This document shows, piece after piece, positions 1-64,000 of a DNA stretch of 64,000 bases. The position numbers and the translations under genes are program-made. The stretch's first letter is position 1; each line of letters begins with the position of its first letter. The DNA lies in assembly GCA_020058765.1 (NCBI GenBank), contig JAGVDM010000003.1:52019-116018 (forward strand), in the 5' to 3' direction. The DNA comes from Candidatus Peribacterales bacterium. GTDB taxonomy: Bacteria; Patescibacteriota; Gracilibacteria; Peribacterales; Peribacteraceae. The notes under the pieces were generated by a model that worked only from the letters and a program-made list of their open reading frames with translations, had not been told where the DNA came from and did not search any database.

Positions 1-862
1 CAGAAATACCGTCTGGAACCGTGCCGCAGGGTGCACCTGGATCAAGGCATGCAAGCGAGAGAAAGAGCTGCCCAATGCCGTGCACGGTTTGCACGAGCAT
101 GTGCCACGATTCCGACAGTGCGGTGAGGAACGCCGTGCCGAGAGGCTGAGCCGTGCCCTCGAGCACTAACGGAACCAGCGCCATCACAATCCCCGCTTCG
201 CTCTTCTCTGAGAGCGTCACGGTGAACTTCTGCTCTTCTGTGTACTCCGGCGCGAGCAAGACGGTGTAGATCACTTGCCGTTTGCCTTCCTGCATACCCG
301 CAACATCTTCGGGGCGCGTCACCTCTTGGTCACCCACGTATGTGAGGATGCTCATCTCTGGCACACCCACTGCCGCTGCACCACCACCACTCACTACATC
401 ATCAATGCGTACGCCGAGCGTGAGGTTGATGAGACCATCCTCTGCTGCAGCCTCCAAAGCAGGCAACGATGTGTACACGGCTATAGGGATCCACTTTCCA
501 AAGGAGAACCCGAACGTGAGGATGACGAGCGCGAGCAGGAAATTCATGAATACGCCCGCACAAAGAATGCTGATACGTGCGGGAATGGACGCAGCACCAA
601 AGCTGCCGGGGCGTGTGTGCTCACGAGCATCGATAGCATTCTCACCCTTCAGACGCACAAAACCACCGAACGGAATCCAGTTGATCGTGAATTTTGTCCC
701 GCCTTGTGTGAACAATGTCACAGCACGGGGCGGCAAACCGAATCCGAACTCCTCCACCACCACTCCAGCGCGTCTGGCAGCGAAAAAATGGCCCCACTCA
801 TGAATCATGATCAGGACGCTTAACAGAAGGAAAAATGCCAGCGCTGAGAGGAGAATTGTCAT
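1..862 (-). CDS. rseP: Site-2 (M50/RseP-type) intramembrane zinc metalloprotease; C-terminus lies beyond the window edge
   Basis: Hand translation of the minus strand from the ATG at 862 gives MTILLSALAFFLLLSVLIMIHEWGHFFAARRAGVVVEEFGFGLPP... The HExxH motif (HEWGH) lies in the first TM helix, followed by a PDZ-like middle region. The frame stays open to nt 1. It is absent from the ORF track because it has no stop inside the window. Confidence 0.8.
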   Translation of the reverse strand, partial: MTILLSALAFFLLLSVLIMIHEWGHFFAARRAGVVVEEFGFGLPPRAVTLFTQGGTKFTINWIPFGGFVRLKGENAIDAREHTRPGSFGAASIPARISILCAGVFMNFLLALVILTFGFSFGKWIPIAVYTSLPALEAAAEDGLINLTLGVRIDDVVSGGGAAAVGVPEMSILTYVGDQEVTRPEDVAGMQEGKRQVIYTVLLAPEYTEEQKFTVTLSEKSEAGIVMALVPLVLEGTAQPLGTAFLTALSESWHMLVQTVHGIGQLFLSLACLDPGAPCGTVPDGIS

Positions 863-989
863 AAAGCGCGAAAAAGAGACAGGAGGCGATACTAGAGATG
901 ATGTGGAAAACAGAAAAGTTTTCCACACCAACTTCCACTTGCCTCACTTGCGCCTTCCTTTCGAAATGAAGCAAGGTGAAAAAAACACG

Positions 990-1640
990 TCAAGCACGAG
1001 CCACAACCCATGCAGAAACAGACTGCGCACCCGCAGCACGAAGCGCTGCAGCACACGCCGAGAGTGTGGCGCCTGTGGTGACAACATCGTCAATGAGTAT
1101 GACTGTTTTGGGCACAGCAAAGCCTGTACGGGCAGCAAATGCATCCTGCATTGCGACCAGCCGATCCTTGCGACCGCGGCGAGCTTGCCTCCCTGTTGGA
1201 CGGCGACGTTTGAGTACGGAGCACACTGGCATATGGCGATAGTGCCCGAGTGCCTCTGCAAGCAGCTCCGCTTGGTTGAATCCGCGCCAGAAACGGCGAG
1301 TCCAGTGCAGCGGAACCGGGCAAAGTACCGTCGCATCGGTAGAAGCTACAGGCAGCGCATGATCCATAGCGAGTGCAAGTGCGTGGTATACGGCGGGAAT
1401 GCGCTTGTACTTGAGCGTGTGCACTGCCTTTCGAACAAGCGGCGCGTCATCGTACGATGCAGCAGCAATCACACATTCGAGCCCATCCACCTGTACGGGA
1501 AACCCGCCACTATGGCATTGCTGCTGTAGTTGGAGCACTTCCGCATCGGACACCAGTGCACCCTCTGCACCACCGAGCGACACGCGCGGAAAGACCATAT
1601 CGAGAAGTGATGGCACCATAGCAGTGGATTCTGGCTCCAT
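990..1640 (-). CDS. comF: ComF-family phosphoribosyltransferase-fold protein
   Basis: 216-aa ORF with the C-terminal PRTase motif VILIDDVVTTGATL and a ComFC-like N-terminal region. Confidence 0.8.
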   Translation of the reverse strand: MEPESTAMVPSLLDMVFPRVSLGGAEGALVSDAEVLQLQQQCHSGGFPVQVDGLECVIAAASYDDAPLVRKAVHTLKYKRIPAVYHALALAMDHALPVASTDATVLCPVPLHWTRRFWRGFNQAELLAEALGHYRHMPVCSVLKRRRPTGRQARRGRKDRLVAMQDAFAARTGFAVPKTVILIDDVVTTGATLSACAAALRAAGAQSVSAWVVARA

Positions 1641-1686
1641 TGCTTGTTGCTTGCGAGAGGAGTTGGTAGGCTTTGCGCGCTGAAAC

Positions 1687-1785
1687 GGGCAATTAGCTCA
1701 GCTGGGTCGAGGATCCGCCTGCGGATCCGAGCCACAGAAAAGACGCCACTGGCGCGGCCTCTGAGCAAGAATGCATTCACAGAAC
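1687..1785 (+). other. tRNA-Val 5'-half mimic / leader module (pseudo-tRNA-like element)
   Basis: GGGCAATTAGCTCAGCTGG is identical to nt 1-19 of the downstream tRNA-Val. It is followed by the hairpin GGATCCG-CCTG-CGGATCC (1711-1728), the A-rich tract CACAGAAAAGA, and the mini-hairpin CGCCA-C-TGGCG. There is no T-arm and no acceptor 3' strand. Confidence 0.6.
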
Positions 1786-1862
1786 GGGCAATTAGCTCAG
1801 CTGGTTAGAGCGCCACATTGACATTGTGGAGGTCACAAGTTCGAATCTTGTATTGCCCACCA
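1786..1862 (+). tRNA. tRNA-Val (anticodon GAC), CCA encoded
   Basis: Hand-folded cloverleaf: acceptor GGGCAAT/ATTGCCC, D arm GCTC..GAGC, anticodon arm CCACA-TTGACAT-TGTGG, T arm ACAAG-TTCGAAT-CTTGT, then ACCA. Confidence 0.95.
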
Positions 1863-2033
1863 CCCTTCTTGGCCCCACCCGCACACCAAGCGAAGCGGGT
1901 TTGCATAATCGGTTCCATGGAGACGAAGAACAAAGTATTGCAAGAAAACAAATATATATTTACGCAAGGTACGGGAGAGTGAAAAGAAACGAGAATTCCG
2001 CTACAATAAGAGGATTTCTTCATACAAAAACCC

Positions 2034-2519
2034 ATGCCACCACTCTCCACTCCTCCGGGTCAGCACCTGCTTGCATGGACGGCACCGTCCCACCCACACC
2101 ACACGCGAACGGTGCAGTGGTACCTCGGGTGTATAGCCATCATTGGTGGGTTGATCGGATACAGCATCTGGACAGAGGCGTGGACATTCACAGGGCTCAT
2201 TGTGCTCATCGTGGGTATCTACGTGTGGCAACACCGCAGGGATATGCCAAACCACAGCATTACCATTACAGATCGAGGATTCCAGTACGACGCAATATTC
2301 ACCCCATGGCAACAGTGCAAAGGGTTCTGGATGCTTCGCGGACCAGACTATATCGAGCTACACCTGGAACGAGAGCATGCACCCACCAAGGAGTGCCGTA
2401 TTCAATTGGGATCGCTCAACCCGGAAGACGTGCATGACGTATTGGCGCAGTACGTTTCAGAGCAAACACACCGCACGGAAGACACACTTGACATGATTAC
2501 AAGAATCCTTAAAATCTAA
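2034..2519 (+). CDS. Hypothetical membrane protein (two TM helices plus a small soluble domain)
   Basis: 161-aa ORF with the hydrophobic pair CIAIIGGLIGYSIW / FTGLIVLIVGIYVW. It abuts the next ORF with a 1-nt gap. Confidence 0.55.
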   Translation: MPPLSTPPGQHLLAWTAPSHPHHTRTVQWYLGCIAIIGGLIGYSIWTEAWTFTGLIVLIVGIYVWQHRRDMPNHSITITDRGFQYDAIFTPWQQCKGFWMLRGPDYIELHLEREHAPTKECRIQLGSLNPEDVHDVLAQYVSEQTHRTEDTLDMITRILKI

Positions 2520-2520
2520 C

Positions 2521-5500
2521 ATGCTGCACAAGCAGTACCACGAACACTTCGCCTTCACATTCTCGCCCTGCTCGCAGGAGAACCGCTTGGCATGCAAGCA
2601 GCAAGGCAAGAAGAACGACGATCGGGCTGCAACACCAGAGTCCGAGCGAAGCGCACTTGAACGTGGCCGCACTCCGCAAGAAAAGCAGGACCGCATGGAA
2701 AACGATGTGGCCGGCATGACCTCGGAACGACGCCAGCGCATTCTGCGCCATGTGCCCACCGCACTTCTTGATCAGTACACGATGGGTGCGGCATACCTCA
2801 CCGACACACTCATAAGCATCCTTGGTGAGGATCAGCTCAAGCGACTACTCAAACAGCACCCGGAGTTCCGTGCGCTCAAAATTGAGCAGACTGCGGATAT
2901 TGAAACTCTGCTATCGCAGGCGTTCGAAACGGAAGGCAAGCGTAGCTCCGCACTGCTCTCCACCATGGACACACGCATGGCCATGCTCCTCACGCAGATG
3001 CTGGAAAGCAAAATCCGGCAATTCGAAGAGCTCAAGGAAGTGGCACTTCGCCATATGCAGAACGATGAAGCGCTCACGCACGCCGTGGACGCACAGGAGC
3101 AGAAGCTGTCATTGCAGTCTCGTACAATGGACGATTGGCTGCGTACCGCGAGCACCAAGGAACTCTGTGCCACGCTTGGCGTCCCAGAGGTTGCCGATGC
3201 AGATCGTGCAATGCTCCTCGGCCGCATTCGCGGCTACATCCAAAACAAGCGCAAGCTCGATCAATGGAACCTGCCGGAAATCGCACGCAACGAACACCTG
3301 CGCACCATGCTGCAGCGTACGGGCGATCTCTCTGGCGTGCAGAAGCAGCTCTACGACCAACTGCGCAAATCGCTCCCTGTAGTAGCTGGGGTGCTAGATG
3401 CGCAACTGAACGAAGAAGCGGAGAAAACCAATGCATGGCTCACCGAAGAAAAACAGCGCTACGGATCGTTGCTGCAGGACATCACGCCAGAAAATCAGGA
3501 TGACCGCGAAGCGGCATTCCAGGCGCAGCATGGCGTGAGTGCCATCGCCGTTGCTCGCGAAATCGAGGAAACCGAATCCACGATCGCTTTCGCGAAGAGC
3601 GGCGACACAATCAATGCCAATGACCCCGGCACAATTATGAATGCCAGTGCTTTGGTGGAACGGCTGTCGCAGATGCGCAGCTACCCCGATGGCACACCCA
3701 AAACCGTGGTGGACACACTACGCCCAGAACAAGAAGCCGCAGAGCAATGGGCTGGTGCTATGCGCAGTGAACTCCACGAGCTGCTCCACAAGCAGTACGC
3801 CTCGCCAGATCAGCGCCAGCAATTGGCACAGTGCTTTGGAACACCGGATGTATTTGCAACACTCACCACGCTGGAGGCCGATCTACAGGTATCAGATCAT
3901 AACCCCCGCGGTGTGAATGCTGTGGAGTACACACAGAGCAGACGACGTGCGCTGGAGCACATGGTGCGCAGTCTGCGCAGCAACCGAATTGCACAAGCAA
4001 TGAACGCGCATGCGCTACACGAAGAAGATCGCGTGCAAGCATCACAACCAGACAAAACTGTGCTAGATGTGATCCAGGAAACACGTGCACGATTGCAGGC
4101 GGCAACACAGGAGATCGTTGCCATACCCGAAATTGGGAATGGTGTGTCCGGATTGCTCAACGTGCGTCAGCACGTTATGAACCGTGCAGAGACGCTGGAG
4201 CAGGAACTGCGCCAAGCGGAGCTGCAGCGACAGACAGTAACAGGGCTCGGCTACGTGCGAGCAGAAACACGCAAGTTGGAACGTGCAGCCTTGCTCCTCA
4301 CAGACATGCGCCGCATGAAGCACTTTGTGCTCTCAGAAGAGGATTTCGAGCGCCGCACGGGTACGCGGAACCTCGCAGCATATGACCTGGCCAGCGGCGA
4401 CATTCTGGTGAACCGTGACCGCTGCGCACGCGAGAAGGCATCCATCCCCGATCTAGTTCGTCACGAGCGTGAACACGCCGTGCAGGATATTCTCACGCGC
4501 CGAGCAGGAGTGTTCCCATTCCTGCATCGCGCAGCGTTCGAGGTACTCCGCGAGAGCAACCCCGCATTTGGCGATGTGCTCCGCCGCCATGCAGGTGAGT
4601 GGGGCATTGCGCATCAGCGCGAGAAGATTCGCGCGCAAGCTGCAGACCCCGCAGAAGCACAAGCACTGGAAGACGAGCTCCTCACAGAGGAGTTGCTCAA
4701 CCGCTACGTGGATTGGAAGCGCAAGCCGCAGAACGAACTCATCGCAGGAGAGCGCGAGCTCATGGCAATGGTAGAGAATGCCGGACTCGCAGAGAACCTT
4801 CGCGGCATCGCAGAACGTGACCCAACCGCAACGACCCGCGCTGATCTGCAGGATCTACAGATGTTCCAAACTGCAGCCGGGCAGCCCACGTTGCAGGATG
4901 CAACACAGGCGCTTGCAACTGGTACCAATGCAACGACCGTTCCTGCGCAAGGCGGTGAAGCGGCAGACGAAGGCGGTAGCATAGACATGAAGGGCAAGCT
5001 CCACAGCTGCCAGAAGATGATTGTAAAACTAGAGGAGTTCTGCACAGCACAGCCGTACTACAAAGGCGATCTGGACACGACCATCGGTGAATCAAAGCAG
5101 GTCTACAACTACCTTATAGATATTTTCCGCTCGCAAACGGTGAATGGTCAGCCATTCCCCAACCCAGAGCAGCAGCCAGTATTCATCGCGCAGGTGAGCA
5201 AGCTAAAAGACGGATTAAAAGATTTAGTAGATATGACTCAAAACGTTGACAACAAGCTCCACGACCTCACAGATGAAAAACCAGGGCACATTACGGGATG
5301 GAAAGCCTTCTGGGGTAACGTCGCCTTCATGAGCCCACTTGATGTGTACCTGCTGGTGCAGGACTCCATTGAAGACGTGAAGCGCATGTGGAACCGCCGC
5401 AGCAAACAGACGCGTAGCGGCGTGGCGCAGGGGCTCTTTGGCAATATTCCAGAAAACGACCTCCCGGGGCTCCGCTACTTAGGAAGGCTCGCGAAAGAAA

Positions 5501-7017
5501 ACGAAAAACGTGAGCAGCAGGCCGAAGATGAAGAAGTGGACGTGTGGAAGGAGGGTCTCAAAAACAAGGATGCCTACCAGCTCATGGATATCTTGAGCAA
5601 GATTCAGACGAACAAAGACCAGGCGAAGGCCATCTTCTTCCTGCTGGCAGACAAGGGCCGTATCGACTGGGGCGATGAGCGTATTTGGGATCTGCTCAAT
5701 GGTCTGTCGCAGTTCAAAATGCCAAAAGAGCAGTGTAAGCGTGACATTGTGCTGCGTAACAACTGGCTCAACAAATTAGTAAAGGATATTTGGGACGACA
5801 GCGACCAGTTCTTGGACTGGAAGACGAGTAACGACAGCAACTTCAACACCAACCGTGATAAGTTTAACGAGTACGTGGATACCCTCTCGCAGAATAGCGG
5901 CGCAATGCGCGCGGAATTAGAGCGTATCTTGGGAACGTATACGGCATGCAAAGGACGCAATGAAACACCTCCGCAGGACGTGAACCCGCACCTCTACGAG
6001 AAGCTGCTGGAATTCGCGATGGTGAAAGGAAAAATGACAATGGAAGACAAGTTCTACTACCTCATCCGCGGTATTGCAGAAGGCCTGCTGCCGCTCGAAC
6101 GCCTCAACGTGCTCAACAACCAAGTGCTCGGGAGCTTCCCGTTCATCGACTACTTCGCCGGCCAGAACAACACGCTTGCAGAAATCAAGATACTGTCTGA
6201 ACGCATTACTGAATCGGGTAATCGGTTTAAGCCGGGCATGAAGACTACGCTCTTCCTGGAAACAGAGCTCGCTCGCGACGAATCCACCCGCCAGCGCGTG
6301 ACAAAGGTGATCACACGCTCCGGCGAACAGATCGACCACGAAGACGCACCGATGCTGATGGCCTTCCTGGACTACGGAGGAATCGAAGAAATGCTGCAGG
6401 CTTTCTCCGGTCAGCGTCAGCGCATGACCAAAGAAGGACTGAAGAACTCGTACGTTGGTTTCAATACGCTGTTTAAGACGTACGCTCGCGTTGCAGAGCT
6501 CGACCAAGATGGAACAGCGCGCTTTACCTCCAAAGATGCCACGCAACTTGGCCGATCGCTCATGGCGTATATTCACTTCGATAACATTGCGATCCAAGCG
6601 GCTAACGACGGCAAAGGCCGCCAGTCGCTCACCTGGGAACAGGTGGAAAACGAAACAATGCCTTCGGGAGAGGGGCGAACATCTTCCATGTTCCGCGACC
6701 AAATGAACAAGCTTGCCGTGGATATCTTCCGGAACTACGGCATTACAAGCGTGGATGTTGGGGGCAAAGCCGGTGGAGCGAATACCGTCACGCTCGACCA
6801 GTACCTGGGGCAATTGCGCGGCAAACGCCCAACGGGCGACGAGGAGAAGAAGGCACTCTTCGCCGCTACACCAATCTTCGAACAACGGCTTCTGAAAGCC
6901 ATTAATGGAAACCCTTCTGTTTTCGCGCGCACACTGCAGTCTCATGGAAACAGCCTGCTGCAGGAGCGCAGCGAAGACATTAGCGTCGACGCTGTGCGCA
7001 CATCACTCAGGCAGTAG
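2521..7017 (+). CDS. Giant hypothetical protein (1498 aa): coiled-coil-rich N-terminal half, HExxH motif, globular C-terminal half
   Basis: Uninterrupted 4.5-kb ORF. The motif HEREH is at nt 4462-4476 (aa 648-652). I see no TM segment or signal peptide. I do not recognise the family. Confidence 0.75.
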   Translation: MLHKQYHEHFAFTFSPCSQENRLACKQQGKKNDDRAATPESERSALERGRTPQEKQDRMENDVAGMTSERRQRILRHVPTALLDQYTMGAAYLTDTLISILGEDQLKRLLKQHPEFRALKIEQTADIETLLSQAFETEGKRSSALLSTMDTRMAMLLTQMLESKIRQFEELKEVALRHMQNDEALTHAVDAQEQKLSLQSRTMDDWLRTASTKELCATLGVPEVADADRAMLLGRIRGYIQNKRKLDQWNLPEIARNEHLRTMLQRTGDLSGVQKQLYDQLRKSLPVVAGVLDAQLNEEAEKTNAWLTEEKQRYGSLLQDITPENQDDREAAFQAQHGVSAIAVAREIEETESTIAFAKSGDTINANDPGTIMNASALVERLSQMRSYPDGTPKTVVDTLRPEQEAAEQWAGAMRSELHELLHKQYASPDQRQQLAQCFGTPDVFATLTTLEADLQVSDHNPRGVNAVEYTQSRRRALEHMVRSLRSNRIAQAMNAHALHEEDRVQASQPDKTVLDVIQETRARLQAATQEIVAIPEIGNGVSGLLNVRQHVMNRAETLEQELRQAELQRQTVTGLGYVRAETRKLERAALLLTDMRRMKHFVLSEEDFERRTGTRNLAAYDLASGDILVNRDRCAREKASIPDLVRHEREHAVQDILTRRAGVFPFLHRAAFEVLRESNPAFGDVLRRHAGEWGIAHQREKIRAQAADPAEAQALEDELLTEELLNRYVDWKRKPQNELIAGERELMAMVENAGLAENLRGIAERDPTATTRADLQDLQMFQTAAGQPTLQDATQALATGTNATTVPAQGGEAADEGGSIDMKGKLHSCQKMIVKLEEFCTAQPYYKGDLDTTIGESKQVYNYLIDIFRSQTVNGQPFPNPEQQPVFIAQVSKLKDGLKDLVDMTQNVDNKLHDLTDEKPGHITGWKAFWGNVAFMSPLDVYLLVQDSIEDVKRMWNRRSKQTRSGVAQGLFGNIPENDLPGLRYLGRLAKENEKREQQAEDEEVDVWKEGLKNKDAYQLMDILSKIQTNKDQAKAIFFLLADKGRIDWGDERIWDLLNGLSQFKMPKEQCKRDIVLRNNWLNKLVKDIWDDSDQFLDWKTSNDSNFNTNRDKFNEYVDTLSQNSGAMRAELERILGTYTACKGRNETPPQDVNPHLYEKLLEFAMVKGKMTMEDKFYYLIRGIAEGLLPLERLNVLNNQVLGSFPFIDYFAGQNNTLAEIKILSERITESGNRFKPGMKTTLFLETELARDESTRQRVTKVITRSGEQIDHEDAPMLMAFLDYGGIEEMLQAFSGQRQRMTKEGLKNSYVGFNTLFKTYARVAELDQDGTARFTSKDATQLGRSLMAYIHFDNIAIQAANDGKGRQSLTWEQVENETMPSGEGRTSSMFRDQMNKLAVDIFRNYGITSVDVGGKAGGANTVTLDQYLGQLRGKRPTGDEEKKALFAATPIFEQRLLKAINGNPSVFARTLQSHGNSLLQERSEDISVDAVRTSLRQ

Positions 7018-7065
7018 CTTCCTCGCTATTGTAAACGAGGTGCAAGTCACGCATGATTCTTTGCG

Positions 7066-7515
7066 ATGCACATCGCCATTCAACGTATAGATCCATCGCT
7101 CCCACTCCCCCGCTACGAATCTACGGGCGCAGCAGGGTTTGATTTTATTACGCGAGAAGACACCGTCATCGCGCCCGGCGCGATTGGGCTCGTGCCAGGC
7201 AATGTGATTGTGCAGGTACCCAAAGGGTACGCGTTGCTCGTACTCCCACGTTCGTCGCTAGCGCGCAAGAAAGGCCTGGTGTGCCCGCACTCCATTGGCG
7301 TCATCGACCAGGACTACCATGGACCAAAAGACGAGATCTTCGTGCAGGTGCAGAACATCACCCAAGAACCCGTGACCATTGAACGCGGCGAGCGCATTGC
7401 CCAAGGGCTCTTTGTGCGAGTGGATCAGGCAGAGTGGCAAGAGGTAGATGGCCACGGCGCACAGACGCGTGGGGGGTTTGGATCCACGGGGAGTAATTCT
7501 ATCTTGAGAACTTAG
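7066..7515 (+). CDS. dut: dUTP diphosphatase (trimeric dUTPase); the last 8 codons are supplied by the inserted cassette
   Basis: Motifs AAGFDF, GVIDQDYHG and the C-terminal motif V RGGFGSTG are present. The tail SNSILRT follows the 55-bp repeat. Confidence 0.9.
   Translation: MHIAIQRIDPSLPLPRYESTGAAGFDFITREDTVIAPGAIGLVPGNVIVQVPKGYALLVLPRSSLARKKGLVCPHSIGVIDQDYHGPKDEIFVQVQNITQEPVTIERGERIAQGLFVRVDQAEWQEVDGHGAQTRGGFGSTGSNSILRT
7436..7490. repeat. 55-bp direct repeat, left copy (dut 3' coding end)
   Basis: ggcaagaggtagatgGccacggcgcacagacgcgtggggggtttggatccacggg matches 8828-8882 at 54 of 55 positions. Confidence 0.95.
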
Positions 7516-8500
7516 ACATCCTCTCAATGTAATTGACAACATCTGCATCGTGAAGATGGAAATCTTCCATCCATTCATCAGAATGGATCGTATCTAGGTA
7601 TCTCTCTCCCCCATCACATAACAGTGCAACAATTCTTTGTTGTGCATCGATTTCGATACGACGCAGGGCTGCCAAGATTACAGCCCCAGAAGAAGGCCCC
7701 AAAAGAATGCCCATGCGGCGCGCAATAGTCCTTACTGTATTATACGAATCGGGCAAGGTTACAGAATCAATACAATCAACACCCTGAAATTCTGATACAT
7801 CTTCATTTGCGTCATTTGTATCAGCATTACCATACTGAACACCAATAGCCTGCAAATGCTTTATCTCTTTTTTTAGAAAAGTGGCGGTGCCACCTACAGA
7901 TCCACCCGTGCCTAAATAGCCTATGATGCCATCGATTTGATCTCCTATATCTCTTTTTATCTCTTGGACAAGAGGTAAATAGCTTTCTGCGTTTTTTTGA
8001 GAATGAAATTGATCCAAATAGTAAATATTCGATTCAATCCTCGTGATCTCAGTTGCCTTCGCATGTAGCACTTCATGACTATCCTGATTCGCAGGAACTG
8101 GACATTCGATTAGTGATGCACCATATGCTCTAATTTCACTAATAATTTGAGGAGGCGTATCGTCAGCAACCACACAAATACATTTATAACCCTTAGCAGC
8201 AGCTAGCATCGCTAATCCAATACCATAGCTGCCGCTTGAGCAATCAATTACTGTGCCGCCAGAATGGATACGACCTTCTTTTTCTGCGACAGAAAGTAAA
8301 TGTTTTGCGGTTCTACTTTTCATGCTGCCACCAGCATTTTCTTTTTCAAGTTTTAAGAAAAGCGAAGCACCATTACTGACTGGATACACAAACGTACTTG
8401 TTCTGCCGATCAATTCTTCAACATCACGATGCATAAATCTAGCCAGAAACCTCCTCCTGGCTGCACGAATGCAGCCAGGAGTTTTAGAACTTTCCTGCAA
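7499..8500 (-). CDS. PLP-dependent cysteine synthase / CBS-family (CysK-like) enzyme
   Basis: Contains the PLP-lysine region ENAGGSMKSRTA, the glycine loop GTGGSVGG, and SSG near the C-terminus. The ORF-track start at 8500 is TTG. The first ATG is at 8434 (MHRDVEELIGRT). Confidence 0.8.
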   Translation of the reverse strand: MQESSKTPGCIRAARRRFLARFMHRDVEELIGRTSTFVYPVSNGASLFLKLEKENAGGSMKSRTAKHLLSVAEKEGRIHSGGTVIDCSSGSYGIGLAMLAAAKGYKCICVVADDTPPQIISEIRAYGASLIECPVPANQDSHEVLHAKATEITRIESNIYYLDQFHSQKNAESYLPLVQEIKRDIGDQIDGIIGYLGTGGSVGGTATFLKKEIKHLQAIGVQYGNADTNDANEDVSEFQGVDCIDSVTLPDSYNTVRTIARRMGILLGPSSGAVILAALRRIEIDAQQRIVALLCDGGERYLDTIHSDEWMEDFHLHDADVVNYIERMSKFSR

Positions 8501-8526
8501 TCAGCAGTCAATATGATTCGGGGGAA

Positions 8527-8727
8527 TCAGCTGAAAATGATTGCGTAGGCAACAGGCAAAGCAATTGCCAAGAGAATGACGGGCAAGCAGCCCAATCGAG
8601 CGGGCGGAACTGCCCCTGAGGCATTACACTGGGGGCAGGGAATCTCTTCGGAGAAACTGCGACCACAGTGATTTGTTCCACCACCACTCAGTACCGTCTT
8701 TTTGCCCTTACACCTTGGACACTTCAT
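8527..8727 (-). CDS. Small zinc-ribbon protein with a C-terminal TM anchor
   Basis: MKCPRCKGKK...CPQCNASG has two CxxC pairs, followed by the hydrophobic stretch LGCLPVILLAIALPVAYAIIF. The ATG at 8727 is preceded by GGAGGTG. The ORF-track start at 8745 is TTG. Confidence 0.55.
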   Translation of the reverse strand: MKCPRCKGKKTVLSGGGTNHCGRSFSEEIPCPQCNASGAVPPARLGCLPVILLAIALPVAYAIIFS

Positions 8728-8777
8728 CAAACACCTCCGTTTCAAATAGAACTGCCGGACTGGAAAGAACTCACCTC

Positions 8778-8805
8778 AAGATATCATGTATACTTTATTT
8801 GTCAA
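8778..8805 (-). promoter_or_regulatory. Sigma70-like promoter of the cassette operon (TTGACA-16 nt-TATCTT)
   Basis: The minus strand reads TTGACAAATAAAGTATACATGATATCTT, about 50 nt upstream of the Zn-ribbon gene start. Confidence 0.4.
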
Positions 8806-8827
8806 TAAAGTGACACGAACAGTACAG

Positions 8828-8895
8828 GGCAAGAGGTAGATGACCACGGCGCACAGACGCGTGGGGGGTTTGGATCCACGGGTACGCACGCGTAA
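8828..8895 (+). pseudogene. dut: Displaced original 3' end of dut (right 55-bp repeat plus the native terminus ...GFGSTGTHA*)
   Basis: Reading the right repeat in the dut frame gives EVDDHGAQTRGGFGSTGTHA followed by a stop at 8893-8895. Confidence 0.75.
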
Positions 8896-8906
8896 CAATG
8901 CAAACA

Positions 8907-8943
8907 CCCCGTAGAGACGTGCCGCCGGCACGTCTCTACGGGG
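8907..8943. terminator. Bidirectional stem-loop terminator between the dut remnant and ftsZ
   Basis: Perfect 17-bp stem: CCCCGTAGAGACGTGCC-gcc-GGCACGTCTCTACGGGG. Confidence 0.7.
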
Positions 8944-8963
8944 AAATACGGCGTGCGTTGTAA

Positions 8964-10220
8964 TTAATCCTTCGCACCCGTCACGCGCTTGCGCATGAAT
9001 GCGGGAACCTCCAGCTCCTCTTCGTTGAACTTTGGAGCAGTGTTCTGTTCAAAAGAGGAAGGCGTGGAACTGCGCGTAGGAATGCCGCGCTGATTTGCTG
9101 CCTCCTGGGGCTTGCTCGTGTTGCGTGCAAGTGCCTCGGCAAGCGGACGCTTTGCTGTGGAGCCGTATGCTGCCAGGCCCCCGAGCTCGCGCTGTTCAAA
9201 GCCCGTAGCGATCACCGTGCACTTCACTTCACCAGTGTAGTTCTCATCGATCACGGCACCGAAGATGATGTTGGCATCGGAATCCGCGGCCTCGGTAATG
9301 ATGCGTGCTGCCTCATCCACCTCGAACATACTGAGGTCGTTGCCTCCCGTGATGTTGAAGAGGATTCCCTTGGCTCCATCGATCGAGAGCTCCAGGAGCG
9401 GGCTATCCACTGCAGCACGTGCTGCCTCTGCGGCGCGGCTGTCGCCGGTGCCGTAGCCAATACCCATGAGTGCGGTACCGGCATCCTGCATGATGGTCTT
9501 CACGTCGGCGAAGTCCACGTTCACAAGACCGTGCACTGTAATGATATTGGAAATACCTTCGATAGCGTGCTGCAGCACTTCGTCTACTACCTGGAATGCT
9601 TCGGTGAGTGGTGTCGTCTTATCAATGAGCGACAGAATTTTGTCGTTCGGGATCGTGACGAGCGTATCGACTTTGTCGTGGAGCGACTCGAGTGCCTCAT
9701 CGGCCTGTTTGCGGCGCTTCATTCCCTCGAAGCTGAATGGCTTGGTGACAACGGCAACCGTAAGGATACCCATGCTACGAGCCAAATCGGCAATTACACC
9801 GATACCCCCCGTACCCGTACCACCACCGAGACCGGCGGTGATGAAGACCATGTCTGCACCCTCCAGTGCAGCCTTGAGTTCTTCTGTGCTCTCCTCGGCA
9901 GCCTTCTTGCCGATATCTGGATTGGCACCAGCACCAAGCCCGCGAGTTGTACCGCGACCAATGGTGATCTTGGTACCCGCTGGGTTGTGGTACAGCGCTT
10001 GAATATCCGTATTCACCGCTACGAATTCCACACCCTGCACCTTGGCTTCCACCATACGGCGCACTGCGTTGGAACCGCCGCCACCTACGCCGATCACGCG
10101 GATCGTCGCGCCGGCCAGCACATCGGGACGGACTTCCTTGGAACTCGCGCTGTCGTCGCGCGGGGGCTGCATGCCGCCGGGGCGGGAGCCGCTGAACAGG
10201 TTACGAAGCGTGTCTGACAT
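8964..10220 (-). CDS. ftsZ: Cell division GTPase FtsZ
   Basis: Tubulin signature GVGGGGSNAV and GGGTGTG, with a disordered C-terminal tail. Confidence 0.97.
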   Translation of the reverse strand: MSDTLRNLFSGSRPGGMQPPRDDSASSKEVRPDVLAGATIRVIGVGGGGSNAVRRMVEAKVQGVEFVAVNTDIQALYHNPAGTKITIGRGTTRGLGAGANPDIGKKAAEESTEELKAALEGADMVFITAGLGGGTGTGGIGVIADLARSMGILTVAVVTKPFSFEGMKRRKQADEALESLHDKVDTLVTIPNDKILSLIDKTTPLTEAFQVVDEVLQHAIEGISNIITVHGLVNVDFADVKTIMQDAGTALMGIGYGTGDSRAAEAARAAVDSPLLELSIDGAKGILFNITGGNDLSMFEVDEAARIITEAADSDANIIFGAVIDENYTGEVKCTVIATGFEQRELGGLAAYGSTAKRPLAEALARNTSKPQEAANQRGIPTRSSTPSSFEQNTAPKFNEEELEVPAFMRKRVTGAKD

Positions 10221-10259
10221 GAGAGAGATGGGGAGGGAAACGAGAGGGAATCAGAAGAT

Positions 10260-11492
10260 TTACGGAAGGAGACTTTTGAACCACGTACCGACTTGTGTTG
10301 CAGTTTTAGCGAACTTGAACGACCCCATACGGGATGGCTGGTTGCCTTCGCGCAAACCCCATACGAGCGTACCGAGCGCAGTGGCGTAGGCTGGGTCATC
10401 GACCTTTTCGATCACTCCACCAATATCCACAGGGAAGCCCATTTGGACAGGCAGACCCAACACATCACGAGCGAGATCGAGCACACCAGGTGCTTTGACT
10501 GCTGCACCTGTAAGGAGCGCGCCAGCTGGCAACATGCCGCTGCGACCAATACGTACGAGCTCCTCTTTGACGAGGGAGAAAATTTCAAAGTACCGCGCCT
10601 GCATGATCTCTGCCATGTAGCGCTTGCTCACAGTCTGGGTGTCCACTTTGCTCACCGAAGAGAGGTCGATCATTTCGCGCTCCCCTACTTCCTCTGGGAG
10701 CACGGAACCGAATTCGATCTTGATCTTCTCTGCGGTGTCGATAGATGTACGCAGACCAATAGCGATGTCGTTGGTGACACTCTCGCCGCCCACTGGGAGC
10801 GTGCAGGAGTGGAGGATGGTTCCTTCTTCGTACACGGCAATGCTGGTGCACCCTGCACCTACATCGATCACCACGGCGCCCAACTCCTTCTGGCGCTTGG
10901 TGAGTACAGACTCCGCAACAGCGATCGTGCTTGGCACGATATCGTCGATATCTACACCAGCCTGATCCACACACTTCTCGATGTTCTTCACGTGCTGCAC
11001 GTGACCAGTGATGATGTGTGCCTCCACCTCTAGGCGAATGCCCGTCATGCCCACAGGGTTCTTAATACCAGTCTGCTCATCGACCGAGTAGGTCTTCGGT
11101 TCGATGTGCAGGATGCGGCGGTTCTGTGGAATGCTCACGGCTTGAGCTGCCTCAAGCACACGAGCAACATCATCCACCGAGATCTCCGATCCGGAGATGG
11201 CGATGACACCGCGGCTATCGAACGACTCAATGTGCGCTCCACTCATACCAACGAACACATGGTTCACCGGCACGCCGGCCATGCGCTCAGCATCCTCGAG
11301 TGAGGAGATAATGTTGTGGATGAGTTCCTCCACGTCGATCACGTGACCCTTGCGAATACCGAGTGATGGGGAGAGCCCCACACCAATGATATTGGGAACT
11401 TCACGATCGCCTTGCCCATCGGCAACGGCAACTACAGTGCGAATTTTGGCGCTTCCGATATCTAAGCTGGCTATAACACGCTCTCGTGGCAT
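10260..11492 (-). CDS. ftsA: Cell division protein FtsA (actin-fold ATPase)
   Basis: SLDIGSAKI at the N-terminus and VIDVGAGCTSIAV, located immediately upstream of ftsZ. Confidence 0.95.
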   Translation of the reverse strand: MPRERVIASLDIGSAKIRTVVAVADGQGDREVPNIIGVGLSPSLGIRKGHVIDVEELIHNIISSLEDAERMAGVPVNHVFVGMSGAHIESFDSRGVIAISGSEISVDDVARVLEAAQAVSIPQNRRILHIEPKTYSVDEQTGIKNPVGMTGIRLEVEAHIITGHVQHVKNIEKCVDQAGVDIDDIVPSTIAVAESVLTKRQKELGAVVIDVGAGCTSIAVYEEGTILHSCTLPVGGESVTNDIAIGLRTSIDTAEKIKIEFGSVLPEEVGEREMIDLSSVSKVDTQTVSKRYMAEIMQARYFEIFSLVKEELVRIGRSGMLPAGALLTGAAVKAPGVLDLARDVLGLPVQMGFPVDIGGVIEKVDDPAYATALGTLVWGLREGNQPSRMGSFKFAKTATQVGTWFKSLLP

Positions 11493-11744
11493 GAAAAAGT
11501 TGGTGAAATGTCGAGTAGGAAAGGTGAGAACGGAGCAGAGTCTACGTCCCGTAGGAAAGCGGCTGCAAGCGGCTTCTGTACACCAAACATGAACAGATCA
11601 TCGAAACATGTTCATAGGATTTGTTCAGACTTTTCCCCTCTATGTAGGGAAGATATAAAATTGTTGATCAACCAATTTTCCTCGAAAATGTGATGAACGC
11701 AAAAAGTGAACAGCTATGAAGATCATCACAACGATTCTTTGGCT

Positions 11745-12707
11745 TCAGAACATCGACAACTGTTCACGCGATGACTCGATCTCGCTCTCTGTTGTTTGCT
11801 GCGATGCATCCCCCAGGTAGAAGTGCGAACCATATTCGCCCGTAGCCAGCGCCTGGAGCCGCTTGCTGAGCATGGTGAATTCCATCGTGCCAAAGAATTC
11901 CCGAATGAGTGGCACTGGCAAATCTTCCAGCGCTAGAGCATCCAGAGGGATCGGCAATGGAAGATCAGTTTTAAGAACCGCCATACGTTGGCAGAAGAAT
12001 GCCTGCTCACGATCGGCAACGAGCTTCTCGCGGACGCTGGGGCGGATATCCTCGAGGTGCTCGTAGATCCCTTCGAGGGAGTCGTAGCTCTTGAGCAATT
12101 CCGATGCGGTCTTGGGGCCAATACCGCGCACGCCAGGGAGGTTGTCTGAGCTATCGCCAGAGAGCCCTTTGAACGCAGGCACCTGCGCAGGAGTCACGCC
12201 GAACTTCTGCAATACACCTGCCGGATCCAGCCGCTCTGCGGCTTGGTACCCTTTATGCGGAATAGCGATGATGATGTCTTTCGTCGCCAGCTGAAACACA
12301 TCGCGATCCCCGCTCACAATGGTCACGCGCATCCCCTGCTTCTCGGCAGCAACTGCGTAGGTCGCAAGCAGGTCATCTGCTTCGTAGCCTTTATCGGACA
12401 CGCGGCGAATGCCGAACGTATCGATGAGCTCCAAGATGCGCGGGATCTGCACGTAGAAGTCGTCGGGTGTTTCCGCCCGGCCTTCTTTGTATTCCGCATG
12501 CTCCTGATGGCGGAAGGTTTCCTCGCCTTCATCGAAGCAGAAGAGCAGGGCATCTGGCTTCTCCTGCGCAAGGATAGAAATGAGCATGCTCGCCACGCCG
12601 AACACGGCGTTCACTTGTTCACCTGCACGCGTGCGCAGCGTACGGGGAATAGCCCAGTATGCCCGGTACATGAGGTGGTGGCCGTCGATCAGAACCAAAT
12701 GTTCCAT
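11745..12707 (-). CDS. 5'-3' exonuclease / flap endonuclease (Pol I N-terminal-domain type)
   Basis: MEHLVLIDGHHLMYRAYWA..., SGDRD, and the H3TH region GVRGIGPKTA are present. I trimmed the ORF-track start (12878) to the ATG at 12707. Confidence 0.85.
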   Translation of the reverse strand: MEHLVLIDGHHLMYRAYWAIPRTLRTRAGEQVNAVFGVASMLISILAQEKPDALLFCFDEGEETFRHQEHAEYKEGRAETPDDFYVQIPRILELIDTFGIRRVSDKGYEADDLLATYAVAAEKQGMRVTIVSGDRDVFQLATKDIIIAIPHKGYQAAERLDPAGVLQKFGVTPAQVPAFKGLSGDSSDNLPGVRGIGPKTASELLKSYDSLEGIYEHLEDIRPSVREKLVADREQAFFCQRMAVLKTDLPLPIPLDALALEDLPVPLIREFFGTMEFTMLSKRLQALATGEYGSHFYLGDASQQTTESEIESSREQLSMF

Positions 12708-12876
12708 ACCAAAAACAGGTACCCGTAGGGTGCGCCAAATAGCCCATCTGCACAACTCTGTGGAAGACAAATATACAACCCCATAGTCAGAGGAACACGC
12801 AAGATATGGAGGCTTCTCCAGAAGAGCGATTTCCGCTAGAATAAGGGGAAACATACACATATCCACTTTCGCTCTC

Positions 12877-13509
12877 ATGACCCCCCTTTCCCCCGCTTAC
12901 GACAATAAAATTGCGCGCAAATACAGCGTGAAGACGCTGGAGCATAAGGTGGAAAATAAGCTCGCGTTGCAGAAGGAGCTCGGCTGGGCTCCAGAGAAAC
13001 GGATGCCGATGCTGTGTATTCCAACAGGCATGACAGAAGAGCTCGGCGGCAAACTGCTGAAGGAAGTATTGCCCGGCCTGCTCTCCCAAGGGATCGCTCT
13101 GCTCGTGCTCGGAAAAGGCAGCGAGGAGTACGGTGCGATCTTTACCAAGCTAGCCGAGGAAAAGGGGCACAGAGTTGCCATCATCAAAGATACAGACGAA
13201 GGCCGCCGCAAGATGTACGCCGCTGCGGACATGGCACTCTTCCTCAGCAATCCAACTGGCATGAGTGAACTGGAAACCGCCCTGCAGTACGGCACCATAC
13301 CAGTGGCACCAAGCTGCAAAGCACTCAAGAACTACAACCCGGTACAAGAAGCAGGAAACAGCTTCCTCTACGACGACAATACCAAGTGGCACTGCTTTGC
13401 TGCGCTCGTACGCGCACTGGAAACACATGTGTTCCCGTACGACTGGCGCACTATCCAGCGCAACTGCATGGAGAGCGTGGGTGCAGTACTGGAAGAAGAC
13501 GCAGAGTAA
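12877..13509 (+). CDS. Glycogen/starch-synthase C-terminal-domain-like protein (stand-alone, probably non-catalytic)
   Basis: Alignable by eye to the C-terminal half of GlgA (LPGLL..G..LLVLGKG, GTIPV). The catalytic SRFEPCGL block reads LSNPTGMS, so the Glu is replaced. There is no N-terminal Rossmann half upstream. Confidence 0.65.
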   Translation: MTPLSPAYDNKIARKYSVKTLEHKVENKLALQKELGWAPEKRMPMLCIPTGMTEELGGKLLKEVLPGLLSQGIALLVLGKGSEEYGAIFTKLAEEKGHRVAIIKDTDEGRRKMYAAADMALFLSNPTGMSELETALQYGTIPVAPSCKALKNYNPVQEAGNSFLYDDNTKWHCFAALVRALETHVFPYDWRTIQRNCMESVGAVLEEDAE

Positions 13510-13542
13510 TCTACGTAGAGCTATATGCGACGCGGGAAACGA

Positions 13543-14103
13543 TTAGTTCCCTAGAAAGTCTCGTTGTGGTGACGACTTTTTCCCCGGAGGAGGGGTTGGA
13601 TCCTTGAGCGTGCGAAGATTCGGCGCGTCGGAAACGACGGCGACGATGCTCTGCGCGGTCACTGTTTCCTCCTTGTTGAGCTCCGCGTTCCATGCTCGAT
13701 AATCACCGTCAGCCGTTTTGCCGAGGAGTTCGCGACGTTGATACTGCTGATCAGAATCGAGATTGCCGGGGTCCACCATGACAACGGTGCCGGGAGCGAA
13801 GTTATCATTCTTCTTCACTACGTTCTTCTGCACAATGTTGATACCCATGCCCGTGAGAAGCGAGCGGATTTTTTCGACGTTCTCTTCCTGCACAACACCA
13901 GTGACATGGCACATGTTGCCTCGCACAATGACATGCACGTCCTCCGCAGTCTCCGCATTCAAGCGATGAGCAATCGTAGACTCTTCATACGCACTGATAT
14001 GGGACACACCATCCGGTTCATCTCCAGATGGAATAGCGAGTTCGGTATCCTCAGGTTCGGGCGGAGGGAGCGTACCTTCGAGAATCAGGCTTTTCTTCGT
14101 CAT
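13543..14103 (-). CDS. Hypothetical protein (possible BON-like fold)
   Basis: 186-aa ORF. The segment VHVIVRGNMCHVTGVVQEENVEKIRSLL resembles a BON/OsmY-type element. This is a weak call. Confidence 0.5.
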   Translation of the reverse strand: MTKKSLILEGTLPPPEPEDTELAIPSGDEPDGVSHISAYEESTIAHRLNAETAEDVHVIVRGNMCHVTGVVQEENVEKIRSLLTGMGINIVQKNVVKKNDNFAPGTVVMVDPGNLDSDQQYQRRELLGKTADGDYRAWNAELNKEETVTAQSIVAVVSDAPNLRTLKDPTPPPGKKSSPQRDFLGN

Positions 14104-14142
14104 ACGGGAAAGGGGGAATACTCATATATTATAAAACAAATA

Positions 14143-14442
14143 CTATGCTTTAGCAATATCCGGAATTGGAGGACAGAGCGCCTCCTTCTCCTCCTTGGAG
14201 AGCTGCTTTACCTTGGCTTCGCGGCTGCGCGCCTCAGAGAGTGTCTCGAATTGTTCGCGGTACACAATCTGCACCGGTCGGCGACTGCGCGTGTACTTCG
14301 CACCGGTGCCGAGGTTGTGCTTGGCCTCGCGTTCCGCGAGATCGATGCAGGTGCCCGCGTAGAGCGAACCATCTGCACAACGAGCGAGGTAGAAGTAGTG
14401 GGACACACGACCAGTATAGTCACAAACAGTCGGAACATTCAT
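14143..14442 (-). CDS. GIY-YIG nuclease-superfamily protein (UPF0213-like)
   Basis: YFYLARCADGSLYAGTCIDLAEREAKHNLGTGAKYTRSRRPVQIVY is a canonical GIY-YIG core. Confidence 0.8.
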   Translation of the reverse strand: MNVPTVCDYTGRVSHYFYLARCADGSLYAGTCIDLAEREAKHNLGTGAKYTRSRRPVQIVYREQFETLSEARSREAKVKQLSKEEKEALCPPIPDIAKA

Positions 14443-14484
14443 TTGCGCGACACCGCACATTCGTTACACTCTTGCGTGCCTCGT

Positions 14485-14559
14485 GGGTCGGTAGCTCAGT
14501 GGTAGAGCAGGAGACTCTTAATCTCTTGGCCGCGGGTTCGACCCCCGCCCGACCCACCA
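14485..14559 (+). tRNA. tRNA-Lys (anticodon CTT), CCA encoded
   Basis: Hand-folded: GGGTCGG/CCGACCC acceptor, anticodon arm GGAGA-CTCTTAA-TCTCT, T arm GCGGG-TTCGACC-CCCGC. Confidence 0.95.
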
Positions 14560-14560
14560 C

Positions 14561-15991
14561 TTAACTAAGAATTTCCACTTCGCCGATTTTCAGTTTTTTT
14601 GTGCGTCCATCGTCCATGCGCACCGTCAGGATGTGATCAGTTTCGCGCTCGGTGTAGGGAATGATGATGCGTTCTATCGTTCCTTCGCCTTGCCCAAGAT
14701 ATCGACTTCCCCAGTCACTGATCCTGATGCGCGTGCCCAGCGCGATGTCTTGCGGATCCGCCTGGATAGCAAAACGTTTGATTTCAATCACCTGCCCGTC
14801 CTTCACCACGAAACAGTCTTTATTGCCGCCGGCTTCCACGTACTCACATCCGGGCTCTTTGTAGAATCGCCTGCTTCCGACGTAATACTGTTCCTTCGCC
14901 GGGTCGAGGGTATACACATTGGCACTGTCAGGGTATTGCCTCTTCAATTCGTCATAGAGTGGTTCCCTGATACCCATTGTCTTGCCCACGCAGCGCGCGA
15001 TGATTTCCGCTCCCACCATATTTGAATCTTTGTCCCCCGAAATTTCTGACGCGCCCATGCCGAGCGGTTTCGTCGTGCAACCGATATGATCGAAGAGGTG
15101 ATACCCCTGTGTGACGCGCATGCCGCCCCTTACGTTGTCCATAACGGCTGCCGGCATATCTTCTTTACGAAAGACGTCGGCATCGAGTTCGATCCATAGT
15201 TTGCCCCCCTTCTTCTCTAATCGTGCGCCCATCTCCGTGATCGCATCAAGGATGTGCTGAGGCATTTCATCTTCGTTCTCGGGATTCTTCACCTCATCCA
15301 TCTCGTAAGCTTTCACGCCGAGAATTTTGAGTTCTTCCAAATATTGCCGTTCGGTCGAAGGCACTCCCTCTTGATCGTCCACGTCGTTCAAGCCGATATA
15401 CATGATGTTCTCGGGCTTCAGGAACGGCGCTCCCCTGAGAAGGTCAATGAGTTCCTTCGGGCCCCTGCCCGTGAGCACTGCCGATACCATGCCGTGAATG
15501 TTTCCAGATGGCGTCGTTTCCGGCGTGTTGAGGTCTGCGTGCGCATCGACCCAAATAAGACCCATCTCGATACCATGCTCATGGCAGTAGCGCAGTGCGC
15601 CGATCACGTCGAGGCCGCGTGTGTGATTGCCACCGAGTGAGAGTGGCGTTTTTCCGCTTTCCAAAATTTTCTGCACGGCGTCGGCGCCCTCCGTTGCCGA
15701 TTCAACGACCGCTTCAAGCTTCTTTGCCTTGGGGTCACTATTCCCCGGTGTATCTTTGACGGAGAAATCAATGTGCGCCTCATCTCTGAGTCGCGCACCT
15801 GATCCGCGAAACAGGTCATGAACATGGGTTCCAATATGGTAGGCCGCGTCTCTGCAATTCACTCCCACCTCGGCGCTGCCTTCGTCATCGGAATTGTTCA
15901 CGACAATGCCGATCTCTTCGCCGTCGAGATCACGGTTCCCCTCAATTTTGATGTGCTTAATCATTTTTATGATTATAGCAGTTTTAAGCAA
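14561..15991 (-). CDS. Arginase/agmatinase/formiminoglutamase-fold ureohydrolase with extra N- and C-terminal domains
   Basis: Metal-ligand blocks GGNHT, VDAHADLNTP, SGNIHGM and ELDADVF are present. An additional C-terminal domain of about 130 aa is unassigned. The stop codon lies 2 nt from the end of tRNA-Lys. Confidence 0.8.
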   Translation of the reverse strand: MLKTAIIIKMIKHIKIEGNRDLDGEEIGIVVNNSDDEGSAEVGVNCRDAAYHIGTHVHDLFRGSGARLRDEAHIDFSVKDTPGNSDPKAKKLEAVVESATEGADAVQKILESGKTPLSLGGNHTRGLDVIGALRYCHEHGIEMGLIWVDAHADLNTPETTPSGNIHGMVSAVLTGRGPKELIDLLRGAPFLKPENIMYIGLNDVDDQEGVPSTERQYLEELKILGVKAYEMDEVKNPENEDEMPQHILDAITEMGARLEKKGGKLWIELDADVFRKEDMPAAVMDNVRGGMRVTQGYHLFDHIGCTTKPLGMGASEISGDKDSNMVGAEIIARCVGKTMGIREPLYDELKRQYPDSANVYTLDPAKEQYYVGSRRFYKEPGCEYVEAGGNKDCFVVKDGQVIEIKRFAIQADPQDIALGTRIRISDWGSRYLGQGEGTIERIIIPYTERETDHILTVRMDDGRTKKLKIGEVEILS

Positions 15992-16171
15992 CTTTTTCCA
16001 GTTTGGGAACGCAGAAAACCATGAAGAATCTCGTCATAAATCAGTTCCAACGTTCTCCCAGCATCTCCATCAACTATCTAAAAATTGCGAGTTACATTGA
16101 AAGAGTAACTAAAACATCTTCCTCGCCTGCACCTTACTGCGTGCCATCTATAGCCAGCACAGCAAAACAGC

Positions 16172-16615
16172 TCACGGCGCCGTGCCGTAGAAGTGTATAT
16201 CGCGAGTGACAACATTGAAGCCAAACACGTGATATCCATTGCCCCACGTATTCAGGATCTCCCCTTCAAAGCATGTGTCCATAACGGGTTCCCACATGGG
16301 CGAGAAGCGATCGTAGTTCTCCGGAAGAATGAAATTGGATTCCACATCATTGCAGGGAACCTCTCGGTATCCCTTCGTACCAAGGATTGCGGCGTACTCT
16401 TCCGTCGCTCTAAAGCGTAACCAGATTTGATACCCCTGCCACGTGTCACCCACGCCTTGCAGATCGGTGACTGCAGAGGGAACAGGTCTCTCGATCAGGT
16501 ACTCAAACATTTCTTGCGGCGTATTGCCAGAGGAGGGGCCAGACATGCACCCCACAAGAACGAAGAGAGCGCTCGCGCCGAGAATGTGTCGAACTATGAG
16601 TTTCATAGGAGACAA
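16172..16615 (-). CDS. Hypothetical lipoprotein
   Basis: Signal peptide with the lipobox LVGC. Confidence 0.6.
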   Translation of the reverse strand: MSPMKLIVRHILGASALFVLVGCMSGPSSGNTPQEMFEYLIERPVPSAVTDLQGVGDTWQGYQIWLRFRATEEYAAILGTKGYREVPCNDVESNFILPENYDRFSPMWEPVMDTCFEGEILNTWGNGYHVFGFNVVTRDIHFYGTAP

Positions 16616-17476
16616 TTAGAATACCTTCCGCGCGTGTGCTTTCTGCGTACCGTCCTTTGCAGGAATCAATACTGCAAAGGGCAGGTCGTTGTGCCAGGCA
16701 ATCGTATCTGGCTTTACCTCACGCTTGATATTGCGCCCGTGGCGCACGTCTTCTGCTTCTGCATCGGTGAGCTCAATGCCATCGAACTCCGTGAGTACTT
16801 CTTTGAGGGGCACAATGAACGACCAGCCCACACTCTCTGGTGATACTGCGAAATCGACCGACCACTCCCCTACCTTGGTGCGGCGAAGCCCAGAGAGGTA
16901 CGCACCGCAACGCAGGTGTTGGCCAAGATCATGTGCAATGGAACGGATGTATGTGCCGCTGCTGCACCCCACACGGAGCACGATCTTTGGGTAACTATAC
17001 GAGAGGAGATCGCACGCAGTGATATCTACCGTGCGTGAGGGGATGGTGACATCTTTCCCCAACCGCGCGAGCACGTAAGCGCGGTTGCCATCCACGTGCA
17101 CAGCGGAGTGCGCGGGTGGCACTTGATCGATCTTGCCGGTGAACTGCTGCCGCAGGAGTTGGATCACCTGCTCTTCGTCTGGCTGCTTCCACCCCGGCTT
17201 GGGCGTGAGCTCTTCGATCACGCCATCGCGATCGTAGGTGCTGCTCACCGAACCCAGTTCGATATCGGCGATGTATTCCTTGGAGAGCGAATTGAAGAAC
17301 TCTACTACCTTGAGTGCCTTGGCACCCACCGCGAGCACCATGAGCCCAGACGCTGCGGGATCGAGCGTGCCTAAGTGCCCAACCTTCTTTTCGTGCAGGA
17401 TACGACGCACCTGCGCCACAATGTCGTGGCTGGTGGGGCCTGCCGGTTTATCGATAAGGAGGAACCCGTGCTTCAC
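16616..17476 (-). CDS. truB: tRNA pseudouridine-55 synthase TruB
   Basis: GFLLIDKPAGPTSHD and the catalytic GTLDPAASG are present. I trimmed the 450-aa ORF to the GTG at 17476 (MKHGFLL). The upstream extension overlaps the divergent gene. Confidence 0.85.
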   Translation of the reverse strand: MKHGFLLIDKPAGPTSHDIVAQVRRILHEKKVGHLGTLDPAASGLMVLAVGAKALKVVEFFNSLSKEYIADIELGSVSSTYDRDGVIEELTPKPGWKQPDEEQVIQLLRQQFTGKIDQVPPAHSAVHVDGNRAYVLARLGKDVTIPSRTVDITACDLLSYSYPKIVLRVGCSSGTYIRSIAHDLGQHLRCGAYLSGLRRTKVGEWSVDFAVSPESVGWSFIVPLKEVLTEFDGIELTDAEAEDVRHGRNIKREVKPDTIAWHNDLPFAVLIPAKDGTQKAHARKVF

Positions 17477-17554
17477 GCCGGAAACTGTACCCAATACCCC
17501 GCGAGAGAGCGACGGATTCCGCGACAATTCCCCCGCAGTGCAGACTGCGCTACG

Positions 17555-18124
17555 ATGGGCTCCATGAATGTGACGCTCAGCTGGGACCTGGTGGTGATTG
17601 TGTTCTTCGGGGTGATCATGAGTTACAGCTTCATCATCGGGAAGCATGAATCGGTGAAGATCATTGTGTTTACCTATATAGCAATCGTGGCCGGGCTCGC
17701 CACGGGCAATGTGCTCACGCGGCTCTCGGCCAATTCCCAGCCGCTGCTGTCGTCCTTTGGATTGGTGCTTAATATTACGGTGCTCGACAGCACGAAGCTC
17801 CTCATCTTTATAGGCACCATCATTCTGCTCGCCATCCGCGGCGGGTTCGATGTTGCCTACGGCAACGATGACAGCGGCATCACGAATACCATTCTCACGG
17901 GACTCTTTGGATTTGTAACAGCAGGCTTGCTGCTCACCACACTCCTCACGTTCGTTGCGGGAGGGCAACTCCTATCGCCCGCACTCTCCACTGCACCGAA
18001 CCTCGCGCCCATCTTGGCACAGAGCCAGCTCATGCAGGCCATGGTGCTGTACCAAGACCTGTGGTTTGTACTCCCGGCAGCATTGCTCGTGACCGTGGGT
18101 ATTGTGAGTGGGAGCAAGGAGTAG
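17555..18124 (+). CDS. Polytopic membrane protein (CvpA-like, tentative)
   Basis: About five hydrophobic helices. The ATG at 17555 was chosen within the longer ORF. Confidence 0.55.
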   Translation: MGSMNVTLSWDLVVIVFFGVIMSYSFIIGKHESVKIIVFTYIAIVAGLATGNVLTRLSANSQPLLSSFGLVLNITVLDSTKLLIFIGTIILLAIRGGFDVAYGNDDSGITNTILTGLFGFVTAGLLLTTLLTFVAGGQLLSPALSTAPNLAPILAQSQLMQAMVLYQDLWFVLPAALLVTVGIVSGSKE

Positions 18125-18253
18125 GGAAAATAGTCTACTGCGAAACAAAAGACACAATGCGGTCAAGTTCCATTGGATGCCACGAGCATTGCGCGGCTTG
18201 CAAAGCACTCATCGACCGCGTAACAATAGCGGTTGTTCTTCCTCTCTTTGCAC

Positions 18254-18604
18254 ATGAAGCTCTCCATCTCTCGTATTGCTACTTGGGTCTCCTCTGCCCC
18301 GATGCTCGCACTTGCCAGCGCACAGAATGCGCTCGCAGTGGACTTTGGTGAAATCCCAGATACGGGAGGCGGCGGCGACATTCACCAGGCTATTACCGAC
18401 GTTATCTTCGGTATTCTCACCTTCCTCGGCATCATCGCGGTGCTCGTGATCGTGGTTGCCGGTATTCGCCTCATCGTTGGCGGTGCAGACGAAGGTCAGC
18501 GCGAGAAGGCTCGCAACATGGTGCTCTACGCAATCATTGGTCTTATCCTCATCCTGCTTGCCGGTGCGATCGTGCAGTGGGTACAGGACACGTTCGTCGG
18601 GTAA
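18254..18604 (+). CDS. VirB2/TrbC-like type IV secretion pilin (orphan copy)
   Basis: Signal peptide ...ALASA, then a TM helix, the loop GGADEGQREKARN, and a second TM helix. This is the same architecture as the three genes at 62.5-63.9 kb. Confidence 0.6.
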   Translation: MKLSISRIATWVSSAPMLALASAQNALAVDFGEIPDTGGGGDIHQAITDVIFGILTFLGIIAVLVIVVAGIRLIVGGADEGQREKARNMVLYAIIGLILILLAGAIVQWVQDTFVG

Positions 18605-18625
18605 GAGATCCACATCGTCATTCAA

Positions 18626-18650
18626 AAGAGCCCCGCAACCCGGGGCTCTT
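18626..18650. terminator. Bidirectional hairpin terminator
   Basis: AAGAGCCCCG-caacc-CGGGGCTCTT followed by TT, lying between convergent genes. Confidence 0.6.
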
Positions 18651-18664
18651 TTCGTACAGAGTGT

Positions 18665-19222
18665 TTACGCCGGTTCCTGCGTGACCGGCCCAATCTCTGG
18701 AATACTCGGCAGGATCTCTACAGGAAGAGTTGGTGCTTCTTCTACAGGAACTGGCACAGGCGGATCACGCACGATGATCGCCTTGGGTGTAATTTCCACC
18801 ACGTCAGAGAGTGCAATGGGCACACCCCATCGCCACCATCGGCGAGGAAAGAGCCATTCGCTGCGCATGGAATCGGTATTGAACTGCACGTCTCTACATA
18901 CGCCCAGTATGCGGCCACTCTCCGTACGTATGGTCTGCCCCAGCACCGTGCGCGGATCATCCAGGAATGCGGCAAGACGGATGCGCTCTTCGAGTGGGTA
19001 CACGGCATCCGGGTCACGCACGTGCACTTGTGTCCCCCACCGGAGAATATCGTCTGCAGCCAGGAACGGCGTGCCGTCATCTATGGGCGCATTCACAATG
19101 CAGAAGCCCTCAACACGGCCTGTATCCGGGTGGATGAGTATTCGGGCGATCTGCCCAAGGGTTTCATCGACTGCATCGCAGACGACGGGGGTGCCGATAC
19201 AGGTGGAGAAACGGACGCGCAT
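18665..19222 (-). CDS. PRC-barrel domain protein (two copies)
   Basis: G.V.D...G.LG.V.D-type PRC patterns occur twice. I prefer the ATG at 19222 over the GTG at 19276, which would overlap prs. Confidence 0.55.
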   Translation of the reverse strand: MRVRFSTCIGTPVVCDAVDETLGQIARILIHPDTGRVEGFCIVNAPIDDGTPFLAADDILRWGTQVHVRDPDAVYPLEERIRLAAFLDDPRTVLGQTIRTESGRILGVCRDVQFNTDSMRSEWLFPRRWWRWGVPIALSDVVEITPKAIIVRDPPVPVPVEEAPTLPVEILPSIPEIGPVTQEPA

Positions 19223-19242
19223 TCGGTATACTAGTAGTGTAC

Positions 19243-20169
19243 ATGCAACTCTTCGCAGGATCTTCCCATCCGGCACTGGCGACCGCGCTCGCAGAGGCCT
19301 TGGGCGCTACGCAGGGGAAAATTGAGCTCAAAACCTTCAGCTGCGGCGAGCAGTATGTGAAGTTTGGCGAGTCTGTACGCGGCAAAGACGTCTACATTCT
19401 GCAAACGGCGACCCGCAACCCCGATCAAGATCTGATGCAGCTCTTCTTGATGTGCCAAGCGGCAAAGCTGAGTTTTGCGGAATCGGTACACGTGATTGTG
19501 CCCTACTTCCCGTACGCACGGCAGGATCGTGTAGCCGAGCCGCGCGAACCGATCTCCGCCAAGCTCGCAGCACATTTGCTGGAGCGCTCTGGTGCAGACC
19601 ACGTGATTACGCTCGACCTACACTCCAGCCAGATCCAGGGCTTCTTTTCCATCCCTGTAGATGCACTGGAAGCTCGCACGATTTTCGCGGACTACTTCCG
19701 TAAGAAGAAGCTCAAAAACCCCGTGATCGTTGCCCCGGATGTGGGCGGAGCCAAGCGCACCAAGAAGTTTGCCGATCTGCTAGGTGCCGATCTGGCGATC
19801 TTGCACAAGACCCGCCCAGAACATCAGAAGTCTGAAATTGTAGAAGTGGTAGGAAATATTGAGGGGCGCACCTGCATTTTATTCGATGACATGATCGACA
19901 CCGCAGGCAGCCTGCTCTCTGCCAAACGTGCATTGGAGCAGCGTGGAGCGAGTGGGGAAATTTACGCTGCGGCAACGCACGCGATCCTCTCGGGTAATGC
20001 AGAAAAGAACCTCAAAGAAGCCGGGTTTACAGAGATCGTGGTTACAGACAGCGTCCCCGTGGATCACTCCATTGCCAAGATGACGGTGCTCCCTATTGCA
20101 CCCCTGCTTGCCCGAGTGGTCACGCATATCGAACGTCGCGAGAGCGTGACGGAAATCTACGAGAATTGA
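19243..20169 (+). CDS. prs: Ribose-phosphate pyrophosphokinase
   Basis: MQLFAGSSHP..., PYFPYARQDR and the PRPP loop DDMIDTAGS are present. Confidence 0.93.
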   Translation: MQLFAGSSHPALATALAEALGATQGKIELKTFSCGEQYVKFGESVRGKDVYILQTATRNPDQDLMQLFLMCQAAKLSFAESVHVIVPYFPYARQDRVAEPREPISAKLAAHLLERSGADHVITLDLHSSQIQGFFSIPVDALEARTIFADYFRKKKLKNPVIVAPDVGGAKRTKKFADLLGADLAILHKTRPEHQKSEIVEVVGNIEGRTCILFDDMIDTAGSLLSAKRALEQRGASGEIYAAATHAILSGNAEKNLKEAGFTEIVVTDSVPVDHSIAKMTVLPIAPLLARVVTHIERRESVTEIYEN

Positions 20170-20240
20170 GAGCACTGAAACCTGCAATCTGGTTTACTGA
20201 CGGAAGTTTGCTACACTTTCGCCAATTTCCCCCTTTTTTC

Positions 20241-20813
20241 ATGTTGAAACGTTCCGTACCGGCAATGATTGCCGCCACGTCCCTGCTGCTCACTGCAGCA
20301 CCAGCTGCAATGGCAGCAAGCACATGCGACACGCTCACGGGTCGCGAGCAGATGCGCTGCGAAATCGCACAGACGCGCCTGAATCGTAATCATCTGCGCT
20401 CTACGCAGGCAGAGGAGCGCTCATCCTTCCGCAGCTCCGCAAAGCAGCGCGTGATGGAGTCCACTCCTGGTGAAGCACGCAGCACCACGGTACGCGACCT
20501 CGGCAACGAGCGCCGCGCACTGCAGCGCATGCACCGCAACCAGCGCAAGACGTTCATCAATGAACTGCGCTCTGATCGTCGTGACTTGATGGAGAATGTC
20601 CGCAACACGCGCCGCGCACAGAAAGAGAACTTCCGCCTGCAGGTAAAAGAGCGCAAAGAGCTCATGCGCTCCACGCTCCAGAAGCGTGCTGCCGTACAGG
20701 AACCAGAAGTGGAAGTAGAGACCGAGGTTGAGACAGAAGTGGAAGTAGAGACCGAGGTTGAGACCGAAACGGAGGTCGAAACCGAGACCGAAACGGAGGA
20801 AAGCGCAGAGTAA
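20241..20813 (+). CDS. Secreted basic coiled-coil protein with an acidic (E-V/T)n repeat tail
   Basis: Signal peptide MLKRSVPAMIAATSLLLTAAPAAMA, an R/K-rich helical middle, and the C-terminal EVEVETEVETEVEVETEVETETEVETETETEE. Confidence 0.65.
   Translation: MLKRSVPAMIAATSLLLTAAPAAMAASTCDTLTGREQMRCEIAQTRLNRNHLRSTQAEERSSFRSSAKQRVMESTPGEARSTTVRDLGNERRALQRMHRNQRKTFINELRSDRRDLMENVRNTRRAQKENFRLQVKERKELMRSTLQKRAAVQEPEVEVETEVETEVEVETEVETETEVETETETEESAE
20706..20800 (+). repeat. Coding tandem repeat (two exact 30-nt units plus degenerate copies)
   Basis: gaagtggaagtagagaccgaggttgagaca occurs at 20706 and again at 20736 (29/30 identical, last base a vs c), followed by degenerate GAA/ACN/GAG units. 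Confidence 0.8.
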
Positions 20814-20833
20814 TCGACTCTGTATTGCAAAAA

Positions 20834-20860
20834 GGCGGGGTCAGAGACCCCGCCTTTTTT
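20834..20860 (+). terminator. Rho-independent terminator
   Basis: GGCGGGGTC-aga-GACCCCGCC followed by TTTTTT. Confidence 0.85.
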
Positions 20861-20960
20861 GTACCAGTTCGCGCAGGAGACGATTGACGCAGTGCACCCG
20901 ATTCGTATGATGGACGCGACGTGCAGGCTCCCGCCTGCGCGTGGTGCTCATTGCATGAAC

Positions 20961-21067
20961 GGGCGATGAGCTCAGCTGGGTCGAGTGCCGCTTGCGGCAC
21001 GAGCCATAAAGAAAAGATGCGACACTGTCGCGCTCACGCTGGGCAATCACACTATCATTCACAACAC
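20961..21067 (+). other. tRNA-Ile 5'-half mimic / leader module, copy 1
   Basis: GGGCGATGAGCTCAGCTGG matches tRNA-Ile nt 1-19 at 18/19 positions. It is followed by the hairpin GTGCCG-CTTG-CGGCAC (20985-21000), the A-rich tract, and the mini-hairpin GCGAC-ACT-GTCGC. The last 42 nt are identical to copy 2. Confidence 0.6.
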
Positions 21068-21173
21068 GGGCGATTAGCTCAGCTGGGCCGAGGATTCTCT
21101 AGAGAATCCGAGCCATAAAAAGAACGCGATCTGTCGCGCTCACGCTGGGCAATCACACTATCATTCACAACAC
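21068..21173 (+). other. tRNA-Ile 5'-half mimic / leader module, copy 2
   Basis: GGGCGATTAGCTCAGCTGG matches 19/19. Its hairpin is GGATTCTC-TA-GAGAATCC (21092-21109), a completely different sequence that is still self-complementary. Confidence 0.6.
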
Positions 21174-21250
21174 GGGCGATTAGCTCAGCTGGTTAGAGCG
21201 CGACACTGATAATGTCGAGGTCCGCAGTTCAAGTCTGCGATCGCCCACCA
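21174..21250 (+). tRNA. tRNA-Ile (anticodon GAT), CCA encoded
   Basis: Hand-folded: GGGCGAT/ATCGCCC acceptor, anticodon arm CGACA-CTGATAA-TGTCG, T arm CGCAG-TTCAAGT-CTGCG. Confidence 0.95.
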
Positions 21251-21307
21251 TTCCATCTCCGGATTGCCCGGTATGTTTTTGACAAATCAATATATACAGT
21301 ATGAAAT

Positions 21308-22036
21308 ATGCTTCAAAATATGGATATCCCCTCCGCATTCTCGGAAGAAGAACAGAAGAAAGCGACTGCTGCCGCGGAATTCCTGCGCATGAATGCCGAG
21401 GATGCGCTGCGCGATTTTGAGGAGAGCAGCGGTGCCACCGATGAAGATCGCACGTTCAAAACATCGTTCATCACACTCATCGATACCTATTGTGCGGATC
21501 CGGAGTTGGCCGAGGGTCAGGTGTCACGATTTCTCTCGATGCTGCCAAAGAGCGGCAACAGGATAGCCAATGCCTTCGTTGCACATGCCATCCTCCTCAC
21601 GACCCGCAATGCGCTACGAGAGAAGGTAGGCATAGAGATCGACATGGTGGAAGAAGCAGAGCGCGGCAAAGAGCAGGGCAGGGATGTGCGCGATGCATCT
21701 ATTCGCGAGAGTGCGGGCTACACCAATGATGGTGACGTTGCAGAGAGTGCACTCACCGATGCAGCGCAGGAGCAGAACATTACCGATAACGACATTGGCG
21801 AAAGCGCTGCAGAAGACGTGTCCTACGTTGATCGGGTGAAATACATCTCCCCTGCCATGACATTCCTACGCCAAACCCGCAGGCTCGCCGAGGGCATCTG
21901 TAATCACTGCGCCGCAGACGCAGCACTCCTGCAGCGGGCAGCACTCACCCCGCAGGAAGAAAACCCATCAATATTGCAGCGACACATTCAACGGCTCATG
22001 GCACAGGTAGAACCTGTGCGCGACGAAGATAAATAG
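21308..22036 (+). CDS. Hypothetical acidic protein
   Basis: 242-aa ORF with no recognisable motif. Confidence 0.55.
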   Translation: MLQNMDIPSAFSEEEQKKATAAAEFLRMNAEDALRDFEESSGATDEDRTFKTSFITLIDTYCADPELAEGQVSRFLSMLPKSGNRIANAFVAHAILLTTRNALREKVGIEIDMVEEAERGKEQGRDVRDASIRESAGYTNDGDVAESALTDAAQEQNITDNDIGESAAEDVSYVDRVKYISPAMTFLRQTRRLAEGICNHCAADAALLQRAALTPQEENPSILQRHIQRLMAQVEPVRDEDK

Positions 22037-22041
22037 CTACC

Positions 22042-23673
22042 TTACGTATCCGAACGAGCCCACGCCATGAACTGCTCCAATGGCAGCTCGTAGAGGTACT
22101 CCGTTCCTGCTTCTACAACAGAACGAACTGTGCGACGCTCAACATCGATCGTGAAAGAGAACGTACGATCACGTGTTGGTGTGCTGATCACGATTTTCCG
22201 TACATCCGCTGTGGTATCCCCGGTAATGCTCACCTCTGTGGTGAGCGTGAACATCGCTCCTGCCTCTGCGAGTAGTGCAAGAACCTTCGCCTCCACCTCT
22301 GCATCGGGCACTGTTCTTTCGGCGAGCTGTTCGGGCGCAGTGGATACCCCCGGCTTGGCAGATTCAGATGGCTCCACAGGTGGCGCGATATCCTGCATCT
22401 GCACCGGCGCAGTGCTGACCGCATCCAATCGCTGCCAACGATCCAGTATGGCAAGCGATGCCGGATCCAGCGCCCGCACATGCGTACTAACCACATCGAT
22501 TGCCCTGGCTGCCAATGCATGTGCGCGCTCTGGGTATTCCATAGCCATGAGCGCTTCTATGTGGCCATCCATTTGGTGCACAAACGGCTCCAGGAGCACA
22601 AGCGGATCAGCAGTATCGAGGAGTGTATCTGCTGCACGCTCGGCCCAGCGTCGCAGCGCCATGTCGCCCAACGGATCGGAGCGAACATCAGCACCAGGGA
22701 GCATGAGCGTATCAATGAGGAGTGCGTCTCCTGTGAGGAGCGGTTCAGCGAACACGCCTGTCACTGCGCTCACCCGTGGGTGGAGCGTGCACAGGAGCCA
22801 GAGATCTGGATTGCGTGCGAGAGCCGCGGCAAGAGGAGCTGCACTATCCGCATGATCAGCGGACTGTAGCAGCAACCCAGCAAGTGCCTGCTGTACATCT
22901 GGCAAATGGAGTGATGCCGCCAAAATCCCCTGCTGCAATTGTTCTGTAACCGTATCGCTGCGCCGTGCGTCTACGGCAGCAGCAAGATTGCGTAAGGCGT
23001 CCTGCCGATGCGCATTGTCTGTACGCTCACGAGCGCCAGGGAGCAGCGGCACCGAGGACGGAAGGAGTAACGAAAGACCGCCGCTCGATTGCACATGCGG
23101 CTCGGCAGCTACCGGGAGCAACGCACTATTGTGTACCTGTTCCTGCAGCGTGGAACGAGGGATCGCGCTCGTTTCTCGTGCACGCAGCCAAATCGGCAGA
23201 CCTGCACCCTCGGATGGAAGAGGAGACCCATCACTCCGCCATTGCCTTCCTGGTGCCACGAGCACGCGCTTCTCGTGTATGGAGACGAGTGCGGGTGTGG
23301 AAATCGCTGCTACCACAATGGCATCGTCGTACCGCGTGAGGTGCACAAGGCCATCGAGCGCCTGCACCGTACGACCATTGCCGAGTGATACATGCAGCAA
23401 CCCATCTGCAGCGAACAAGCCAGAACCGTCGTAGAGCTCGGGGGTGCCTTCGTGCATTTCTACTGTTGCTCCATCGTAGAGGAGCGCACGTTGACCACCC
23501 GGGAGCGGTAGTGCCCAAAGATCTTCGAGGATCTCCACCGACCGTGGAGGCTGTGCATCTGCACCAAGCAATGCCCCGCGCAGGGCACCGTGTGCCGTGG
23601 GGAGCAACACCGCGAGTGCAAACAACGGAATTGCCACGAAGTGCCGGTGTGAACGTGGGCGTTTCTCAGACAT
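22042..23673 (-). CDS. Hypothetical secreted / membrane-anchored protein
   Basis: 543-aa ORF with the N-terminal anchor FVAIPLFALAVLLPTAHG. The family is not recognised. Confidence 0.6.
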   Translation of the reverse strand: MSEKRPRSHRHFVAIPLFALAVLLPTAHGALRGALLGADAQPPRSVEILEDLWALPLPGGQRALLYDGATVEMHEGTPELYDGSGLFAADGLLHVSLGNGRTVQALDGLVHLTRYDDAIVVAAISTPALVSIHEKRVLVAPGRQWRSDGSPLPSEGAGLPIWLRARETSAIPRSTLQEQVHNSALLPVAAEPHVQSSGGLSLLLPSSVPLLPGARERTDNAHRQDALRNLAAAVDARRSDTVTEQLQQGILAASLHLPDVQQALAGLLLQSADHADSAAPLAAALARNPDLWLLCTLHPRVSAVTGVFAEPLLTGDALLIDTLMLPGADVRSDPLGDMALRRWAERAADTLLDTADPLVLLEPFVHQMDGHIEALMAMEYPERAHALAARAIDVVSTHVRALDPASLAILDRWQRLDAVSTAPVQMQDIAPPVEPSESAKPGVSTAPEQLAERTVPDAEVEAKVLALLAEAGAMFTLTTEVSITGDTTADVRKIVISTPTRDRTFSFTIDVERRTVRSVVEAGTEYLYELPLEQFMAWARSDT

Positions 23674-23768
23674 AGAATGTGTGTTTTTCCTCTAATTGTA
23701 GCAAAAAAACGCATTTCCGGCAATTCGCCATACTTGCCGAAATCTTTGAAAAGTTGCACGATGAATGT

Positions 23769-24257
23769 GTGCGAATTCTCGGCATCGACCCCGGCGTAGC
23801 AACTATAGGTATTGGGCTTCTGGATGCCAAAAGTCCGCAGAATTTCGGTACACCGGAATGGCTGACCATTGAGACGAAGCCGGGGGTACCCCTAGGCGAT
23901 CGGCTGGCCGAAATCGCCAAGGACTTCGCCGAACTACTGGACACCTATGCCCCCGAATACGCGGTGATGGAGCGCGTGTACTTCTCGGTGAATGAGAAGT
24001 CTGCCATAGAGGTGGCGCATGCCCGCGGCGTGCTCTTGCAGCAGCTGGCCTCGCGCGGCGTGCCCGTGCTTGAGCCAAACCCCATGCAACTCAAGCATGC
24101 CATTACCGGAGACGGGAATGCGGACAAACGCCAGATACAGGAAATGCTCATGCGCATGTTCACACTCGAAAGCCCGCCGCGACCCGACGATGCGGCAGAC
24201 GCGCTGGCGCTGGCGGTGTATGGCGCACTCCATGCGCCCATGCAGGCGCTGCGCTAA
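23769..24257 (+). CDS. ruvC: Holliday junction resolvase RuvC
   Basis: RILGIDPGVATIGIG, ERVYF and DAADALALA are present. The start is set at the GTG at 23769 and is uncertain; the ORF opens at 23679. Confidence 0.85.
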   Translation: MRILGIDPGVATIGIGLLDAKSPQNFGTPEWLTIETKPGVPLGDRLAEIAKDFAELLDTYAPEYAVMERVYFSVNEKSAIEVAHARGVLLQQLASRGVPVLEPNPMQLKHAITGDGNADKRQIQEMLMRMFTLESPPRPDDAADALALAVYGALHAPMQALR

Positions 24258-25372
24258 GCCACAGTACTCATGCGCTCCACCATCCCCTCTTGCACCGAGA
24301 GCAGCTGTGCGCCGTGCAATTGATCGGGCACGTGCGTGCTCGTGATGAACACTTGGTGCTCGCTCACGCTCTGCAGCAGTGCCTCTTGATGGGCAGTATC
24401 CAGTTCCGAGAAGACGTCATCGAGCAGCAGAAGCGGCCGTTCACCACGACGCAGTTCCAGGTACGACACCTGCAAGAATACGAGTGCCAGCACTGCGGCA
24501 CGCTGCTGCCCGCGAGAAGCGAAGCTCGGCAACGATCGACCATCGGCAAGTAGCTTCCAGTCATCACGGTGCGGCCCCACCGTTGTTGCCTGCAGTAGCA
24601 CGTCGCGATCACGCTGACGGCGGAGGAGATCGGTAAGTTCTACGGTGAGATCTGCAGGAGTACGTGCCTCGCCTTTGCGTTCGTAGGAAAGGTGCACTTC
24701 CTGCCACGTTTCCCCGAGTGCCGTGAGCTCTTCGGCCAACGTGCATTGCAGCACTTCAATGAGCTCCAGACGCTGCAACGTTACCTCGGCTCCAGCAAGT
24801 GCGAGTTGCCCATCCCACAGATCCAGTACGGCGGGGTCTGCTCTGCGTTGCGCAATCTCTTTGAGGAGGCTGTTTCGCTGCTTGAGCGTACGGGCATACT
24901 GCGAAAGTGCAGTGAGGTACTGCGGTGACACCTGGCACAGCAGCTGATCGAGGAATTGCCGACGTCGCTGCGGCGGGCCAGAGAAGAGGCTTAAATCCTG
25001 CGGAAGGAAGAGCACGGTAGGGAGCAGCCCCACCACATCGCTGATCGGCAGCGCCACATCGTTGCGGAAGCACGCCTTGCGACGGCGTGGAGCTATTTGG
25101 CACGCCACTTCCAAGCGCTGCGCGGCCTGATCTGCCCCCTGCATTTCCCCCGTAATGCGGTAATGCCCGCTCCCCCAACGAATGAGATCTTCGTCGTCGA
25201 TACCATGGCAGGATTTGGTGAGTGCAAGGAGCGAAATCGCCTCGAGGATATTGGTTTTGCCAGCGGCGTTCTCGCCCACCAGCACATGCACGTCACTCCC
25301 CGCCTGCGGGAAGCTGATATCGAGCGCATCGTACGATCGGAACTGCTCGAGAATGAGACGAGTAAGACGCAT
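24254..25372 (-). CDS. recF: DNA replication/repair protein RecF
   Basis: MRLTRLILEQFRSY, Walker A GENAAGKTN, and Walker B LLLLDDVFSELD. Confidence 0.9.
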   Translation of the reverse strand: MRLTRLILEQFRSYDALDISFPQAGSDVHVLVGENAAGKTNILEAISLLALTKSCHGIDDEDLIRWGSGHYRITGEMQGADQAAQRLEVACQIAPRRRKACFRNDVALPISDVVGLLPTVLFLPQDLSLFSGPPQRRRQFLDQLLCQVSPQYLTALSQYARTLKQRNSLLKEIAQRRADPAVLDLWDGQLALAGAEVTLQRLELIEVLQCTLAEELTALGETWQEVHLSYERKGEARTPADLTVELTDLLRRQRDRDVLLQATTVGPHRDDWKLLADGRSLPSFASRGQQRAAVLALVFLQVSYLELRRGERPLLLLDDVFSELDTAHQEALLQSVSEHQVFITSTHVPDQLHGAQLLSVQEGMVERMSTVA

Positions 25373-25381
25373 GGCAAAGAA

Positions 25382-25864
25382 TTACGCAGCGAGGTGCGTG
25401 AGGCCGTCTTTCACCACCGCCTGCGCGACTTCCAAGTACGCCTTGCGCCTGAGGAACTGTGGAAGTTGCTCGGGGAGTATCCACTGGAATCCGTCGATCT
25501 CTTTCCCGTCTACCTGCACCTGCTGCTCACCTTGGAGCAACGCCAAAATGAACTCGATGCGCTGCCCGCGAACGTGATCGGGTCGAAAGCGGCGATAGGA
25601 CGACGGGAAATCGTACTGATACACATGCGCGCTCTTGCCGAATACGTCTACCGTGAGGCTCGCTTCTTCCTGCAATTCGCGCACGGCAGCCTGCGTAATG
25701 TCTTCCCCTTGCTCGCAACCACCCTGCGGCAGCTGCCAGGAATCGTTCTTACGAGGCTTATGGAGAAGCAGAATTTCATACACCTGCCCACAGCCGTCTG
25801 GGCTACAAACATTCGTGGGCCGGAACACGGCGATGGAGGCGCAACTGCGATAGACGTCAGGCAT
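25382..25864 (-). CDS. NUDIX hydrolase
   Basis: Nudix box GGCEQGEDITQAAVRELQEEASL. Confidence 0.85.
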   Translation of the reverse strand: MPDVYRSCASIAVFRPTNVCSPDGCGQVYEILLLHKPRKNDSWQLPQGGCEQGEDITQAAVRELQEEASLTVDVFGKSAHVYQYDFPSSYRRFRPDHVRGQRIEFILALLQGEQQVQVDGKEIDGFQWILPEQLPQFLRRKAYLEVAQAVVKDGLTHLAA

Positions 25865-25904
25865 GACAAAACGATAGTACCCGCAGTTCGTCTGCAGCGC
25901 GACC

Positions 25905-26108
25905 TTACGAAGAATGACGCTCCTCCTTGAGCTTTACATCCACGCGCTTGCGCAGGCGTGGTGAGTACTTCATGAGCTTTGCTGCATGCTCCTTCCAGGC
26001 TTTACCCATTTTGTCCTGCTTGTGGAAACGCACAGACCCCAGACGGTCGCCCGTTTCGCTACAGTACACGCCGAACACTGTTCGCTTGCCTCTTGGCATA
26101 TCGGGCAA
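25905..26108 (-). CDS. rpmG: Probable ribosomal protein bL33 (cysteine-less form)
   Basis: The C-terminal KLMKYSPRLRKRVDVKLKE resembles the L33 KLELRKYCP..RKHTVHKE block. The middle of the protein is divergent. Confidence 0.45.
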   Translation of the reverse strand: MPDMPRGKRTVFGVYCSETGDRLGSVRFHKQDKMGKAWKEHAAKLMKYSPRLRKRVDVKLKEERHSS

Positions 26109-26161
26109 AGGATACGGAGGAATTGGACGGTTGCAAGTGAAAACCCGAAAATCGGGCGCAC

Positions 26162-27109
26162 TTAGGCCATGTGCCCACCCTCGTGCTTGCCGCCAGACTG
26201 CAGGTAATTGAACACGCTATTGGCCGCTACGGCGCCCTCACCCGCAGCAGTAGCAAACTGTGCGAAGTGATTGCTGCCGCTCGTGACATCCCCTGCTCCA
26301 AATACGCCGGGCACCGTGGTCGCCATGGCTCCATCTACCTGCAGGAACCCCTTGGAATCCAATGCGCACCCGAGTGATTTGCCAAGCTCCGTAGAGGGCA
26401 ACGATCCGATCTCGATGAATACGCCATCCACCGCGAGGGTTTCCTGCCCCTCAAACGGCTTGTCGAGCTTCACTCCTGTCACGCGTTCGTTGCCCACGAT
26501 CTCCGCAACATTGCGCTCCAACACGAACGTGACGTTGTCGCGTGATTGTACGCGATCCACCCAGTAGGGCTCCGCTCGGAAATCGCTGCGCCGATGGATG
26601 AGGTACACCTGCTTGGCCACCTGCGCGACGATCGCAGCACCTTCCACTGCACTATCGCCACCACCGATCACCGCAACCGTTTTGTTGCGGTAGAAGAACG
26701 CATCGCACGTGGCACAGTACGTCACTCCTTTGCCAGAGAATTCCTCTTCGCCGGGTGCACCCAAATGGCGCTTACTAGAGCCCATGGCGAAGATGATTGT
26801 TTTGCCGTCGACAGTGTCTCCGCTCTCCAAATGGAGGCGGAATCCTCCATCGATCTTTTCGATGGATTTCACCCACGCGATCTTGTGAGTGACTAAGTCC
26901 CCAAAACTGAGGGCGTGATTCTTGAATCGTTCCATAAGATCGGGGCCGCGCACATCGATGTCGCCAGGCCAGTTGCCCACTTCGGCAGCCGTCATGCCCA
27001 TGCCACCTTCTTCGGCACCCACAATGAACGTGGAAAGCTTGTAGCGGGCGCTATACACCGCAGCGGTATAACCGGCGGCCCCTAGGCCAATGATCAGAAC
27101 GTCGTACAT
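26162..27109 (-). CDS. trxB: Thioredoxin-disulfide reductase
   Basis: YDVLIIGLGAAGYTAA, the redox CATC motif (CATCDAFF), and GGGDSAVEGA. Confidence 0.92.
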   Translation of the reverse strand: MYDVLIIGLGAAGYTAAVYSARYKLSTFIVGAEEGGMGMTAAEVGNWPGDIDVRGPDLMERFKNHALSFGDLVTHKIAWVKSIEKIDGGFRLHLESGDTVDGKTIIFAMGSSKRHLGAPGEEEFSGKGVTYCATCDAFFYRNKTVAVIGGGDSAVEGAAIVAQVAKQVYLIHRRSDFRAEPYWVDRVQSRDNVTFVLERNVAEIVGNERVTGVKLDKPFEGQETLAVDGVFIEIGSLPSTELGKSLGCALDSKGFLQVDGAMATTVPGVFGAGDVTSGSNHFAQFATAAGEGAVAANSVFNYLQSGGKHEGGHMA

Positions 27110-27184
27110 TGAGCGAAGAAAAAAGAGACACCACTAGAGTATCGGAGAATCCGATTCTCGGAAAATCTGATTGTGACAAAACCG

Positions 27185-28471
27185 TTAGAGCCACCCGCGT
27201 ACGCGCATGGCATCGAGCATGCGCTCGATCCCCACGGCGAATGCCGCATGACGGAAGCTCATGTTCTGACGACGGGCTTTGCGGCGTACCGCAGTGAATG
27301 CATCCAGCATCACGCGGCGGAGGCGCTCATCTACCTGTTCGGCCGTCCACTGTTCGCCGCTCCTGCCCTGTGACCATTCAAAGTAACTCACCGTTACTCC
27401 TCCGGCATTCGCCAACACATCGGGGATCACCATAATGTCGCGCTTCTCGAGGATGGCATCGGCCTCTGGTGTAGTGGGGCCGTTGGCAAGCTCCAGTACA
27501 TAGCGCGCTTTGATCTCTTTGGCGTTCTCCTTGGTGATCACGTTATCGAGCGCAGCGGGAATAAGCACGTCACACGGCAGCGTAAGGAGCTCTTCGTTGG
27601 TGACCTTGCGAACGTTATCCAGCTTCATGCGTTCGATATCGCACACAGACCCCTCGCAGTATTCGCCCGTTACCGAACCGGTCTTGTGCTTGTACTTTTC
27701 GATGCGCACCGGATCGAGACCTTCCTCTGCATATACGCCGCCCTGTGAATCGGAAATGCCAACGACTGTATAGCCAGCGTTGTGGAGGAAGTGCGCCATG
27801 TGCGCACCAGCGTTCCCGAACCCTTGAATAACGACTTTCAGTTCATCGGGGTCCAGCGCATCGCGGCTCACAAGCTCCTGCAGAATAAAGAACCCTCCGC
27901 GAGCAGTAGCAGTATCGCGACCAACTGATCCGCCGAAGGACATCGGCTTGCCAGTGATCATCGCCGGGCTGTAGCTGTTCGTGAGCTGTTCATATTCGTC
28001 GCGCATCCACGCCATGATCGTTGGTGTGGTGTTCACATCGGGTGCGGGGCAGTCGATATCGGGCCCCAAGTGATCTTTGAATGCACGAACGTACTCACGA
28101 GACACCGCTTGCAGCTCGCGCTTGGTGAGCTCCTTGGGGTTCACCTGCACACCACCCTTGGCTCCGCCAAAGGGAATACCTACCACTGCGGTCTTGATGG
28201 CCATGAGCGCTGCAAGCGCTTTCACTTCTTCTTCGTCGGCCTCGGCGTGGTAGCGAATGCCGCCTTTGTACGGACCACGGGCATTGTTGAACTGCACGCG
28301 GAATGCGTGATAGCTCTCTTTGCTCCCGTCATCGCGCGTAATGGTGATATCTTTCTTGTGTGTCTTCTGCGGCTCGGCAAACAGATCATTCTCGCCATCG
28401 GCAAGATCGAGTTCTTTGAGCACTGCAGAAAGCGTGTCTTGAAAACGGGAGTACGGCGTAGAAGCGGGCAT
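27185..28471 (-). CDS. gdhA: Glutamate dehydrogenase (Glu/Leu/Phe/Val dehydrogenase family)
   Basis: KGGIRYH, GGAKGG and GFGNAG are present. Confidence 0.92.
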   Translation of the reverse strand: MPASTPYSRFQDTLSAVLKELDLADGENDLFAEPQKTHKKDITITRDDGSKESYHAFRVQFNNARGPYKGGIRYHAEADEEEVKALAALMAIKTAVVGIPFGGAKGGVQVNPKELTKRELQAVSREYVRAFKDHLGPDIDCPAPDVNTTPTIMAWMRDEYEQLTNSYSPAMITGKPMSFGGSVGRDTATARGGFFILQELVSRDALDPDELKVVIQGFGNAGAHMAHFLHNAGYTVVGISDSQGGVYAEEGLDPVRIEKYKHKTGSVTGEYCEGSVCDIERMKLDNVRKVTNEELLTLPCDVLIPAALDNVITKENAKEIKARYVLELANGPTTPEADAILEKRDIMVIPDVLANAGGVTVSYFEWSQGRSGEQWTAEQVDERLRRVMLDAFTAVRRKARRQNMSFRHAAFAVGIERMLDAMRVRGWL

Positions 28472-28560
28472 GGATCAAAAGAAGTGAGAAGATGTGCGAT
28501 CAGCATACTCGGCGCACCGCAAAACACAGGTAGACGGAGAAGACTGAAACTCACTCTTGC

Positions 28561-29349
28561 TCAATGCAGCAGTTCAAACAGCCACGCAAACAGGCGTGCC
28601 GCTCCTTCGGGCAAGCGTGGACCAGGTCTGTTGAGGAGCGAATCATCGATCACGCGCACGCACCCTGCTTGCACGGCCGGGAGTGCATCCCACCCTGGGC
28701 GCTTGGTGAGGAGTGTTGGATCGGCGAGTGCGCCCGCACCACACCAACTCACCACAATGAGCTCGGGGTTGAACGCCTGCACTTGCGCGAGTGTCACCTC
28801 GGGGCTCAACGCGCCTGCGGCAACGGGGTACGGCTCACCACCGGCAATGCGTACCATTTCGGGCACCCAGTTGCCCGAAGCAAACGGCGGCTGGTGCCAT
28901 TCTTCTATGTACACACGCGGCTTGCGCGGCAAAAGCGCACCTTTACGCTTGATGTCGTTGAACCCCTGCTGCATGCGCAAGATGAGCTCCCCTGCCGCCT
29001 TGTCGCACCCAACAATTGTGCCAAGCAGGCGAATCCATTCGTAGATCTGCGCAAGCGTGCGCGGATCGTGATACACCACGGGCAGCTCTGCTGCGCGTAG
29101 CTTCTCTGCGAGCTTGGCCTGGATGGATGTACCCAGAAGCACTGCCTCCGGGGCATGCGTGCGCAGTGCTTCCGCGTCCACGTCGGTCATGCCGCGCAAG
29201 TGCGCAAGCGCACGCGCGGCGGGTGGTTCATTGCTAAATTGATCCGTGCACACAATTTGCTCCCCTGCGCCCAATGCAAACAGAATTTCTGTAGAGGCCG
29301 GCGAGAGCGATGCAATGCGCACGCCGTGAAGTATACGGAATGCTTGCAC
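28561..29349 (-). CDS. BtuF / helical-backbone periplasmic-binding-protein-fold protein (no obvious signal peptide)
   Basis: RIASLSPASTEILFALGAGEQIV..D and the C-terminal PGPR resemble cobalamin/siderophore-binding proteins. No permease or ATPase gene is adjacent. Confidence 0.65.
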   Translation of the reverse strand: MQAFRILHGVRIASLSPASTEILFALGAGEQIVCTDQFSNEPPAARALAHLRGMTDVDAEALRTHAPEAVLLGTSIQAKLAEKLRAAELPVVYHDPRTLAQIYEWIRLLGTIVGCDKAAGELILRMQQGFNDIKRKGALLPRKPRVYIEEWHQPPFASGNWVPEMVRIAGGEPYPVAAGALSPEVTLAQVQAFNPELIVVSWCGAGALADPTLLTKRPGWDALPAVQAGCVRVIDDSLLNRPGPRLPEGAARLFAWLFELLH

Positions 29350-29385
29350 GTCTCGCCTGGATAGTTAGAGTGACCCCCTTCTCTC

Positions 29386-30582
29386 TTGCAGCCCATGAGC
29401 AACGGAAAGCACTTCGGCATCCTCGCGAGCGGCGGCAACTGCCCGGGTATAGACGTGGTGGTGCGCAGCTTTATTGAGCAAGCGCAGGATGATGGAAATG
29501 AGGTGTACCCCATCCACAACGGGCTCAACGGACTGCTTGTAAAGCAACAGCTCACGGCGTATCCACTCATGACGCGCTTTCAGCTACAGGAGCTATTTAA
29601 TGGTCATGGCTCCAAGCTTGGTTGCTCACGAGACTTCATTGGCCCACAGCATGCCGAGCGCGCCGCACGCACGATTGCTGAATATGTAGAAGAGTACGGC
29701 CTGGAAACACTCTGCGTGATTGGCGGCGACGGATCTGCAGCAGGTACCAAACATGCCATCGATGCCATGGATACGATCGGCAAGGTGCAGAAGCCAGGCA
29801 TCGTGCTGGCACCCAAGACGATTGATAACGACCTACTGCGCACCGAGCGTACGTTCGGTCACCGCACGGCGGTAGCGAATATTGCGTGGAACCTGCGCAC
29901 TATTCGTAACGATGCCATGAGCCACAAGCGGGTGAACTTGGTGCAAGTGCCCGGGCGCGAAGCGGGCTGGCTGGCACTCCGCGGTGGCAAATCTGGCGGC
30001 GCAGACTACACGCTCATCCCCGAGCAACCCGTGCCAGTAGAAGAGATCTGCCAACGCATAGTGGATCTGTATGCTGCACAGCAACACGTGATCGTGTGCG
30101 TGGGGGAAGGGTTCGTACCGGAAGGTGTGGAGGAAAAAGATGTAAAGACCACAGACGAGAACGGCAACAACGGCAGGTTCACCCCGGCAGCCTACCTTGC
30201 GGGCAAGCTCAACGAGCAAATGGCTGGCCAGTTCCCACACATCAATAGCGAAAAACTACCTGCGCGCGCCGTATCTATCGACTCCGAGCAGCTGCGCGGA
30301 CTACCACCCACTCCTACAGACATTATTTTCTGCGAAGAAGTAGGCGCTACGGCAGCGCACTTGGCCAACGAAGGCATTCGCGATGTGGCGATTGTGCGCA
30401 AACACGGCGAAGTGGACGTTGTGCCGCTCGCAACGATCGTCGGTGGGGCACGCGGTGTGCCCGAAGGTGCGTATGACCGTCAGAAACTCCGCATGCGCGA
30501 CATCCCCGGCGGCTTCGATGCGCGACTACAACACTACAAGCAATCGCTGATCAACGACGAAAGTGGTACACTCCCGTCATGA
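29386..30582 (+). CDS. pfk: 6-phosphofructokinase (ATP- or PPi-dependent)
   Basis: GILASGGNCPGID, VIGGDGS and PKTIDNDL are present. Confidence 0.88.
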   Translation: MQPMSNGKHFGILASGGNCPGIDVVVRSFIEQAQDDGNEVYPIHNGLNGLLVKQQLTAYPLMTRFQLQELFNGHGSKLGCSRDFIGPQHAERAARTIAEYVEEYGLETLCVIGGDGSAAGTKHAIDAMDTIGKVQKPGIVLAPKTIDNDLLRTERTFGHRTAVANIAWNLRTIRNDAMSHKRVNLVQVPGREAGWLALRGGKSGGADYTLIPEQPVPVEEICQRIVDLYAAQQHVIVCVGEGFVPEGVEEKDVKTTDENGNNGRFTPAAYLAGKLNEQMAGQFPHINSEKLPARAVSIDSEQLRGLPPTPTDIIFCEEVGATAAHLANEGIRDVAIVRKHGEVDVVPLATIVGGARGVPEGAYDRQKLRMRDIPGGFDARLQHYKQSLINDESGTLPS

Positions 30583-31187
30583 AGCGCCTTTCCTCACTGA
30601 TTCTTTGCACCGCAATGCTTGCTGCGTGCACTCCTGCCGTACCGCAAAAGCCCGAGCAGCCACCGGTACCGCCAGTGCAACAAGAACCACTGAGTCTTGA
30701 GCAAACCGCAGAAGATATTCTGATGACACTGAAGTCCGAGGACATTGCCGCATTTGCACAGTACGTACACCCTGTAGATGGTGTGCGCTTTACGCCGTAC
30801 ACATACGTACAGGAAAGCGACATCGTGCTGCTCGCCGAGAACATTGTAACTCAGTACGAGGGCGACACCGTGTACACGTGGGGCAGCTTTGATGGATCTG
30901 GTGATCCGATCGGCCTCACCTTCTCCCAGTACATCGATCAGTTCGTCTGGACGCAGGACTTCACCCAAGCAGAAGATGTTCTGTGGGATGATCCTCAATC
31001 ACGCGGCAATGGCATCAACAATGCTGTGGAATTCTACGGACCAGAAGCCCGGATAGTGGAGTACCACTTCCCAGGCTTTGATCCACAGTACGAAGGAATG
31101 GATTGGCAGAGCTTGCGCCTCGTACTCAAGCAGCACGATGGCAACTGGAAGCTCGTGGGAATCATCCACGATCAGTGGACGATTTAA
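30579..31187 (+). CDS. Hypothetical lipoprotein
   Basis: Lipobox LAAC. There is an ATGA start/stop overlap with pfk. Confidence 0.6.
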   Translation: MKRLSSLILCTAMLAACTPAVPQKPEQPPVPPVQQEPLSLEQTAEDILMTLKSEDIAAFAQYVHPVDGVRFTPYTYVQESDIVLLAENIVTQYEGDTVYTWGSFDGSGDPIGLTFSQYIDQFVWTQDFTQAEDVLWDDPQSRGNGINNAVEFYGPEARIVEYHFPGFDPQYEGMDWQSLRLVLKQHDGNWKLVGIIHDQWTI

Positions 31188-31882
31188 GAAGAAACAGAAG
31201 ACGTAGACGATGTATCGAAGCGTTCCTCAGGAATAGCTTCATCGCGTGTGGTCGGCCCCACTACACGATGTGTAGATACAGGGCGACCCGTTGCTGATCG
31301 TGGCAATACAGACGCGGGGTTGACGAACGCCTCCAGTTCCTCGGCGGATTCCACGTAGCCGCGCATATCTGTATCTGCACCGCGGTGAATGCCGAGGTGC
31401 AGATGTTTGCGGTTCCACCCGCTCCAGAGCGTGCGATGCGCGGCAAGTATGCCAAGTTGTTCTCCGGCTTTAGGCGTTTCGCCTTCGGGCATCATGTCCT
31501 CTTGTGCCAAGTGGCCGTAGAGCACAGTCACCTCTTCGTTCTCAATCATGCATCGCTGTACCAGCAAACCGCCATACCCCTCGGCAAAGCCGCTGTAGAG
31601 CACGGAGCCGTCGCAAATAGCATAGACCGGCACATCTGTACGCAATTCACTCTCGCGAATTTCGTAGTCCAACCCCGCGTGGTAGCCGGTGAATCGTTCC
31701 GGCGGATCGATAGGGTTGTGCTCGCCATCGGGCGTAACGTACATGCCAAATAGCAGTGCAGTAGGGCGAGTGCGCGCATCGCTAATGGGCGCAGGCAATC
31801 CGTTGCCTATGCAGCCCGTAAGCAGAAGGCCTACGAGCATAGGCGCGTAGAGCGCAAGGTATGGGAAGGAAGTGGAACGCAT
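31184..31882 (-). CDS. M23-family (LytM-type) peptidoglycan endopeptidase lipoprotein
   Basis: Lipobox LTGC, with the HxxxD block YHAGLDY and HLHLGIH. Confidence 0.8.
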   Translation of the reverse strand: MRSTSFPYLALYAPMLVGLLLTGCIGNGLPAPISDARTRPTALLFGMYVTPDGEHNPIDPPERFTGYHAGLDYEIRESELRTDVPVYAICDGSVLYSGFAEGYGGLLVQRCMIENEEVTVLYGHLAQEDMMPEGETPKAGEQLGILAAHRTLWSGWNRKHLHLGIHRGADTDMRGYVESAEELEAFVNPASVLPRSATGRPVSTHRVVGPTTRDEAIPEERFDTSSTSSVSS

Positions 31883-31912
31883 AACAAGGAGGAGAAAATC
31901 GAATGAGAGCGA

Positions 31913-32110
31913 TTACTGCGCAGTGGTGTCGCTCCCCTGATCGGCATCAGGGAGTACATCCACATTGATCACGGAAGGATTTTGCGGTGTGTCTTCCGCG
32001 CGCTGTTCCAAGAACTGAAAGGCGGAGTAAGCAATGAAGACCACTGCACCAACGGCGACAATCGCCACAAGAATATTGACGAAGGCATTCTGATTCTGCG
32101 TGTTTTCCAT
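31913..32110 (-). CDS. Small single-pass membrane protein
   Basis: MENTQNQNAFVNILVAIVAVGAVVFIAY..., with the ATG at 32110. Confidence 0.4.
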   Translation of the reverse strand: MENTQNQNAFVNILVAIVAVGAVVFIAYSAFQFLEQRAEDTPQNPSVINVDVLPDADQGSDTTAQ

Positions 32111-32135
32111 GGGAAAAAGGGGGAGAAAGAAAAAA

Positions 32136-32381
32136 TTAATCAGCACGACGAACGAGACCGGCAAGACCCAGCAAGAGCATGGCGCCCACAACCGACATGG
32201 CGAGGGAACCAACCGTGCCGTAGGCATGCAGGTTCAGCAGGCCAAACACGGCATTGCCGATCACTGCGCCAAGGATACCCAGGATCAGGTTGCCAATAAG
32301 GCCGAACCCGCGACCCTTCACAAGCACGCCGGCAAGCCAGCCTGCAACAATACCGATAATGATGATCCAAAGAAGATCCAT
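32136..32381 (-). CDS. GlsB/YeaQ/YmgE-family (transglycosylase-associated) membrane protein
   Basis: MDLLWIIIIGIVAGWLAG....G.GLIGNLILGILGAVIG is typical of this family. Confidence 0.75.
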   Translation of the reverse strand: MDLLWIIIIGIVAGWLAGVLVKGRGFGLIGNLILGILGAVIGNAVFGLLNLHAYGTVGSLAMSVVGAMLLLGLAGLVRRAD

Positions 32382-32420
32382 ACGAAAAGGGGGAAGTGCT
32401 ACACACACGAAGACGGACAA

Positions 32421-32885
32421 ATGTGCGTATTCTTACAAAACCCTTTTAATACGTGTGGCACCATACATATCGTGCACACGCGTTCTGTAGCTTTGGCACT
32501 CCTGCTCTGCAGTGTATTGAGTGCATGCGTGCAACCAGCGGCCACACCTACGCCCGTGCTGCAGCCCACAGCATCTGGCTCCACCACCCATCTGCTGCCA
32601 CATATACAAGAGACGCATTTGGAGATGCGCGAGAACTACCGCGAAGCAGTAGATCTGCTCGACCGCATGCGCAGAGTGCCCGAACTTGCAGAGGAATATG
32701 CCCTGCTAGAAAAGTACGTTGAGTCACTGAATCAAGACCTCACGGTATTGGACAAACTGGAAGCCATTGCACAGCAACGTGCGCTTACGCAGCAAGAAGC
32801 AGACGATTACCGCCAACGCCGCCGCGACTGGCGTGCCCGGTCAACAGTCGTGTTCAGTGCAGTGGGACAGGGGCTTTCGGAGTGA
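32421..32885 (+). CDS. Hypothetical lipoprotein (coiled coil)
   Basis: Lipobox LSAC. The ATG at 32421 was chosen inside the longer ORF. Confidence 0.5.
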   Translation: MCVFLQNPFNTCGTIHIVHTRSVALALLLCSVLSACVQPAATPTPVLQPTASGSTTHLLPHIQETHLEMRENYREAVDLLDRMRRVPELAEEYALLEKYVESLNQDLTVLDKLEAIAQQRALTQQEADDYRQRRRDWRARSTVVFSAVGQGLSE

Positions 32886-32886
32886 G

Positions 32887-32972
32887 TGGTGCCATGGGAG
32901 GGACTCGAACCCTCAATCCCTTGCGAGAACGCGATTTTGAGTCGCGCGCGTATACCATTCCGCCACCATGGC
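32887..32972 (-). tRNA. tRNA-Leu (anticodon CAA), long variable arm, CCA encoded
   Basis: The reverse complement folds as GCCATGG/CCATGGC acceptor, anticodon arm CGCGA-CTCAAAA-TCGCG, a variable arm, and T arm GAGGG-TTCGAGT-CCCTC. Confidence 0.93.
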
Positions 32973-33488
32973 AAAGGGCTGCGTAGATCATCTCATGAAT
33001 TTTTGGTTACGCATATATTTCTTCCCTCTGTTCTTTTTGTACCCAAAAAGAACCAAAAAGGTTCGCTCCTGTGATTGCTCACGGAGCAGCCTTTCCCAAT
33101 TGCTCCGCTACAAAAATGATCCCACTCCGCTCCGCCGCTCCGCATTTTTGCCACGCTCCGCAATTGGAGGCTGCAACCGCTCACAATCAATGTCGCGATT
33201 GATGAACGGTATTTCATTACTCGTTCCCCACACCCGCAAAATGCAGTGCGCAGCAAACAAAGATCAAGACTGCTGTACGCAACATACTGCAGGACTGTTG
33301 TACGTATGGTGAGTGTTTGCGAGCATCATTTTGCGGTGATTTTTCTTTGGTTCTTTCTTTTCATGGAAGGAAAAGAATGAAGGGAAAAGACACTTTTGCG
33401 CGCAGTACCCTGGTAGTTCCTTGCTCATCGCAAAAATACCCAATGTCCGTGCAGGTAAACGCGACAAAGTCGGGTATGCTGCATCTAC

Positions 33489-34814
33489 ATGAAACAGTTC
33501 AATACATTCACCTTCGAAGGGTACGACCTCGACCGCGAAAGCGGCACTGTTTCGCTGCGCTATAACCTGGATGGCACAACCGAATTCACCGAAAAGCTGC
33601 TCCTCCCCACAAAGGGAATGGTGCGGTACGACGAGCATACGGTGGATCGGGCACTGCATACGCTGCACCTGTTTGGCGGGGCCAGTTACTACAAAACCTG
33701 CTGCCCCAAGACAATTGCAATACACACTGCACCCCTCACTGCGGAGCGTGCAGCATTCTGGAACACCGTGTACCAAAAGGGTTTGGGAGAATTCTTCTAC
33801 AAGAACAAGGTAGATTTCCGTGGGCTCATTGCCTTCCCCGCAACAGCGAGCAACACGCCAGAAGTAGATGGCAAGCCACGTGCAGCGGGTAAGCGCGTGC
33901 TGGTGCCAATTGGTGGCGGCAAAGATTCCACGGTAACAGTGGAGCTCCTCAAGGCTGCCGGGTTCGACGTCACGCTCCTGCGCATGGGTAGCCACCCGAT
34001 TATTACGGAGACTGCGCGGATTGCGGGTGTGCCGATGCTCACAGTGGAGCGTCACCTCTCTGGTGCGCTGTTCGACCTCAATGCGCAGGGTGCACTCAAC
34101 GGTCATGTGCCTATTACGGGGTACCTCTCTGCACTCTCTGTGTTGGTGGCACTCCTGTATGGGTTCGATTCCGTGGCGTTTAGCAATGAGCAAAGTGCCA
34201 GCGAGGGCAACGTGGAGTACTTGGGTATGGAAGTAAACCACCAGTGGAGCAAGAGCGTGGAATTTGAGCGGATGTTCCAGGAATACCTTGCAGATTTCGT
34301 CACTACGGATGTGCAGTACTTCAGCCTGCTACGGCCATGGAGCGAGCTCAAAATTGCACAGGCGTTCAGCAAGTATCCGCAGTACTTCCCGGTTACCACA
34401 AGCTGCAACGCCAACTGGCGTGTGCTCAAGGAACGCCCAAAGGAACGCTGGTGCGGGGCGTGCCCCAAGTGCGCATTCGCATTCGCGGTGCTCGCAGCGT
34501 GGGTGCCAGCCGACGATTTGATCAACGCCTTTGGCGCCAATCTGTTTGAGAGCGATGCACTGCTGCCAACGTTCGACGAGCTGCTGGGTGTATCTGGTAA
34601 TAAGCCGTTTGAGTGTGTGGGCACGCCGGAGGAAACACGTGCGGCGTTCCTACTCGCCGCACGGCAGGAAGCATTTGCCCACACTGCGGCAATGCAGCTG
34701 TTTGAAGCGGAATGCCGGCGCGATATTGCCGATGCGGATGCACTCATTGCCGATGCACTCGAACCAAGCGACGATCACGCCGTTCCTCCTGCATATCTCC
34801 ATGCGCTTGTCTGA
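33489..34814 (+). CDS. murL: PP-loop (GGGKDS) ATP-pyrophosphatase-fold protein; candidate MurL-type UDP-MurNAc-L-Ala-L-Glu epimerase
   Basis: PP-loop VPIGGGKDS, a C-terminal CGACPKC motif, and a 14-nt overlap with the murD start. The family assignment rests on context plus my recollection of MurL/MurD2 pairing. Confidence 0.55.
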   Translation: MKQFNTFTFEGYDLDRESGTVSLRYNLDGTTEFTEKLLLPTKGMVRYDEHTVDRALHTLHLFGGASYYKTCCPKTIAIHTAPLTAERAAFWNTVYQKGLGEFFYKNKVDFRGLIAFPATASNTPEVDGKPRAAGKRVLVPIGGGKDSTVTVELLKAAGFDVTLLRMGSHPIITETARIAGVPMLTVERHLSGALFDLNAQGALNGHVPITGYLSALSVLVALLYGFDSVAFSNEQSASEGNVEYLGMEVNHQWSKSVEFERMFQEYLADFVTTDVQYFSLLRPWSELKIAQAFSKYPQYFPVTTSCNANWRVLKERPKERWCGACPKCAFAFAVLAAWVPADDLINAFGANLFESDALLPTFDELLGVSGNKPFECVGTPEETRAAFLLAARQEAFAHTAAMQLFEAECRRDIADADALIADALEPSDDHAVPPAYLHALV

Positions 34815-36084
34815 ACTGAGCGGCAAAAAGGTGTGCATTCTCGGCTTTGGCCGAGAGGGCAGGGCGATGCTTGCCGCCATTGAGCGCGATGCGCCAGAGG
34901 CAGAAGTGACGATTGCAGATATCAACTCCACAATCAGTGTTCCAGAGCGTCACGGGAAGCAAGTAGGTGAAGGCTGGCTCCAGAACTTGCAGCACTTCGA
35001 TGTGATCATCCGGTCGCCGGGTATTCCACCACAGCCCGCGCTGCACGCTGTAAAAGACAAACTTACGAACACAACACAGATCTTCTTGGATACTGTTGCA
35101 GGAACAGGAGCAGTGGTGATCGGCATTACGGGCTCAAAAGGCAAAAGCACTACATCGAGCCTGATTCATCACATTCTTCAGGAGGGCGGCCGCGAGAGCC
35201 TGCTTGTAGGCAACATTGGCGAACCAGCAATCGCCCACATCGATGCAGCCAAAGACGGCATGATCTTCGTACACGAAATGAGCAGTTACCAGCTCATGGA
35301 TGTGCATTCTAGTCCTGCGATGGCCGTGATCACGGCGTTCTTCCCGGAGCATTTGGATTACCACGGTTCACTGGATGCCTACCGCGATGCAAAAACGAAC
35401 ATTGGGCGCTTTCAGGAACCTGAAGATGTGATCTTCTACGATGCGGCATCGGAAGGTGCTCGCATGATCGCCGAGGAAAGCCAAGGACGCAAAGTACCAT
35501 TCACCATGAACGACTGTCCCGTTGCCATACAAGAAACACAGCTCATTGGGGCGCATAATCTGCGCAACATGGGTGCGGCATTCTTGGTGGCTCGGTCACT
35601 CAGTATTCCGGTGGAAACATGCATAAGCGCTCTGCGTTCTTTTAAGCCGCTCCCCCATCGCCTGCAATTGGTGAGCGAAGCGAAGGGCATTCGTTGGGTG
35701 GACGACGCCATTTCCACCACACCGGAATCTGCCATTGCAGCAATTGATGCGCTCGACGGACACGTGGGCAGCATTATTTTGGGCGGGCAGGATCGCGGCT
35801 ACGACTTTGCCCCACTCGGGGAACGCATTGCGCATTCCACGATCGCCACAGTGATTTTGGTACCAGATAGCGGCACAACAATTGAAGCGGCACTGCGCAG
35901 TGCCAAGGCAAAAGCGCACATTGAGCATGCGCCAACTATGCAGGAGGCCGTGCGACTTGCCGCACTGCACACACCCAAAGGAACTACGTGCCTGCTTTCT
36001 CCAGCATCACCCAGCTACAACATGTTCAAGAACTTCGAAGAACGAGGGCGCGTGTTCGCAGAATCCATCGCAGCACTCGCTTAG
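34801..36084 (+). CDS. murD: UDP-N-acetylmuramoyl-L-alanine-glutamate ligase (MurD; possibly MurD2 type)
   Basis: KKVCILGFGREG and GITGSKGKSTT are present, with Mur ligase middle and C-terminal domains. I chose the ATG at 34801 inside the longer ORF. Confidence 0.88.
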   Translation: MRLSELSGKKVCILGFGREGRAMLAAIERDAPEAEVTIADINSTISVPERHGKQVGEGWLQNLQHFDVIIRSPGIPPQPALHAVKDKLTNTTQIFLDTVAGTGAVVIGITGSKGKSTTSSLIHHILQEGGRESLLVGNIGEPAIAHIDAAKDGMIFVHEMSSYQLMDVHSSPAMAVITAFFPEHLDYHGSLDAYRDAKTNIGRFQEPEDVIFYDAASEGARMIAEESQGRKVPFTMNDCPVAIQETQLIGAHNLRNMGAAFLVARSLSIPVETCISALRSFKPLPHRLQLVSEAKGIRWVDDAISTTPESAIAAIDALDGHVGSIILGGQDRGYDFAPLGERIAHSTIATVILVPDSGTTIEAALRSAKAKAHIEHAPTMQEAVRLAALHTPKGTTCLLSPASPSYNMFKNFEERGRVFAESIAALA

Positions 36085-36614
36085 GCCTGGCTGCCGTCGC
36101 CTACTTTTACTTTGGCGGGGCGTAGCACGCGCCCGTTGAATTCATACCCATCCTCGAACACCTCGAGGATGACATCTACAGCGCCGGGACCCGCTTGCAA
36201 TACTTCGTGCCGTACGGGATCCACTGGTTGCCCTTCGCATTCCATGCGCTTGAGGCCTGCCTCTTCGAGCCGACGTAGGAGATCCTGCTCCACTGCTTGT
36301 ACGCCTTTTACCCATTCCGCATCGGCGAGCTCCGCGGGCAAGTGCTTGAACGCTCTGCGAAAGTTATCGACCGTTGGCAGCAAGCGCTCGACGATGCCGG
36401 CAGCAGCGAAGAGGCGAATATCTGCCGCCTCACGCTGGAGGCGCTCTTTGGCATTCTGCAAATCTGCCTGCGACCGACCTGCAATATCTCGCAAGCGAGC
36501 CAGCTCTGCACGAGCGGCTTCCAACTCCTGCACCGGTGGTGCTACGGCATCGTCACCAGTGGTGGCTGCCGCAGCGCTGTCATCTGCCGGAGGAGTAGGG
36601 TGCTTGCTCGTCAT
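36081..36614 (-). CDS. grpE: Nucleotide exchange factor GrpE
   Basis: Coiled-coil N-terminus, NFRRAF-type motif (DNFRRAFKH), and a C-terminal beta-domain. Confidence 0.88.
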   Translation of the reverse strand: MTSKHPTPPADDSAAAATTGDDAVAPPVQELEAARAELARLRDIAGRSQADLQNAKERLQREAADIRLFAAAGIVERLLPTVDNFRRAFKHLPAELADAEWVKGVQAVEQDLLRRLEEAGLKRMECEGQPVDPVRHEVLQAGPGAVDVILEVFEDGYEFNGRVLRPAKVKVGDGSQA

Positions 36615-36675
36615 TCACTCCCATCATAACGGCAAGACTCGCTTGGGCAACCCATGAGTGCTACATTGTCGCGCA

Positions 36676-37674
36676 ATGCCTACTCTCCTCTCCATCGCCG
36701 CCATTCTGGGCGGATTCGTCTTGCTCATCAAAGGAGCCGACTGGCTCGTAGACGGCGCATCGTCCATCGCACAGCGACTGAACATTCCCGATCTCGTAAT
36801 CGGTCTTACGATTGTGGCATTCGGTACGTCAGCTCCAGAGCTGATCGTGAACATCATTGCGAGCTTGCGGGGCAATGCAGACATCGCCATCGGCAACATT
36901 GTAGGGAGCAACATCGCCAACACACTGCTCATCTTGGGCGTGGCAGCCATGCTCTTCCCGCTGCGTGTGCAACGGAGCACCGTGCTGAAGGAAATCCCGT
37001 TCTCCATCCTTGCCGCACTTGTACTGTTCCTTATGGCCAATGACCAGTTGATTGATGGATATAGCGCATCGGAAATCGGCAGAGGCGACGGCCTGATCCT
37101 CATGTGCTTCTTTTGCATCTTCCTCTACTACACGTTCGGCATGGCAAGCGCTGGCAAAGCAGAAGACCTCTCTGCCCCCAAGCGCAGCACACTCATGGCA
37201 ACAGGCATGATGGCCATCGGCCTTGTTGGCCTAGGAATAGGCGGAGAATTCGTGGTACGAGGAGCAACCCAGATTGCCGAGCTGCTCGGTATTAGCCAAG
37301 CGCTCATCGGCCTTACAATTGTTGCCGTGGGTACATCGCTCCCCGAGCTGATGACCTCGGTCATTGCCGCTCTCAAGCACAAGCCAGATATTTCTGTAGG
37401 GAACATTGTGGGCAGCAATATCTTCAATATCTTCTGGATCCTGGGCGCAAGCGCCGTCATTCAGCCACTACCATTCTCCGCTGCCATCAATCCCGATCTG
37501 CTCGTAGTGATCGGCTCTGCGGTACTGCTGTTCCTCTTCATCCATACAGGGGGCATTCACAAACGGCTGCTCTTCTGGCGGCAGCGCGATGGCCACATCA
37601 TTACACGCGTGGAAGGAGCACTGCTCCTCGCGTGCTACGTAGGATACGTGTGCTTCGCGGCGCTGCGCGGGTAA
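36676..37674 (+). CDS. Ca2+/Na+ antiporter (CaCA / YrbG family)
   Basis: Two alpha-repeats, GLTIVAFGTSAPEL and GLTIVAVGTSLPEL. Confidence 0.88.
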   Translation: MPTLLSIAAILGGFVLLIKGADWLVDGASSIAQRLNIPDLVIGLTIVAFGTSAPELIVNIIASLRGNADIAIGNIVGSNIANTLLILGVAAMLFPLRVQRSTVLKEIPFSILAALVLFLMANDQLIDGYSASEIGRGDGLILMCFFCIFLYYTFGMASAGKAEDLSAPKRSTLMATGMMAIGLVGLGIGGEFVVRGATQIAELLGISQALIGLTIVAVGTSLPELMTSVIAALKHKPDISVGNIVGSNIFNIFWILGASAVIQPLPFSAAINPDLLVVIGSAVLLFLFIHTGGIHKRLLFWRQRDGHIITRVEGALLLACYVGYVCFAALRG

Positions 37675-37731
37675 CAAAAAAACCGACCAGGGATTGCCCG
37701 GCCGGTTTTGTGGAATGACGAGTGAGGAAAT

Positions 37732-37968
37732 TTATTCGACTTCCTCTTCCTGCATCACGCGGACGCCGGCCTCCATTTCGGCCTCGCCCTCAACCATAGC
37801 CTCGTCGGCTGCCATGTCCTCATCCTTCATCACGGTGCCATCTGGGACAACATGTTCGCCTTCCATAGCTTCGCCTTCCATTGCCTCATCGGCGGATGGC
37901 TGCTGTGCTGGGCTGCATGCTGCGAGGAGCATTGCGACAGAGAACGCTGCAAATACGGACTTCTTCAT
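37732..37968 (-). CDS. Small acidic lipoprotein (Met/Glu-rich)
   Basis: MKKSVFAAFSVAMLLAAC lipobox followed by (E/M/A)-rich repeats. Confidence 0.5.
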   Translation of the reverse strand: MKKSVFAAFSVAMLLAACSPAQQPSADEAMEGEAMEGEHVVPDGTVMKDEDMAADEAMVEGEAEMEAGVRVMQEEEVE

Positions 37969-38093
37969 GGAAATGGGGGAAAATAACGCGCCCATGCTAG
38001 TGCCGTGGGAGGGCAATTGACAAGCCAAGAATAGGGAAAAGTTCCGTATTCTCGCTTTGCATAGCGATGGCGCTCCTGCATAATTCGGCGCGT

Positions 38094-38192
38094 GCCACGG
38101 TAGCTCAGTTGGCCGCGTCGACGCTTGCGAGACGCGCAATCAAAGAAACTGTGCTCGGTTGGCTATCGATCTTTCCACTATTGTAGGGACAT
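38094..38192 (+). other. tRNA(CAT) 5'-half mimic / leader module
   Basis: GCCACGGTAGCTCAGTTGG is identical to nt 1-19 of the downstream tRNA. It is followed by the hairpin CGCGTC..CG-CTTG-CG..GACGCG (38114-38136) and the A-rich CAATCAAAGAAAC. Confidence 0.55.
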
Positions 38193-38268
38193 GCCACGGT
38201 AGCTCAGTTGGTAGAGCACGGGACTCATAAGCCCGGGGTCACCAGTTCAATCCTGGTCCGTGGCACCA
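38193..38268 (+). tRNA. tRNA with CAT anticodon (elongator Met or lysidine-dependent Ile2), CCA encoded
   Basis: GCCACGG/CCGTGGC acceptor with a paired G1-C72, so it is not an initiator. The anticodon loop is CTCATAA and the T arm is ACCAG-TTCAATC-CTGGT. There is an A31/G39 mismatch in the anticodon stem. Confidence 0.9.
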
Positions 38269-38289
38269 TCAAGATGTATTAGACCCACT

Positions 38290-38598
38290 ATGCAAAATCC
38301 GACTGAATATCGTGGCCCCACCATTCAATTGTCACCCATCTTTGAGGGGTCTGATGGACGTCCTTCTGTAATGTTTTGGACCGAAAAGACGCGGGGAAGT
38401 GTTATGGGGATACTCCAATATCACGAAGATAGCGGATGGATACTGGCACAACGGCACCCATGGACCGAGTACGATATTCCAGACTACATCATCGAACAGG
38501 CTCCTGTAGCTGCCGATGTTCAATACCCCAATGGCATTGGCTCACACTACAATCCTTCACACCCGCTTGGACATCCACAGAGTCGAGATTTGCCCTGA
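38290..38598 (+). CDS. Hypothetical protein inside the tRNA-flanked 376-bp segment
   Basis: ORF MQNPTEYRGPTIQ... with no recognisable motif. Confidence 0.35.
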   Translation: MQNPTEYRGPTIQLSPIFEGSDGRPSVMFWTEKTRGSVMGILQYHEDSGWILAQRHPWTEYDIPDYIIEQAPVAADVQYPNGIGSHYNPSHPLGHPQSRDLP

Positions 38599-38644
38599 TG
38601 AGAAAGGTGCTCGGCTCGACCACAAGTAGAAAAATCATCTCTAA

Positions 38645-38659
38645 TGGTCCGTGGCACCA
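38645..38659 (+). repeat. 15-nt direct repeat of the tRNA(CAT) 3' end (att-like)
   Basis: TGGTCCGTGGCACCA is identical to 38254-38268. Confidence 0.85.
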
Positions 38660-38789
38660 CGATACTTGTAAGCCACGCTCGCTCAGTTGCCACCGGTGGA
38701 GCCGCAAAAGGCTTGGATCGCAGTCCTCACAGAGGAGTCCGTAATGCTACAAACTGTAGTAACTTGCTGTGTGATGATACGATTGAAAC

Positions 38790-39140
38790 ATGAGTGAGAA
38801 CAAAAAAACGATCGAGCAGTACATCGATGGCTTCAACACACTGAACCATGCTCAGATTCTTGATTGCCTTACTGAGGATGTCGAATGGGTTATGCCAGGA
38901 TTCTTTCATCATGTTGGAAAGGAGGCCTTTGATAAGGAAATCGAAAACCCTGCATTCTCTGGGGCGCCAGTTGTCACTATCAAACGCATGACAGAAGAAA
39001 ACAACGTGGTGATTGCCGAGGGAACGGTTCTCGCACAGAAGGCATCGGGCGAGAAGTTGCCACTCATCTTCTGTGATGTCTTTGAAATGCGTAACGGAAA
39101 GATTCAGAAATTGATCGGCTACATCGCCGAGGGTACATAG
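38790..39140 (+). CDS. SnoaL/NTF2-like (ketosteroid-isomerase-fold) protein
   Basis: 116 aa. The pattern IEQYIDGFN....IL..L.EDVEW resembles SnoaL-like domains. Confidence 0.65.
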   Translation: MSENKKTIEQYIDGFNTLNHAQILDCLTEDVEWVMPGFFHHVGKEAFDKEIENPAFSGAPVVTIKRMTEENNVVIAEGTVLAQKASGEKLPLIFCDVFEMRNGKIQKLIGYIAEGT

Positions 39141-39181
39141 CGCATATTCCCTATATCACGCTTTTGTGCCATGCTCCGTCC

Positions 39182-39781
39182 ATGAAGCACCTCTCCACAG
39201 TATTCATTGCAGTCATCTCGGGTCTTGTTGGTGGCGCATTGGCCACCGCATTGCCGGAACTCATTGCACCGAGCAATGAAGATCTGATTCGTGATTTCTA
39301 CCGCACAGAGACCGCGGTACACGTGAGCCCACATAGCCTGCGAACGAAGATGGATGAACGCGTGAACGACTACGTATTAGTCGACCTCCGTAGCCAAGAA
39401 GAGTACGAGCGAGAGCACATTGCAGGAGCAATCAACATTCCCGCCTACAGCGATCCAGATACATCGGCATATGGAGATGTGGAGCGCATTGTTGGTGCAT
39501 TCAAGGCACTCTCTCCAGAGAAGCACGTCATCGTATACTGCTACTCCATGCCATGCATGACAGGTCGCAAGATCGGCAACATGCTCGCGGAACATGACGT
39601 GTATGTGCAGCACCTTGGTATTGGCTGGAACGAGTGGCGGCACTTCTGGAACTTGTGGAACCACGAACATGAGTGGAATGCCACGAAGGTGGAAGACTAC
39701 ATCGTATCGGGATCGGAACCCGGCGAACCCACGAGCGAGCCGAGTATCTCCCCCTGCGTGGAAGGACAGTTCGGGTGCTGA
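39182..39781 (+). CDS. Membrane-anchored rhodanese-domain protein
   Basis: N-terminal TM helix, a rhodanese core (LVDLRSQEEYEREHIAGAINIP), and the active-site loop region CYSMPCMTGR. Confidence 0.7.
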   Translation: MKHLSTVFIAVISGLVGGALATALPELIAPSNEDLIRDFYRTETAVHVSPHSLRTKMDERVNDYVLVDLRSQEEYEREHIAGAINIPAYSDPDTSAYGDVERIVGAFKALSPEKHVIVYCYSMPCMTGRKIGNMLAEHDVYVQHLGIGWNEWRHFWNLWNHEHEWNATKVEDYIVSGSEPGEPTSEPSISPCVEGQFGC

Positions 39782-41236
39782 TTACGGCTTGAACACCTTT
39801 CCGTGCGGCTTCTCGTTTGTAAGGAAGTTGGTGAACTGCCATGTGCTGCCGTCCGCAGGCTGCCCCGTAGGCGTCCAGTCCAATGGAACCGAGAGCACTT
39901 TGCCTAGATATGGGGTGGCAACTGCCATCACATCGCGGTGTGGAAGCTGATCAGGAAGAAGCACGCCTTCGTTGGGGTGGCGAATCATCCATGTCACAGC
40001 ACCAAGCACAGACGCGGCCACTTGCAGAGTGGTAGCGTTTTGCCCAGGCACCAAGCGACGGGCTTCTGCAACGTCGAGCACCGTGCCAGTCCACCAAGAC
40101 GTGAAGTCATGACCCATGAGCAGCACTCCTAGCTCATCCACACCATCAGTGATTTCATCGGACATCACACGCCACTTCTCCTGCATCACATACTCACGTT
40201 GGCGCAGATCTTCTAGGCAGCGAATCGCCTCCGGGCACGGGCAGTAGGAATAGTGCACCGTTGGCCTGTGTAGCGCCGTGCCGTCACCATCCCAGAGAGT
40301 GAGTGCATCGGAGATGCTGAATGCTTCGCCGTGACGAACAACCATGCCTACAATCTCCTGGCTCGGCACACGAGACTTCACGAATGTGTTAATACCAAAG
40401 CGCTGCAAACAGATTTGATTCTTGGGCTCGGATGCGTGCGCAAAGCCGTCTTCAGGCATGGATCGTTCATGCGTTCCCCATCCAATTTCCGCAGGCGCAA
40501 TCCCCTCTTCGTAAAAGCCTTCTACGCTCCACGTATTCAGGAAGGTATCTACGCTGTGCGGTGTATTGGTACGCTGAGTATCAATCTCACTAATGTGAAT
40601 CACGCGCAGATCGAGCAATGCGGCGAGCTCAGCGAAATTCTTGTAGCGCATTGCATGTTCAACAGCATGAATGCGGAGGTCATTGGGCTTCTCTGCGCAG
40701 AGTTTTGCACCAATATCCAGCAAACCCATCTTGGTGAAGTGCGACACGAGACCGGGATTTGCACCATGCTCAAGCACTGCCGTTGGCCCTCTCTCATTCG
40801 CCCAACTACGCATGAGATCGCGGATTGCCATGTGACGAACATAGAGCGTTCGATTCCGTGGATCGGCATTCTCTTTTTCTGCGTAGGGATCCCACAGTTC
40901 TACAGAGGTATTGATATAGAGCACGCCGTTCTTGTGGCACCAGTCGAGCATGTCGGTGCAGGCGATATTCCATGCGAGGTCGATGATCAGATCGCCGCGA
41001 GATACAGATTGTGCGAGCTGCATGCCCATTGTTTCCTTTTTGAGTTGCTCCACGCGGAACGTGAGCCCCTGAGGAAGGAGATCCTTCACATGCTCACGAC
41101 CATCCACCATATCCATAATGGTGATCTGTGATGGCGTGATATCCAGGTGACGGAGAAGGAGTGGAAGCGTGCACTTCGCCACGCCTCCAAAGCCGAGGAG
41201 GAGGATGTGTCCTTTGAAGGGAAATTTTTCAATCAT
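39782..41236 (-). CDS. hss: Homospermidine synthase (saccharopine-dehydrogenase-fold)
   Basis: LLLGFGGVAKCTLPLL, NTWSVEGFYEEGIAPAEIGWGTHE, DELGVLLMGH and GQNATTLQVAASVLG match my memory of bacterial HSS closely. The ATG at 41236 was chosen. Confidence 0.85.
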   Translation of the reverse strand: MIEKFPFKGHILLLGFGGVAKCTLPLLLRHLDITPSQITIMDMVDGREHVKDLLPQGLTFRVEQLKKETMGMQLAQSVSRGDLIIDLAWNIACTDMLDWCHKNGVLYINTSVELWDPYAEKENADPRNRTLYVRHMAIRDLMRSWANERGPTAVLEHGANPGLVSHFTKMGLLDIGAKLCAEKPNDLRIHAVEHAMRYKNFAELAALLDLRVIHISEIDTQRTNTPHSVDTFLNTWSVEGFYEEGIAPAEIGWGTHERSMPEDGFAHASEPKNQICLQRFGINTFVKSRVPSQEIVGMVVRHGEAFSISDALTLWDGDGTALHRPTVHYSYCPCPEAIRCLEDLRQREYVMQEKWRVMSDEITDGVDELGVLLMGHDFTSWWTGTVLDVAEARRLVPGQNATTLQVAASVLGAVTWMIRHPNEGVLLPDQLPHRDVMAVATPYLGKVLSVPLDWTPTGQPADGSTWQFTNFLTNEKPHGKVFKP

Positions 41237-41463
41237 AATGACGCGGAGTGTAACAATATTATTTTCGAAGGGAATAGATTCTTTGGAGAGAAAGTGCACT
41301 TTGGATGCATTTTAAAATTCCAAAGTTGCACAAAATATACGCAATCGCCCCCAAAGTGCATTTTGCGTATTTTGCGTGCTCGCAAAAAATTCCCAGAAAA
41401 ATTCTCCATGGAAACCGTGCGACATACTTGTGAGGCATTCGCGCACTTCGGTAGCGTACCGCA

Positions 41464-41952
41464 GTGCCCCGGGAATACTCCACATCGGAACTCTTGCAAG
41501 AGAGTGCGCAGCTCGAACGTCGCGCATTCGATCTGCTGTGCGATGTGAGTGCGGAAGTAGTGAGGAACGTTGCGAATGTCACATCGGTGGAATTTTGCAG
41601 GGATCAGGATTTGCAACGATTCCGCGATCGTACGGAGAACGACCTACATGCATTCTTTGAAGTAGGAGGCACCATCTACCATTTGCGCGCATACCTTTGC
41701 CACATGCTCGCGCGCCGTCGAGCGGAGGGCGAAGATCCGCAACGTGACTTCCAGAACATCGAACTCACAGGATACCGCAAACCACGAGTTGCACTGCATG
41801 GCGGAACACACTCACTGCGGCAAGATCGTTACCCGTGGGATCCCGCACAAATAGCACGTGCGGTCATTGAGCAGAACGCCGACCTGTTTTTGCAGCGCCA
41901 AACCATGCGGCCACCTGCTGAGGCGGAAGGAACAGGACATACAGCGGAATAA
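41464..41952 (+). CDS. Hypothetical protein (overlaps the 3' end of the convergent gene by about 90 nt)
   Basis: 162-aa ORF with no recognisable motif. The overlap lowers confidence. Confidence 0.3.
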   Translation: MPREYSTSELLQESAQLERRAFDLLCDVSAEVVRNVANVTSVEFCRDQDLQRFRDRTENDLHAFFEVGGTIYHLRAYLCHMLARRRAEGEDPQRDFQNIELTGYRKPRVALHGGTHSLRQDRYPWDPAQIARAVIEQNADLFLQRQTMRPPAEAEGTGHTAE

Positions 41953-42760
41953 GCACGAGGAACGACCAAATGGAGAGGAGCAGTGCGATGGCGATATGAA
42001 ACATTGCGCCGAACGCAAAGCCGATCCAGCGCACGCGCGGAATCCAAAAACTCATTGCGAGTAGCACTTCAAACAGAATGATCGCTGGCACGGCTGCGTC
42101 ATACAGCGACGGAGCAATGTCCCAACGAACGATTCTGAACGCGAGTGGCGTCGCCCAACTACTCATAAGTGATGCCCGCAAAATTCCACCGTCCTCCCAC
42201 CCCGGCAACCAGAGCTTCTGCAGCGCGGCACCGAGGTACGTTGCCGTAATCTGCACAGCGAGTAACCGCTGCGGGAGAAGTGATACCGACTCCCATGCGC
42301 GCCAGGTACCTCGTTCTCTGTGCATGCGTAGAGACAATGCCATATCAGCTCCACTGCACAGGAACACGAGGATGAAGAACAGCGAAATACGATGAATAGT
42401 TGCAGGGAACACATGCAACGAGAGCTGCCAGAACTCTAGCCCCAGCACGAGGATGCCTAGCAGACATACGCGCATCCGGTACCCCGCAATGAAACCGATC
42501 AAACAGACCAGGAGCAGTGCGTAGAGCACCGTTACGATGAATGGACTTGGTGCATCGAAGAGCTGCATGCCACTGTAACCATCGCCAAGGAGTGGCATAG
42601 CAACACCCGAAGAAGAAAAGGAGACGAAGAGGACAGGGGCGTACCCTAGTGCGAGCAGCAACCAGAACGAGCCAATTGCTATCCGCGCAATCGCCAGTGC
42701 ATGCGGCGGTACAGCCGCACACCACCATGCATCCCACTGTTTTGCACATCGCAGAATCAT
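41864..42760 (-). CDS. Polytopic membrane protein, HTTM-domain-like (tentative)
   Basis: Many TM helices, beginning ..ALAIARIAIGSFWLL. There is an ATGA overlap with the upstream gene. Confidence 0.5.
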   Translation of the reverse strand: MILRCAKQWDAWWCAAVPPHALAIARIAIGSFWLLLALGYAPVLFVSFSSSGVAMPLLGDGYSGMQLFDAPSPFIVTVLYALLLVCLIGFIAGYRMRVCLLGILVLGLEFWQLSLHVFPATIHRISLFFILVFLCSGADMALSLRMHRERGTWRAWESVSLLPQRLLAVQITATYLGAALQKLWLPGWEDGGILRASLMSSWATPLAFRIVRWDIAPSLYDAAVPAIILFEVLLAMSFWIPRVRWIGFAFGAMFHIAIALLLSIWSFLVLIPLYVLFLPPQQVAAWFGAAKTGRRSAQ

Positions 42761-43281
42761 GTGGAGCCAACAAGCGTACGAACAACGTGCGGCGGCATGC
42801 GCAGCGCATCGATGCCATCCGGCGAGATCGGCCACTGCTCCTGATACACCTGCACAGTTGCGTATGAACGACCTGCAGCAACCTCTGCATGTTGTACACG
42901 AAGCGCGAAGCGATCATATGCAGCATGAAGCGCGGCATCACCACGATTTGCAAAACTCAAAAAACCCGACCGAACAAATCGCTCTCCACGACGCCCAGGC
43001 AAGTATCGCTCAACGGAAATGGTCTCCCACTCCCCCGTTGCCGTGCGCCCCTCCAGCACAAGATCTTGATGCACCGTTCGGTAGCCCTGATACGGAGACA
43101 TCGTCTGATAACTGAAGCGTGCAAATGTTCGCAGCAGAGGAATTTCTATGCGCCACAGCGTAAACGCCAACCCTCCAAGGGTGATGCACAGATAGGCGAT
43201 GATCACCGCATGCCGGAACGCGAGGAGAAACATGCAGCACAGCGTAGCAGAGCACAGGAAGAACGGGTGTTGCGGAGCCAA
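42757..43281 (-). CDS. Membrane protein co-translated with the HTTM-like gene
   Basis: Two N-terminal TM helices plus a soluble domain, with translational coupling (ATGA). Confidence 0.5.
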   Translation of the reverse strand: MAPQHPFFLCSATLCCMFLLAFRHAVIIAYLCITLGGLAFTLWRIEIPLLRTFARFSYQTMSPYQGYRTVHQDLVLEGRTATGEWETISVERYLPGRRGERFVRSGFLSFANRGDAALHAAYDRFALRVQHAEVAAGRSYATVQVYQEQWPISPDGIDALRMPPHVVRTLVGST

Positions 43282-43304
43282 TGATCCTCTATACTCTGCG
43301 GGCT

Positions 43305-44039
43305 ATGAGCATCACGCTCGTTTGTTTGCATGGCTGGGGCGGCTCGAAAGATTCATTTCGGGAATTGCGCGATGCGCTCAAAGGATCACACGTGCGCATC
43401 CTCGCACCCGACCTTCCGGGGTTCGGGAATGCCGACGAGCCAGATCGCCCTTGGTCGGTCGACGACTACGCGGACTGGGCGGAGCAGTACATTCAAGAAC
43501 ATGTAGATGGACCCTACGCACTCTTTGGACATTCACACGGTGGTCGCATATGCATCAAGCTCGCCGACCGCTGGGCAGCGAGCAGTACCAGCACGCGCGA
43601 GCCGTTGCATATCTTCCTCTGTGCGGCTGCAGGCATACGTCGTACACGGCACTTCAAACGTCTTCTTGGTCTGCTCCTCGCAAAAGGCGGAAAAGTACTC
43701 CTCGCAATCCCTGGACTGCGCACATTGCAGCCACTCGCAAAAAGACTGCTCTACAAGCTGGTGCGTGTGCATGACTACGAACGGGCATCCGATGTTATGC
43801 GTCAGACACTCATCCTCGTTACCCGTGAAGATTTGCGACCACTCCTCAAGCACATTCGCATTCCCACTACGCTCTTTTGGGGGAAAGACGACAGCATGAC
43901 CCCGCTTGCGGATGGGCAACTCATGCAACAGCGCATTCGCGGAAGTACGCTTAACGTGTACCCAGGCGTGCGACACGGTGTGCACCGTGACCGCGCCGAA
44001 GAGATTGCCACAATCGTTGTGGCAGCACTCCAGCAGTAG
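43305..44039 (+). CDS. Alpha/beta-fold hydrolase
   Basis: MSITLVCLHGWGGS and the nucleophile elbow GHSHGG are present, with a C-terminal His region. Confidence 0.8.
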   Translation: MSITLVCLHGWGGSKDSFRELRDALKGSHVRILAPDLPGFGNADEPDRPWSVDDYADWAEQYIQEHVDGPYALFGHSHGGRICIKLADRWAASSTSTREPLHIFLCAAAGIRRTRHFKRLLGLLLAKGGKVLLAIPGLRTLQPLAKRLLYKLVRVHDYERASDVMRQTLILVTREDLRPLLKHIRIPTTLFWGKDDSMTPLADGQLMQQRIRGSTLNVYPGVRHGVHRDRAEEIATIVVAALQQ

Positions 44040-44047
44040 ATACAGAT

Positions 44048-44281
44048 TTACCGACCGGCAGCCCCATGCAAGCGCACACCGTACGGCGTCGCGTCTTGAT
44101 CATCAGGAATACCGTCGCTATCGGCATCTGCAATGCTCGCTGTGAGGTAAAAGTAGTGCGCCGGAGCCGCCTGGATGGCGGAAATCGCTGGCACAACAAC
44201 CGTGACCGCGGTGGAAATCAGTGCCGCAAGCAATACGATGAGCGATGTTTCCTGAGAAACGGGAGTATGGAGGGAACGCAT
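44048..44281 (-). CDS. Small membrane-anchored protein with one thrombospondin-type-3-like Ca-binding motif
   Basis: TM helix LIVLLAALISTAVTVVV followed by DADSDGIPDDQD. Confidence 0.4.
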   Translation of the reverse strand: MRSLHTPVSQETSLIVLLAALISTAVTVVVPAISAIQAAPAHYFYLTASIADADSDGIPDDQDATPYGVRLHGAAGR

Positions 44282-44404
44282 GGGTGTGTGTATGAAAGGA
44301 AGTTTTCTGATCAGTGTACCAGAAAATGCCATCCCAGACAATGCTGCCACCGTGCGGAAAACACCTTTGGAGCAATGGGAGAAATGCCGCGTTCACGCTA
44401 GGCT

Positions 44405-45961
44405 ATGTCCATCGATCTGGCTCCCATCCTCGTCGGCCTCACCGTAGGGGCATCTGCATCGCCAATGCTGACGTTTGTGCGTCTGTGGCAGCTCAAAGAA
44501 TGGCGTATTGATCGCCTGCGCGAGCATCTGCGTGCCGAGGGTATTCTGCGTCAGCTTTTCGGAATGTTGCGCCCAGCAATTGTTGCATGTGCCATTGTGC
44601 TCGGCATAGCGCTGCAAGCAACAATGCCATGGGTATGGACGGGCGCACTCGCAGGAATTGCCTGCCTCTCCGTTCTGCAGATTGTGTTACGCAGACAACC
44701 CATGCCCGTATGGACAATGAAAGCGGTGCTCATTACCGCTACCACTCTTTTGTGCACCACCACAGTCGCCGGAGTACTCCTCCTCACGCTAGGGGAAGCG
44801 TGGCTCCTTGCTGTTGCACTCCTCCAACCAGCATGCGTCGCTGTCGCCTGGTTGTTGTGGCGCCCAGTGGACGCCATTCTGAAGCGCAACATTCTGCGGC
44901 GTGCAGCGCGCGTACGAGCCGCACTCCCCGCACAAACAGTAGTGATTGGCATTACAGGGAGCGCCGGAAAAACCACCACCAAAGAACTGCTTGCCCACGT
45001 ACTCGCAGAGAAGCACCCGTTCACTACACCCGCACACGTGAATACGGAAATCGGTGTGGCGCAGTGGATCAACCGTACACTTCCTTCTGTCACTGACTCT
45101 GCAATCATCATTGTAGAAATGGGCGCGTACCGCATGGGGGAAATTGCCCTCCTCTGCCAAGTAGCACAACCAACAATGGGGATTGTGACATCGGTAGGGA
45201 GACAACACATTGCGCTGTTTGGTTCGCAAGAGCGTTTGTGCCAAGCAAAAGGAGAGCTCATTGCCGCACTCCCGAAAGACGGTCATGCGTTCCTGAATGG
45301 AGACAATACACTCTGCGAAAGCCTGCGCAGTAGGGCACAGTGCGCTGTAACCGTTGTGGGCACAGGTGGTCGGGCAGATATGGAGGCGTTTGATATTGAA
45401 GAAACGGAAGACGGTATCGCATTCCGCATCGAGAAGACGCACTACGCAGTGCCGCTGCACGGCACACACAACGTTACCAACGTGCTGCTCGCCATCGCTG
45501 CGGCACGCGCATGTGGCATGAAGACGAGTGACATTGCAGCGCGATTGCGGAGTTTTGTGCCACCAGCGCATACGTTTGCCGTACGCAAAGAACAAGACAC
45601 GCTCATACTCGATGACACACACAACTCGAGCCCAGCAAGCGTGCTTGCTGCAATTGCCTGGGCACGTAATCAACCCGCAGAAGAGAAAGTACTGCTCTTC
45701 AGCGGACTTATTGAACTCGGGGAAAGCCAAGATAGAATCCATGCAGAAATCGGCACAGCAGCAGCGCCAGTATTCGATCGCGTTATCGTACTGTCGCCGC
45801 ACTGTCGCCGCATGGTAGAGAAGGGCTACGGAAAGAAAGTTGAACTGTACGACAAAACGACACCGCGCATTGCACCGACAGCGCTGCTCATCTGCGTAGG
45901 CAGAATGTCACCTCGCGCCATCCAATCGCTTCTGCCGAACTCCCCCGCGCCCACCTCGTGA
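44405..45961 (+). CDS. murF: UDP-MurNAc-tripeptide-D-Ala-D-Ala ligase MurF fused to an N-terminal polytopic membrane domain
   Basis: The first ~150 aa carry about four or five hydrophobic helices. These are followed by GITGSAGKTTTKE and Mur ligase central and C-terminal domains. Confidence 0.85.
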   Translation: MSIDLAPILVGLTVGASASPMLTFVRLWQLKEWRIDRLREHLRAEGILRQLFGMLRPAIVACAIVLGIALQATMPWVWTGALAGIACLSVLQIVLRRQPMPVWTMKAVLITATTLLCTTTVAGVLLLTLGEAWLLAVALLQPACVAVAWLLWRPVDAILKRNILRRAARVRAALPAQTVVIGITGSAGKTTTKELLAHVLAEKHPFTTPAHVNTEIGVAQWINRTLPSVTDSAIIIVEMGAYRMGEIALLCQVAQPTMGIVTSVGRQHIALFGSQERLCQAKGELIAALPKDGHAFLNGDNTLCESLRSRAQCAVTVVGTGGRADMEAFDIEETEDGIAFRIEKTHYAVPLHGTHNVTNVLLAIAAARACGMKTSDIAARLRSFVPPAHTFAVRKEQDTLILDDTHNSSPASVLAAIAWARNQPAEEKVLLFSGLIELGESQDRIHAEIGTAAAPVFDRVIVLSPHCRRMVEKGYGKKVELYDKTTPRIAPTALLICVGRMSPRAIQSLLPNSPAPTS

Positions 45962-47193
45962 CAACACCTATCCACCACACCTTCGGGCCGCTTGCGCTGC
46001 AATCACAAGTGCTCCAAGCGTTCCGGCTGCAGTTCCAGCCATGGCTCTGGCAGCACGGCCCTTCACGTGAAGAATTGCGAACCGCGCTCGCCAAGCAGTA
46101 CAGCCGCAATGTGCATGTGTTCGATTCCGGCCGCAGTGCACTGTGGGCTTTGCTTACCGCATTGGAGCTCCAACCTGGCGACGAAGTGATTTTGCAAGGA
46201 TTCACCTGCGCCGTGGTGCCCAATGCGATCCGTGCGGCGGGTGGCACACCTATTTACGTGGATATCAGCCAACGCACGCTTGGGCTCGACCCAAGCCTTG
46301 TACGTTCCGCGATTACACGACGAACCCGCGCAGTGATTTGCCAGCACACGTTCGGTATTCCATCAGATACAAGCGCACTTCGGATTATCTGCGATGAATC
46401 CGACATCGCACTCATTGAAGACTGTGCACACATTCTGCCGGAGCAATTGAGCGATCGCATAGGGCTGCATGCAGATGCAGTTCTCCTGAGCTTCGGTCGA
46501 GATAAAGCGATCTCTGGCGTAAGCGGCGGCGCGGTTCTCACACAGCACGCATTCATTGCTCAACGCTTGGATGGTATCGAGAAGAGTGCTGCCACACTTT
46601 CGAAGTGGGAGATATTTACACTTGTGTGCTACCCCCTGCGCTATGCCACAGCCAAGTTCTTGTGGCCAGTACATTTGGGGAGGCTCTACTTGCGCATCGT
46701 ACGATTTTTTCGGCTGCTCCCGCCCGTGCTCACCGCCGAGGAACGCCGGGGAATCATGACAGCACGCGCATATGCATTGCCCAATGCATGCGCGGCAATG
46801 GCGCTGCTGCAATTCCAACAGCTGCGCAGCATCAATGCACACAGGCATATGCTCTCCGAGCGCTACGCTGCAGCGGTACACACTCTGCACGCAGAAGTAC
46901 CTCGAGCAGCTGCTTCTTCCCCTGCATTGCAGAAGTTCCCCCTGCTGCTCCCCAATGCTGAACGTATTCGTCGGGCACTCAAGCGCCAAGATATTCACCT
47001 AGATGACGGTTGGTGCGGTGCGGTGGTGAACCCTCGAACAACGGATCAGCGTGCAGCGGGTTACCCTCGCGGCACATGCCCGGAGTCTGAACGCATTGCA
47101 TCGCACATCTTGAGCCTGCCCACCCACCCCACCATGACCGTGAAAGACGCAGACAGACTACTCGCGGCATTGGAGAAGTTGCTGCATACTTGA
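45958..47193 (+). CDS. DegT/DnrJ/EryC1/StrS-family PLP aminotransferase
   Basis: DEVILQGFTC.., IEDCAH, and the PLP-lysine region FGRDKAIS are present. There is a 4-nt overlap with murF. Confidence 0.85.
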   Translation: MTTPIHHTFGPLALQSQVLQAFRLQFQPWLWQHGPSREELRTALAKQYSRNVHVFDSGRSALWALLTALELQPGDEVILQGFTCAVVPNAIRAAGGTPIYVDISQRTLGLDPSLVRSAITRRTRAVICQHTFGIPSDTSALRIICDESDIALIEDCAHILPEQLSDRIGLHADAVLLSFGRDKAISGVSGGAVLTQHAFIAQRLDGIEKSAATLSKWEIFTLVCYPLRYATAKFLWPVHLGRLYLRIVRFFRLLPPVLTAEERRGIMTARAYALPNACAAMALLQFQQLRSINAHRHMLSERYAAAVHTLHAEVPRAAASSPALQKFPLLLPNAERIRRALKRQDIHLDDGWCGAVVNPRTTDQRAAGYPRGTCPESERIASHILSLPTHPTMTVKDADRLLAALEKLLHT

Positions 47194-47200
47194 GCCAACG

Positions 47201-48283
47201 ATGACGATTGCGCAGGCCGCCGATCGCGCACAATGGGATGCATTCCTCCGGGGGCATCCGTTCTCCCCGTTCCTCCAGAGTTGGGCAATGGGCGAGGTAT
47301 ATCGCGATATTGGCCAGGAACCGATCCGCCTAGAAGCACGTGCGAATGGAGCGATCGTTGGTATCTGCCAAGCAATTGTGGTGCCGGCACGGCGCGGCCG
47401 GCATTTGATGGTGCAGTACGGCCCAATTCTGCAGGATCACAACGTACTACCCGGATTCCTTGATGCCTTGCACGACGTAGCACGAGAACATCGTTGCTCC
47501 TTCGTGCGCATGAGTCCGTTCTGGCGTGAAAGTGATCCGCTCGCACACACGTTGCGAGAGCATGGTGCACTACCATCACCGCTGCACCTCCTTTCGGAAT
47601 ACACCTGGTACATTCCGCTGCGCCAGCACGACCGCTGGCAAGATGCCATTAGCGAATCTCCAGCACGCAAGGAAGAGGAGATTATGACCGACATGCGCAA
47701 GACGACGAGGAATCTCGTACGTCGCGCAGAACGCGAAGGAGTAGAAGTGCGTGCTTCGGATGATCCGATGCATGATTTGGATATCTACTTCCATCTGCAG
47801 GAGGAAACACGAAAGCGCCATGGATTTGTTCCGTACCGCGACAGTTTCATTCGAGCCCAGGTGAAGCACTTCGCACCGCAGGGCGAGGCGATCGTGTACG
47901 TCGCGCGGTACCAAGGTGAACCAGTCGCTGCATCGGTACACATGTCCTTTGGAGGAATCACCAGCTACCACCACGGAGCGAGTACGCACGCGCATCCCAA
48001 AATCCCCGCAAGCTACCTACTGCAGTGGACAGCCATCAGTGATGCACTCCGCCGTGGAGACGCGATCTACAACTTCTGGGGCATTGCTCCGCGCAAGGTG
48101 ATGGACGATGGCAGCGAAGTCATCATCAACCCCAAGCATCCGTTTGCTGGTGTGACCACATTCAAAACCGGATTCGGCGGAAAACCACTGCCAATTGTGC
48201 ATTGCATGGATCTACCACTCTCGCCCGTCTACCGCCTTACGCGCGCATTTGAAACACTGCGAAAGTGGCGCCGTGGCTTCTAA
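47201..48283 (+). CDS. FemAB-family peptidyltransferase (peptidoglycan cross-bridge formation)
   Basis: WDAFL...PFSPFLQSWAMGE, the RK.TRNLVRRAEREGV block, and a C-terminal GxxxFKxGFGG motif. Confidence 0.85.
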   Translation: MTIAQAADRAQWDAFLRGHPFSPFLQSWAMGEVYRDIGQEPIRLEARANGAIVGICQAIVVPARRGRHLMVQYGPILQDHNVLPGFLDALHDVAREHRCSFVRMSPFWRESDPLAHTLREHGALPSPLHLLSEYTWYIPLRQHDRWQDAISESPARKEEEIMTDMRKTTRNLVRRAEREGVEVRASDDPMHDLDIYFHLQEETRKRHGFVPYRDSFIRAQVKHFAPQGEAIVYVARYQGEPVAASVHMSFGGITSYHHGASTHAHPKIPASYLLQWTAISDALRRGDAIYNFWGIAPRKVMDDGSEVIINPKHPFAGVTTFKTGFGGKPLPIVHCMDLPLSPVYRLTRAFETLRKWRRGF

Positions 48284-48301
48284 CACACTACACTGCGACG
48301 T

Positions 48302-48625
48302 ATGCCCAAGAAGATCCCCGAGCCCATGACCACCGAGCAAAAGATCGACGAAGTCGTCGAAATTCTTCGTCAGATGAATCACCGAGATCGCCTACGAATG
48401 TGGGGCAGTACATTCCACAGCATTCTTGGACTCATCCCCATAATCATTTTCATCGGGAGCGCTTGGTACGTGTACAACTTCGGCGATGAACTGCTCCAGC
48501 AAATTGCAGCAGAAGCTGCTAAGCAGGCATCCAACGTGGCAACAGGTAATGCGCAAGTGTTCTTCGAGGGGTTCGATAGCAGTGCCATGAATGAATGGTT
48601 CCGACAGATGCAAGGTCAGCAGTAA
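48302..48625 (+). CDS. Small membrane protein
   Basis: 107-aa ORF with one central TM helix, ILGLIPIIIFIGSAWYV. Confidence 0.5.
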   Translation: MPKKIPEPMTTEQKIDEVVEILRQMNHRDRLRMWGSTFHSILGLIPIIIFIGSAWYVYNFGDELLQQIAAEAAKQASNVATGNAQVFFEGFDSSAMNEWFRQMQGQQ

Positions 48626-48761
48626 GTCTGTTTGACACACACCGCAGAGGATCGATACAGTGCCTGCAGATGTACAGCTTCTGCACAATTAAGCCGACCC
48701 CAATGAACCGCGTCATTCGCGCGGAGGGCAGGCTGCACGTGCTGTAATTGTAGAACTGTAC

Positions 48762-50018
48762 GTGTCACTCGCAGCCTTCCCGCAACAGCAGGAGGGCGAC
48801 TTTTCCGTGGTACACATGTCGCTGCAATCCCCAGAACTCCGGCCCACACAAGCAACTGAGAAGTTGACTAATACGCATTATAGTGCCATATTATCCAAAC
48901 TCATGGGTTTGCGCGGCACCATTGGTATTCCGGAGGATCTGCAAATCCCCAATCCCCTGTCGTATGCCAGCACTGCCGACTATGTAGTAGCAAATCGCGA
49001 ATTCAACATGCAGCTGCGGCAGATTGCCGTACGGTATTTGGAAATGCAGAAGGTGATTGACCTCGTACGCACGCGCATTCAGGAAGACATTGGCGATAGC
49101 GATCACCAGATCGATGTGACGCTGGCAACAGTGGGCAGTGATGGCCGATTGGAAAAATGTCTGCCGTCGCTCTACGAAACAGTGGCGTACGTCCGCAAGC
49201 AACACAACGGCATTCACCTCGAACTGCATCAGGAAATCTCCGAAGAGATCGCGGATATTACCGCGCAGGATGCTGTGACCCGAATGGTGCATGCAGACGC
49301 GCAAGATCCTCTTATGCGCACGGGCATCTTCTCGCATGTGGAAGTGAAGACATTCTCCTCATCCAACTTCCTGCACTTCAACGATAATCCAGCACTCAAG
49401 GCGTGGCCGTCGCGCATCATCGATGCGCTACCACTCGGAGTGGATGAAGGTGGGCTTATCCCTGCGGCAAAACGACGCCTGCTCTCCGAAATTCAAGGAC
49501 CAGAAGGCAAGAAGCTGATTGCCCTGGAAGATGATCGACACAAGGATGCGCGCAAAATCATCACGCGAGGCGGCGCCGACCGATTCCAGGGGAAAGATGT
49601 GCAGCACTACGACCTAGAGAAGCGGGAGATGTACTACGACACGCAAACTGGCGCCGCAGCACTCAAACACGGCCCACTGCGGACAGTGCAAACGCTCTGC
49701 TACTGGAAGCTCATGCAAGCGCTCCGTTTGGCAGAAAATGGCGAACCATTGCTACAGCAAACGCCGACGCCAACAACAGAAAAGCTCGCCTACCTGGCAG
49801 ACAACAATGTGCTGAAGTTTCAGCGCCATGCGCAGATGGAAGAACTGCGCACAGTGTATGAACGCATTCTGTGGTGGCAGCACCGCGCCGGCTACGCACA
49901 CCACGTGGAATCGCAGCCGGTGCTCTCGCTCTCACCAAACGAAGCCGCAGAGCTCACGGAGCTCTTACGCGGCCTCGATGCGCGCGTGCGCGAAGTGGCG
50001 AAGAAAACAGGGAGTTAA
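48762..50018 (+). CDS. Hypothetical protein
   Basis: 418-aa ORF. The GS..GR.E element (ATVGSDGRLEK) faintly recalls pol-beta-type nucleotidyltransferases, but the acidic dyad is not evident. Confidence 0.55.
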   Translation: MSLAAFPQQQEGDFSVVHMSLQSPELRPTQATEKLTNTHYSAILSKLMGLRGTIGIPEDLQIPNPLSYASTADYVVANREFNMQLRQIAVRYLEMQKVIDLVRTRIQEDIGDSDHQIDVTLATVGSDGRLEKCLPSLYETVAYVRKQHNGIHLELHQEISEEIADITAQDAVTRMVHADAQDPLMRTGIFSHVEVKTFSSSNFLHFNDNPALKAWPSRIIDALPLGVDEGGLIPAAKRRLLSEIQGPEGKKLIALEDDRHKDARKIITRGGADRFQGKDVQHYDLEKREMYYDTQTGAAALKHGPLRTVQTLCYWKLMQALRLAENGEPLLQQTPTPTTEKLAYLADNNVLKFQRHAQMEELRTVYERILWWQHRAGYAHHVESQPVLSLSPNEAAELTELLRGLDARVREVAKKTGS

Positions 50019-50019
50019 A

Positions 50020-51474
50020 CTATTGCCCTCTAAGCAATCCAAGCATGTCGTCTTCGGTCATGCTGCCGCTCACAAGCAAGCTTGGGAGTTGCAGGAATTC
50101 ATTGCGTGTAAACGCAACGGCTGGTGCTGCGCCTACACCGAACAGATACCCGGACTGCCCAGCAACCTGCGTAACACGTTCGTTCACGCCACCCCATGGG
50201 TACGACACAGCAAAGACTTCGCGATCAGTGTAATCCTCGAGCATTTGCCTACTCTGGCGCAGTTCGATCTCCACCTGAGAATTGGTCATTGATCGCAGGT
50301 CATCACCGGAGTGCGCACCGGATTGCACATCGAACCCGTTGGCAATGAGCGTAACCACTTGTCGCTCTGTAATGCCATCGATCCCCAATTCTTTGCCAGG
50401 AAGGAAGAGGGTTGCAGGTGCATTTCTCGCAATGAGCAGGTCAGAAACCTGCTGCAAATTCTCTGCGGAAAGATCCGAGATCGCGAGTACCACAGTGCGT
50501 GGCTCAATGCGTACATCCCGCTCCTCTTGAGCGAGCACAAGCTCACGTAGATCGCGGAGTGTCCAAATGCGGTACCCATCCGCGCGCAAACGATCGACAT
50601 GTCGACCAAGTGCCGCAACCACACCTTCTTGATTCAAACGATAGTGCAAGATTGGCAATGCGTAGCGATCTTGTCGCACAAGGAAGTTCGGCAGGAACGG
50701 CGACAGATACTCCGAAGCGACGTATCCTTCACCACCGTTGAAGGAAATTCTCGCCCATACTTGATCCATACTGAGTGGACGGATAATTGCCTGACCCGCC
50801 AGCTCACCAAGGAGCTCGCTTTGGGAGTCTGGTGATTTGCGCACGTTGAGGAATCCGAAGTCCACGAAGTACATGCCCTCGAATGCTTTTTTCTCTTCTG
50901 GAAGCCGCTCCTCGGGAACCAGTTTTGCAATGTATCGCGTGGAAACAAACCCTTCCTGACCATCCGCAAGTTTCACACGAGCCCATGCGGCATCGGCGAA
51001 ATCCAATACTTCGACAGTGTCCCCCTGCTCCAATCTGCCAACGGCAGCGGCAGTAACAGCAGGGCTCTGCCGTACATTGAGGAATACGTTTGTTACACGG
51101 TAGACATTCGCCCCCGCATCCGCCCCAGTAGCGCGCAGTGCTTCATAGGTGGACACCTGCGATAGATCAAGCACCAGCGGTTGCCCCGGCGTAGTAGGAG
51201 CCGTAGCGCCGGTACCGCCATCCAAACGCGGTACAAAGCTCCCTGTTGCAGTCGCGGAACTCACATCATCCTGCGCCTGCCGAGCAAGCTCACGGAAGCG
51301 CTCCAGATCCTGTTCGGTGAAGGTGAATTCTTCTTCGAGCGGTGCGGTAACTTTTGGTTCATTAGACGAGCACCCCACAAACAGAATTCCGAAGGAAGAA
51401 ACGAGAAGGAACGCAACAAGCGATCGGGAGGAAATCGCATGTTGATGCCGGCGACGGAGAGTAGAGCGGTACAT
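50020..51474 (-). CDS. Membrane-anchored SH3b-domain / polysaccharide deacetylase (NodB-like) protein
   Basis: N-terminal anchor with a Cys, two SH3b-like segments (LNVRQSP.., LNVRKSPD..), and a C-terminal deacetylase-like domain. Confidence 0.7.
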   Translation of the reverse strand: MYRSTLRRRHQHAISSRSLVAFLLVSSFGILFVGCSSNEPKVTAPLEEEFTFTEQDLERFRELARQAQDDVSSATATGSFVPRLDGGTGATAPTTPGQPLVLDLSQVSTYEALRATGADAGANVYRVTNVFLNVRQSPAVTAAAVGRLEQGDTVEVLDFADAAWARVKLADGQEGFVSTRYIAKLVPEERLPEEKKAFEGMYFVDFGFLNVRKSPDSQSELLGELAGQAIIRPLSMDQVWARISFNGGEGYVASEYLSPFLPNFLVRQDRYALPILHYRLNQEGVVAALGRHVDRLRADGYRIWTLRDLRELVLAQEERDVRIEPRTVVLAISDLSAENLQQVSDLLIARNAPATLFLPGKELGIDGITERQVVTLIANGFDVQSGAHSGDDLRSMTNSQVEIELRQSRQMLEDYTDREVFAVSYPWGGVNERVTQVAGQSGYLFGVGAAPAVAFTRNEFLQLPSLLVSGSMTEDDMLGLLRGQ

Positions 51475-51498
51475 GGGAAAGAAAAGAAAAAAAGATGA

Positions 51499-53199
51499 TT
51501 ACATGCGGTCGGGCATGCGGAGCGTAAGAAGTTCTGCTCCACAGCGGAGGACCTTGGCCGTAAGGGAAGTGAGCGCCAAGCGCAGATCACGCGTAGTACC
51601 CTGCGCCGTCAAAATCGGATCGGCGTTATAAAATGCGTTGTAACTCTGGCAGAGCGCGTACAGATAATTCGCAAGAATATGCGGCATGTGCTCTTTACGT
51701 GCCTGCTGTAGCGCATCTGCAAAACCTACGAGTGTATTCACTACATCACGTTCATGCGCGGAGAGTGCCTCCGCCTTTTTGGGGAGTGCAACAGTCTCCA
51801 TCTCCGCCTTGCGCAGCACTGAGCATGCGCGGGCGTGCGTGTACTGGAGGTAGGGGGCGCTGTTGCCCTCAAAGCTCAGCATTTTTTCCCAATCGAAGAC
51901 AATCTCCTGCTTGCGATTTTGGCTCAAAATGCCGTACACAAGTGCGCCAACACCCATCATTTCGGCAAGAGCATCTGCATCATCTGTCTGGATCGCTTCA
52001 CCGCGATCGGCAATCACTTTGGCAGCACGCGCTACTCCCTCTTGGAGCACCTGCTCAAGACTGAGAATGTTCCCTTTCCGCGTACTCATAGACGAGTCTG
52101 CAAACCGCATGCGACCGAACAGCACATTCTGGAAACGCGGGAGCTCCCAGCCAAGCATGACGCATGTTTCCACAAGCTGCTCAAAGTGCAGCTTCTGCGC
52201 GATATCGGTGAAAATGAGGATCTCCTGCGGATTATAGGTATCAATGCGGTAACGCATTTGTGCCAGATCGCGCGTGGAGTAGAGCGTTGCACCGTCGCCC
52301 TTGAGCACCAAGTACGGCGGCATGTTCTTGTCTTCCGGGAATTGCACAATGAGCGCTCCCCCTTCGCCCTCGGTGAACACTGCTTTCTTTTTTCCTTCCG
52401 CGAGAACGGGTGCCATTTTGTCTTCGTAGAAACTCTCGCCGAGATCTAGATCAAAGCGAACGTGCAAGCGGCTGTATACATCTGCCAATGACGCTTTTGT
52501 CACTGCGACAACATCTGCCCAGAATGTGCGAAGTGTTTTGTCTCCGCTTTCCAATGCGCGAAACGCCTCTCGACCCTGTTCTTCGAGCGATGCATCTTTT
52601 TCTACCTCATCATGAAACCGCACATAGAGCGCGAGTAATTCATCGATCGTATGATCTTTGACGGACTTTTTCCCTCCCCACTTTTCATACGCAACGGCCA
52701 GTTTGCCGAACTGCGTTCCCCAGTCGCCGATGTAGTTCCAGCGAATCACCTTGTAGCCCGCATGTTGGTACAAATTCGCTGTCGCTTGCCCAACAACTGT
52801 CCCAATTAAGTGATGCACACCAAGCGGCTTGGCAATATTCGGCTGGGAGTACTCCACGATCACTGGTGCCTCCTTGCGCTCTGCAATCGCCTCACTCGCA
52901 ACGATACTGCTCTGCAATCGCTCCAAATGCCCCTCTGGGCTCAACCAAACGTTTATATATCCCGGTCCGGCGATCTCCACCTTCTCCACGCCCGGTTGCC
53001 CTTGGAGGGACGTGAGCAATTCCTGTGCAATCTCCACAGGCTTCGCCCCCACCTGCTTGGCAATCTGCAACGCAACCGGCGTAGCAATGTCACCATGCGC
53101 AGCGTCGCTCGGGCGGCTCCATGTGACTACAACATCATTGAGCCCCCTCGTCTTTTTGAGGGCGTTTTGGATGGCCGAATTCCACCGATTAATTACCAT
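51499..53199 (-). CDS. argS: Arginyl-tRNA synthetase
   Basis: HIGH-type motif (PLGVHHLIGT), MSTRKG in place of KMSK, and a DALR-type C-terminal anticodon-binding domain. Confidence 0.95.
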   Translation of the reverse strand: MVINRWNSAIQNALKKTRGLNDVVVTWSRPSDAAHGDIATPVALQIAKQVGAKPVEIAQELLTSLQGQPGVEKVEIAGPGYINVWLSPEGHLERLQSSIVASEAIAERKEAPVIVEYSQPNIAKPLGVHHLIGTVVGQATANLYQHAGYKVIRWNYIGDWGTQFGKLAVAYEKWGGKKSVKDHTIDELLALYVRFHDEVEKDASLEEQGREAFRALESGDKTLRTFWADVVAVTKASLADVYSRLHVRFDLDLGESFYEDKMAPVLAEGKKKAVFTEGEGGALIVQFPEDKNMPPYLVLKGDGATLYSTRDLAQMRYRIDTYNPQEILIFTDIAQKLHFEQLVETCVMLGWELPRFQNVLFGRMRFADSSMSTRKGNILSLEQVLQEGVARAAKVIADRGEAIQTDDADALAEMMGVGALVYGILSQNRKQEIVFDWEKMLSFEGNSAPYLQYTHARACSVLRKAEMETVALPKKAEALSAHERDVVNTLVGFADALQQARKEHMPHILANYLYALCQSYNAFYNADPILTAQGTTRDLRLALTSLTAKVLRCGAELLTLRMPDRM

Positions 53200-53408
53200 G
53201 TATGATCAAAAGTTATACTCAAGGATTGGCTGCAAATATAGCAGTGAAAACGCATATCGCTACTTGATTACATAAATTGATCTTGCTCAAAAATTCTCCT
53301 CATGTTTTGAGCACAAAATGTATGCAAACTATTCTGTACATATTCCATGGCGAATTTCTGTGAACAGAAAGCGGAAAAGCGAGTAGGAAAGCCAAGAGTA
53401 TCACTCCA

Positions 53409-53437
53409 TTGAAGAGAAAACCGAAAAATGGTACAAT
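53409..53437 (+). promoter_or_regulatory. Near-consensus extended -10 promoter (TTGAAG-17 nt-TGgTACAAT) abutting the start codon
   Basis: TTGAAG at 53409-53414 and TACAAT at 53432-53437, preceded by TG. ATG codons are at 53441 and 53444, the second being 6 nt after the -10 element. Confidence 0.45.
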
Positions 53438-53440
53438 ACT

Positions 53441-54346
53441 ATGATGTTTTCTCAGCGATTCACCGCTGCAGTCCTTGCACTCTCCGTCCTCGTAGCGGGG
53501 TGTGCGACCACGTCCGATTCCCCATCCCCCGTTGGGGGGACTGGTGCCGTGACTGGTTCTGGGGCAGTGCAATCCACGGATGAAGTGCCTGCGCTCGACG
53601 TTACTGGTGCAAAAGCTGGTGCGTATATTTCGCTCTTGCTCAACGGACCCACAGTGAAGCTGGGTGGCCCACGCCCTCCAGCGACGCTCGGCGTATACGT
53701 GAGCCTCTATTTGGCGCAGGGCGCATTCATACCAGTACAAGCCGCAATGCAGGGCATTGAAGTGCTAGAGCAGATCCTCCTTGGGCAATCCACACCCGAG
53801 TCGAGTGAAACGTTTGCGCTCCTCAAGGAATTTGGATCCATCCTGCAGGTGGATGTACTTGATAGCATGAATCGCAGCAGGGATCGTGCGGAAGCGCTCG
53901 ATACATACGTTCGATCGCTGCGAAACATTATGGAACTTGCGAGCCGAAAAATTACCGAGCTTCAAACACTGGAGGAAAACCTAGATGAGCGGCAGAAGGC
54001 GCAACGCACCGTTGTGCGCGACATGGAACGTGTCGTGCAGAATGCACTGCGTGAAGAAGACTTCGAACTGGCAGGGGGAAAACAAGAAGAACTGGTGAAA
54101 GCAAAGTCGTCGCTCGCGGCTTTGGAAGCCGAATTCGAGCAAACAGGCGACATTCTGGATCCCTATGAACGTTTGATGGAAGTCGCCGAGGAGCGCGCGA
54201 ATGCCATTGAGCAGAACCGCGCAATCCTCATTGCCGGCCTACAAGTGGTAGAAGTGCCTGGAATTGACGATTTGGAGCTGATTAACGATGGCGGAGGCTG
54301 GCGAGAGCGCATCCTCCCGAGCAATACCGTTTCCCCAAGCCGATAG
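53441..54346 (+). CDS. Coiled-coil lipoprotein encoded upstream of the VirB4-like ATPase
   Basis: Lipobox LVAGC with a long heptad-like C-terminal half. Confidence 0.65.
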   Translation: MMFSQRFTAAVLALSVLVAGCATTSDSPSPVGGTGAVTGSGAVQSTDEVPALDVTGAKAGAYISLLLNGPTVKLGGPRPPATLGVYVSLYLAQGAFIPVQAAMQGIEVLEQILLGQSTPESSETFALLKEFGSILQVDVLDSMNRSRDRAEALDTYVRSLRNIMELASRKITELQTLEENLDERQKAQRTVVRDMERVVQNALREEDFELAGGKQEELVKAKSSLAALEAEFEQTGDILDPYERLMEVAEERANAIEQNRAILIAGLQVVEVPGIDDLELINDGGGWRERILPSNTVSPSR

Positions 54347-54397
54347 GCGCATCTGGATTGATCCAGAAGCCAAAAAAAGGTATAATCAAGAGATTCA

Positions 54398-56767
54398 ATG
54401 ACACCAAACACACAGCAAAAACCGGCACAGTACCCCATTCTACTTGCAGCTATTGATGACTTGCTCGGTCTGCATACGCAGGCCACGCGCGTGCTCAAGG
54501 GTGCTACAGATGGTGATTCTCTGACAGCAGATGAAAAGGACATTCTGCGGCTCTATGAAGAAGGCTTGCAGAAAACTCTGGATCTGATCGCTCCTGCAGG
54601 CATGCAGGTGCTCAATGACGAGCTCATTATCAATGAGCGCCATTCGCGCACACTCTACGTGCACAACTGGCCAAACTACCTGTACCCGAACTGGCTCTCG
54701 TCGGTGATCAACTTCGATGCAGAGATGGACATCTCGCATTACATCTACCCATCGAGCAACAAGATCATCATGAAGATGCTGCGCAAGAAGGTAACAGAAA
54801 TGCGCGCATCGATCCGTATGTTGGAACAGCGCGGCATCGTTCGCGACCCGGTGCTGGAAGCAGCACTGCAGGACGCAGAAGAACTGCGTGACCTGCTCGC
54901 TCGCGGCCGCGAGAAGCTGTTCCAGTTCGGTATGTACATCACGCTCTACGAGCAAGATCCTAAAGCACTCAAAAAGCTGCAGACGGATATAGAATCGCTC
55001 CTGGGCGGACGATTGGTGCTCACAAAGCCAGCACACTTCCAAATGGAACATGCTTGGGTGAGCACATTACCGTTTTGTTTGGATGAGCTGGAAATCACAC
55101 GCAACATGAACACCTCGCCGCTTGCGACGAGCTTCCCCTTCTCTAGCTCCGACCTTACATCTGATCACGGCATTCTGTACGGCATCAACCGTCACAACGA
55201 TAGCTTGGTGATCTTTGATCGCTTCGATCTGGCCAATGCCAACGCCACGGTGTTCGCTACTTCCGGTGCGGGTAAATCGTTTACCGTGAAACTCGAAATT
55301 CTGCGCTCGATGATGTTCGGCACGGAAGTGTTCGTCATCGACCCAGAAAACGAATACGTCGAACTAGCCGAAGCAGTGGGCGGCACACATATTCCCATTT
55401 CGCTACAGAGCTCGCACCGCATCAATCCATTCGATCTGCCACATGCAGTGCGCGGAGAAGATGCTCAACCTGGTGAGATTCTGCGATCCGCAGTCATCAA
55501 CCTCCACGGCCTCTTTAAGCTCATGCTTGGTACGCTCACCCCAGCGGAGGACGGTGTGCTCGACAAGGCAATCCTCGATACATACGCCTTGAAGAAGATC
55601 AAAATGGACACGCCGAACCCGCACGATTTTGAGCCGCCAACCATGCACGAGCTCGTAGATGTGCTCACCACAACAGATGGCGGCGAACACATGGCGCAAA
55701 CACTCAAGAAGTACACCGAAGGAAGCTACTCTGGGGTCTTCGATCGCCAGACAAATATTGAGCTCAACAAGCAGATGGTGGTGTTCCAGATCCGCGACCT
55801 AGAAGAACAGCTCCGTCCGATCGCCATGTACGTGGTGCTCAACTTTCTCTGGAACCGCATCCGTGCAGACTTCAAGCGCCGCATTATGATCATCGACGAG
55901 GCGTGGAACCTCATGCAGCACGAGGACTCCGCACGCTTCCTCTATGGTCTCATTAAACGCGCACGTAAGTACTTCCTTGGTATTACTACCATCACGCAGG
56001 ACGTGGAAGACTTCGTGAATTCCCCGTACGGTAAACCGATTATTACCAACGCCGCATTCCAGATTCTGCTCAAGCAATCTGCATCGGCAGTGGATAACCT
56101 ACAGAAGCTCTTCTACCTCACCGACGGTGAGAAGTATCTGCTGCTCAACTCCGATGTAGGACAAGGGTTGTTCTTCGCAGGCAACAAGCACGTGGCGATC
56201 CAGATTGTAGCGAGCCCACAGGAAGAAAAGCTGATTACAACGAAGCCAGATGAAGTGCTCAAGAAGCAGAAAGAGAAAGAGGAGCAGAAGCGCATCGCAG
56301 AAATCGATGCTGCTGCTGCAAAAGCAGGGAAGGGTGAGGAATCCAATGAAAAAAAGAAGTCCGTTGCCCCCACCAAGACAGCAGCAAAGCCTTCGACAAA
56401 GAAAGACGAGGATCGCCCACCAAATGCACGCGTGATGGAAGTGGTAAAAGCAATGCAAGGCGGTGATCACACACCGCATGTGGAACGAAAGATCATGCTT
56501 TCGGAATCAGAAGAGGAAAATGAGCGCATCTTCAATGAGGCTGAGCGCAAGCACGCAGAAGAAGAGAAGCTTGCAGCACAAAAGGCTGCCGAAGCAGAGC
56601 GTGTTACCAAAGAAGCAGCTGCGAAGAAGAATACTGCTCCAAAGCCCGCTGCAAAGGACTCTACAAAGTCCTCCACAAAGGACTCTGCATCGACGAACCC
56701 CTACCTCGCACAACCCAAAAAGCAGCCGCCAAAAGATGAACAAAAGAAAGAGGGTGCAGCGTCTTAG
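54398..56767 (+). CDS. virB4: VirB4/TrbE/TraC-like type IV secretion ATPase with a K/E/A-rich disordered tail
   Basis: Walker A ATSGAGKSFTVK and Walker B RIMIIDEAWNLM (the DEAW signature). The last ~190 aa are low complexity. Confidence 0.8.
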   Translation: MTPNTQQKPAQYPILLAAIDDLLGLHTQATRVLKGATDGDSLTADEKDILRLYEEGLQKTLDLIAPAGMQVLNDELIINERHSRTLYVHNWPNYLYPNWLSSVINFDAEMDISHYIYPSSNKIIMKMLRKKVTEMRASIRMLEQRGIVRDPVLEAALQDAEELRDLLARGREKLFQFGMYITLYEQDPKALKKLQTDIESLLGGRLVLTKPAHFQMEHAWVSTLPFCLDELEITRNMNTSPLATSFPFSSSDLTSDHGILYGINRHNDSLVIFDRFDLANANATVFATSGAGKSFTVKLEILRSMMFGTEVFVIDPENEYVELAEAVGGTHIPISLQSSHRINPFDLPHAVRGEDAQPGEILRSAVINLHGLFKLMLGTLTPAEDGVLDKAILDTYALKKIKMDTPNPHDFEPPTMHELVDVLTTTDGGEHMAQTLKKYTEGSYSGVFDRQTNIELNKQMVVFQIRDLEEQLRPIAMYVVLNFLWNRIRADFKRRIMIIDEAWNLMQHEDSARFLYGLIKRARKYFLGITTITQDVEDFVNSPYGKPIITNAAFQILLKQSASAVDNLQKLFYLTDGEKYLLLNSDVGQGLFFAGNKHVAIQIVASPQEEKLITTKPDEVLKKQKEKEEQKRIAEIDAAAAKAGKGEESNEKKKSVAPTKTAAKPSTKKDEDRPPNARVMEVVKAMQGGDHTPHVERKIMLSESEEENERIFNEAERKHAEEEKLAAQKAAEAERVTKEAAAKKNTAPKPAAKDSTKSSTKDSASTNPYLAQPKKQPPKDEQKKEGAAS

Positions 56768-57855
56768 CGTGCATCTTCGATGAGTGGTGTCTCGGCTACC
56801 TGATCTTCCACCACACGCCAGCGTAGTTCTGGCTGCAGTTTGCCAGAGAGCGCAAACCCAGCAGCTTTACGGTGCCCACCGCCATGGAAACGACTCGCCA
56901 TGGCAGCCACGTCTACATCATCACGCAGCGTACGGAGCGATCCTTTCACTTTGCCATCACGCTCAGAGAGGATGAGGGAGAAGCGCATACCAGGAACAGC
57001 ATTCACATAATCGATTGCCCCGGTGAGCTCGGAATAATCGGCGCCCGTGGCGCGGAAGTCCCCTTCTGTCACTGCGGAAATTGCTGCGCCCTCCTGCGTA
57101 ATGGAAATTTTCTCGAGCACGCGCCCCCACAACTTGAGCGTGCTGACTTTTGCCGTGCGGAACACGGCATTCACAATTGCCTGGCGCCTGGCACCGGCGC
57201 GGAGCAAGCGCGCAACCGTACGATACACGCCAGCTGTAGTGTTGCTATGGAGCAATCCACCCGTGTCGGTATACACGCCCGTGAGTAGACACGTGGCAAT
57301 GTCGCTCGAAATCGGCCACTCGAGACGGTCCGCCAGGTCCACAATGATTTCGCAGGCAGACGCAGCATTGGGCACGATGATGTTCACCGTTCCAAACCGA
57401 GTATTCGTTGGGTGGTGGTCGATGTTCACACTCCTTGTAGTAGGATCAAAAAGCTGCGGATGGCTTTCGTGCATTTCGGTGAGCTTGGGCTCAGCACTAT
57501 CTACGAAAACGACGGCATCCCCTTCCAGAAGCGTTGGTGGCCCTTGCACACGTCCGGAACCCGGGAGAAAGCGGAATACATCGGGCACGGGATCCACGCA
57601 GTGCACCGTCACCCGAGTGTTGGGGTACGCCTGCTCGAGGAGTGCGCCAATACCAAGCAAAGCGCCGATCGCATCGCCGTCTGGATTGCGATGGCAAATG
57701 CACAACAGTCGCTTCGCCGTGGAGAGGAGTTCCTGCGCCGACCGTGCGTCTTCGATCTGCACCATAAGGGAGCGAGGGTAACGCTGACACGCAAAGCCGG
57801 CAATGCGCTGGAGTTGCGCACAATCCAAAGCTGTCGCATGACGAACGAACGCCAA
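56764..57855 (-). CDS. nrnA: DHH/DHHA1 phosphoesterase (NrnA-type oligoribonuclease / pAp phosphatase)
   Basis: HRNPDGDAIGA, the DHH block (IDHH), and the DHHA1 motif GGGHRKAAG. Confidence 0.85.
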   Translation of the reverse strand: MAFVRHATALDCAQLQRIAGFACQRYPRSLMVQIEDARSAQELLSTAKRLLCICHRNPDGDAIGALLGIGALLEQAYPNTRVTVHCVDPVPDVFRFLPGSGRVQGPPTLLEGDAVVFVDSAEPKLTEMHESHPQLFDPTTRSVNIDHHPTNTRFGTVNIIVPNAASACEIIVDLADRLEWPISSDIATCLLTGVYTDTGGLLHSNTTAGVYRTVARLLRAGARRQAIVNAVFRTAKVSTLKLWGRVLEKISITQEGAAISAVTEGDFRATGADYSELTGAIDYVNAVPGMRFSLILSERDGKVKGSLRTLRDDVDVAAMASRFHGGGHRKAAGFALSGKLQPELRWRVVEDQVAETPLIEDAR

Positions 57856-57867
57856 GGAGAATTACCC

Positions 57868-58188
57868 CTACGTAGCCTCGTCGAGCAACTGATCAATGCG
57901 CGACACTTTCTCGGCTACTCGGTCAACACGGAACCGAATGATCGGCGCGCGAAAACGCTGGAGCGCATGGAACAATGTCTTCTGGAACTCATCACGCTTC
58001 TCTTCCAAGTATGCCAAGGCGTCATTGGGCGACTGCAGTGCGCTAATGTACACGGTGGCGTACGAGCAATCTTTGGACACCGCCACCTCGGTAATGGTCA
58101 CAATACCGCAGCTTGGGGGACATTCGCGGAGTGCGGGCGAGATCACTTGCCGCACGGTAGTGCCGATTGTTTCGGGACGCGTCGCCAT
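57868..58188 (-). CDS. rbfA: Ribosome-binding factor A
   Basis: The KH-like core VTITEVAVSKDCSYATVYIS. The ATG at 58188 was chosen inside the longer ORF. Confidence 0.8.
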   Translation of the reverse strand: MATRPETIGTTVRQVISPALRECPPSCGIVTITEVAVSKDCSYATVYISALQSPNDALAYLEEKRDEFQKTLFHALQRFRAPIIRFRVDRVAEKVSRIDQLLDEAT

Positions 58189-58218
58189 GGAGTAGCAGCA
58201 TACTCTATGCTGTAGCCA

Positions 58219-59091
58219 ATGTCCGCACCGAAAACCGTTCTCTTCTGTGGCACGCCCGCCTTCGCCATCCCGGCGTTGCGCGCTGTGCACGCGTGTCCAG
58301 ATCTGCAGATCACCGCCGTCGTGACGCAGCCAGATCGACCGGTGGGACGCACGAAGGAACTCACTGCACCGCCAGTAAAGGATGTAGCACTGGAGCTTGG
58401 TCTCACAGTGCTTCAACCAGAACAGGTAAATACCGAATTGCCTGCCGTGCTCACAGAGCCACCGGATTACCTTGTCACCGTTGCCTACGGGGAACTCATC
58501 AAGGATGCACTACTTACGTTGCCACGCATTTCGCCAATCAATGTGCATCCGTCCCTGCTCCCCCGCTGGCGCGGCGCGTCCCCGCTGCAACACACGATCC
58601 TCGCGGGAGACACAGAAGCAGGCACCACCATCCAGGTAATGGGCGCCGAGCTAGATGCGGGCGACATCCTCGCACAGGAACGCGTTGCTGTGCTGCCACG
58701 GGAAACAACAGCAACGCTCCACGACAAGCTCGCCACACTCTCTGCAACACTCCTTGTGCAGGTACTCACACATCCGCTCTCCCCCACGCCACAATCTGCG
58801 AATGGCATAACCTTCTGCAAAAAGCTCGCGCGTGAGAACGGTATTGTGGATCCGACCACGATGGATGCGGAAACAATTGATCGCACCGTGCGCGCACTCC
58901 ACCCGTGGCCGGGTGTGAGTTGCTCAGTGCAGGGGGAAGAGGTGAAATTGCACGCAACAAGCCTGGAGCCGCAAAGCTCCGCGCTCGCGCTCCCCTGCAG
59001 CAACGGAACAACACTCTACGTGCTGCAGATTCAATCTGCCGGCAAGCGCGTAATGACAGGCGAAGAGTGGCAGCGAGGACGCAGGCAGTGA
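58219..59091 (+). CDS. fmt: Methionyl-tRNA formyltransferase
   Basis: VLFCGTPAFAIPAL, INVHPSLLPRWRGASP, and a C-terminal OB-like domain. Confidence 0.92.
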   Translation: MSAPKTVLFCGTPAFAIPALRAVHACPDLQITAVVTQPDRPVGRTKELTAPPVKDVALELGLTVLQPEQVNTELPAVLTEPPDYLVTVAYGELIKDALLTLPRISPINVHPSLLPRWRGASPLQHTILAGDTEAGTTIQVMGAELDAGDILAQERVAVLPRETTATLHDKLATLSATLLVQVLTHPLSPTPQSANGITFCKKLARENGIVDPTTMDAETIDRTVRALHPWPGVSCSVQGEEVKLHATSLEPQSSALALPCSNGTTLYVLQIQSAGKRVMTGEEWQRGRRQ

Positions 59092-59122
59092 CCCCGAACG
59101 TGAACTGCGTATACTTGGGGCA

Positions 59123-60421
59123 ATGCGCATTGCATCACTCCTGTTCTCTGCAGCGCTGCTGCTCCATCCATTTGCCGCACTGGCGGCACTGGATAGCGAC
59201 GGCGACGGCTTGGAAGACACGGAGGAAATCACACGTGGCACCGACCCACAGAACGCCGATACCGACGGCGGCGGTGAGGCCGACGGTGCGGAAATTGCCA
59301 ATGGACGCGATCCGAACGTGCAGGAGGATGACCTCACATTCGACCGCGATAACGACACGCTCACCAATGGCGAGGAAGAGGCAATGGGCACCGACCCGTC
59401 CTCTGCCGATACAGATGAAGACGGAACGAACGACGCAGACGATCGCTATCCACTCGATCGGGAATACAGCCGCGATGAGGACGAAGACGGCATGCCCGAC
59501 GAATACGAAGAAAAGTATAACTTCTCCCCTACGCTCCGCGCAGATGCAGAAGAGGATACCGATGGAGATGGCCTCAAGAATATCGACGAGTTCATCTACG
59601 GCACAGACCCTATGAATACCGACACCGATAATGACGGCGTCATTGATGGCGAAGAAGTAGAAAAAGGCACAGAACCACTCGAGAATCCCTGCTTGGAATT
59701 CGGTTCACCCAAGCAACCGTTTGCAGATGTATCGAAGCACTGGGCGGAGGGATATGCCGTGCGACTGCAACGCGTGAAAGTGCAACCAACAGGCGCACGT
59801 TTGGCTGATGGATACGCCGAAGGCGATGTGCGGCTTTTTGCACCAGACCGAGCGATCTCACGGTTCGAATTACTGAAGCTCGCGCTCTTGAGTAGCTGCA
59901 TAACAGTGGAGGATACGCAGGAACCTGCAACAGTCTTCACCGATGTACCACTCGCTGTTCGCCCTCGCGAACCAGCAGATCGTGCTGAGCGACGCCGCAT
60001 TATTTACAGCGCAATGCGTGAAGGCATTGTGCAAGGCTACGAAGATGGTACGTTTCGACCCGATGCTCCAGTGAACCGTGCCGAGGCTGTGAAGATCTTG
60101 CTCGCTGCAGCACGGCTCAAACCCTTAAGTGACTACGATATTCCCGCACCACAATTTAGCGACGTACCAGTGGATGCGTGGTTTCGCGAATCAATCGAGC
60201 TCGCAGTGGGATACGACCTGCTTACTGGCTACCCAGATGGCACATTCCGACCGGAGCAGTCGATCACCCGCGCTGAGGCGGGGAAGCTCGTGTACTTGCT
60301 CATGCTTATCAACCCGCATGTGAACGGCTATGTGCTCCCGGCGGATGGCCTCGGGCTCACAGACACAGCAGAGGAAGACATGAAACACCTTGAACCCACT
60401 ACAGAAGATTCTGCCGAATAA
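59123..60421 (+). CDS. Secreted protein with thrombospondin-type-3 Ca-binding repeats and three SLH domains
   Basis: Signal peptide, at least five D.D.DG..D motifs (DSDGDGLEDTEE, DTDGGGEADG, DTDEDGTNDADD, DTDGDGLKNIDE, DTDNDGVIDGEE), and three FxDV...W...A SLH-like segments. Confidence 0.8.
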   Translation: MRIASLLFSAALLLHPFAALAALDSDGDGLEDTEEITRGTDPQNADTDGGGEADGAEIANGRDPNVQEDDLTFDRDNDTLTNGEEEAMGTDPSSADTDEDGTNDADDRYPLDREYSRDEDEDGMPDEYEEKYNFSPTLRADAEEDTDGDGLKNIDEFIYGTDPMNTDTDNDGVIDGEEVEKGTEPLENPCLEFGSPKQPFADVSKHWAEGYAVRLQRVKVQPTGARLADGYAEGDVRLFAPDRAISRFELLKLALLSSCITVEDTQEPATVFTDVPLAVRPREPADRAERRRIIYSAMREGIVQGYEDGTFRPDAPVNRAEAVKILLAAARLKPLSDYDIPAPQFSDVPVDAWFRESIELAVGYDLLTGYPDGTFRPEQSITRAEAGKLVYLLMLINPHVNGYVLPADGLGLTDTAEEDMKHLEPTTEDSAE

Positions 60422-60435
60422 ATCAGGCAGCGCAA

Positions 60436-60454
60436 AGCCGGGCATAGCCCGGCT
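60436..60454. terminator. Short hairpin between convergent genes
   Basis: AGCCGGGC-ata-GCCCGGCT. Confidence 0.4.
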
Positions 60455-60479
60455 GGAGCGCTTCCACCGTAGAGAAATA

Positions 60480-60809
60480 TTAGACGTGGCTCTGCATTTC
60501 CTGGAAGGCCTGGATGAATTTTTCCAGATCTTCGGAGTCGAACATAATCGTCGTCTTCTGGCCACCGCGAGACTTCTCGCTCACCTTGAAGAACTTGCCG
60601 TTCCCGGACTGCTTTAAGTCGATGTAGAACGTGCGCTGGCGCCCGTGGATAGTGATGCTGTGCACTTCGTCAGCAAAACGGCGATCGCCACCTCCGCCAC
60701 CTGCTGGTGGGCGAGGTGCCTGACTGCGCTGCTGTGGCGCTTCGCCAGAAGAATGCTGGTCGCCCTCATCGGACGGCATGCCTGTGAGCTCTGCCATTGG
60801 ATCAAACAT
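60480..60809 (-). CDS. PUR-alpha-like (DUF3276-type) single-stranded nucleic-acid-binding protein
   Basis: The segment TFYIDLKQSGNGKFFKVSEKSRGGQKTTIMFDSEDLEKFIQAF fits a PUR repeat. The start is uncertain (60809 or 60797; the ORF opens at 60863). Confidence 0.6.
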   Translation of the reverse strand: MFDPMAELTGMPSDEGDQHSSGEAPQQRSQAPRPPAGGGGGDRRFADEVHSITIHGRQRTFYIDLKQSGNGKFFKVSEKSRGGQKTTIMFDSEDLEKFIQAFQEMQSHV

Positions 60810-60911
60810 AGAAAGATTGGGTAGGAAAGTAATCAACGCTCCCTTCGCCGGTCGTCCTCGCACATGCGTGCTGAAAATGGCTGTTACTGAGAGCGCTATA
60901 AGACTACTCCG

Positions 60912-62474
60912 TCACGCCTTTGGTGCAACCGAGTCCTCGATTTTCGGGAACAGGATTGCGGGCTCACCCACGGTTTTCCAATCCTTCTGACTGCCCCACT
61001 GCTTCATGTCGTCAGTAATCACAAAATCGTGATCAAGCATCTTGGCGGCATATGACACACCGAGCTGCGTACTGATTTTCTGCGCAGTTTCCGGCATGAA
61101 TGGCAGCAGCATGAGAGCTATGTGACGCAGACATTCCGCAAAGTTCCCGAGCGTCTGGATGCGTTTTTCTACATCGTCTTTTATTGTCCAAGGAGCGCGA
61201 TCATTAAATGCACCATTCAAGATTGATACTGCTTCGGTCAGGCTTTGCATCGCTGCATGTAACTCGAAAGTATCCATTTGTTGAGCAAAGTCATCCCACA
61301 GCTTCTTTGTCTGCGATACAGACTCCTCATCGGTCGGAATCTGTACAACACCACCATCTTTCCGCAATAATACGAGTGCACGATTCAACATATTCCCAAG
61401 TTGGTTTCTCAACTTGGCATCGTACATTTCCTCGAGCCGCTTCCAGCTAAAATCCCCATCTCGCCCAACCGGAACTTCGTGGCTCAGGTAGAACCGCAGT
61501 GCATCCACGCCGTATTTGTCGATCACATCTTGAGGCACCACCACGTTGCCGAGGCTTTTGCTCATCTTCTCGCCTTCGCTGGTAAGGAACCCGTGTACGA
61601 GCAAGCGATCCGGAATGCGTACACCTGCTGCTTTGAGCATGCTCGGCCAAATGAGCGCATGGAAACGCGTGATGTCCTTGCCAATCACATGTGTGACTAC
61701 TGCATCGTCCCACCATTCACGCTCTTCGTTCTTCGTAAAATAGCCGAGGCCAGAAATGTAATTGGTGAGTGCATCGCACCACACGTACATCACATGATCT
61801 TCGTCACCTGGCACATCAATGCCCCATGCGAGGCTTGTCTTTGGGCGCGAGAATGACACATCTTCGAGCCCCTGATCCAAGAGCGACAGTGTTTCGTTCG
61901 CACGGAAATCGGGCACGATGCGGTACTCTTCCTTGCCCCAATCTTTCGTGAGCAAACTCCGGAGATTTTCGGTGTCTTTGGAGAGCAGGAAGAACCAGTT
62001 TTCCTCAGTCACTTCATCCGGAATGGTGTGGTGCACTGGACACTTGCCGTCTTCTAGATCTTTCTTGGGCATAAAGCGCTCGCAGCCGGCGCAATAGAGC
62101 CCTGTGTAGCTGCGCTTCTCGAGCATGCCGGCATCTTTGAGCTTGTTCCACAGCGCCTGCACCGTTGCCTTGTGGCCGCTGTCCGCAGACGTGCGGATGA
62201 ATTTGTCGTAGGAAATACCCAACCGTGTATAGAGATCCTGAAACAACACAACGTTGCGATCCACGAGTGCACGCGGGGTAACCCCCTCTTCCTCGGCTTT
62301 GCGCTGGATCTTGATGCCGTGCTCGTCGGTACCAATCTGGAAACGCACCTCATCTCCACGTAAACGGAACCAACGTGCACACACGTCGGCGAGCACCTTC
62401 TCCAGCACGTGCCCCATGTGCGGAGCAGCGTTGGGGTAGTCGATCGCGGTGGTGATGTACTGGCGCTTGCCCAT
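60912..62474 (-). CDS. metG: Methionyl-tRNA synthetase
   Basis: YPNAAPHMGH (HIGH motif), KMSKSLGN, and a CxxC..C..H zinc knuckle. Confidence 0.95.
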   Translation of the reverse strand: MGKRQYITTAIDYPNAAPHMGHVLEKVLADVCARWFRLRGDEVRFQIGTDEHGIKIQRKAEEEGVTPRALVDRNVVLFQDLYTRLGISYDKFIRTSADSGHKATVQALWNKLKDAGMLEKRSYTGLYCAGCERFMPKKDLEDGKCPVHHTIPDEVTEENWFFLLSKDTENLRSLLTKDWGKEEYRIVPDFRANETLSLLDQGLEDVSFSRPKTSLAWGIDVPGDEDHVMYVWCDALTNYISGLGYFTKNEEREWWDDAVVTHVIGKDITRFHALIWPSMLKAAGVRIPDRLLVHGFLTSEGEKMSKSLGNVVVPQDVIDKYGVDALRFYLSHEVPVGRDGDFSWKRLEEMYDAKLRNQLGNMLNRALVLLRKDGGVVQIPTDEESVSQTKKLWDDFAQQMDTFELHAAMQSLTEAVSILNGAFNDRAPWTIKDDVEKRIQTLGNFAECLRHIALMLLPFMPETAQKISTQLGVSYAAKMLDHDFVITDDMKQWGSQKDWKTVGEPAILFPKIEDSVAPKA

Positions 62475-62530
62475 GCGTAAGACAGCCTAGCGACGTTGCG
62501 CCAGACCGTGAAGCGGAAACACGAAGCTGA

Positions 62531-62881
62531 TTACGCCGTCGCATCTGCCACGAACTGCTCCACGAACATCACGAATCCCTCGCCGAGAATGGCAAGAGCA
62601 ACACCAACCGCCGCAGCGATCATAATGTTCTTTCCTTCGTTCCGTCCTTCGTCGCTCCCCCCGGAAGTCACCATTTTGAACGCACCCCATAGGAAGAACA
62701 CCACCGCAGCACCGCCGATGACTTCGGAAACGATATCGATCACGCGCACAGCAAACTGAATAAGGAATGCACTCCCCGCTCCGCAACCTGGGTGCAATGT
62801 CTCGCAGTATTGCTGGTAAATAAAATCTTCTGCCTGCGCAGACGGGATGAGTGAAGCCAATAATGAAAGTAGTGTGAACAT
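62531..62881 (-). CDS. VirB2/TrbC-like pilin (third gene of the pilin operon)
   Basis: Signal peptide ..PSAQA, then a TM helix, the loop SGGSDEGRNEGKN, and a second TM helix. TAATG overlap with the upstream gene. Confidence 0.6.
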   Translation of the reverse strand: MFTLLSLLASLIPSAQAEDFIYQQYCETLHPGCGAGSAFLIQFAVRVIDIVSEVIGGAAVVFFLWGAFKMVTSGGSDEGRNEGKNIMIAAAVGVALAILGEGFVMFVEQFVADATA

Positions 62882-63459
62882 TAGAAATTCAAATTTACAA
62901 CAGCTCCTACAATCGGACGCGACATGTTGATGAGGATACCTCCAATAATTGCCCAGAGCAGCATGGTACGAGCTTTGTCCGTTTCTTCACTCTTGCCGCG
63001 ACCGAGTACAAGGCGCAACCCTGCGACCATCGCCACAATGGTGAAGGTGATATTGAACATCACGAGCATGAAGTCCACTGCAATAGTCGCAATCGCGAGG
63101 AATGGATTGCCACCACCCGAAGCTGCATTCGCACGCCCCACAGTAAAGGAAATGATCGTCTGTGAGAGCAGCGCTAGAGCAAAACCGCCGAGCGCATACA
63201 AAATCGAATTGCGTCCTTGGCTGATCTTGGATTCATCACCGCCGCTAATGAGCATTTGCGCGCCTCCCCACACCACAAATACGACAGCTGCTGCCGCGAC
63301 AACAGCTACAAGAAGGTCTGCCACACTCCCCAGGATTGCCGGTGCGTTGTTCTCCGCCGAGCACCCACCTACGAGCGTACAGGCAAGACTTGCCCCACCT
63401 GCCGCAAACGTTGGCGTTGCGTGCAGGAGTCCCCCGAGGATGAGGAAGAGTACAAACAT
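62881..63459 (-). CDS. Tandem-fused double VirB2/TrbC-like pilin
   Basis: Two consecutive TM-loop-TM modules, with loops SGGDESKISQGRN and GRGKSEETDKART. Confidence 0.6.
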   Translation of the reverse strand: MFVLFLILGGLLHATPTFAAGGASLACTLVGGCSAENNAPAILGSVADLLVAVVAAAAVVFVVWGGAQMLISGGDESKISQGRNSILYALGGFALALLSQTIISFTVGRANAASGGGNPFLAIATIAVDFMLVMFNITFTIVAMVAGLRLVLGRGKSEETDKARTMLLWAIIGGILINMSRPIVGAVVNLNF

Positions 63460-63461
63460 GA

Positions 63462-63857
63462 TTAGTCAAAGAAGAGATCGTTCAGAATTCGTAGAATTGT
63501 TCCAGTAAATGACAGAACGACAATGCCGAGAATGGCACCGATCATCTTCGCCTTTCCAGTGGCGCGTTTATCGGCCTGATCGCTCGAAATCATGATCAAG
63601 AAGCCGCCGTAGAGCATCCAGAGAATACAAATACCCACGGCAACGCTGTAGAGCCACGGGAGCGTGGAGTTGAAGTAGTTGAACCACGTGGTCAGCCCAG
63701 GTCCAATGGTAATTTCATTCGGGCCGCTGATCGGTTCCAAAAGTGGCACCTTTCCGCGCACCATTGCATCGTCAGCAAATGCGCTCGGTGGCAGTGTCCC
63801 CGCCATTGCAGCAAGCCTGAAGGCCACGGAACGGATGTGCTTCCAAAAAGAAATCAT
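63462..63857 (-). CDS. VirB2/TrbC-like pilin (first gene of the pilin operon)
   Basis: Signal peptide ..PSAFA, then a TM helix, the loop SSDQADKRATGKAK, and a second TM helix. The ATG is at 63857; the ORF-track start at 63860 is TTG. Confidence 0.6.
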   Translation of the reverse strand: MISFWKHIRSVAFRLAAMAGTLPPSAFADDAMVRGKVPLLEPISGPNEITIGPGLTTWFNYFNSTLPWLYSVAVGICILWMLYGGFLIMISSDQADKRATGKAKMIGAILGIVVLSFTGTILRILNDLFFD

Positions 63858-63862
63858 CAAAA

Positions 63863-63873
63863 TATTGTACCAT
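63863..63873 (-). promoter_or_regulatory. Extended -10 element ATGGTACAATA, 5 nt upstream of the pilin-operon ATG
   Basis: The minus strand reads ATGGTACAATAttttgATGATTTCT. The same 11-mer at the same spacing occurs at 53428-53438. Confidence 0.45.
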
Positions 63874-63984
63874 AAACACCCCGCAAATACGAGGCCAAAA
63901 CAACGCTCTACAAGCCGATATAGCCAAGAAAGAGGCTTCGTGCTTGCATCCGCGAGGCAGTCTCCGTAGCATCTGGCTCTGCGC

Positions 63985-64000
63985 GCGGATGTAGCTCAGT
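63985..64000 (+). tRNA. 5' start of a tRNA or of another tRNA-5'-half mimic, cut by the window edge
   Basis: GCGGATG-TA-GCTCAGT fits an acceptor strand plus the start of a D arm. Its identity cannot be determined. Confidence 0.35.

Follow-up and report, generated by a model that had tools for sequence, protein, structure and literature searches.

A fold-back cassette of tRNA 5'-half sequence upstream of tRNA-Val(GAC) in Candidatus Peribacterales, a candidate self-masking pre-tRNA leader

The window analysed here, a stretch of 64,000 nucleotides from a Candidatus Peribacterales bacterium (GenBank assembly GCA_020058765.1, contig JAGVDM010000003.1), codes for FtsZ, FtsA, dUTPase, an M50 protease and a ComF-like protein, the closest homologues of the last being annotated as Candidatus Peribacteria/Peregrinibacteria. 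Directly 5' of its tRNA-Val(GAC) gene lies a 99-base cassette (Table 1). The features that the original prediction, made from the letters alone, had claimed for this cassette are all present, including the identity of its first 19 nucleotides (GGGCAATTAGCTCAGCTGG) with nt 1-19 of the tRNA (19/19 identical; repeat distance 99, 0 mismatches). The repeat extends to 22 nt when the preceding AAC is counted in, and the 80 nt enclosed between the two tRNA 5' copies contain no ORF.

Table 1. Positions of the Val module, its neighbouring elements and the sister modules, numbered from the first nucleotide of the window.
Feature	Position	Strand	Description and basis
Putative sigma-70-type promoter	1644..1672	+	TTGTTG, 17 nt, TAGGCT; read from sequence and from the L078 alignment
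Mimic	1687..1705	+	Exact tRNA-Val nt 1-19: acceptor 5' strand, U8 A9, D-stem 5' strand, D-loop to G18 G19
Hairpin 1 with conserved flanks	1706..1734	+	GTCGAG 1706-1711, stem-loop 1711-1728, CGAGCCA 1728-1734
A-rich tract CAGAAAAGA	1735..1743	+	Sequence; an A-rich tract occurs in every module of the family
Hairpin 2 (mini-hairpin)	1744..1754	+	CGCCA-C-TGGCG; sequence
Antisense arm	1755..1774	+	RNAfold pairing; closes the three-way junction
Tail/leader of the real tRNA	1767..1785	+	Weak -10-like AAGAAT 1767-1772; shared CATTCACAGAAC motif 1774-1785
Intact tRNA-Val(GAC), CCA encoded	1786..1862	+	ARAGORN; Rfam tRNA, 73.4 bits
Two tandem type-1 modules 5' of tRNA-Ile(GAT)	20961-21067, 21068-21173	+	tRNA-Ile(GAT) at 21174-21250
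Type-2 (variant) module 5' of tRNA-Met(CAT)	38094..38192	+	tRNA-Met(CAT) at 38193-38268

Hairpin 1 of the Val module (G-GATCCG-CCTG-CGGATC-C) comprises 7 bp and a CCTG loop, and its flanks can, as far as their bases indicate, form tandem G·A pairs as well as GGU/GCC pairs. The mini-hairpin 3' of the A-rich tract (hairpin 2) had been taken for a relative of the anticodon stem, which proved incorrect: its 5' strand CGCCAC is instead a sense copy of tRNA nt 26-31 (linear numbering), while TGGCG, the 3' strand, is complementary to nt 26-30 and begins the antisense arm. This hairpin (GCGCCAC..GGCGC) is retained in the orthologous modules L001, L058 and L072. RNAfold predicts a structure of -35.2 kcal/mol (z -1.96) in which CGGCCT of the antisense arm is paired to 1704-1709 (GGGTCG) and CTGAGC to 1696-1701 (GCTCAG), with AA and UGC of the same arm pairing to stretches of the acceptor copy. 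The 31-nt stretch after the mini-hairpin ends in CATTCACAGAAC. The Val module is therefore more than a mimic, being a fold-back of the tRNA 5' half whose sense arm has taken up hairpin 1 and the A-tract as insertions.

Within 1687-1785, ARAGORN calls no tRNA and RF00005 gives no match even at E<=10, the only real tRNA being the gene downstream. Searches of positions 1500-2000 against Rfam 15, at the gathering score and at E<=10, assign the region to no family and return only spurious eukaryotic or plastid matches below gathering. A hammerhead ribozyme, in which the core CUGANGA ... GAAA surrounds a three-way junction, was rejected: the three-way junction and G·A pairs are present, but the module reads CUGGGUCGAG / CGAGCCA without A6 and A14, and no CM match was obtained. 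Other small ribozymes were rejected because their core residues are absent and no CM matches. A kink-turn was likewise rejected, since the bulge is 1 nt and not 3 and type-2 modules lack the motif, even though tandem GA/GA pairs are possible and GGU/GCC is conserved. As for boxA antitermination (GCUCUUUAAC-like), the GCUCUAACC-like strings found in relatives become GCUCUAGCC or GCUCUGGCC as the cognate D-loop changes and are thus antisense tRNA sequence rather than boxA; in the Val module of the window, a boxA-like string is absent. Literature searches found no description of these modules, and the Peribacter genome paper (PMC4736985), which gives 46 tRNA genes, does not mention the module.

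Three sister modules occur in the window, two of type 1 in tandem before tRNA-Ile(GAT) and one of type 2 before tRNA-Met(CAT). The hairpin-1 sequences of the two Ile modules differ from each other, while their final ~42 nt are identical. Within the window, the pattern GCTCAGYTGGNNCGAG without mismatch is found only in the Val module and the two Ile modules, and CATTCACARMAC only at the tails of the same three, in agreement with the earlier claim that Val and Ile modules share CGAG flanks and a tail template. The Met module consists of mimic nt 1-19, a hairpin, an A-rich tract and an antisense segment GTGCTC..GGCTATCG, and it lacks the CGAG flanks. The arms of the Val, Ile and Met modules of the window all leave out the D-loop, their partners being the D-stem strand and some of the acceptor copy. 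A repeat search found no comparable module at the tRNA-Lys(CTT) and tRNA-Leu(CAA) genes of the window.

Pattern scans recovered about 30 modules, all from Candidatus Peribacteria/Peregrinibacteria and each directly 5' of its cognate tRNA. The genome scan, which used one genome per species, gave 53 loci with pattern matches. At 13 of these the match lies directly 5' of a tRNA, and all 13 belong to Peribacteria/Peregrinibacteria; the remaining 40 are unrelated, come mostly from high-GC genomes and are not beside tRNAs. Further modules were obtained from a metagenome scan. The 24 non-redundant type-1 modules contain the mimic, G-N-CGAG, hairpin 1, CGAGCCA and the A-rich tract in this order, the invariance of CGAG and CGAGCCA being partly a product of the search pattern; one module, found via its neighbour, reads CGAGCAA instead of CGAGCCA. 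Type-1 modules precede Val(GAC, TAC, CAC), Ile(GAT, TAT), Ala(TGC, GGC), Gly(GCC), Trp and Pro(TGG) tRNAs, while type-2 modules precede Met(CAT) and Lys(UUU) tRNAs. An N-gap, marking an assembly break, lies between two modules in L052.

The common template is thus found 5' of at least ten tRNA species at about 30 loci, for which one local duplication is an insufficient explanation. This extends the earlier observation that the module tracks its cognate tRNA in the 5' part and a common template in the rest. Every CGAG-hairpin-CGAGCCA/CAA cassette detected in 463 kb of related DNA comes after a tRNA 5' copy and none is free-standing, so that a dispersed repeat of the REP/MITE type was rejected. 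A phage origin was also rejected, as the scan of viral contigs yielded no module copies and only two chance matches within coding sequence.

Hairpin 1 retains its pairing through many compensatory changes. Among the 24 modules, 97.9% of the cells are paired, and 36 cells show double changes against 11.4 in shuffles; none of 500 shuffles reached the observed value, and slid controls collapse. In the family consensus, G19-G-U pairs with G-C-C outside a small loop, in which, from its bases, tandem G·A pairs could be accommodated. The chief rival to the leader reading set out below, a selfish or neutral repeat, is regarded here as a fairly unlikely origin of the family and would arise by recurrent partial tandem or fold-back duplication at tRNA genes with a palindromic D-arm (AGCTCAGCTGG), its uniformity being preserved by unequal crossing-over and short-tract conversion between direct repeats or paralogous modules. 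Cells would tolerate such a repeat, since its extra 5' half is hidden in the fold-back and the leader is cut away by RNase P. Neutral decay, however, would not hold hairpin 1 at this degree of pairing through so many double changes, and independent duplications are not expected to give one interior template at more than ten tRNA species. The occurrence of near-identical hairpins 1 across tRNAs and species (for example, the second Ile module of the window and the Ala module L066) speaks for the repeat.

The mimics follow changes in the acceptor stem of their cognate tRNAs, position 7 being G, T or A in Ala(GGC) modules and position 6 being A or G in Ile modules. The few mismatches are at position 8 (four T>G, one T>A), and the clustering at T8>G, which perfects the palindrome GAGCTC, is a further point in favour of the selfish repeat. 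Templated quasi-palindrome mutation would yield such clustering. In L002/L059 the mimic diverges from the tRNA at nt 5-8 and the core is retained, so acceptor identity is not always maintained. The antisense arm tracks the cognate tRNA as well: the arm base preceding GCTC matches the tRNA base following GAGC in 16 of 18 modules (hypergeometric estimate, p ~0.001), and 13 of 27 modules contain 8-19 nt exactly antisense to tRNA nt 12-33 (P<0.01 each), the longest matches being those of L058 (19 nt), L012 (18 nt) and L025 (16 nt). In 8 of 18 modules, the arm complements the real D-loop bases (TTA, CTA), where the mimic instead has GTC. The antisense matches of the Val module in the window are short (6 nt) and not significant alone.

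All relatives fetched via ComF homologues share the gene order dnaA-M50-ComF-[module]-tRNA-Val-hypothetical-large protein-dUTPase-FtsZ-FtsA. The comparison covers 11 loci, 10 of which keep the tRNA, and the rearranged locus without a tRNA (L076) is counted apart. A type-1 module is present in the window, L072, L058 and L001. Among the 10 tRNA-bearing orthologous Val(GAC) loci, 3 have only mimic nt 1-9 or 1-12 followed by unrelated inserts (L074, a Ca. Peribacter riflensis contig, L079 and L080), and 4 have no module (L075, L077, L078 and L081). In the tree of M50 plus ComF, type-1 modules are found in both deep clades, between which these proteins have a BLOSUM62-based similarity of only ~0.45-0.5, and the module-less L078 is the sister of the window. 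Relative to L078, the window has a clean extra 99 nt.

The original prediction had named module-less relatives with a clean boundary as evidence that could overturn it. L078 and three other loci are of this kind, so that the module is dispensable and is gained or lost as a unit; the reduction to a trivial duplication does not follow, as both deep clades contain type-1 modules. In their first 48 nt, the modules of the window and L072 show 2 differences, while the flanking intergenic DNA is unalignable and the BLOSUM62-based similarity of the housekeeping proteins is ~0.46. As read from these alignments, the module is old and constrained where it is kept, yet dispensable and often lost or degraded.

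The same comparison bears on the selfish repeat from both sides. Its patchy distribution, with clean empty sites even in the sister lineage, the arrays of 2-3 units (window Ile, L002, L052, L058, L071 and L025), the ~40-nt repeats of leader plus nt 1-19 (L010, L012 and L025) and the existence of other mimic breakpoints (nt 1-9, 1-12 and 1-21) are all as expected of recurrent duplication. The close relatives L053 and L054 have near-identical promoters and tRNAs but very different interiors, a rapid turnover that also fits the repeat and points to cassette exchange, to judge by the two sequences. On the other hand, the first ~70 nt are nearly unchanged between lineages whose proteins have a BLOSUM62-based similarity of ~0.46, and the Val copies of the window share only 22 nt, which is short for RecA-dependent conversion.

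We infer that the cassette originated by partial, fold-back duplication of the 5' half of a tRNA gene. Module length in the family (94-122 nt) is near that of leader plus tRNA, and some loci have a ~40-nt repeat made up of a -10 box, the leader and nt 1-19 (L070 and L052, with the -10 box in the duplicated unit); length and repeat fit a tandem duplication of the promoter-proximal leader and tRNA that was later remodelled. An attractive candidate founder would be an internally deleted tRNA-Ile, of which hairpin 1 might be the remodelled T-arm and GTCGAG might represent nt 40-45.

An integrative element was also considered, as the Val locus contains what att duplications display, an exact partial tRNA copy (19/19 nt) beside an intact gene, and shares with att sites the polymorphism of presence and absence. 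Known att sites, however, duplicate the 3' part of the tRNA around kilobases with an integrase, whereas in the module the 5' part is duplicated around ~80 non-coding, structured nucleotides. An att site was rejected on these grounds and by a negative check of L076. The related view that the module is the scar of a mobile element, which integrated in the 5' part of the tRNA gene and displaced the native fragment by its own promoter and 5' end (attL/attR-type), is considered very improbable. Consistent with a scar are the partial 5' copies with variable end points and a retained native promoter, the clean empty sites alongside occupied ones, and the partial 3' copies located 3' of tRNA-Ile in L012, which represent element-type duplications in these genomes. 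Against it, the ~80 nt between the copies hold no integrase or other gene, the module carries sense and antisense tRNA segments specific to its cognate, which an element could not carry for each target, no copies were found in viral contigs, and L076, the sole locus with a nearby integrase, has no tRNA fragment at the expected place beside ComF.

The putative promoter listed in Table 1 lies within the 46-nt gap past the divergent ComF start codon (1640). Its TTGTTG-17-TAGGCT region is conserved with L078 but falls under the threshold of the consensus scan, and its assignment as a promoter is made from the sequence and the alignment. The stretch upstream of the mimic in the window (TTGCTTGTTGCTTGCGAGAGGAGTTGGTAGGCTTTGCG) aligns with the sequence directly 5' of tRNA-Val in L078, and so the ancestral promoter would now drive the mimic. 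Since this region, conserved with a module-less relative, lies 5' of the mimic, the primary transcript most likely includes the mimic. A second transcription start inside the module is possible, given the -10-like tails found throughout the family: hexamers with at least 4 of 6 matches, including A2 and T6, occur 8-26 nt before tRNA +1 in 23 of 27 tails, compared with 11.4 in shuffles. This enrichment is as strong as at module-less tRNAs. The tail of L064, for example, carries TGCTATAAT.

These tails are an argument for a tandem-promoter unit, an unlikely alternative in which the module would act mainly at the DNA level, with the A-tract as an UP-like element and the -10 box in the tail, and the RNA fold would merely neutralise the long leader made from the upstream promoter. 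The A-tract lies ~40-55 nt 5' of the starts inferred from the tail boxes, and the -10 box is within the duplicated unit in L070 and L052, as this alternative would have it. The corresponding -35 positions, however, land in the GC-rich hairpin 2 and match poorly, and the Val tail of the window has only AAGAAT (4/6), at which the promoter scan found none. Moreover, the covariation of hairpin 1, the cognate-specific sense and antisense segments and the exact 19-nt mimic are left unexplained by a promoter.

A scan of 1687-1785 found no plus-strand intrinsic terminator, the terminator-like sites being on the minus strand only. Hairpin 2 with the A-tract matched as a minus-strand terminator, an assignment rejected as no minus-strand gene needs one here. 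The lack of a plus-strand terminator in the Val module tells against an independent small RNA of ~80-100 nt, a quite improbable alternative in which a discrete RNA made from the upstream promoter, its 3' end set by termination or by RNase P cleavage at tRNA +1, would act in trans, for instance by sequestering a protein specific for tRNA 5' halves or, in an auto-inhibited form, as antisense to its own tRNA precursor. The fold is self-contained, the junction nucleotides are conserved, the tract is A-rich, and some modules have U-runs directly past the closing helix (UUUUUU in L064; also L030 and L052), all of which would suit such an RNA. No trans target or partner protein was found, however, and the strict adjacency to the cognate tRNA favours action in cis.

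When module and tRNA are folded together in silico, the minimum-free-energy structure usually pairs mimic nt 1-7 with the 3' acceptor strand of the tRNA, and at many loci it also joins the antisense arm to the real 5' half. A native cloverleaf is predicted to lie 2-20 kcal/mol above this minimum (6.4 for the Val locus of the window, 16.0 for L058 and 19.7 for L012), these RNAfold values being thermodynamic and disregarding tRNA tertiary structure, base modification and co-transcriptional order. Folding without the mimic arm predicts invasion of the tRNA by the antisense arm at roughly half of the loci, whereas at the Val locus of the window neither such invasion nor any trapping of the tRNA by this arm alone is predicted.

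The reading preferred here, which is held tentatively and with somewhat less than even confidence, is that the module is transcribed as a self-masking leader of the pre-tRNA, arose from the tRNA by partial fold-back duplication, and competes with the real 5' half so as to modulate folding or processing. The cassette would sit between the original promoter of the tRNA gene and the tRNA and would be made as the 5' leader of the pre-tRNA, beginning with the exact ~19-nt copy, continuing with a pseudo copy of nt 22-31 broken by the hairpin junction and the A-rich tract, folding back via the arm antisense to the tRNA 5' half, and ending in a short leader, often with a -10-like box. The leader would fold first into a self-contained three-way junction, in which the mimic is paired to the antisense arm, so that folding of the real tRNA and its release by RNase P would go unhindered. 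Two strands, the antisense arm and the 3' acceptor strand of the tRNA, could each take either the mimic or the real 5' half as partner, and the leader could therefore trap the precursor by strand exchange in a non-tRNA fold and might constitute a kinetic or regulated gate on tRNA maturation. The conserved junction would be the likely site for a factor or a tertiary contact. Dispensability at the Val locus weighs against this preferred reading, as do the diverged mimic of L002/L059 and, for the Val module of the window, the short antisense matches, a fold z-score of only -1.96 and an arm not expected to trap the tRNA by itself, and the L053/L054 turnover fits recombination as well as it fits function.

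A more specific proposal, possible but doubtful, is that the modules may represent a new class of cis-acting RNA device of one CPR lineage, in which a decoy 5' half and an antisense arm would gate the folding and RNase P cleavage of about a dozen tRNAs by strand exchange, perhaps read by a protein or by conditions at the CGAG-hairpin-CGAGCCA/A-rich junction.

Among known systems, attenuators and the rRNA leader, which forms transient pairs with the 16S 5' domain, resemble the module in that a segment of the leader has two possible partners, a look-alike 5' of it and the functional sequence 3' of it. The mutually exclusive alternative helices of attenuator leaders are present in the module in silico, with the same 1:2 / 2:3 logic and with an order of synthesis that favours the harmless pairing. 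In contrast to attenuators, the product of the module is a tRNA fold instead of a terminator or mRNA, its look-alike exactly repeats the 5' half of the product itself, no sensor is known, and the module of the window has neither a terminator nor a U-tract.

T-box leaders are likewise tRNA-related structured leaders with G·A-containing internal loops at a hairpin base. They bind a tRNA by means of a codon and its NCCA end and are located 5' of aminoacyl-tRNA synthetase or amino-acid genes, whereas the module copies a tRNA and has no Rfam match; a T-box in which the GUC after the mimic serves as the Val codon was rejected, as the same GUC is found in Ile, Ala and Gly modules. In E. coli tyrT, the 178-bp repeats with rtT RNA are tandem units by the tRNA that each contain ~19 nt of a tRNA end, are co-transcribed and are released by processing. 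They differ from the module in lying downstream and containing the 3' end, and are not known to have a template common to different tRNAs or an antisense arm.

External guide sequences and split tRNAs are assembled by the pairing of a 5' piece with a 3' piece. By analogy, the separate 5' acceptor and D strand of the mimic could, according to the minimum-free-energy predictions, pair with the 3' three-quarters of the tRNA to give an acceptor/T-arm recognisable by RNase P. In contrast to split tRNAs, the tRNA downstream of the module is complete and needs no assembly, and there is neither a bulge-helix-bulge nor evidence of splicing. A tRNA with an intron at the D-loop or anticodon position, of which the mimic would be exon 1, was rejected for the completeness of the downstream tRNA and for the two large insertions that exon 1 would need.

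Bacterial tRNA output is thought to be controlled mainly by promoters and general processing enzymes. To our knowledge, no gene-specific RNA element governs the folding or maturation of an individual tRNA, and none was found in Rfam or in the literature searched. The ingredients of the module, namely partial tRNA duplication, a structured leader and alternative pairings, are known, while their arrangement is apparently undescribed. Should the modules be functional, they would be the first leaders of that kind and would offer a tractable case of an RNA that uses a copy of its product as a competitor, accessible by in vitro transcription and RNase P cleavage. Should they be selfish repeats, they would represent an unusual evolution of tRNA genes in reduced CPR genomes, combining 5' fold-back duplication with concerted evolution. 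Modules of this kind also mislead the annotation of tRNAs and promoters and break assemblies.

All tRNAs preceded by a module, the cassette of 94-122 nt that starts with a copy (mimic) of about the first 19 nucleotides of the tRNA, carry the D-arm AGCTCAGYTGG (residues 1696-1705 in the Val mimic of the window), in which two palindromes occur, AGCT and CAGCTG. Modules are absent from the tRNAs whose D-arm differs (Lys-CTT, Leu, Cys, Arg and Gly-CCC). A recurrent change in the mimics, T8>G, creates the palindrome GAGCTC. Type-2 modules share a common layout of mimic, hairpin, A-rich tract and ..TGCTCGGTTG.., and are without the CGAG flanks. The fold of the Met module of the window is not more stable than its shuffles (z 0.14).

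On the minus strand of the Val module, hairpin 2 and the complementary strand of the A-tract directly after it have the form of a textbook intrinsic terminator (GCGCCAGUGGCGU-CUUUUCUGUG), which was flagged by the scan, and the same applies to the Ile modules (see table). No minus-strand gene in need of a terminator is located to the right of the site. Upstream of the Ile module array, residues 20700-20815 comprise a tandem repeat of about 30 nt (GAGACCGAGGTTGAGACAGAAGTGGAAGTA-like) encoding an acidic C-terminus rich in Glu, Thr and Val, which is followed by a terminator and then by the predicted promoter of the array.

Features of the modules and of related loci (L-numbers) from Peribacteria/Peregrinibacteria genomes and metagenomes
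Feature	Sequence	Position	Strand
Type-2 module, tRNA-Met(CAT)	window	38094-38192	
Type-2 modules, tRNA-Met(CAT) or tRNA-Lys(UUU), relatives	L025; L069	5441-5539 (L025)	minus (L025)
Terminator-like site, Val module	window	1735-1758	minus
Terminator-like sites, Ile modules	window	21003-21035, 21112-21140	minus
Strong terminator, 3' of tandem repeat	window	20823-20862	
Good promoter (predicted), TTGACG-16-TATGAT	window	about 20884-20911	
Insert in tRNA 5' copy	L074	about 9804-9883	minus
Insert in tRNA 5' copy	L058	about 2838-2925	
Insert in tRNA 5' copy	L025	about 3520-3592	
Insert in tRNA 5' copy	L030	5' of Ala module	
3'-half fragment spanning the anticodon loop through the T-arm, 3' of tRNA-Ile	L012	about 2600-2720	
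Pseudo-tRNA-Val, upstream copy retaining nt 23-34 and 44-50	L080	9788-9940	

Short-read assemblies are evidently broken by module repeats, as an assembly gap, a run of N, lies exactly between two tandem Ala modules of one related locus (L052, 1149-1249), and the module copy number may be under-reported. In all relatives (L074-L081, compared with residues 1-1640), dnaA comes after the M50 protease and ComF genes, so that dnaA and the replication origin probably lie within 1-2 kb of the left end of the window. Over the length of the window, the cumulative GC skew declines steadily.

In several Peribacteria, the Ca. Peribacter riflensis contig among them, tRNA 5' copies carry a second small structured element of about 34 nt as an insert between nucleotides 12 and 13. 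This element, with the consensus YCCACCTTCG-hairpin-CTACGGYGGRCARG, looks like a distinct repeat family tied to these pseudo-5'-halves. Other partial tRNA copies are a 3'-half fragment and a pseudo-tRNA-Val; in the locus of the latter, a small GIY-YIG gene adjoins the tRNA.

Follow-up and report, generated by a model that had tools for sequence, protein, structure and literature searches.

A compact, integrase-less gene cassette at the 3' end of dut in a Peribacteria (CPR) genome and analogous inserts at the same site

Gene-end insertions and elements lacking an integrase

Cis-mobilizable elements (CIMEs), known from streptococcal ICE/IME sites, have lost their genes for integration and transfer and retain their attL and attR flanks (PMC5704250). 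Two further precedents are the dusA-associated islands, which integrate within a protein-coding gene and leave it restored (PMC4482086), and the CR2-sul2 unit, mobilised by the GIsul2 integrase at an attB downstream of guaA (PMC9376610). The locus described here, a two-gene islet lodged in the end of the dUTPase gene dut, lies in a 64-kb stretch of DNA from an uncultured Peribacteria bacterium, the whole of which was analysed and is called the window below. Bacteria of the CPR have tiny genomes with few recognised mobile elements, and their acquisition of genes is poorly understood. The locus offers a clean and datable case of gene gain in this group, with foreign DNA bearing its own promoter set down beside the essential dut-ftsZ pair and neither gene damaged.

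Judged by the anatomy of an integrase-less, att-flanked islet, its closest known analogue is the CIME. Like a CIME, it keeps attL/attR-like repeats and an intact target gene, and it contains cargo only, with no integrase or transfer genes; unlike a CIME, it lacks a cognate ICE, IME or prophage with an integrase, none being known at dut among the Peribacteria loci examined, its insert of just 1.3 kb is flush with the repeats and holds no gene remnants, and its host is a CPR bacterium. With the dusA islands it shares a conserved coding target, the supply of a replacement gene end and highly variable cargo at one site, whereas in those islands the integrase is universal, the target is the 5' end of dusA and the hosts are Proteobacteria; here there is no integrase and the target is the 3' end of dut. 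CR2-sul2 is likewise a small cargo unit without an integrase of its own, whose excision and integration via att sites depend on a recombinase encoded outside it, but in that case the integrase and att cores were identified experimentally, whereas the dut islet has no candidate recombinase. Integron cassettes, too, are compact units of one or two genes whose diverse cargo (toxin-antitoxin, or TA, pairs included) gathers at one site and whose recombinase lies outside the cassette; in contrast to them, the dut islet has no attC hairpin and no intI/attI platform, possesses its own promoter, and is bounded by repeats that are coding sequence of the target gene.

Tycheposons of Prochlorococcus leave cargo modules at tRNA sites, where island remnants are flanked by partial tRNA repeats, and systems of this type have identified tyrosine recombinases and tRNA targets. 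The dut islet resembles tycheposon cargo in being a small integrase-less segment flanked by partial target-gene ends at a hot spot, a likeness closest in a Peribacteria tRNA-Asp case (L081, below), and differs from it in targeting a protein-coding motif and in having no known recombinase. From transposons and IS elements it is set apart by the lack of a transposase and of terminal inverted repeats and by a duplication of 55 nt versus 2-15 bp. Of the features by which islands and IMEs are recognised, repeats of the target-gene end, a regenerated gene and empty sites in relatives were all found, and an encoded recombinase was not. An initial sequence-only reading of this DNA could not place integration into dut, or this pairing of cargo genes, in a known family; the structure can in fact be placed as CIME-like, and analogous inserts occupy the same site in other Peribacteria.

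Structure of the insertion and its absence from relatives

The working dut gene (7066..7515, plus strand) is an open reading frame for a trimeric dUTPase of 149 aa that covers the full Pfam dUTPase profile (E 2.6e-26) and scores 131 bits against NCBIfam PRK00601 (cut-off 103). Its residues 1-142, motif V (RGGFGSTG) included, are of native type; residues 143-149 (SNSILRT) and the stop codon are encoded by insert DNA, and the frame ends ...GSTGSNSILRT* at 7515. The stretch at 7436..7490, the attL-like left repeat copy, encodes in frame (W)QEVDGHGAQTRGGFGST(G) of the working enzyme, and comparison of the copies places the attR-like right copy at 8828..8882. The two are identical at 54 of 55 nt, with a longest exact stretch of 39 nt; the lone mismatch, at repeat position 16 (G left, A right), is uninformative for polarity because relatives have both Asp and Gly there. 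No third copy occurs in the 64-kb window, and none of 100 shuffles gave such a repeat. The right copy opens the displaced native dut 3' end (8828..8895, plus strand), which reads ...QEVDDHGAQTRGGFGSTGTHA, that is, ...GSTGTHA, with its TAA at 8893-8895, and which is cut off from any start codon by a stop 8 codons upstream of the right repeat. Beyond it, a perfect bidirectional terminator hairpin of 17-18 bp (8907..8943) separates the ancestral dut end from the stop of ftsZ at 8964. The latter gene (8964..10220, minus strand; ORF and profile matches) is the conserved convergent neighbour and served as anchor for synteny comparison.

The displaced tail is identical to that of dut in the closest relative (L001), which ends GSTGTHA*, and Peribacteria dUTPases more often end in THA than in any other tail; comparison with relatives thus supports the right-hand arrangement as the ancestral one. 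Full-length dUTPase models are matched by the present gene: dut was regenerated after insertion. The sequence-only reading had anticipated much of this, and its account of the 54/55 repeat and its positions, of both reading frames, of the perfect hairpin before ftsZ, of the ancestral right-hand side and of an insertion that regenerates its target holds in each respect.

The insert itself (7491..8827, 1337 bp) has 43.2% G+C, where the window as a whole has 55.1% and ftsZ 58.5%; this is the lowest value among all segments of that length, 4.7 sd under the mean, and the minimum begins exactly at 7491. The earlier claim of an AT-rich insert was therefore sound as to a real discontinuity, and its figures of 30-35% inside versus 65% in ftsZ were exaggerated. 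GC3 is 0.31 in one cargo gene, which encodes a pyridoxal phosphate (PLP) enzyme, versus 0.51-0.70 in 65 other predicted genes of the window; the other, encoding a zinc-ribbon protein, has 52.7% G+C, near the host value. These measurements support a compositionally foreign cargo. The insert is also tightly packed, with 8 nt from the stop of the PLP-enzyme gene to the left repeat and 22 nt from the promoter to the right repeat, and could not accommodate a decayed integrase gene, a point that speaks against the islet being simply the decayed remains of a larger island.

Empty sites were found in the three closest relatives (L001, L002 and L004-6, with FtsZ 88, 84 and 80% identical), where, as the earlier reading had suggested should be checked, dut runs directly convergent on ftsZ: a gene for a large protein precedes dut, ftsZ and ftsA follow in convergent orientation, and the dut-ftsZ gap is only 50-80 nt. 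Most of the 114 Peribacteria dut loci also have an empty site, the cassette is present in none of these 114 other loci, and the cargo genes are absent from 86 loci, 80 of them from an ftsZ-anchored genome scan. The insert is without counterpart in all relatives examined and has no blastn match in plasmid or phage collections; the copies that the earlier reading had thought might exist at other dut loci or on phages or plasmids were not found there, nor in viral contigs. A scan of metagenome contigs with the exact 39-mer of the repeat gave zero matches, the source contig itself being also unmatched, and hence yielded no conspecific empty site or circular junction; the host species is represented by a single available genome. 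By these comparisons of sequence, the segment is a lineage-specific insertion.

As the sequence-only reading had stated, the insert holds no integrase, transposase or terminal inverted repeat (of at least 14 nt). A wider phmmer search, with a XerD query validated against PDB 1a0p and a resolvase query, covered the insert, the window and ~1.9 Mb of sequence flanking dut/ftsZ (~170 Peribacteria loci, 5-10 kb from dut/ftsZ). Neither a tyrosine recombinase nor a small serine recombinase was detected in any of these, so that no integrase-bearing counterpart is known at the dut site; 20 further window proteins contained no integrase Pfam domain. Viral contigs carried no Peribacteria-type dut, only distant phage dut genes. 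The insert ends show no attC-like inverted repeat, the reconstructed attP junction folds as a single strand no better than shuffles (z -0.69), and no intI/attI platform lies nearby, the neighbours being a 1498-aa protein, dut, ftsZ and ftsA. IMEX, elements that exploit host Xer at dif, are flanked by dif-like 28-bp sites at the replication terminus; the repeat here encodes dUTPase motif V, and cumulative GC skew keeps falling from one end of the window to the other and does not switch in the 7-9 kb region.

Recurrent inserts at dut and possible origins

A second copy of motif V occurs in five of the 114 distinct dut loci, and a sixth species (L174/175) has only the displaced copy on its contig; all six harbour small recombinase-less inserts at the same dut site, each with a displaced dut end. 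Their contents differ. A 294-bp insert with an 84-aa ORF lies within a 77-nt, 79% identical repeat in L074; Phd-ParE is the cargo within an 82-nt, fully identical repeat (82/82) in L116; the same TA family as in L116 recurs with displaced dut ends in L170/171, L172/173 and L174/175; and L105 has a zinc-ribbon membrane gene and promoter followed by a displaced SATRGGFGSTG*. The same architecture with other cargo in at least six related species makes the dut 3' end a recurrent insertion hot spot, and this hot spot, with its varied cargo (a TA pair, small membrane proteins, a PLP enzyme), is a new finding. Analogous islets exist at a tRNA-Asp 3' end (L081; small, recombinase-less, with a 46-nt repeat of 96% identity) and at a dut 5' end (L056; 110-nt repeat). 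An apparent repeat in L063 was discarded as an artefact beside a run of N.

In the cases whose repeat can be measured in full (window, L074, L116, L170), the distal boundary falls 0-5 nt past the last Gly codon of motif V and the proximal boundary is variable, giving repeats of 55, 77, 81 and 82 nt; the distal copy keeps the native terminus wherever relatives permit a check. In the diverged cases, codon differences between copies are mostly synonymous: 10 synonymous versus 2 nonsynonymous in L170 (binomial P 0.003) and 9 versus 3 in L074 (P 0.015), against an expectation of 60% nonsynonymous, and in L105 all nine aligned motif-V codons (TRGGFGSTG) differ with the peptide unchanged. This bias indicates that one copy probably arrived with the insert, and it suggests that one repeat copy was probably derived from the working dut of another lineage. 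A displaced gene end differing mostly synonymously from the working copy is, moreover, a signature that can be searched for genome-wide. Inserts of different loci share no sequence or end motifs that we could find, and the displaced copies of the TA-carrying species show no clear clustering, so that a single insertion and repeated ones are not distinguishable.

The explanation we prefer, while regarding it as an even call, is that the segment is a recent foreign islet that entered the last ~18 codons of dut by recombination with incoming DNA carrying a dut 3' end of its own. A crossover inside the shared dut stretch would leave dut completed by the proximal repeat and a new 7-residue tail, followed by the cargo, the displaced native end (GSTGTHA*) and the old terminator. 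That the incoming DNA brought the dut end is suggested by the older cases with their mostly synonymous copy differences, and the joining may have been the work of a site-specific recombinase that was supplied in trans or has been lost since. The islet would now be fixed or at best trans-mobilisable, in the manner of a CIME. In codon choice the window repeat is host-like, ~11 of its 55 positions being different in the closest relative, and the surrogate gene end must then come from the same species or have been homogenised by gene conversion. Further observations count against this explanation: no recombinase was found in the insert, the window or the ~170 loci screened, the window insert is flush with both repeats, the reconstructed attP has no special fold and the inserts at different loci have no common sequence.

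A possible though rather doubtful alternative does without a dedicated recombinase and invokes RecA-dependent, homology-anchored entry after DNA uptake, for which CPR bacteria are generally thought competent. This could proceed by a Campbell-type single crossover of a circular fragment with ~55 nt of dut, or by homology-facilitated illegitimate recombination (HFIR), in which the conserved dut 3' region would serve as anchor and the far end would join 55 nt upstream of the end of homology, producing the duplication. It accords with the lack of any recombinase near such inserts in the ~170 loci screened, with repeats that vary at the proximal side and stop distally at the end of conserved coding homology, as a homology limit predicts, with an atypical working copy and a clade-like displaced one in L074, and with a synonymous bias that fits a donor from another lineage. 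Yet the anchor in the window would be a near-identical (54/55) dut copy already fused to foreign DNA of 41% G+C, and thus a prior event of the same kind is needed; furthermore, 55 nt is close to the lower limit for RecA-dependent recombination, the junctions are without visible microhomology and, to our knowledge, reported HFIR events delete recipient DNA and do not duplicate it. If no recombinase is involved, the locus would document homology-anchored spread of cassettes in CPR bacteria; if one is, the dut site is a starting point in the search for a recombinase able to recognise a protein-coding motif.

Duplication in situ, whereby a staggered break or template switching during replication let in foreign DNA and left a copy of the 55 host nt on either side of it as a very long target-site duplication, requires no element-encoded function and suits copies that are near identical here and identical in L116. 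We consider it improbable, since diverged copies that differ mainly at synonymous sites, with nine of nine codons changed and the peptide kept in L105, are unlike a decaying duplicate, since the distal boundary lies 0-5 nt from the end of motif V wherever the repeat is measurable, and since 55-82 nt far exceeds known target-site duplications.

It also seems very unlikely that the arrangement is an assembly artefact, with a real chromosome bearing the empty site and a 1392-bp circle or strain variant that shares the repeat threaded into the contig. The locus does come from a single metagenome assembly, its cargo proteins occur on one contig only, the 39-nt exact part of the repeat is about the size of an assembler k-mer, and the metagenome 39-mer scan was empty even for the source contig. 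However, the repeat copies differ at one base and so are not a collapsed k-mer, the same architecture recurs in independent assemblies made with different assemblers, among them the separate-sample pairs L170/L171, L172/L173 and L074/L118, and even an artefact would require that some element with a copy of the dut end exist. An old cassette lost from relatives is hardly credible, and indeed effectively refuted, for although the host species offers nothing beyond its single genome, the cassette is absent from 114 of 114 other dut loci, a GC3 of 0.31 betrays no amelioration towards host composition, the repeat copies are 98% identical and the displaced end equals the native end of the clade.

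We would tentatively suggest, without thinking it likely, that the window cassette and the inserts at other loci represent an undescribed class of minimal integrative cassettes of Peribacteria (CPR): units of 0.3-1.4 kb and one or two genes whose sole mobility determinant would be a surrogate conserved gene end (the motif-V 3' end of dut, with analogues in the dut 5' end and a tRNA 3' end) and which would spread from lineage to lineage though encoding no recombinase, by means of a host or trans-acting recombinase or of natural transformation and recombination in the surrogate end. Of the members known, the window cassette would be the most recent, and no other would carry an enzyme.

Cargo genes and their predicted expression

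Both minus-strand genes described in the sequence-only reading, for a CxxC...CxxC membrane protein and a PLP enzyme of the CysK/CBS family, are confirmed, as is the presence at 8805-8778 of its TTGACA-16-TATCTT promoter. They probably form, on sequence features, a self-contained minus-strand operon running from the promoter through the zinc-ribbon membrane protein and a hairpin to the PLP enzyme; no terminator of its own was found for it. The sigma-70-like promoter (TTGACA-16-TG-TATCTT, 8778..8805, minus strand) is a pattern match only, at 10 of 12 positions plus an extended -10, of a pattern class not enriched versus shuffles, and stands 50 nt upstream of the zinc-ribbon start. The first gene (8527..8727, minus strand), an intact ORF of 66 aa preceded by GGAGG 6 nt ahead of its ATG, encodes a protein with two CxxC(x)G motifs in a DnaJ-CRD / anti-TRAP-like ribbon and a C-terminal hydrophobic (transmembrane) helix; no homologue was found among 1.84 billion representative proteins.

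The genes are separated by a 92-nt spacer, in which folding predicts an RNA hairpin with a 12-bp stem and a 4-nt loop (8454..8481, minus strand; region z-score -4.3; none of 200 shuffles as stable). Ahead of the PLP-enzyme start lies the AGGAGGAGG motif, part of which falls in the 3' arm of this hairpin. The hairpin fits no Rfam family, and the insert as a whole gave only chance-level Rfam matches to riboswitches or other known RNAs. A reading of the cargo as a defence system was dropped, PADLOC having given nothing meaningful.

The second gene (7499..8434, minus strand), intact and overlapping with its 3' end the new dut tail, encodes a 311-aa fold-type II PLP enzyme of the CysK/CysM/CBS/SbnA family (PALP, E 1.2e-49). 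It has the catalytic Lys (in GGSMK) together with GTGG and SSGA motifs, all of which align with solved structures (PDB), and the substrate loop is SSGSYG, where CysK and the PDB homologues have SGNTG. Scores against the NCBIfam equivalogs (CysK, CysM, CBS, SbnA) are 144-174 bits, all below cut-offs of 344-510, and the next-best homologue among 5.8 billion proteins searched is 35% identical. Like its neighbour the protein is an orphan, and by sequence it stands far from other members of the cysteine-synthase family. The proteins nearest to it (33-36% identical) belong to an uncharacterised small-molecule gene cluster.

The two dut ends and the empty site in relatives

The insert (7491-8827, 1337 bp) is bracketed by a 55-nt direct repeat whose copies, at 7436-7490 and 8828-8882, differ at one base (repeat position 16, G on the left and A on the right) and are identical over the following 39 nt. 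A third copy was found neither in the window nor in 100 dinucleotide-preserving shuffles, and, repeats around tRNA genes and one short tandem repeat aside, this is the sole long direct repeat of the 64 kb. The left copy lies in frame with a plus-strand dut gene for a 149-aa dUTPase, which has the C-terminus ...RGGFGSTGSNSILRT and its stop at 7515, and the right copy translates as ...RGGFGSTGTHA, with a TAA at 8893-8895, a perfect hairpin beyond it (8907-8943) and then the stop of the convergent ftsZ (8964). The repeat and both reading frames are as the sequence-only reading had placed them, and its claim that the gene is regenerated is borne out as well: the protein matches dUTPase models from end to end (Pfam E 2.6e-26; NCBIfam PRK00601, 131 bits, cut-off 103), so dut is intact, with a new 7-residue tail. 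Upstream of dut lies a 1498-aa protein with no Pfam domain (2521-7017); across Peribacteria dut has a large protein (~1120-1525 aa) as its neighbour, which precedes it in the closest relatives; in the sub-clade whose dut and ftsZ run in the same direction, this protein lies downstream and converges on dut.

The organism belongs, by its FtsZ, to the Peribacteria/Peregrinibacteria (CPR). The empty site that the earlier reading proposed to look for exists. In the dut/ftsZ loci of the closest relatives by FtsZ identity (L001, 88%; L002, 84%; L004-6, 80%), a ~1500-aa protein and dut are followed by convergent ftsZ and ftsA, the dut-ftsZ gap is 50-80 nt without an insert, and the window minus its insert aligns collinearly with their dut 3′ ends. 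The L001 dUTPase ends in GSTGTHA, identical to the reading of the displaced right copy; THA is the commonest tail among Peribacteria dUTPases, and SNSILRT is unique to the window. Neither cargo gene is present in any of 86 loci, of which 80 come from Peribacteria genomes and were retrieved with ftsZ as anchor. Judged from these alignments, the 1337-bp segment is an insertion and the right-hand dut end is ancestral, as had been suspected.

Repeated use of the dut 3′ end

The main new result is that, from the arrangement of relatives' loci, the same dut site is used repeatedly across the clade. A second copy of motif V, the catalytic RGGFGSTG encoded near the dut 3′ end, turned up in five loci besides the window when 114 distinct dut loci that extend far enough downstream were searched, and L174/175, outside these five because its working dut lies off the contig, raises the total to six other species. 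L074 (11975-12422; same contig as L118) has a 77-nt repeat, 79% identical, around a 294-bp insert whose single ORF (84 aa) matches no Pfam family. L116 (3221-4031) has an 82-nt repeat, 100% identical, around a 647-bp insert encoding a Phd/YefM antitoxin and a ParE toxin. The same Phd-ParE family, with toxins 66-71% identical to that of L116, recurs in L170/171 (L170:3579-4384; 81-nt repeat, 83% identical), L172/173 (L172:2996-3700; 24-36-nt remnant) and L174/175 (L174:301-640; 77-nt displaced copy). At least five Peribacteria species have this pair directly after dut, with a displaced dut 3′ copy beyond it in four; in L068 (7030-7555) the pair is present and no displaced-end remnant was detected. 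A palindromic operator-like TGTACGTTATAcTGTACA is conserved upstream of the antitoxin gene, and L073, a more distant member of the sub-clade, has an empty dut site. The cargo family of L116 looks old in its sub-clade.

The remaining locus, L105 (1698-2236), has the displaced remnant SATRGGFGSTG, followed by a stop, and a ~510-bp insert with a single gene on the strand opposite dut, which has its own promoter (TTGACT-16-TATAAA) and whose 107-aa product combines a double zinc ribbon with a transmembrane helix at the C-terminus. This layout is that of the zinc-ribbon end of the window cassette. Only the L105 and window ORFs pass a filter for small proteins with two CxxC motifs and a C-terminal transmembrane helix in 1.9 Mb, a filter devised after seeing both, and no sequence similarity between the two proteins is detectable.

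Where the full repeat is measurable (window, L074, L116, L170), its distal boundary falls 0-5 nt past the last Gly codon of motif V, and its proximal boundary varies, giving repeats of 55-82 nt. The distal copy keeps the native terminus wherever relatives permit a check. No sequence was found to be shared between inserts of different loci. Insertions are tolerated quite generally in the dut-ftsZ gap: four-helix-bundle proteins of the "23S rRNA intervening sequence" type (PF05635) are also encoded between ftsZ and dut in L021, L024, L029 and L034 (assigned by sequence pattern only), L074:11226-11603 (Pfam-tested) and L172:2149-2607 (listed as members for L172/L173).

Composition and cargo of the insert

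The break in base composition is real, although its size had been overstated: G+C is 43.2% in the insert, 55.1% in the window and 58.5% in ftsZ, and the insert is the G+C minimum among all 1337-nt windows, 4.7 sd under the mean, with the minimum starting exactly at 7491. The signal stems mainly from the PLP-enzyme gene (41% G+C; GC3 0.31, the other 65 predicted genes having 0.51-0.70), the zinc-ribbon gene being near the host value at 52.7%.

The PLP-enzyme gene (7499-8434, minus strand) encodes a 311-aa fold-type II enzyme, and its assignment to the CysK/CBS family holds, with a PALP domain at E 1e-49 and a catalytic lysine and PLP-binding loops that align with those of solved CysK, CysM, CBS and SbnA structures. 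Its substrate loop reads SSGSYG, whereas these structures have SGNTG; it scores far under every curated equivalog cut-off, and, itself aside, nothing in 5.8 billion proteins matches it better than at 35% identity. The nearest Peribacteria relatives (~330 aa, 33-36% identical; loci L087:2161-8577 and L089:651-7931) stand in a different gene context, a conserved cluster that looks like an uncharacterised small-molecule pathway and also encodes arginase-family proteins, two ATP-grasp enzymes and one enzyme resembling ornithine/arginine decarboxylase, with a radical-SAM protein in addition in L087. The second gene (8527-8727, minus strand) encodes the 66-aa zinc-ribbon membrane protein recognised earlier, which has two CxxC(x)G motifs and, at its C-terminus, a transmembrane helix; a search of 1.84 billion representative proteins found no homologue.

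The promoter predicted from the sequence alone is present as a pattern match (TTGACA-16-TG-TATCTT) 50 nt upstream of the zinc-ribbon gene. Between the two genes, a 12-bp hairpin (8454-8481) half-buries a Shine-Dalgarno-like AGGAGGAGG upstream of the PLP-enzyme gene and could serve translational control or mRNA stabilisation; no Rfam family matched it. No terminator of the operon was found before transcription would enter dut antisense, and Rfam, PADLOC, PHROGs, plasmid and phage searches gave nothing informative. Non-coding DNA amounts to the 8 nt that separate the enzyme stop from the left repeat, a 92-nt intergenic spacer and 100 nt of promoter region, and there is no free coding space.

Origin of the insert and comparable elements

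We hold with middling confidence that incoming DNA carrying its own dut end recombined with the chromosome within the last ~55 nt of dut, which would have produced the two repeats, the regenerated gene and the displaced native terminus, and left a recombinase-less islet that probably expresses the membrane zinc-ribbon protein and the divergent PLP enzyme from its own promoter. Within this reading, our first choice would be a site-specific recombinase, either working in trans or lost in the meantime, as in cis-mobilizable elements (CIMEs; PMC5704250). Its weak points are that the insert is flush with both repeats and that the DNA sampled shows no recombinase at all. An E. coli XerD query (phmmer), which was checked on PDB entry 1a0p and also detects XerA, IntI4, XerH, Tn1549 Int and HP1 integrase, had no match in the window, the 86 earlier loci or 83 further ones (~1.9 Mb in total), nor did an unvalidated gamma-delta resolvase query in the window or the same 86 + 83 loci; Pfam revealed no integrase or transposase among 20 mid-sized window proteins. 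The insert has no terminal inverted repeats, so the lack of all three remarked on earlier stands, and the single-strand fold of the reconstructed attP is nothing unusual. RecA-dependent, homology-anchored insertion after DNA uptake (Campbell-type or HFIR-like) would account for the missing recombinase and for the homology-limited distal boundary, but in the window presupposes foreign DNA to which a near-identical dut anchor had already been joined, and we regard it as possible and distinctly less probable.

An in-situ long duplication of the dut end is improbable in the light of how the repeat copies diverge. If a duplicate had decayed neutrally next to the working copy, with the divergence arising in place, ~60% of differing codons would be nonsynonymous; L170 has 10 synonymous and 2 nonsynonymous differences (binomial P 0.003) and L074 has 9 and 3 (P 0.015), with the displaced copy clade-typical and the working copy atypical in L074, and in L105 all 9 aligned codons of the remnant (TRGGFGSTG) differ from the working dut with the peptide unchanged. 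Because diverged copies differ mostly at synonymous sites, both would have evolved within working dut genes, and one would therefore have arrived from another lineage with the insert. Such synonymous bias is, as read from these codons, the signature of integration that regenerates a gene end, and leaves the joining enzyme unspecified. Given the perfect identity of the L116 copies beside an old-looking cargo family, the 54/55 identity in the window may reflect recency or gene conversion. An assembly loop, marginally less probable again, is disfavoured by the one-base copy difference and by recurrence in independent assemblies, and would still imply a circular element with a dut-end copy. An ancestral arrangement lost elsewhere is effectively refuted.

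Returning to recombination with dut-end-bearing DNA, the islet had been thought unplaceable in any known family, but the concept of an att-flanked, integrase-less islet at a gene end is already known: besides CIMEs, we liken it to the CR2-sul2 unit, mobilised in trans by the GIsul2 integrase (PMC9376610), and to dusA islands, which restore their target gene (PMC4482086). New are the target (the end of dut that codes for motif V), the host clade (CPR), the very small, flush-packed insert, and the way such inserts recur with varied cargo and without any recombinase in sight. Tentatively, these might form a class of minimal cassettes with a surrogate gene end as sole mobility determinant.

Analogous small, recombinase-less islets occur at other gene ends. 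At the tRNA-Asp 3′ end of L081 (1116-2125), a 46-nt repeat, 96% identical, flanks an 888-bp islet with one 180-aa ORF without a Pfam match and no integrase; in a mirror-image case at the dut 5′ end of L056 (11697-13282), the two copies of a 110-nt repeat, 75% identical and differing at many synonymous sites, flank an islet of 1366 bp occupied by small genes, among them one for a DUF5678 protein and an ORF weakly resembling aspartyl proteases. Small inserts of another kind, likewise bracketed, are found beside tRNA-Val in relatives, where small GIY-YIG nuclease genes lie in low-G+C stretches flanked by 50-82-nt direct repeats (L008:16977-17821; L020:19144-19995); GIY-YIG genes occur in the tRNA-Val neighbourhood of L001 and L002 too. 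In the window itself, tRNA-Val and tRNA-Ile are preceded by pseudo-copies, one or two in number, of the 5′ part of the tRNA (GGGCRATKAGCTCAGCTGG; 1685-1862 and 20959-21250). Each has a G+C-rich hairpin and then an A-rich tail behind it; they include a perfect 62-nt tandem pair (21025-21086, 21131-21192), and a perfect 30-nt tandem duplication (20704-20763) lies within the ORF at 20166-20813.

Follow-up and report, generated by a model that had tools for sequence, protein, structure and literature searches.

Lineage-specific modules of sense and antisense tRNA pieces in the 5' leaders of certain tRNAs of Candidatus Peribacteria

A lineage-specific module family, seen so far in Candidatus Peribacteria, occupies the 5' leaders of certain tRNAs. 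Each module is a chimera of six parts: a copy of nt 1-19 of the tRNA that it precedes, a hairpin that is not tRNA-derived, a purine linker, a sense piece of tRNA nt ~24-32, an antisense piece of nt ~31-16 and a G-poor spacer. Our favoured reading, tentative and nearly an even call, is that the modules are a selected, co-transcribed 5'-leader RNA offering decoy and antisense partners to the tRNA body, which may gate its folding or its processing by RNase P.

Anatomy of the modules in the window

The window (the whole 64-kb stretch of DNA that was analysed) carries modules at tRNA-Ile, tRNA-Val and tRNA-Met, and no unit is present at its tRNA-Lys and tRNA-Leu. An earlier note on this DNA had described two head-to-tail units before tRNA-Ile(GAT), each opening with a copy of tRNA nt 1-19, and the Ile locus is indeed built in this way:

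20961..21067, + strand: Ile module 1, 107 nt, from sequence reading; covariance model R1 66.8 bits at 20968-21018; fold z-score -2.21
20961..20979, + strand: module 1 sense copy of tRNA-Ile nt 1-19, one mismatch (T8>G)
20985..21000, + strand: module 1 variable hairpin P2, GTGCCG-CTTG-CGGCAC, with flanks CGA (20982-20984) and GAG (21001-21003)
21006..21018, + strand: module 1 purine-rich linker, ATAAAGAAAAGAT
21019..21035, + strand: module 1 fold-back, sense tRNA nt ~26-34 (GCGACACTG) overlapping antisense TGTCGCGCTC (21026-21035)
21036..21067, + strand: module 1 G-poor tail up to the next tRNA-like +1, with TATCAT at 21053-21058 and CTGGGCAATC at 21039-21048
21068..21173, + strand: Ile module 2, 106 nt; R1 67.6 bits at 21075-21127; fold z-score -3.24
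21068..21086, + strand: module 2 sense copy of tRNA-Ile nt 1-19, no mismatches
21092..21109, + strand: module 2 hairpin, GGATTCTC-TA-GAGAATCC
21115..21125, + strand: module 2 linker, followed by the fold-back (21126-21141) and the tail (through 21173)
21174..21250, + strand: tRNA-Ile(GAT), complete, CCA encoded (ARAGORN and Rfam, 69.7 bits)
21262..21271, + strand: trailer segment GATTGCCCGG, complementary to CTGGGCAATC of both Ile tails; local, not family-general

Both Ile units run in the same order: nt 1-19 copy, G(T/C)CGA, perfect hairpin, GAGCCATAAA, A-rich tract, small hairpin and tail. The small hairpin (GCGAT-CT-GTCGC in unit 2, with one G.U pair) exists as previously noted, but its likeness to a loop-deleted anticodon stem describes it less well than sense tRNA nt ~24-32 folded onto an antisense copy of nt ~31-16, which covers the anticodon-stem 5' strand, the D-stem and the D-loop of the cognate tRNA. 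In module 1 the antisense TGTCGCGCTC is the reverse complement of tRNA-Ile GAGCGCGACA (raw positions 23-32). The earlier term "5'-half mimic" was thus right for the sense copy but understated the units, which carry antisense D-arm and anticodon-stem 5' strand as well. The identical tail of the two units does end at tRNA +1, but it measures 43 nt rather than 42, the identity beginning inside the small hairpin; the sequence of 21025-21086 recurs unchanged at 21131-21192, a 62-nt block of 100% identity that adjoins 44 nt differing fully between the units. The tail CTGGGCAATC of module 1 is complementary to the tRNA-Ile trailer (leader-trailer pairing z -5.0 vs a mean of -0.5 over 23 loci); a leader-trailer processing stem was rejected as a general feature, being significant only at the window Ile locus and at L119. 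A small ORF in Ile unit 1 was likewise discarded as a meaningful feature of the unit: it is not conserved and exists solely through the T8>G change.

The units are not tRNA genes, in agreement with the earlier note: they have no T-arm, acceptor 3' strand or anticodon loop, ARAGORN calls only the five true tRNAs, and Rfam gave no tRNA match on 20961-21173 even at E<=10. The recurrence of the architecture at two other tRNAs of the window was also borne out, by a Val unit and a looser Met variant:

1687..1785, + strand: Val module, 99 nt; R1 68.8 bits; fold z-score -1.96
1687..1705, + strand: Val nt 1-19 copy, followed by the hairpin GGATCCGC-CT-GCGGATCC (1711-1728) and the linker (1734-1744)
about 1743..1755, + strand: Val fold-back, followed by CTGAGC (1760-1765), complementary to tRNA nt 10-15
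1786..1862, + strand: tRNA-Val(GAC) (ARAGORN and Rfam)
38094..38192, + strand: Met module, looser variant, 99 nt; R1 only 15.9 bits; fold z-score -0.27
38094..38112, + strand: Met nt 1-19 copy, followed by the hairpin CGCGTC-GA-CGCTTGC-GA-GACGCG (38114-38136)
38137..38149, + strand: Met A-rich tract, followed by GTGCTC (38151-38156), antisense to tRNA nt 22-27
38193..38268, + strand: tRNA-Met(CAT) (ARAGORN and Rfam)

The 3' end of tRNA-Met is found a second time 380 nt downstream of the gene. Across the 64-kb window, the Ile, Val and Met loci are the only places with CGA-hairpin-GAG sites whose stems have 7-8 pairs, which speaks against chance, and no orphan module away from tRNAs was found in the window by the flank-plus-hairpin scan or the covariance model.

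The module family and its variable hairpin

The earlier note had proposed a covariance model search; together with the flank-plus-hairpin scan, model R1 found copies only directly 5' of tRNAs (211 kb searched), and 29 distinct cores were collected, each directly 5' of the tRNA whose nt 1-19 it copies. Their sources are Candidatus Peribacteria MAGs and metagenome contigs without a label; for the core AGCTCAGCTGGGYCGAG..CGAGC, true modules came only from Peribacteria-labelled contigs, unlabelled metagenome contigs and one Saccharibacteria contig. Modules are about 95-120 nt long and occur singly or in short tandem arrays (one to three per tRNA), with a repeat spacing of 93-122 nt family-wide (99-107 nt in the window) and a length and internal order that are uniform at every locus. 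This placement distinguishes them from REP/BIME elements and MITEs, which they resemble as short, hairpin-forming, non-coding repeats of variable copy number: those are dispersed and near-identical, whereas the modules stand only at tRNA 5' ends and are tailored to the tRNA. A MITE- or REP-type repeat was rejected on these grounds, the copies lying solely 5' of tRNAs over the 211 kb and terminal inverted repeats not being seen on reading.

The variable hairpin is the part with independent covariation, the other helices involving invariant or tRNA-derived columns. The swap of hairpin sequence with pairing retained, taken in the earlier note as a mark of selection on structure, is supported across the 29 cores: 92.2% of the cells in the hairpin columns pair, compared with 69.8% in shuffles (0/500), both sides change in 6 of the 8 hairpin pairs, and the covariation score is 0.594 vs 0.214. 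Sliding the 3' partners out of register leaves 22-53% paired, and RNAalifold agrees with the hairpin. These results support selection of the modules as structured RNA, the hairpin keeping its pairing through selection on structure. The mismatches at internal hairpin positions are T.G (five, three of them probably a bulged T), G.A/A.G (five) and G.G (two), all of the G.U or purine-purine type as read on the tRNA-sense strand, and no A.C or pyrimidine-pyrimidine mismatch was found among these positions in the family.

The flanks point to the same strand, CGA..GAG allowing tandem G.A pairs on the + strand only; their columns are invariant across the cores, an invariance that is in part ascertainment, both collection searches having demanded the conserved core. 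Tandem G.A formation by the CGAG..CGAG flanks is plausible from these letters. A kink-turn consists of a Watson-Crick C stem, a 3-nt bulge and tandem sheared G.A/A.G pairs opening the NC stem. In a kink-turn register, G19, 5' of the 3-nt bulge, would face the G after GA, leaving no C stem, with the flank columns invariant; a symmetric 5'-CGAG/3'-GAGC internal motif seems to suit the flanks better. An origin of the hairpin as a target-site-duplicated mini-insertion (CGAG..CGAG) was set aside as inseparable from this symmetric tandem-G.A motif. A CTTG apex caps 10 of the 29 hairpins, on at least five unrelated stems.

The window Val and Ile loci are syntenic with Candidatus Peribacteria MAGs, which also carry homologues of the units and bear out the CPR origin assumed in the earlier note. 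The Val locus is syntenic in seven genomes, the unit being present in 7/7 although the flanking proteins are only 30-42% identical to those of the window. In the L004/L113/L020/L104 clade (Val) the proximal unit is 88-89% identical, compared with about 68-77% for flanking coding DNA, and in the two-unit Val array each unit of L004 has a recognisable orthologue in L104. Between the window and L105, linker and fold-back (GAGCCATAAAAAGAACGCGA..TGTCGCGCTC) are nearly identical and the hairpins wholly different; the prs protein neighbouring these modules is only 63% identical. Conservation across tRNA identities extends to the parts not derived from tRNA (CGA/GAG flanks, linker, CUUG-type apex), and to genomes in which flanking proteins share 30-63% identity.

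This conservation bears on a rather unlikely alternative, that the arrays are a neutral by-product: slipped or template-switch duplication at the quasi-palindromic D-arm would make the units, intrastrand template switching would keep the palindromes, and the harmless arrays would persist. Near-perfect palindromes can also be maintained by such DNA-level switching, and several observations suit this explanation. Distal units decay; unit number and content vary among related genomes (L119 vs L123; tRNA-Arg of L137 vs L148); unit 1 of L174 has no hairpin altogether; extra hairpins accumulate in old copies (the distal unit of L137, L155, L118); the 62 fully identical nt stand beside 44 fully different nt in the window; and the fold-back prolongs the natural anticodon stem, an outcome expected of template switching at a quasi-palindrome. 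It does not account for proximal units more conserved than flanking coding DNA, for non-tRNA parts shared across tRNA identities and divergent genomes or for a Val array orthologous unit by unit, and DNA-level palindrome upkeep predicts neither the strand-specific mismatch types nor the G depletion of the tails (the last 25 nt hold 10.5% G vs 26.6% in the window). Decay does touch the favoured reading in one respect: the acceptor-strand copy drifts in distal units (three mismatches each in L068 and in L104 unit 1), and decoy pairing is therefore not strictly maintained.

Antisense pairing and transcription context

The antisense piece tracks the tRNA that it precedes. Exact matches to the cognate tRNA span 9-19 nt in most canonical units, the antisense D-loop letters follow the cognate tRNA in 10/10 cases, and the predicted duplex with tRNA nt 8-36 has a mean z of -3.4. 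In L113 and in Ile unit 2 of the window, the antisense copy still matches the tRNA despite drift of the sense copy. The antisense matches of the variant Met and Arg modules are only 6 nt long and not significant, and the Val(TAC) subgroup is without the small hairpin. The antisense stretch is absent from the leaders of unit-less tRNAs, and was for this reason rejected as a general trait of Peribacteria tRNA leaders. In rrn/lambda-type boxB-boxA antitermination leaders, boxA stands beside a variable hairpin, is bound by NusB-NusE and has a consensus of about UGCUCUUUAACA. The module stretch GCUCUAACC resembles it, but becomes GCUCUAGCC or GCUCGCC in exact step with the cognate D-loop, and we read it as antisense tRNA because its letters follow that loop. 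The linker is 58% A across the family.

Minimum-energy folds of unit plus tRNA, which ignore co-transcriptional kinetics, place 19-49 unit-tRNA pairs in 23/23 loci, and the joint fold lies 0.8-18.8 kcal/mol below the separate folds (23 loci). Pairing of module nt 8-24 with the module's own 3' part barely exceeds shuffles (mean z -0.7 family-wide), and for Ile unit 2 the minus strand gives a fold as good as that of the plus strand (z -2.97). Complementarity outside the hairpin could stem simply from one strand being an inverted tRNA copy.

Sigma-70-like promoters are predicted upstream of two of the arrays:

20884..20911, + strand: TTGACG-16-TATGAT, 10/12 consensus matches (shuffles: mean 0.3 sites), predicted start about 20918
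38056..38084, + strand: TTTGCA-17-CATAAT, ending 10 nt before the Met module

The first of these would drive the Ile units plus the tRNA. An intrinsic terminator on the + strand was rejected: GAGCCAUAAAGAAAAG and not a T-run comes after the main hairpin, the one fit is the small hairpin in its minus-strand reading, and direct reading found no hairpin plus T-run on the + strand inside the arrays. Direct reading was used for this point because the terminator scan had missed an obvious + strand terminator at 20836-20866.

On the minus strand the scan flags the small hairpin plus T-run at 21141-21122, 21031-21019 and 1758-1743, and relatives (L004, L104) show a GC hairpin with T5-6. The modules might accordingly be minus-strand terminators that halt antisense transcription from the tRNA side, the rest being incidental, which we judge highly improbable: such a terminator would act only once polymerase had crossed the entire tRNA gene, the Ile locus has no minus-strand gene needing protection, the stem is tRNA-derived and cognate-specific beyond what a terminator requires, the Val(TAC) subgroup does without the small hairpin, and the main hairpin and nt 1-19 copy are left unaddressed.

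UP elements occupy roughly -60 to -44 in E. coli rRNA and tRNA promoters. This lends some appeal to a second explanation, unlikely in our estimate, in which the units are DNA-level promoter modules: a duplicated promoter with an A-rich UP element and a -10-like tail box, the tandem promoters raising expression of a single-copy tRNA and the hairpin being a passenger or insulator. A TANNNT box is frequent in the tails, 10-20 nt ahead of +1, and reads TATCAT in the window Ile units; TATCAT/TATTAT is conserved in the L004/L113/L020/L104 clade and TGCTATAAT is exactly duplicated in L136; the tail box is preceded at about 31-35 nt by the A-rich tract, which for a start near +1 would fall at roughly -60 to -44; and the duplication takes in 14-40 nt of upstream sequence in L136, L105 and L123. 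Against this, the tail boxes have no acceptable -35 hexamer and the only promoters seen by the scan stand upstream of the arrays; a -10-like box is missing from the window Val tail and from several more; window Val and Met duplicate only about 20-21 nt (-1/-2 to +19) and not the upstream region; and the covarying hairpin, the + strand mismatch asymmetry, the G-poor bias and the cognate-tracking antisense piece stay unexplained.

For the co-transcribed leader RNA that we favour, we infer transcription and processing of the modules, as well as any switch and any protein partner. The upstream promoter would transcribe the array together with the tRNA. The module would fold on itself first, its own sense pieces occupying the antisense stretch and leaving the tRNA free for its cloverleaf; the single-stranded G-poor spacer would then serve RNase P, and the leader would be released. 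In the alternative state the D-arm and anticodon-stem strand of the tRNA itself would be taken by the antisense stretch, and its 3' acceptor strand by the module's copy of the acceptor 5' strand, giving a locked precursor. A factor on the hairpin or linker could favour one state over the other and in this way adjust how much of that tRNA is supplied. The modules may stem from duplications made locally at the 5' end of the tRNA, with gene conversion or recent duplication possibly keeping the proximal copy matched to the tRNA. The stronger version, a natural riboregulator of tRNA maturation that combines anti-tRNA strand and decoy and is thrown between processable and locked states by a factor on the tandem-G.A/CUUG hairpin or the linker, we consider doubtful. 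Among the three roles suggested in the earlier note, a processing or RNase P-related leader fits best and a plain recombination scar worst, the latter because the units surpass flanking coding DNA in conservation.

Relation to known elements and significance

No family among the 4227 models of Rfam 15 (T-box, riboswitches, self-cleaving ribozymes and leaders included) matched the modules at the gathering or a permissive threshold, and the literature searched contained no named RNA class that fits them, in line with the earlier note. The best non-tRNA Rfam matches on 20850-21300 reached 10-25 bits, compared with thresholds of 49-79, with no meaningful module overlap. A hammerhead-like three-way junction was rejected, the junction strand being CUGGGUCGA and not CUGANGA and no Rfam match being found; a T-loop/T-arm origin of GGGTCGAG(TCCCG) was suggestive for one hairpin type only and is not cognate-derived. 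The boxes of integron attC sites are R''/L''..L'/R' (RYYYAAC..GTTRRRY); the module flanks G(T/C)CGA and GAGC are not the attC core, and there are no cassettes or integrase. A CRISPR array was also discarded: there are 2-3 copies only, the variable parts share a hairpin-plus-linker design, the repeat output for the window gave no CRISPR-like periodic array, and no cas-like domains were found in the ORFs checked.

T-boxes precede mRNAs, bind a separate tRNA by specifier and acceptor contacts and end in a terminator/antiterminator. The modules share with them a structured leader, conserved hairpins, G.A motifs, a purine-rich linker and mutually exclusive helices, but show none of the mRNA, specifier or terminator features and no Rfam match. 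Another parallel is a designed leader hairpin that gates RNase P cleavage of a bacterial pre-tRNA (PMC7897497), where a structured leader decides the quality of the RNase P substrate via alternative pairing (PMC7897497). That device is synthetic and ligand-driven and masks nt -1 to -4, whereas the module spacer at +1 is G-poor and predicted to be open, and the competing pairs use the tRNA body and acceptor strand.

Fragments of tRNA genes at integration sites, which can confuse tRNA annotation tools (PMC9897764), resemble the modules in that a tRNA segment is directly repeated beside the intact gene. The modules could accordingly be scars or miniatures of integrative elements, recombination in the tRNA 5' part having left an att core (nt 1-19) plus element ends, a very unlikely origin in our judgement. 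Integration targeted to a tRNA is recognised by direct repeats of a tRNA segment on both sides of an insert (PMC9897764), the window Val and Met loci repeat only about 20 nt, and the tRNA-Met 3' end recurs 380 nt downstream. Known cases, however, bracket kb-scale integrase elements and usually repeat the 3' part, whereas the modules repeat the 5' 19 nt at ORF-less spacing and have a fixed covarying architecture with an antisense tRNA piece. The inserts are about 80 nt long and without ORFs, the ORFs checked beside the three window loci showed no integrase or transposase domain, and collections of phages, plasmids and viral contigs gave no module matches; uniform length and order everywhere is unlike deletion scars, and the inserts hold cognate-specific tRNA sequence beyond the repeat. 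An att-site fragment of an integrative element was rejected at the window loci (repeats 99-107 nt apart, no ORF between), as was a repeat of the att core only, the insert also carrying sense and antisense copies of the cognate tRNA.

Archaea and some eukaryotes have disrupted tRNA genes, which contain non-canonical introns or are split or permuted (reviews: PMC4090602, PMC4033280). The likeness lies in extra sequence in the D-loop region of a tRNA-like sequence (cf. L155, L118); the window units differ in preceding a complete, uninterrupted tRNA and in belonging to bacteria, and no bulge-helix-bulge motif was seen on reading the units by eye. L155 and L118 are tRNA-like genes interrupted at the same D-loop place, L118 as a tRNA(UCA) and L155 as an expanded pseudo-tRNA.

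Control of bacterial tRNA supply is usually placed at the promoter, and we know of the leader-switch principle for tRNA maturation so far only as a designed device. Were the proposed function true, the modules would be the first natural pre-tRNA leader that, built of the tRNA's own sense and antisense pieces, decides maturation of the precursor, and individual tRNA supplies would be tuned post-transcription in a genome of single-copy tRNA genes. Leaving that function aside, the modules still form a well-defined non-coding element that covaries strongly, is confined to a CPR lineage, has no Rfam entry and is more conserved than neighbouring genes. The tRNA genes here spawn and remodel partial copies of themselves, which bears on how tRNA genes come to be disrupted, split or intron-bearing. 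Annotation of tRNAs might be misled by the unit copies; neither ARAGORN nor Rfam called them here. In an exact-protein look-up for strain comparison the upstream protein returned no record, and the sole other contig ends inside the repeat; the arrays break short-read assemblies. The core AGCTCAGCTGGGYCGAG..CGAGC may help to flag Peribacteria-type contigs.

tRNA-derived units and their distribution

Five tRNA genes were found in the window by ARAGORN and Rfam, and those for tRNA-Lys and tRNA-Leu carry no unit.
1687-1785: one unit at tRNA-Val(GAC), of the same design as the Ile units
20961-21067 and 21068-21173: two head-to-tail units directly upstream of tRNA-Ile(GAT)
21174-21250: tRNA-Ile(GAT), ARAGORN and Rfam
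38094-38192: a looser variant of the unit at tRNA-Met(CAT)

In 5' to 3' order along the tRNA-sense strand, each Ile unit starts with a copy of tRNA nt 1-19 (one mismatch in the first unit, none in the second), followed by G(T/C)CGA, a perfect hairpin (GTGCCG-CTTG-CGGCAC in the first unit vs GGATTCTC-TA-GAGAATCC in the second), GAGCC, a purine-rich linker, a small hairpin and a tail whose end falls exactly at the next +1. The two units share a 62-nt block at 100% identity (21025-21086 and 21131-21192), and the 44 nt separating its copies are almost completely different. The description of the units in the earlier note was correct apart from details; the "mini-hairpin", which it compared with a loop-deleted anticodon stem, is indeed a hairpin, but by nature the junction of sense and antisense tRNA copies.

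Screening the conserved core AGCTCAGCTGGGYCGAG against one genome per species gave true units in contigs labelled Candidatus Peribacteria (L004, L020, L048, L053, L068, L069, L104, L105, L110 and L113) and one related case outside them, in the Saccharibacteria MAG contig L118; the remaining matches were rejected as chance occurrences in coding DNA of GC-rich organisms. A metagenome scan using the core plus its 3' flank added about 14 loci, and the viral contigs, phages and plasmids scanned gave no match. Since both scans needed the conserved core, its invariance is partly an ascertainment effect, as is the restriction to tRNAs with a AGCTCAGCTGG D-arm; the only variants found without this core were Met and the Arg unit of L137. 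In all loci the tRNA immediately 3' of the unit is the one whose nt 1-19 are copied in it: Val (GAC, TAC, CAC), Ile (GAT; one called TAT by ARAGORN), Ala (TGC, GGC), Asp, Trp or Arg. Units measure 93-122 nt and form arrays of 1-3, with greater degeneracy in distal copies. Copy numbers are minimum estimates, because assemblies break or have N gaps within arrays, and they are probably under-called in MAGs. The Logan contig L183 (1-20) begins 11 nt before tRNA-Ile, at a short-read assembly break, and L069 has an N gap inside a module array (about 100-195).

The Val and Ile loci of the window share flanking genes with Peribacteria loci (30-63% protein identity), which places the window in a relative of these Peribacteria; it is part of a cellular genome, with PRPP synthetase, TruB and RecF. 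Seven genomes show synteny at the tRNA-Val(GAC) locus, each with at least one unit. In the L004/L113/L020/L104 clade the proximal unit (nearest the tRNA) is 88-89% identical over its full length, the flanking coding DNA ~68-77%, and each unit of the two-unit arrays of L004 and L104 is separately orthologous. Between the window and L105 the linker and the fold-back (the small hairpin joining the sense and antisense copies) are nearly unchanged and the hairpin is wholly different. Turnover was also seen: L119 and L123 have flanks and tRNA in common, with different hairpins and tails; the tRNA-Arg(GCG) unit is present in L137 and absent in L148; unit 1 of L174 is without the hairpin module; and extra hairpins have gathered in old copies. 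On the minus strand of L137 (about 6310-6250 and about 7040-6990), the distal Ala module has a nested extra hairpin, CCCACC..GGTGGG, between D-stem nt 13 and 14, and a fused 5'+3' fragment of tRNA-Arg(GCG) lies behind that tRNA, adjoining a GAGAATTCTC palindrome.

Hairpin pairing and the antisense copy

Pairing was scored at eight proposed pairs in A2, an alignment of 29 distinct cores. Paired cells reached 92.2% vs 69.8% in shuffles (0/500 as high) and the covariation score was 0.594 vs 0.214, values whose independence is overstated by the relatedness of the cores. Both sides vary in six of the eight pairs, pairing falls to 22-53% when the 3' partners are shifted by 1-3 columns, and RNAalifold returns the same helix. 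The hairpin, with 26 distinct sequences, is under selection for pairing; independent covariation is confined to it among the helices. Some types are shared across different tRNAs and genomes (GGATTCTC..GAGAATCC at window Ile, L068 Asp and L148 Ala), and the apex CTTG caps unrelated stems in 10/29. The invariant flanks CGA and GAG could form a symmetric 5'-CGAG/3'-GAGC tandem G.A motif, in columns whose invariance places them beyond covariation.

Internal hairpin mismatches are T.G, G.A/A.G or G.G only (a bulged T probably accounts for three of the five T.G), with no A.C or pyrimidine-pyrimidine cases. These types are tolerated if the tRNA-sense strand folds and are worst for the opposite strand; that the units are neutral by-products of recombination, their palindromes maintained at the DNA level, we consider improbable. 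In the final 25 nt of the tails, G makes up 10.5% vs 26.6% in the window, with C still at 28%; this further sense-strand bias agrees with an unstructured spacer. Compared with shuffles, the folds of whole units are somewhat more stable (z -2.2, -3.2, -2.0; Met variant -0.3).

Downstream of the linker, a sense copy of tRNA nt ~24-32 directly abuts an antisense copy that goes from about nt 31 down to nt 16 or lower.
Both window Ile units: TGTCGCGCTC
L105: GTGTCGCGCTCTAACCAG (18 nt)
L128: TGGCGCTCTAGCCAGCTGA (19 nt)

This copy extends over the complement of D-loop nt 20-21, where units have TAA if the cognate tRNA carries TTA and TAG if it carries CTA (10/10 units, at least seven tRNA loci). The module's own sense copy reads GTCGA at that place, so the antisense piece matches the real tRNA and not the sense copy; in L113 and in Ile unit 2 of the window, with their diverged sense copies, the antisense copy still fits the tRNA. 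Duplexes of the leader 3' part with tRNA nt 8-36 are far stronger than those of shuffles (mean z -3.4; strongest in L105, at -41 kcal/mol, and L128, at -44 kcal/mol), those formed with nt 8-24 of the module itself exceed chance only slightly (mean z -0.7), and leaders of unit-less tRNAs have no antisense stretch. Separately, CTGGGCAATC in both Ile tails (21039-21048, 21145-21154) is complementary to GATTGCCCGG just 3' of tRNA-Ile (21262-21271; duplex z -5.0), a leader-trailer match that has a counterpart in L119 and in no other locus.

Transcription context and possible working

The element is conserved, tRNA-linked and strand-biased; it combines a covarying hairpin and a conserved linker with an antisense stretch that tracks the cognate tRNA and a spacer predicted to be open. 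A good sigma-70-type promoter (20884-20911) precedes the entire Ile array, a second ends 10 nt before the Met unit, and direct reading found no sense-strand hairpin-plus-T-run within the arrays. We infer that the module is transcribed with the tRNA and acts as RNA in cis. The tails often have a -10-like box and lack a -35, and tandem promoter/UP modules seem an unlikely identity for the units. The small hairpin plus T-run resembles a terminator on the minus strand, a function that we regard as the most improbable of those weighed. The ORFs checked near the three loci have no integrase, transposase or cas-like domains, and integration scars are very unlikely.

Rfam families gave no match. Identification as a tRNA gene, att-site fragment, MITE/REP repeat, CRISPR, attC site or intrinsic terminator was rejected, the defining features tested being absent; kink-turn and boxA readings seem unlikely. 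The unit was assigned to no known family; it seems closest in origin to partial tRNA duplication and in proposed working to a leader-based RNase P gate, which exists as a synthetic device only. In E. coli, RNase P can be gated by a leader hairpin of synthetic design (PMC7897497); the literature searched gave no natural case.

Minimum-energy folds of unit plus tRNA contain 19-49 unit-tRNA pairs at 23/23 loci and are more stable by 0.8-18.8 kcal/mol than unit and tRNA folded separately, in thermodynamic terms that ignore kinetics. In these folds the tRNA 3' strand is paired with the upstream copy of the acceptor 5' strand, and the D-arm and anticodon-stem strand are occupied by the antisense stretch. 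From this cross-pairing we propose a precursor with two states: in the first the module would fold on itself, leaving the tRNA free for RNase P processing; in the other the precursor would be locked, and hairpin and linker would be the likely handle for a factor. Our best, still tentative, reading is a selected, co-transcribed 5'-leader RNA module that may gate folding or RNase P processing; a true regulatory switch is doubtful.

Among the neighbours, ORF 20166-20813 (no Pfam match) has an obvious intrinsic terminator missed by the terminator scan (GGCGGGGTC-AGA-GACCCCGCC then TTTTTTG, 20836-20866, + strand) and, within its 3' end, a 30-nt tandem repeat (20704-20786; 2.8 copies, 88% matches) encoding a Glu/Val/Thr-rich repeat. 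A 55-nt direct repeat (7436-7490 and 8828-8882; 98% identity) has copies 1392 nt apart.

Related tRNA structures

About 380 nt downstream of tRNA-Met, beyond ORF 38260-38598 (no Pfam match), the 3' end of this tRNA recurs as a 14-nt copy (GGTCCGTGGCACCA, 38646-38659), followed by a degenerate module-like piece, GCCACGCTCGCTCAGTTG-CCACCGGTGG-AGCCGCAAAAGG (38672-38711). In L155 (1-170), a tRNA-Val-like pseudogene behind the 3' end of a tRNA-Val carries the module hairpin in its D loop, an A-rich insert and a second hairpin, CGTCACGCTTTGGCGTGAC, in the anticodon stem; its 3' half is intact with CCA and the acceptor 5' strand is missing. It may represent a recombinant of module and tRNA, or an intermediate between them.

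A tRNA with the anticodon UCA, on the minus strand of L118 (about 4205 to 3930), is apparently interrupted twice. Insert 1 (about 85 nt, after D-loop GGGTC) has a CGA-hairpin-GAG motif like that of the Peribacteria module and scores 27 bits with the covariance model R1; insert 2, in the anticodon loop, is bordered by 13-bp inverted repeats (CCCCGTTACAAAT/ATTTGTAACGGGG) and contains a complete tRNA-Val(CAC). With both inserts removed by hand the tRNA forms a clean cloverleaf, called tRNA-SeC(tca) by ARAGORN.
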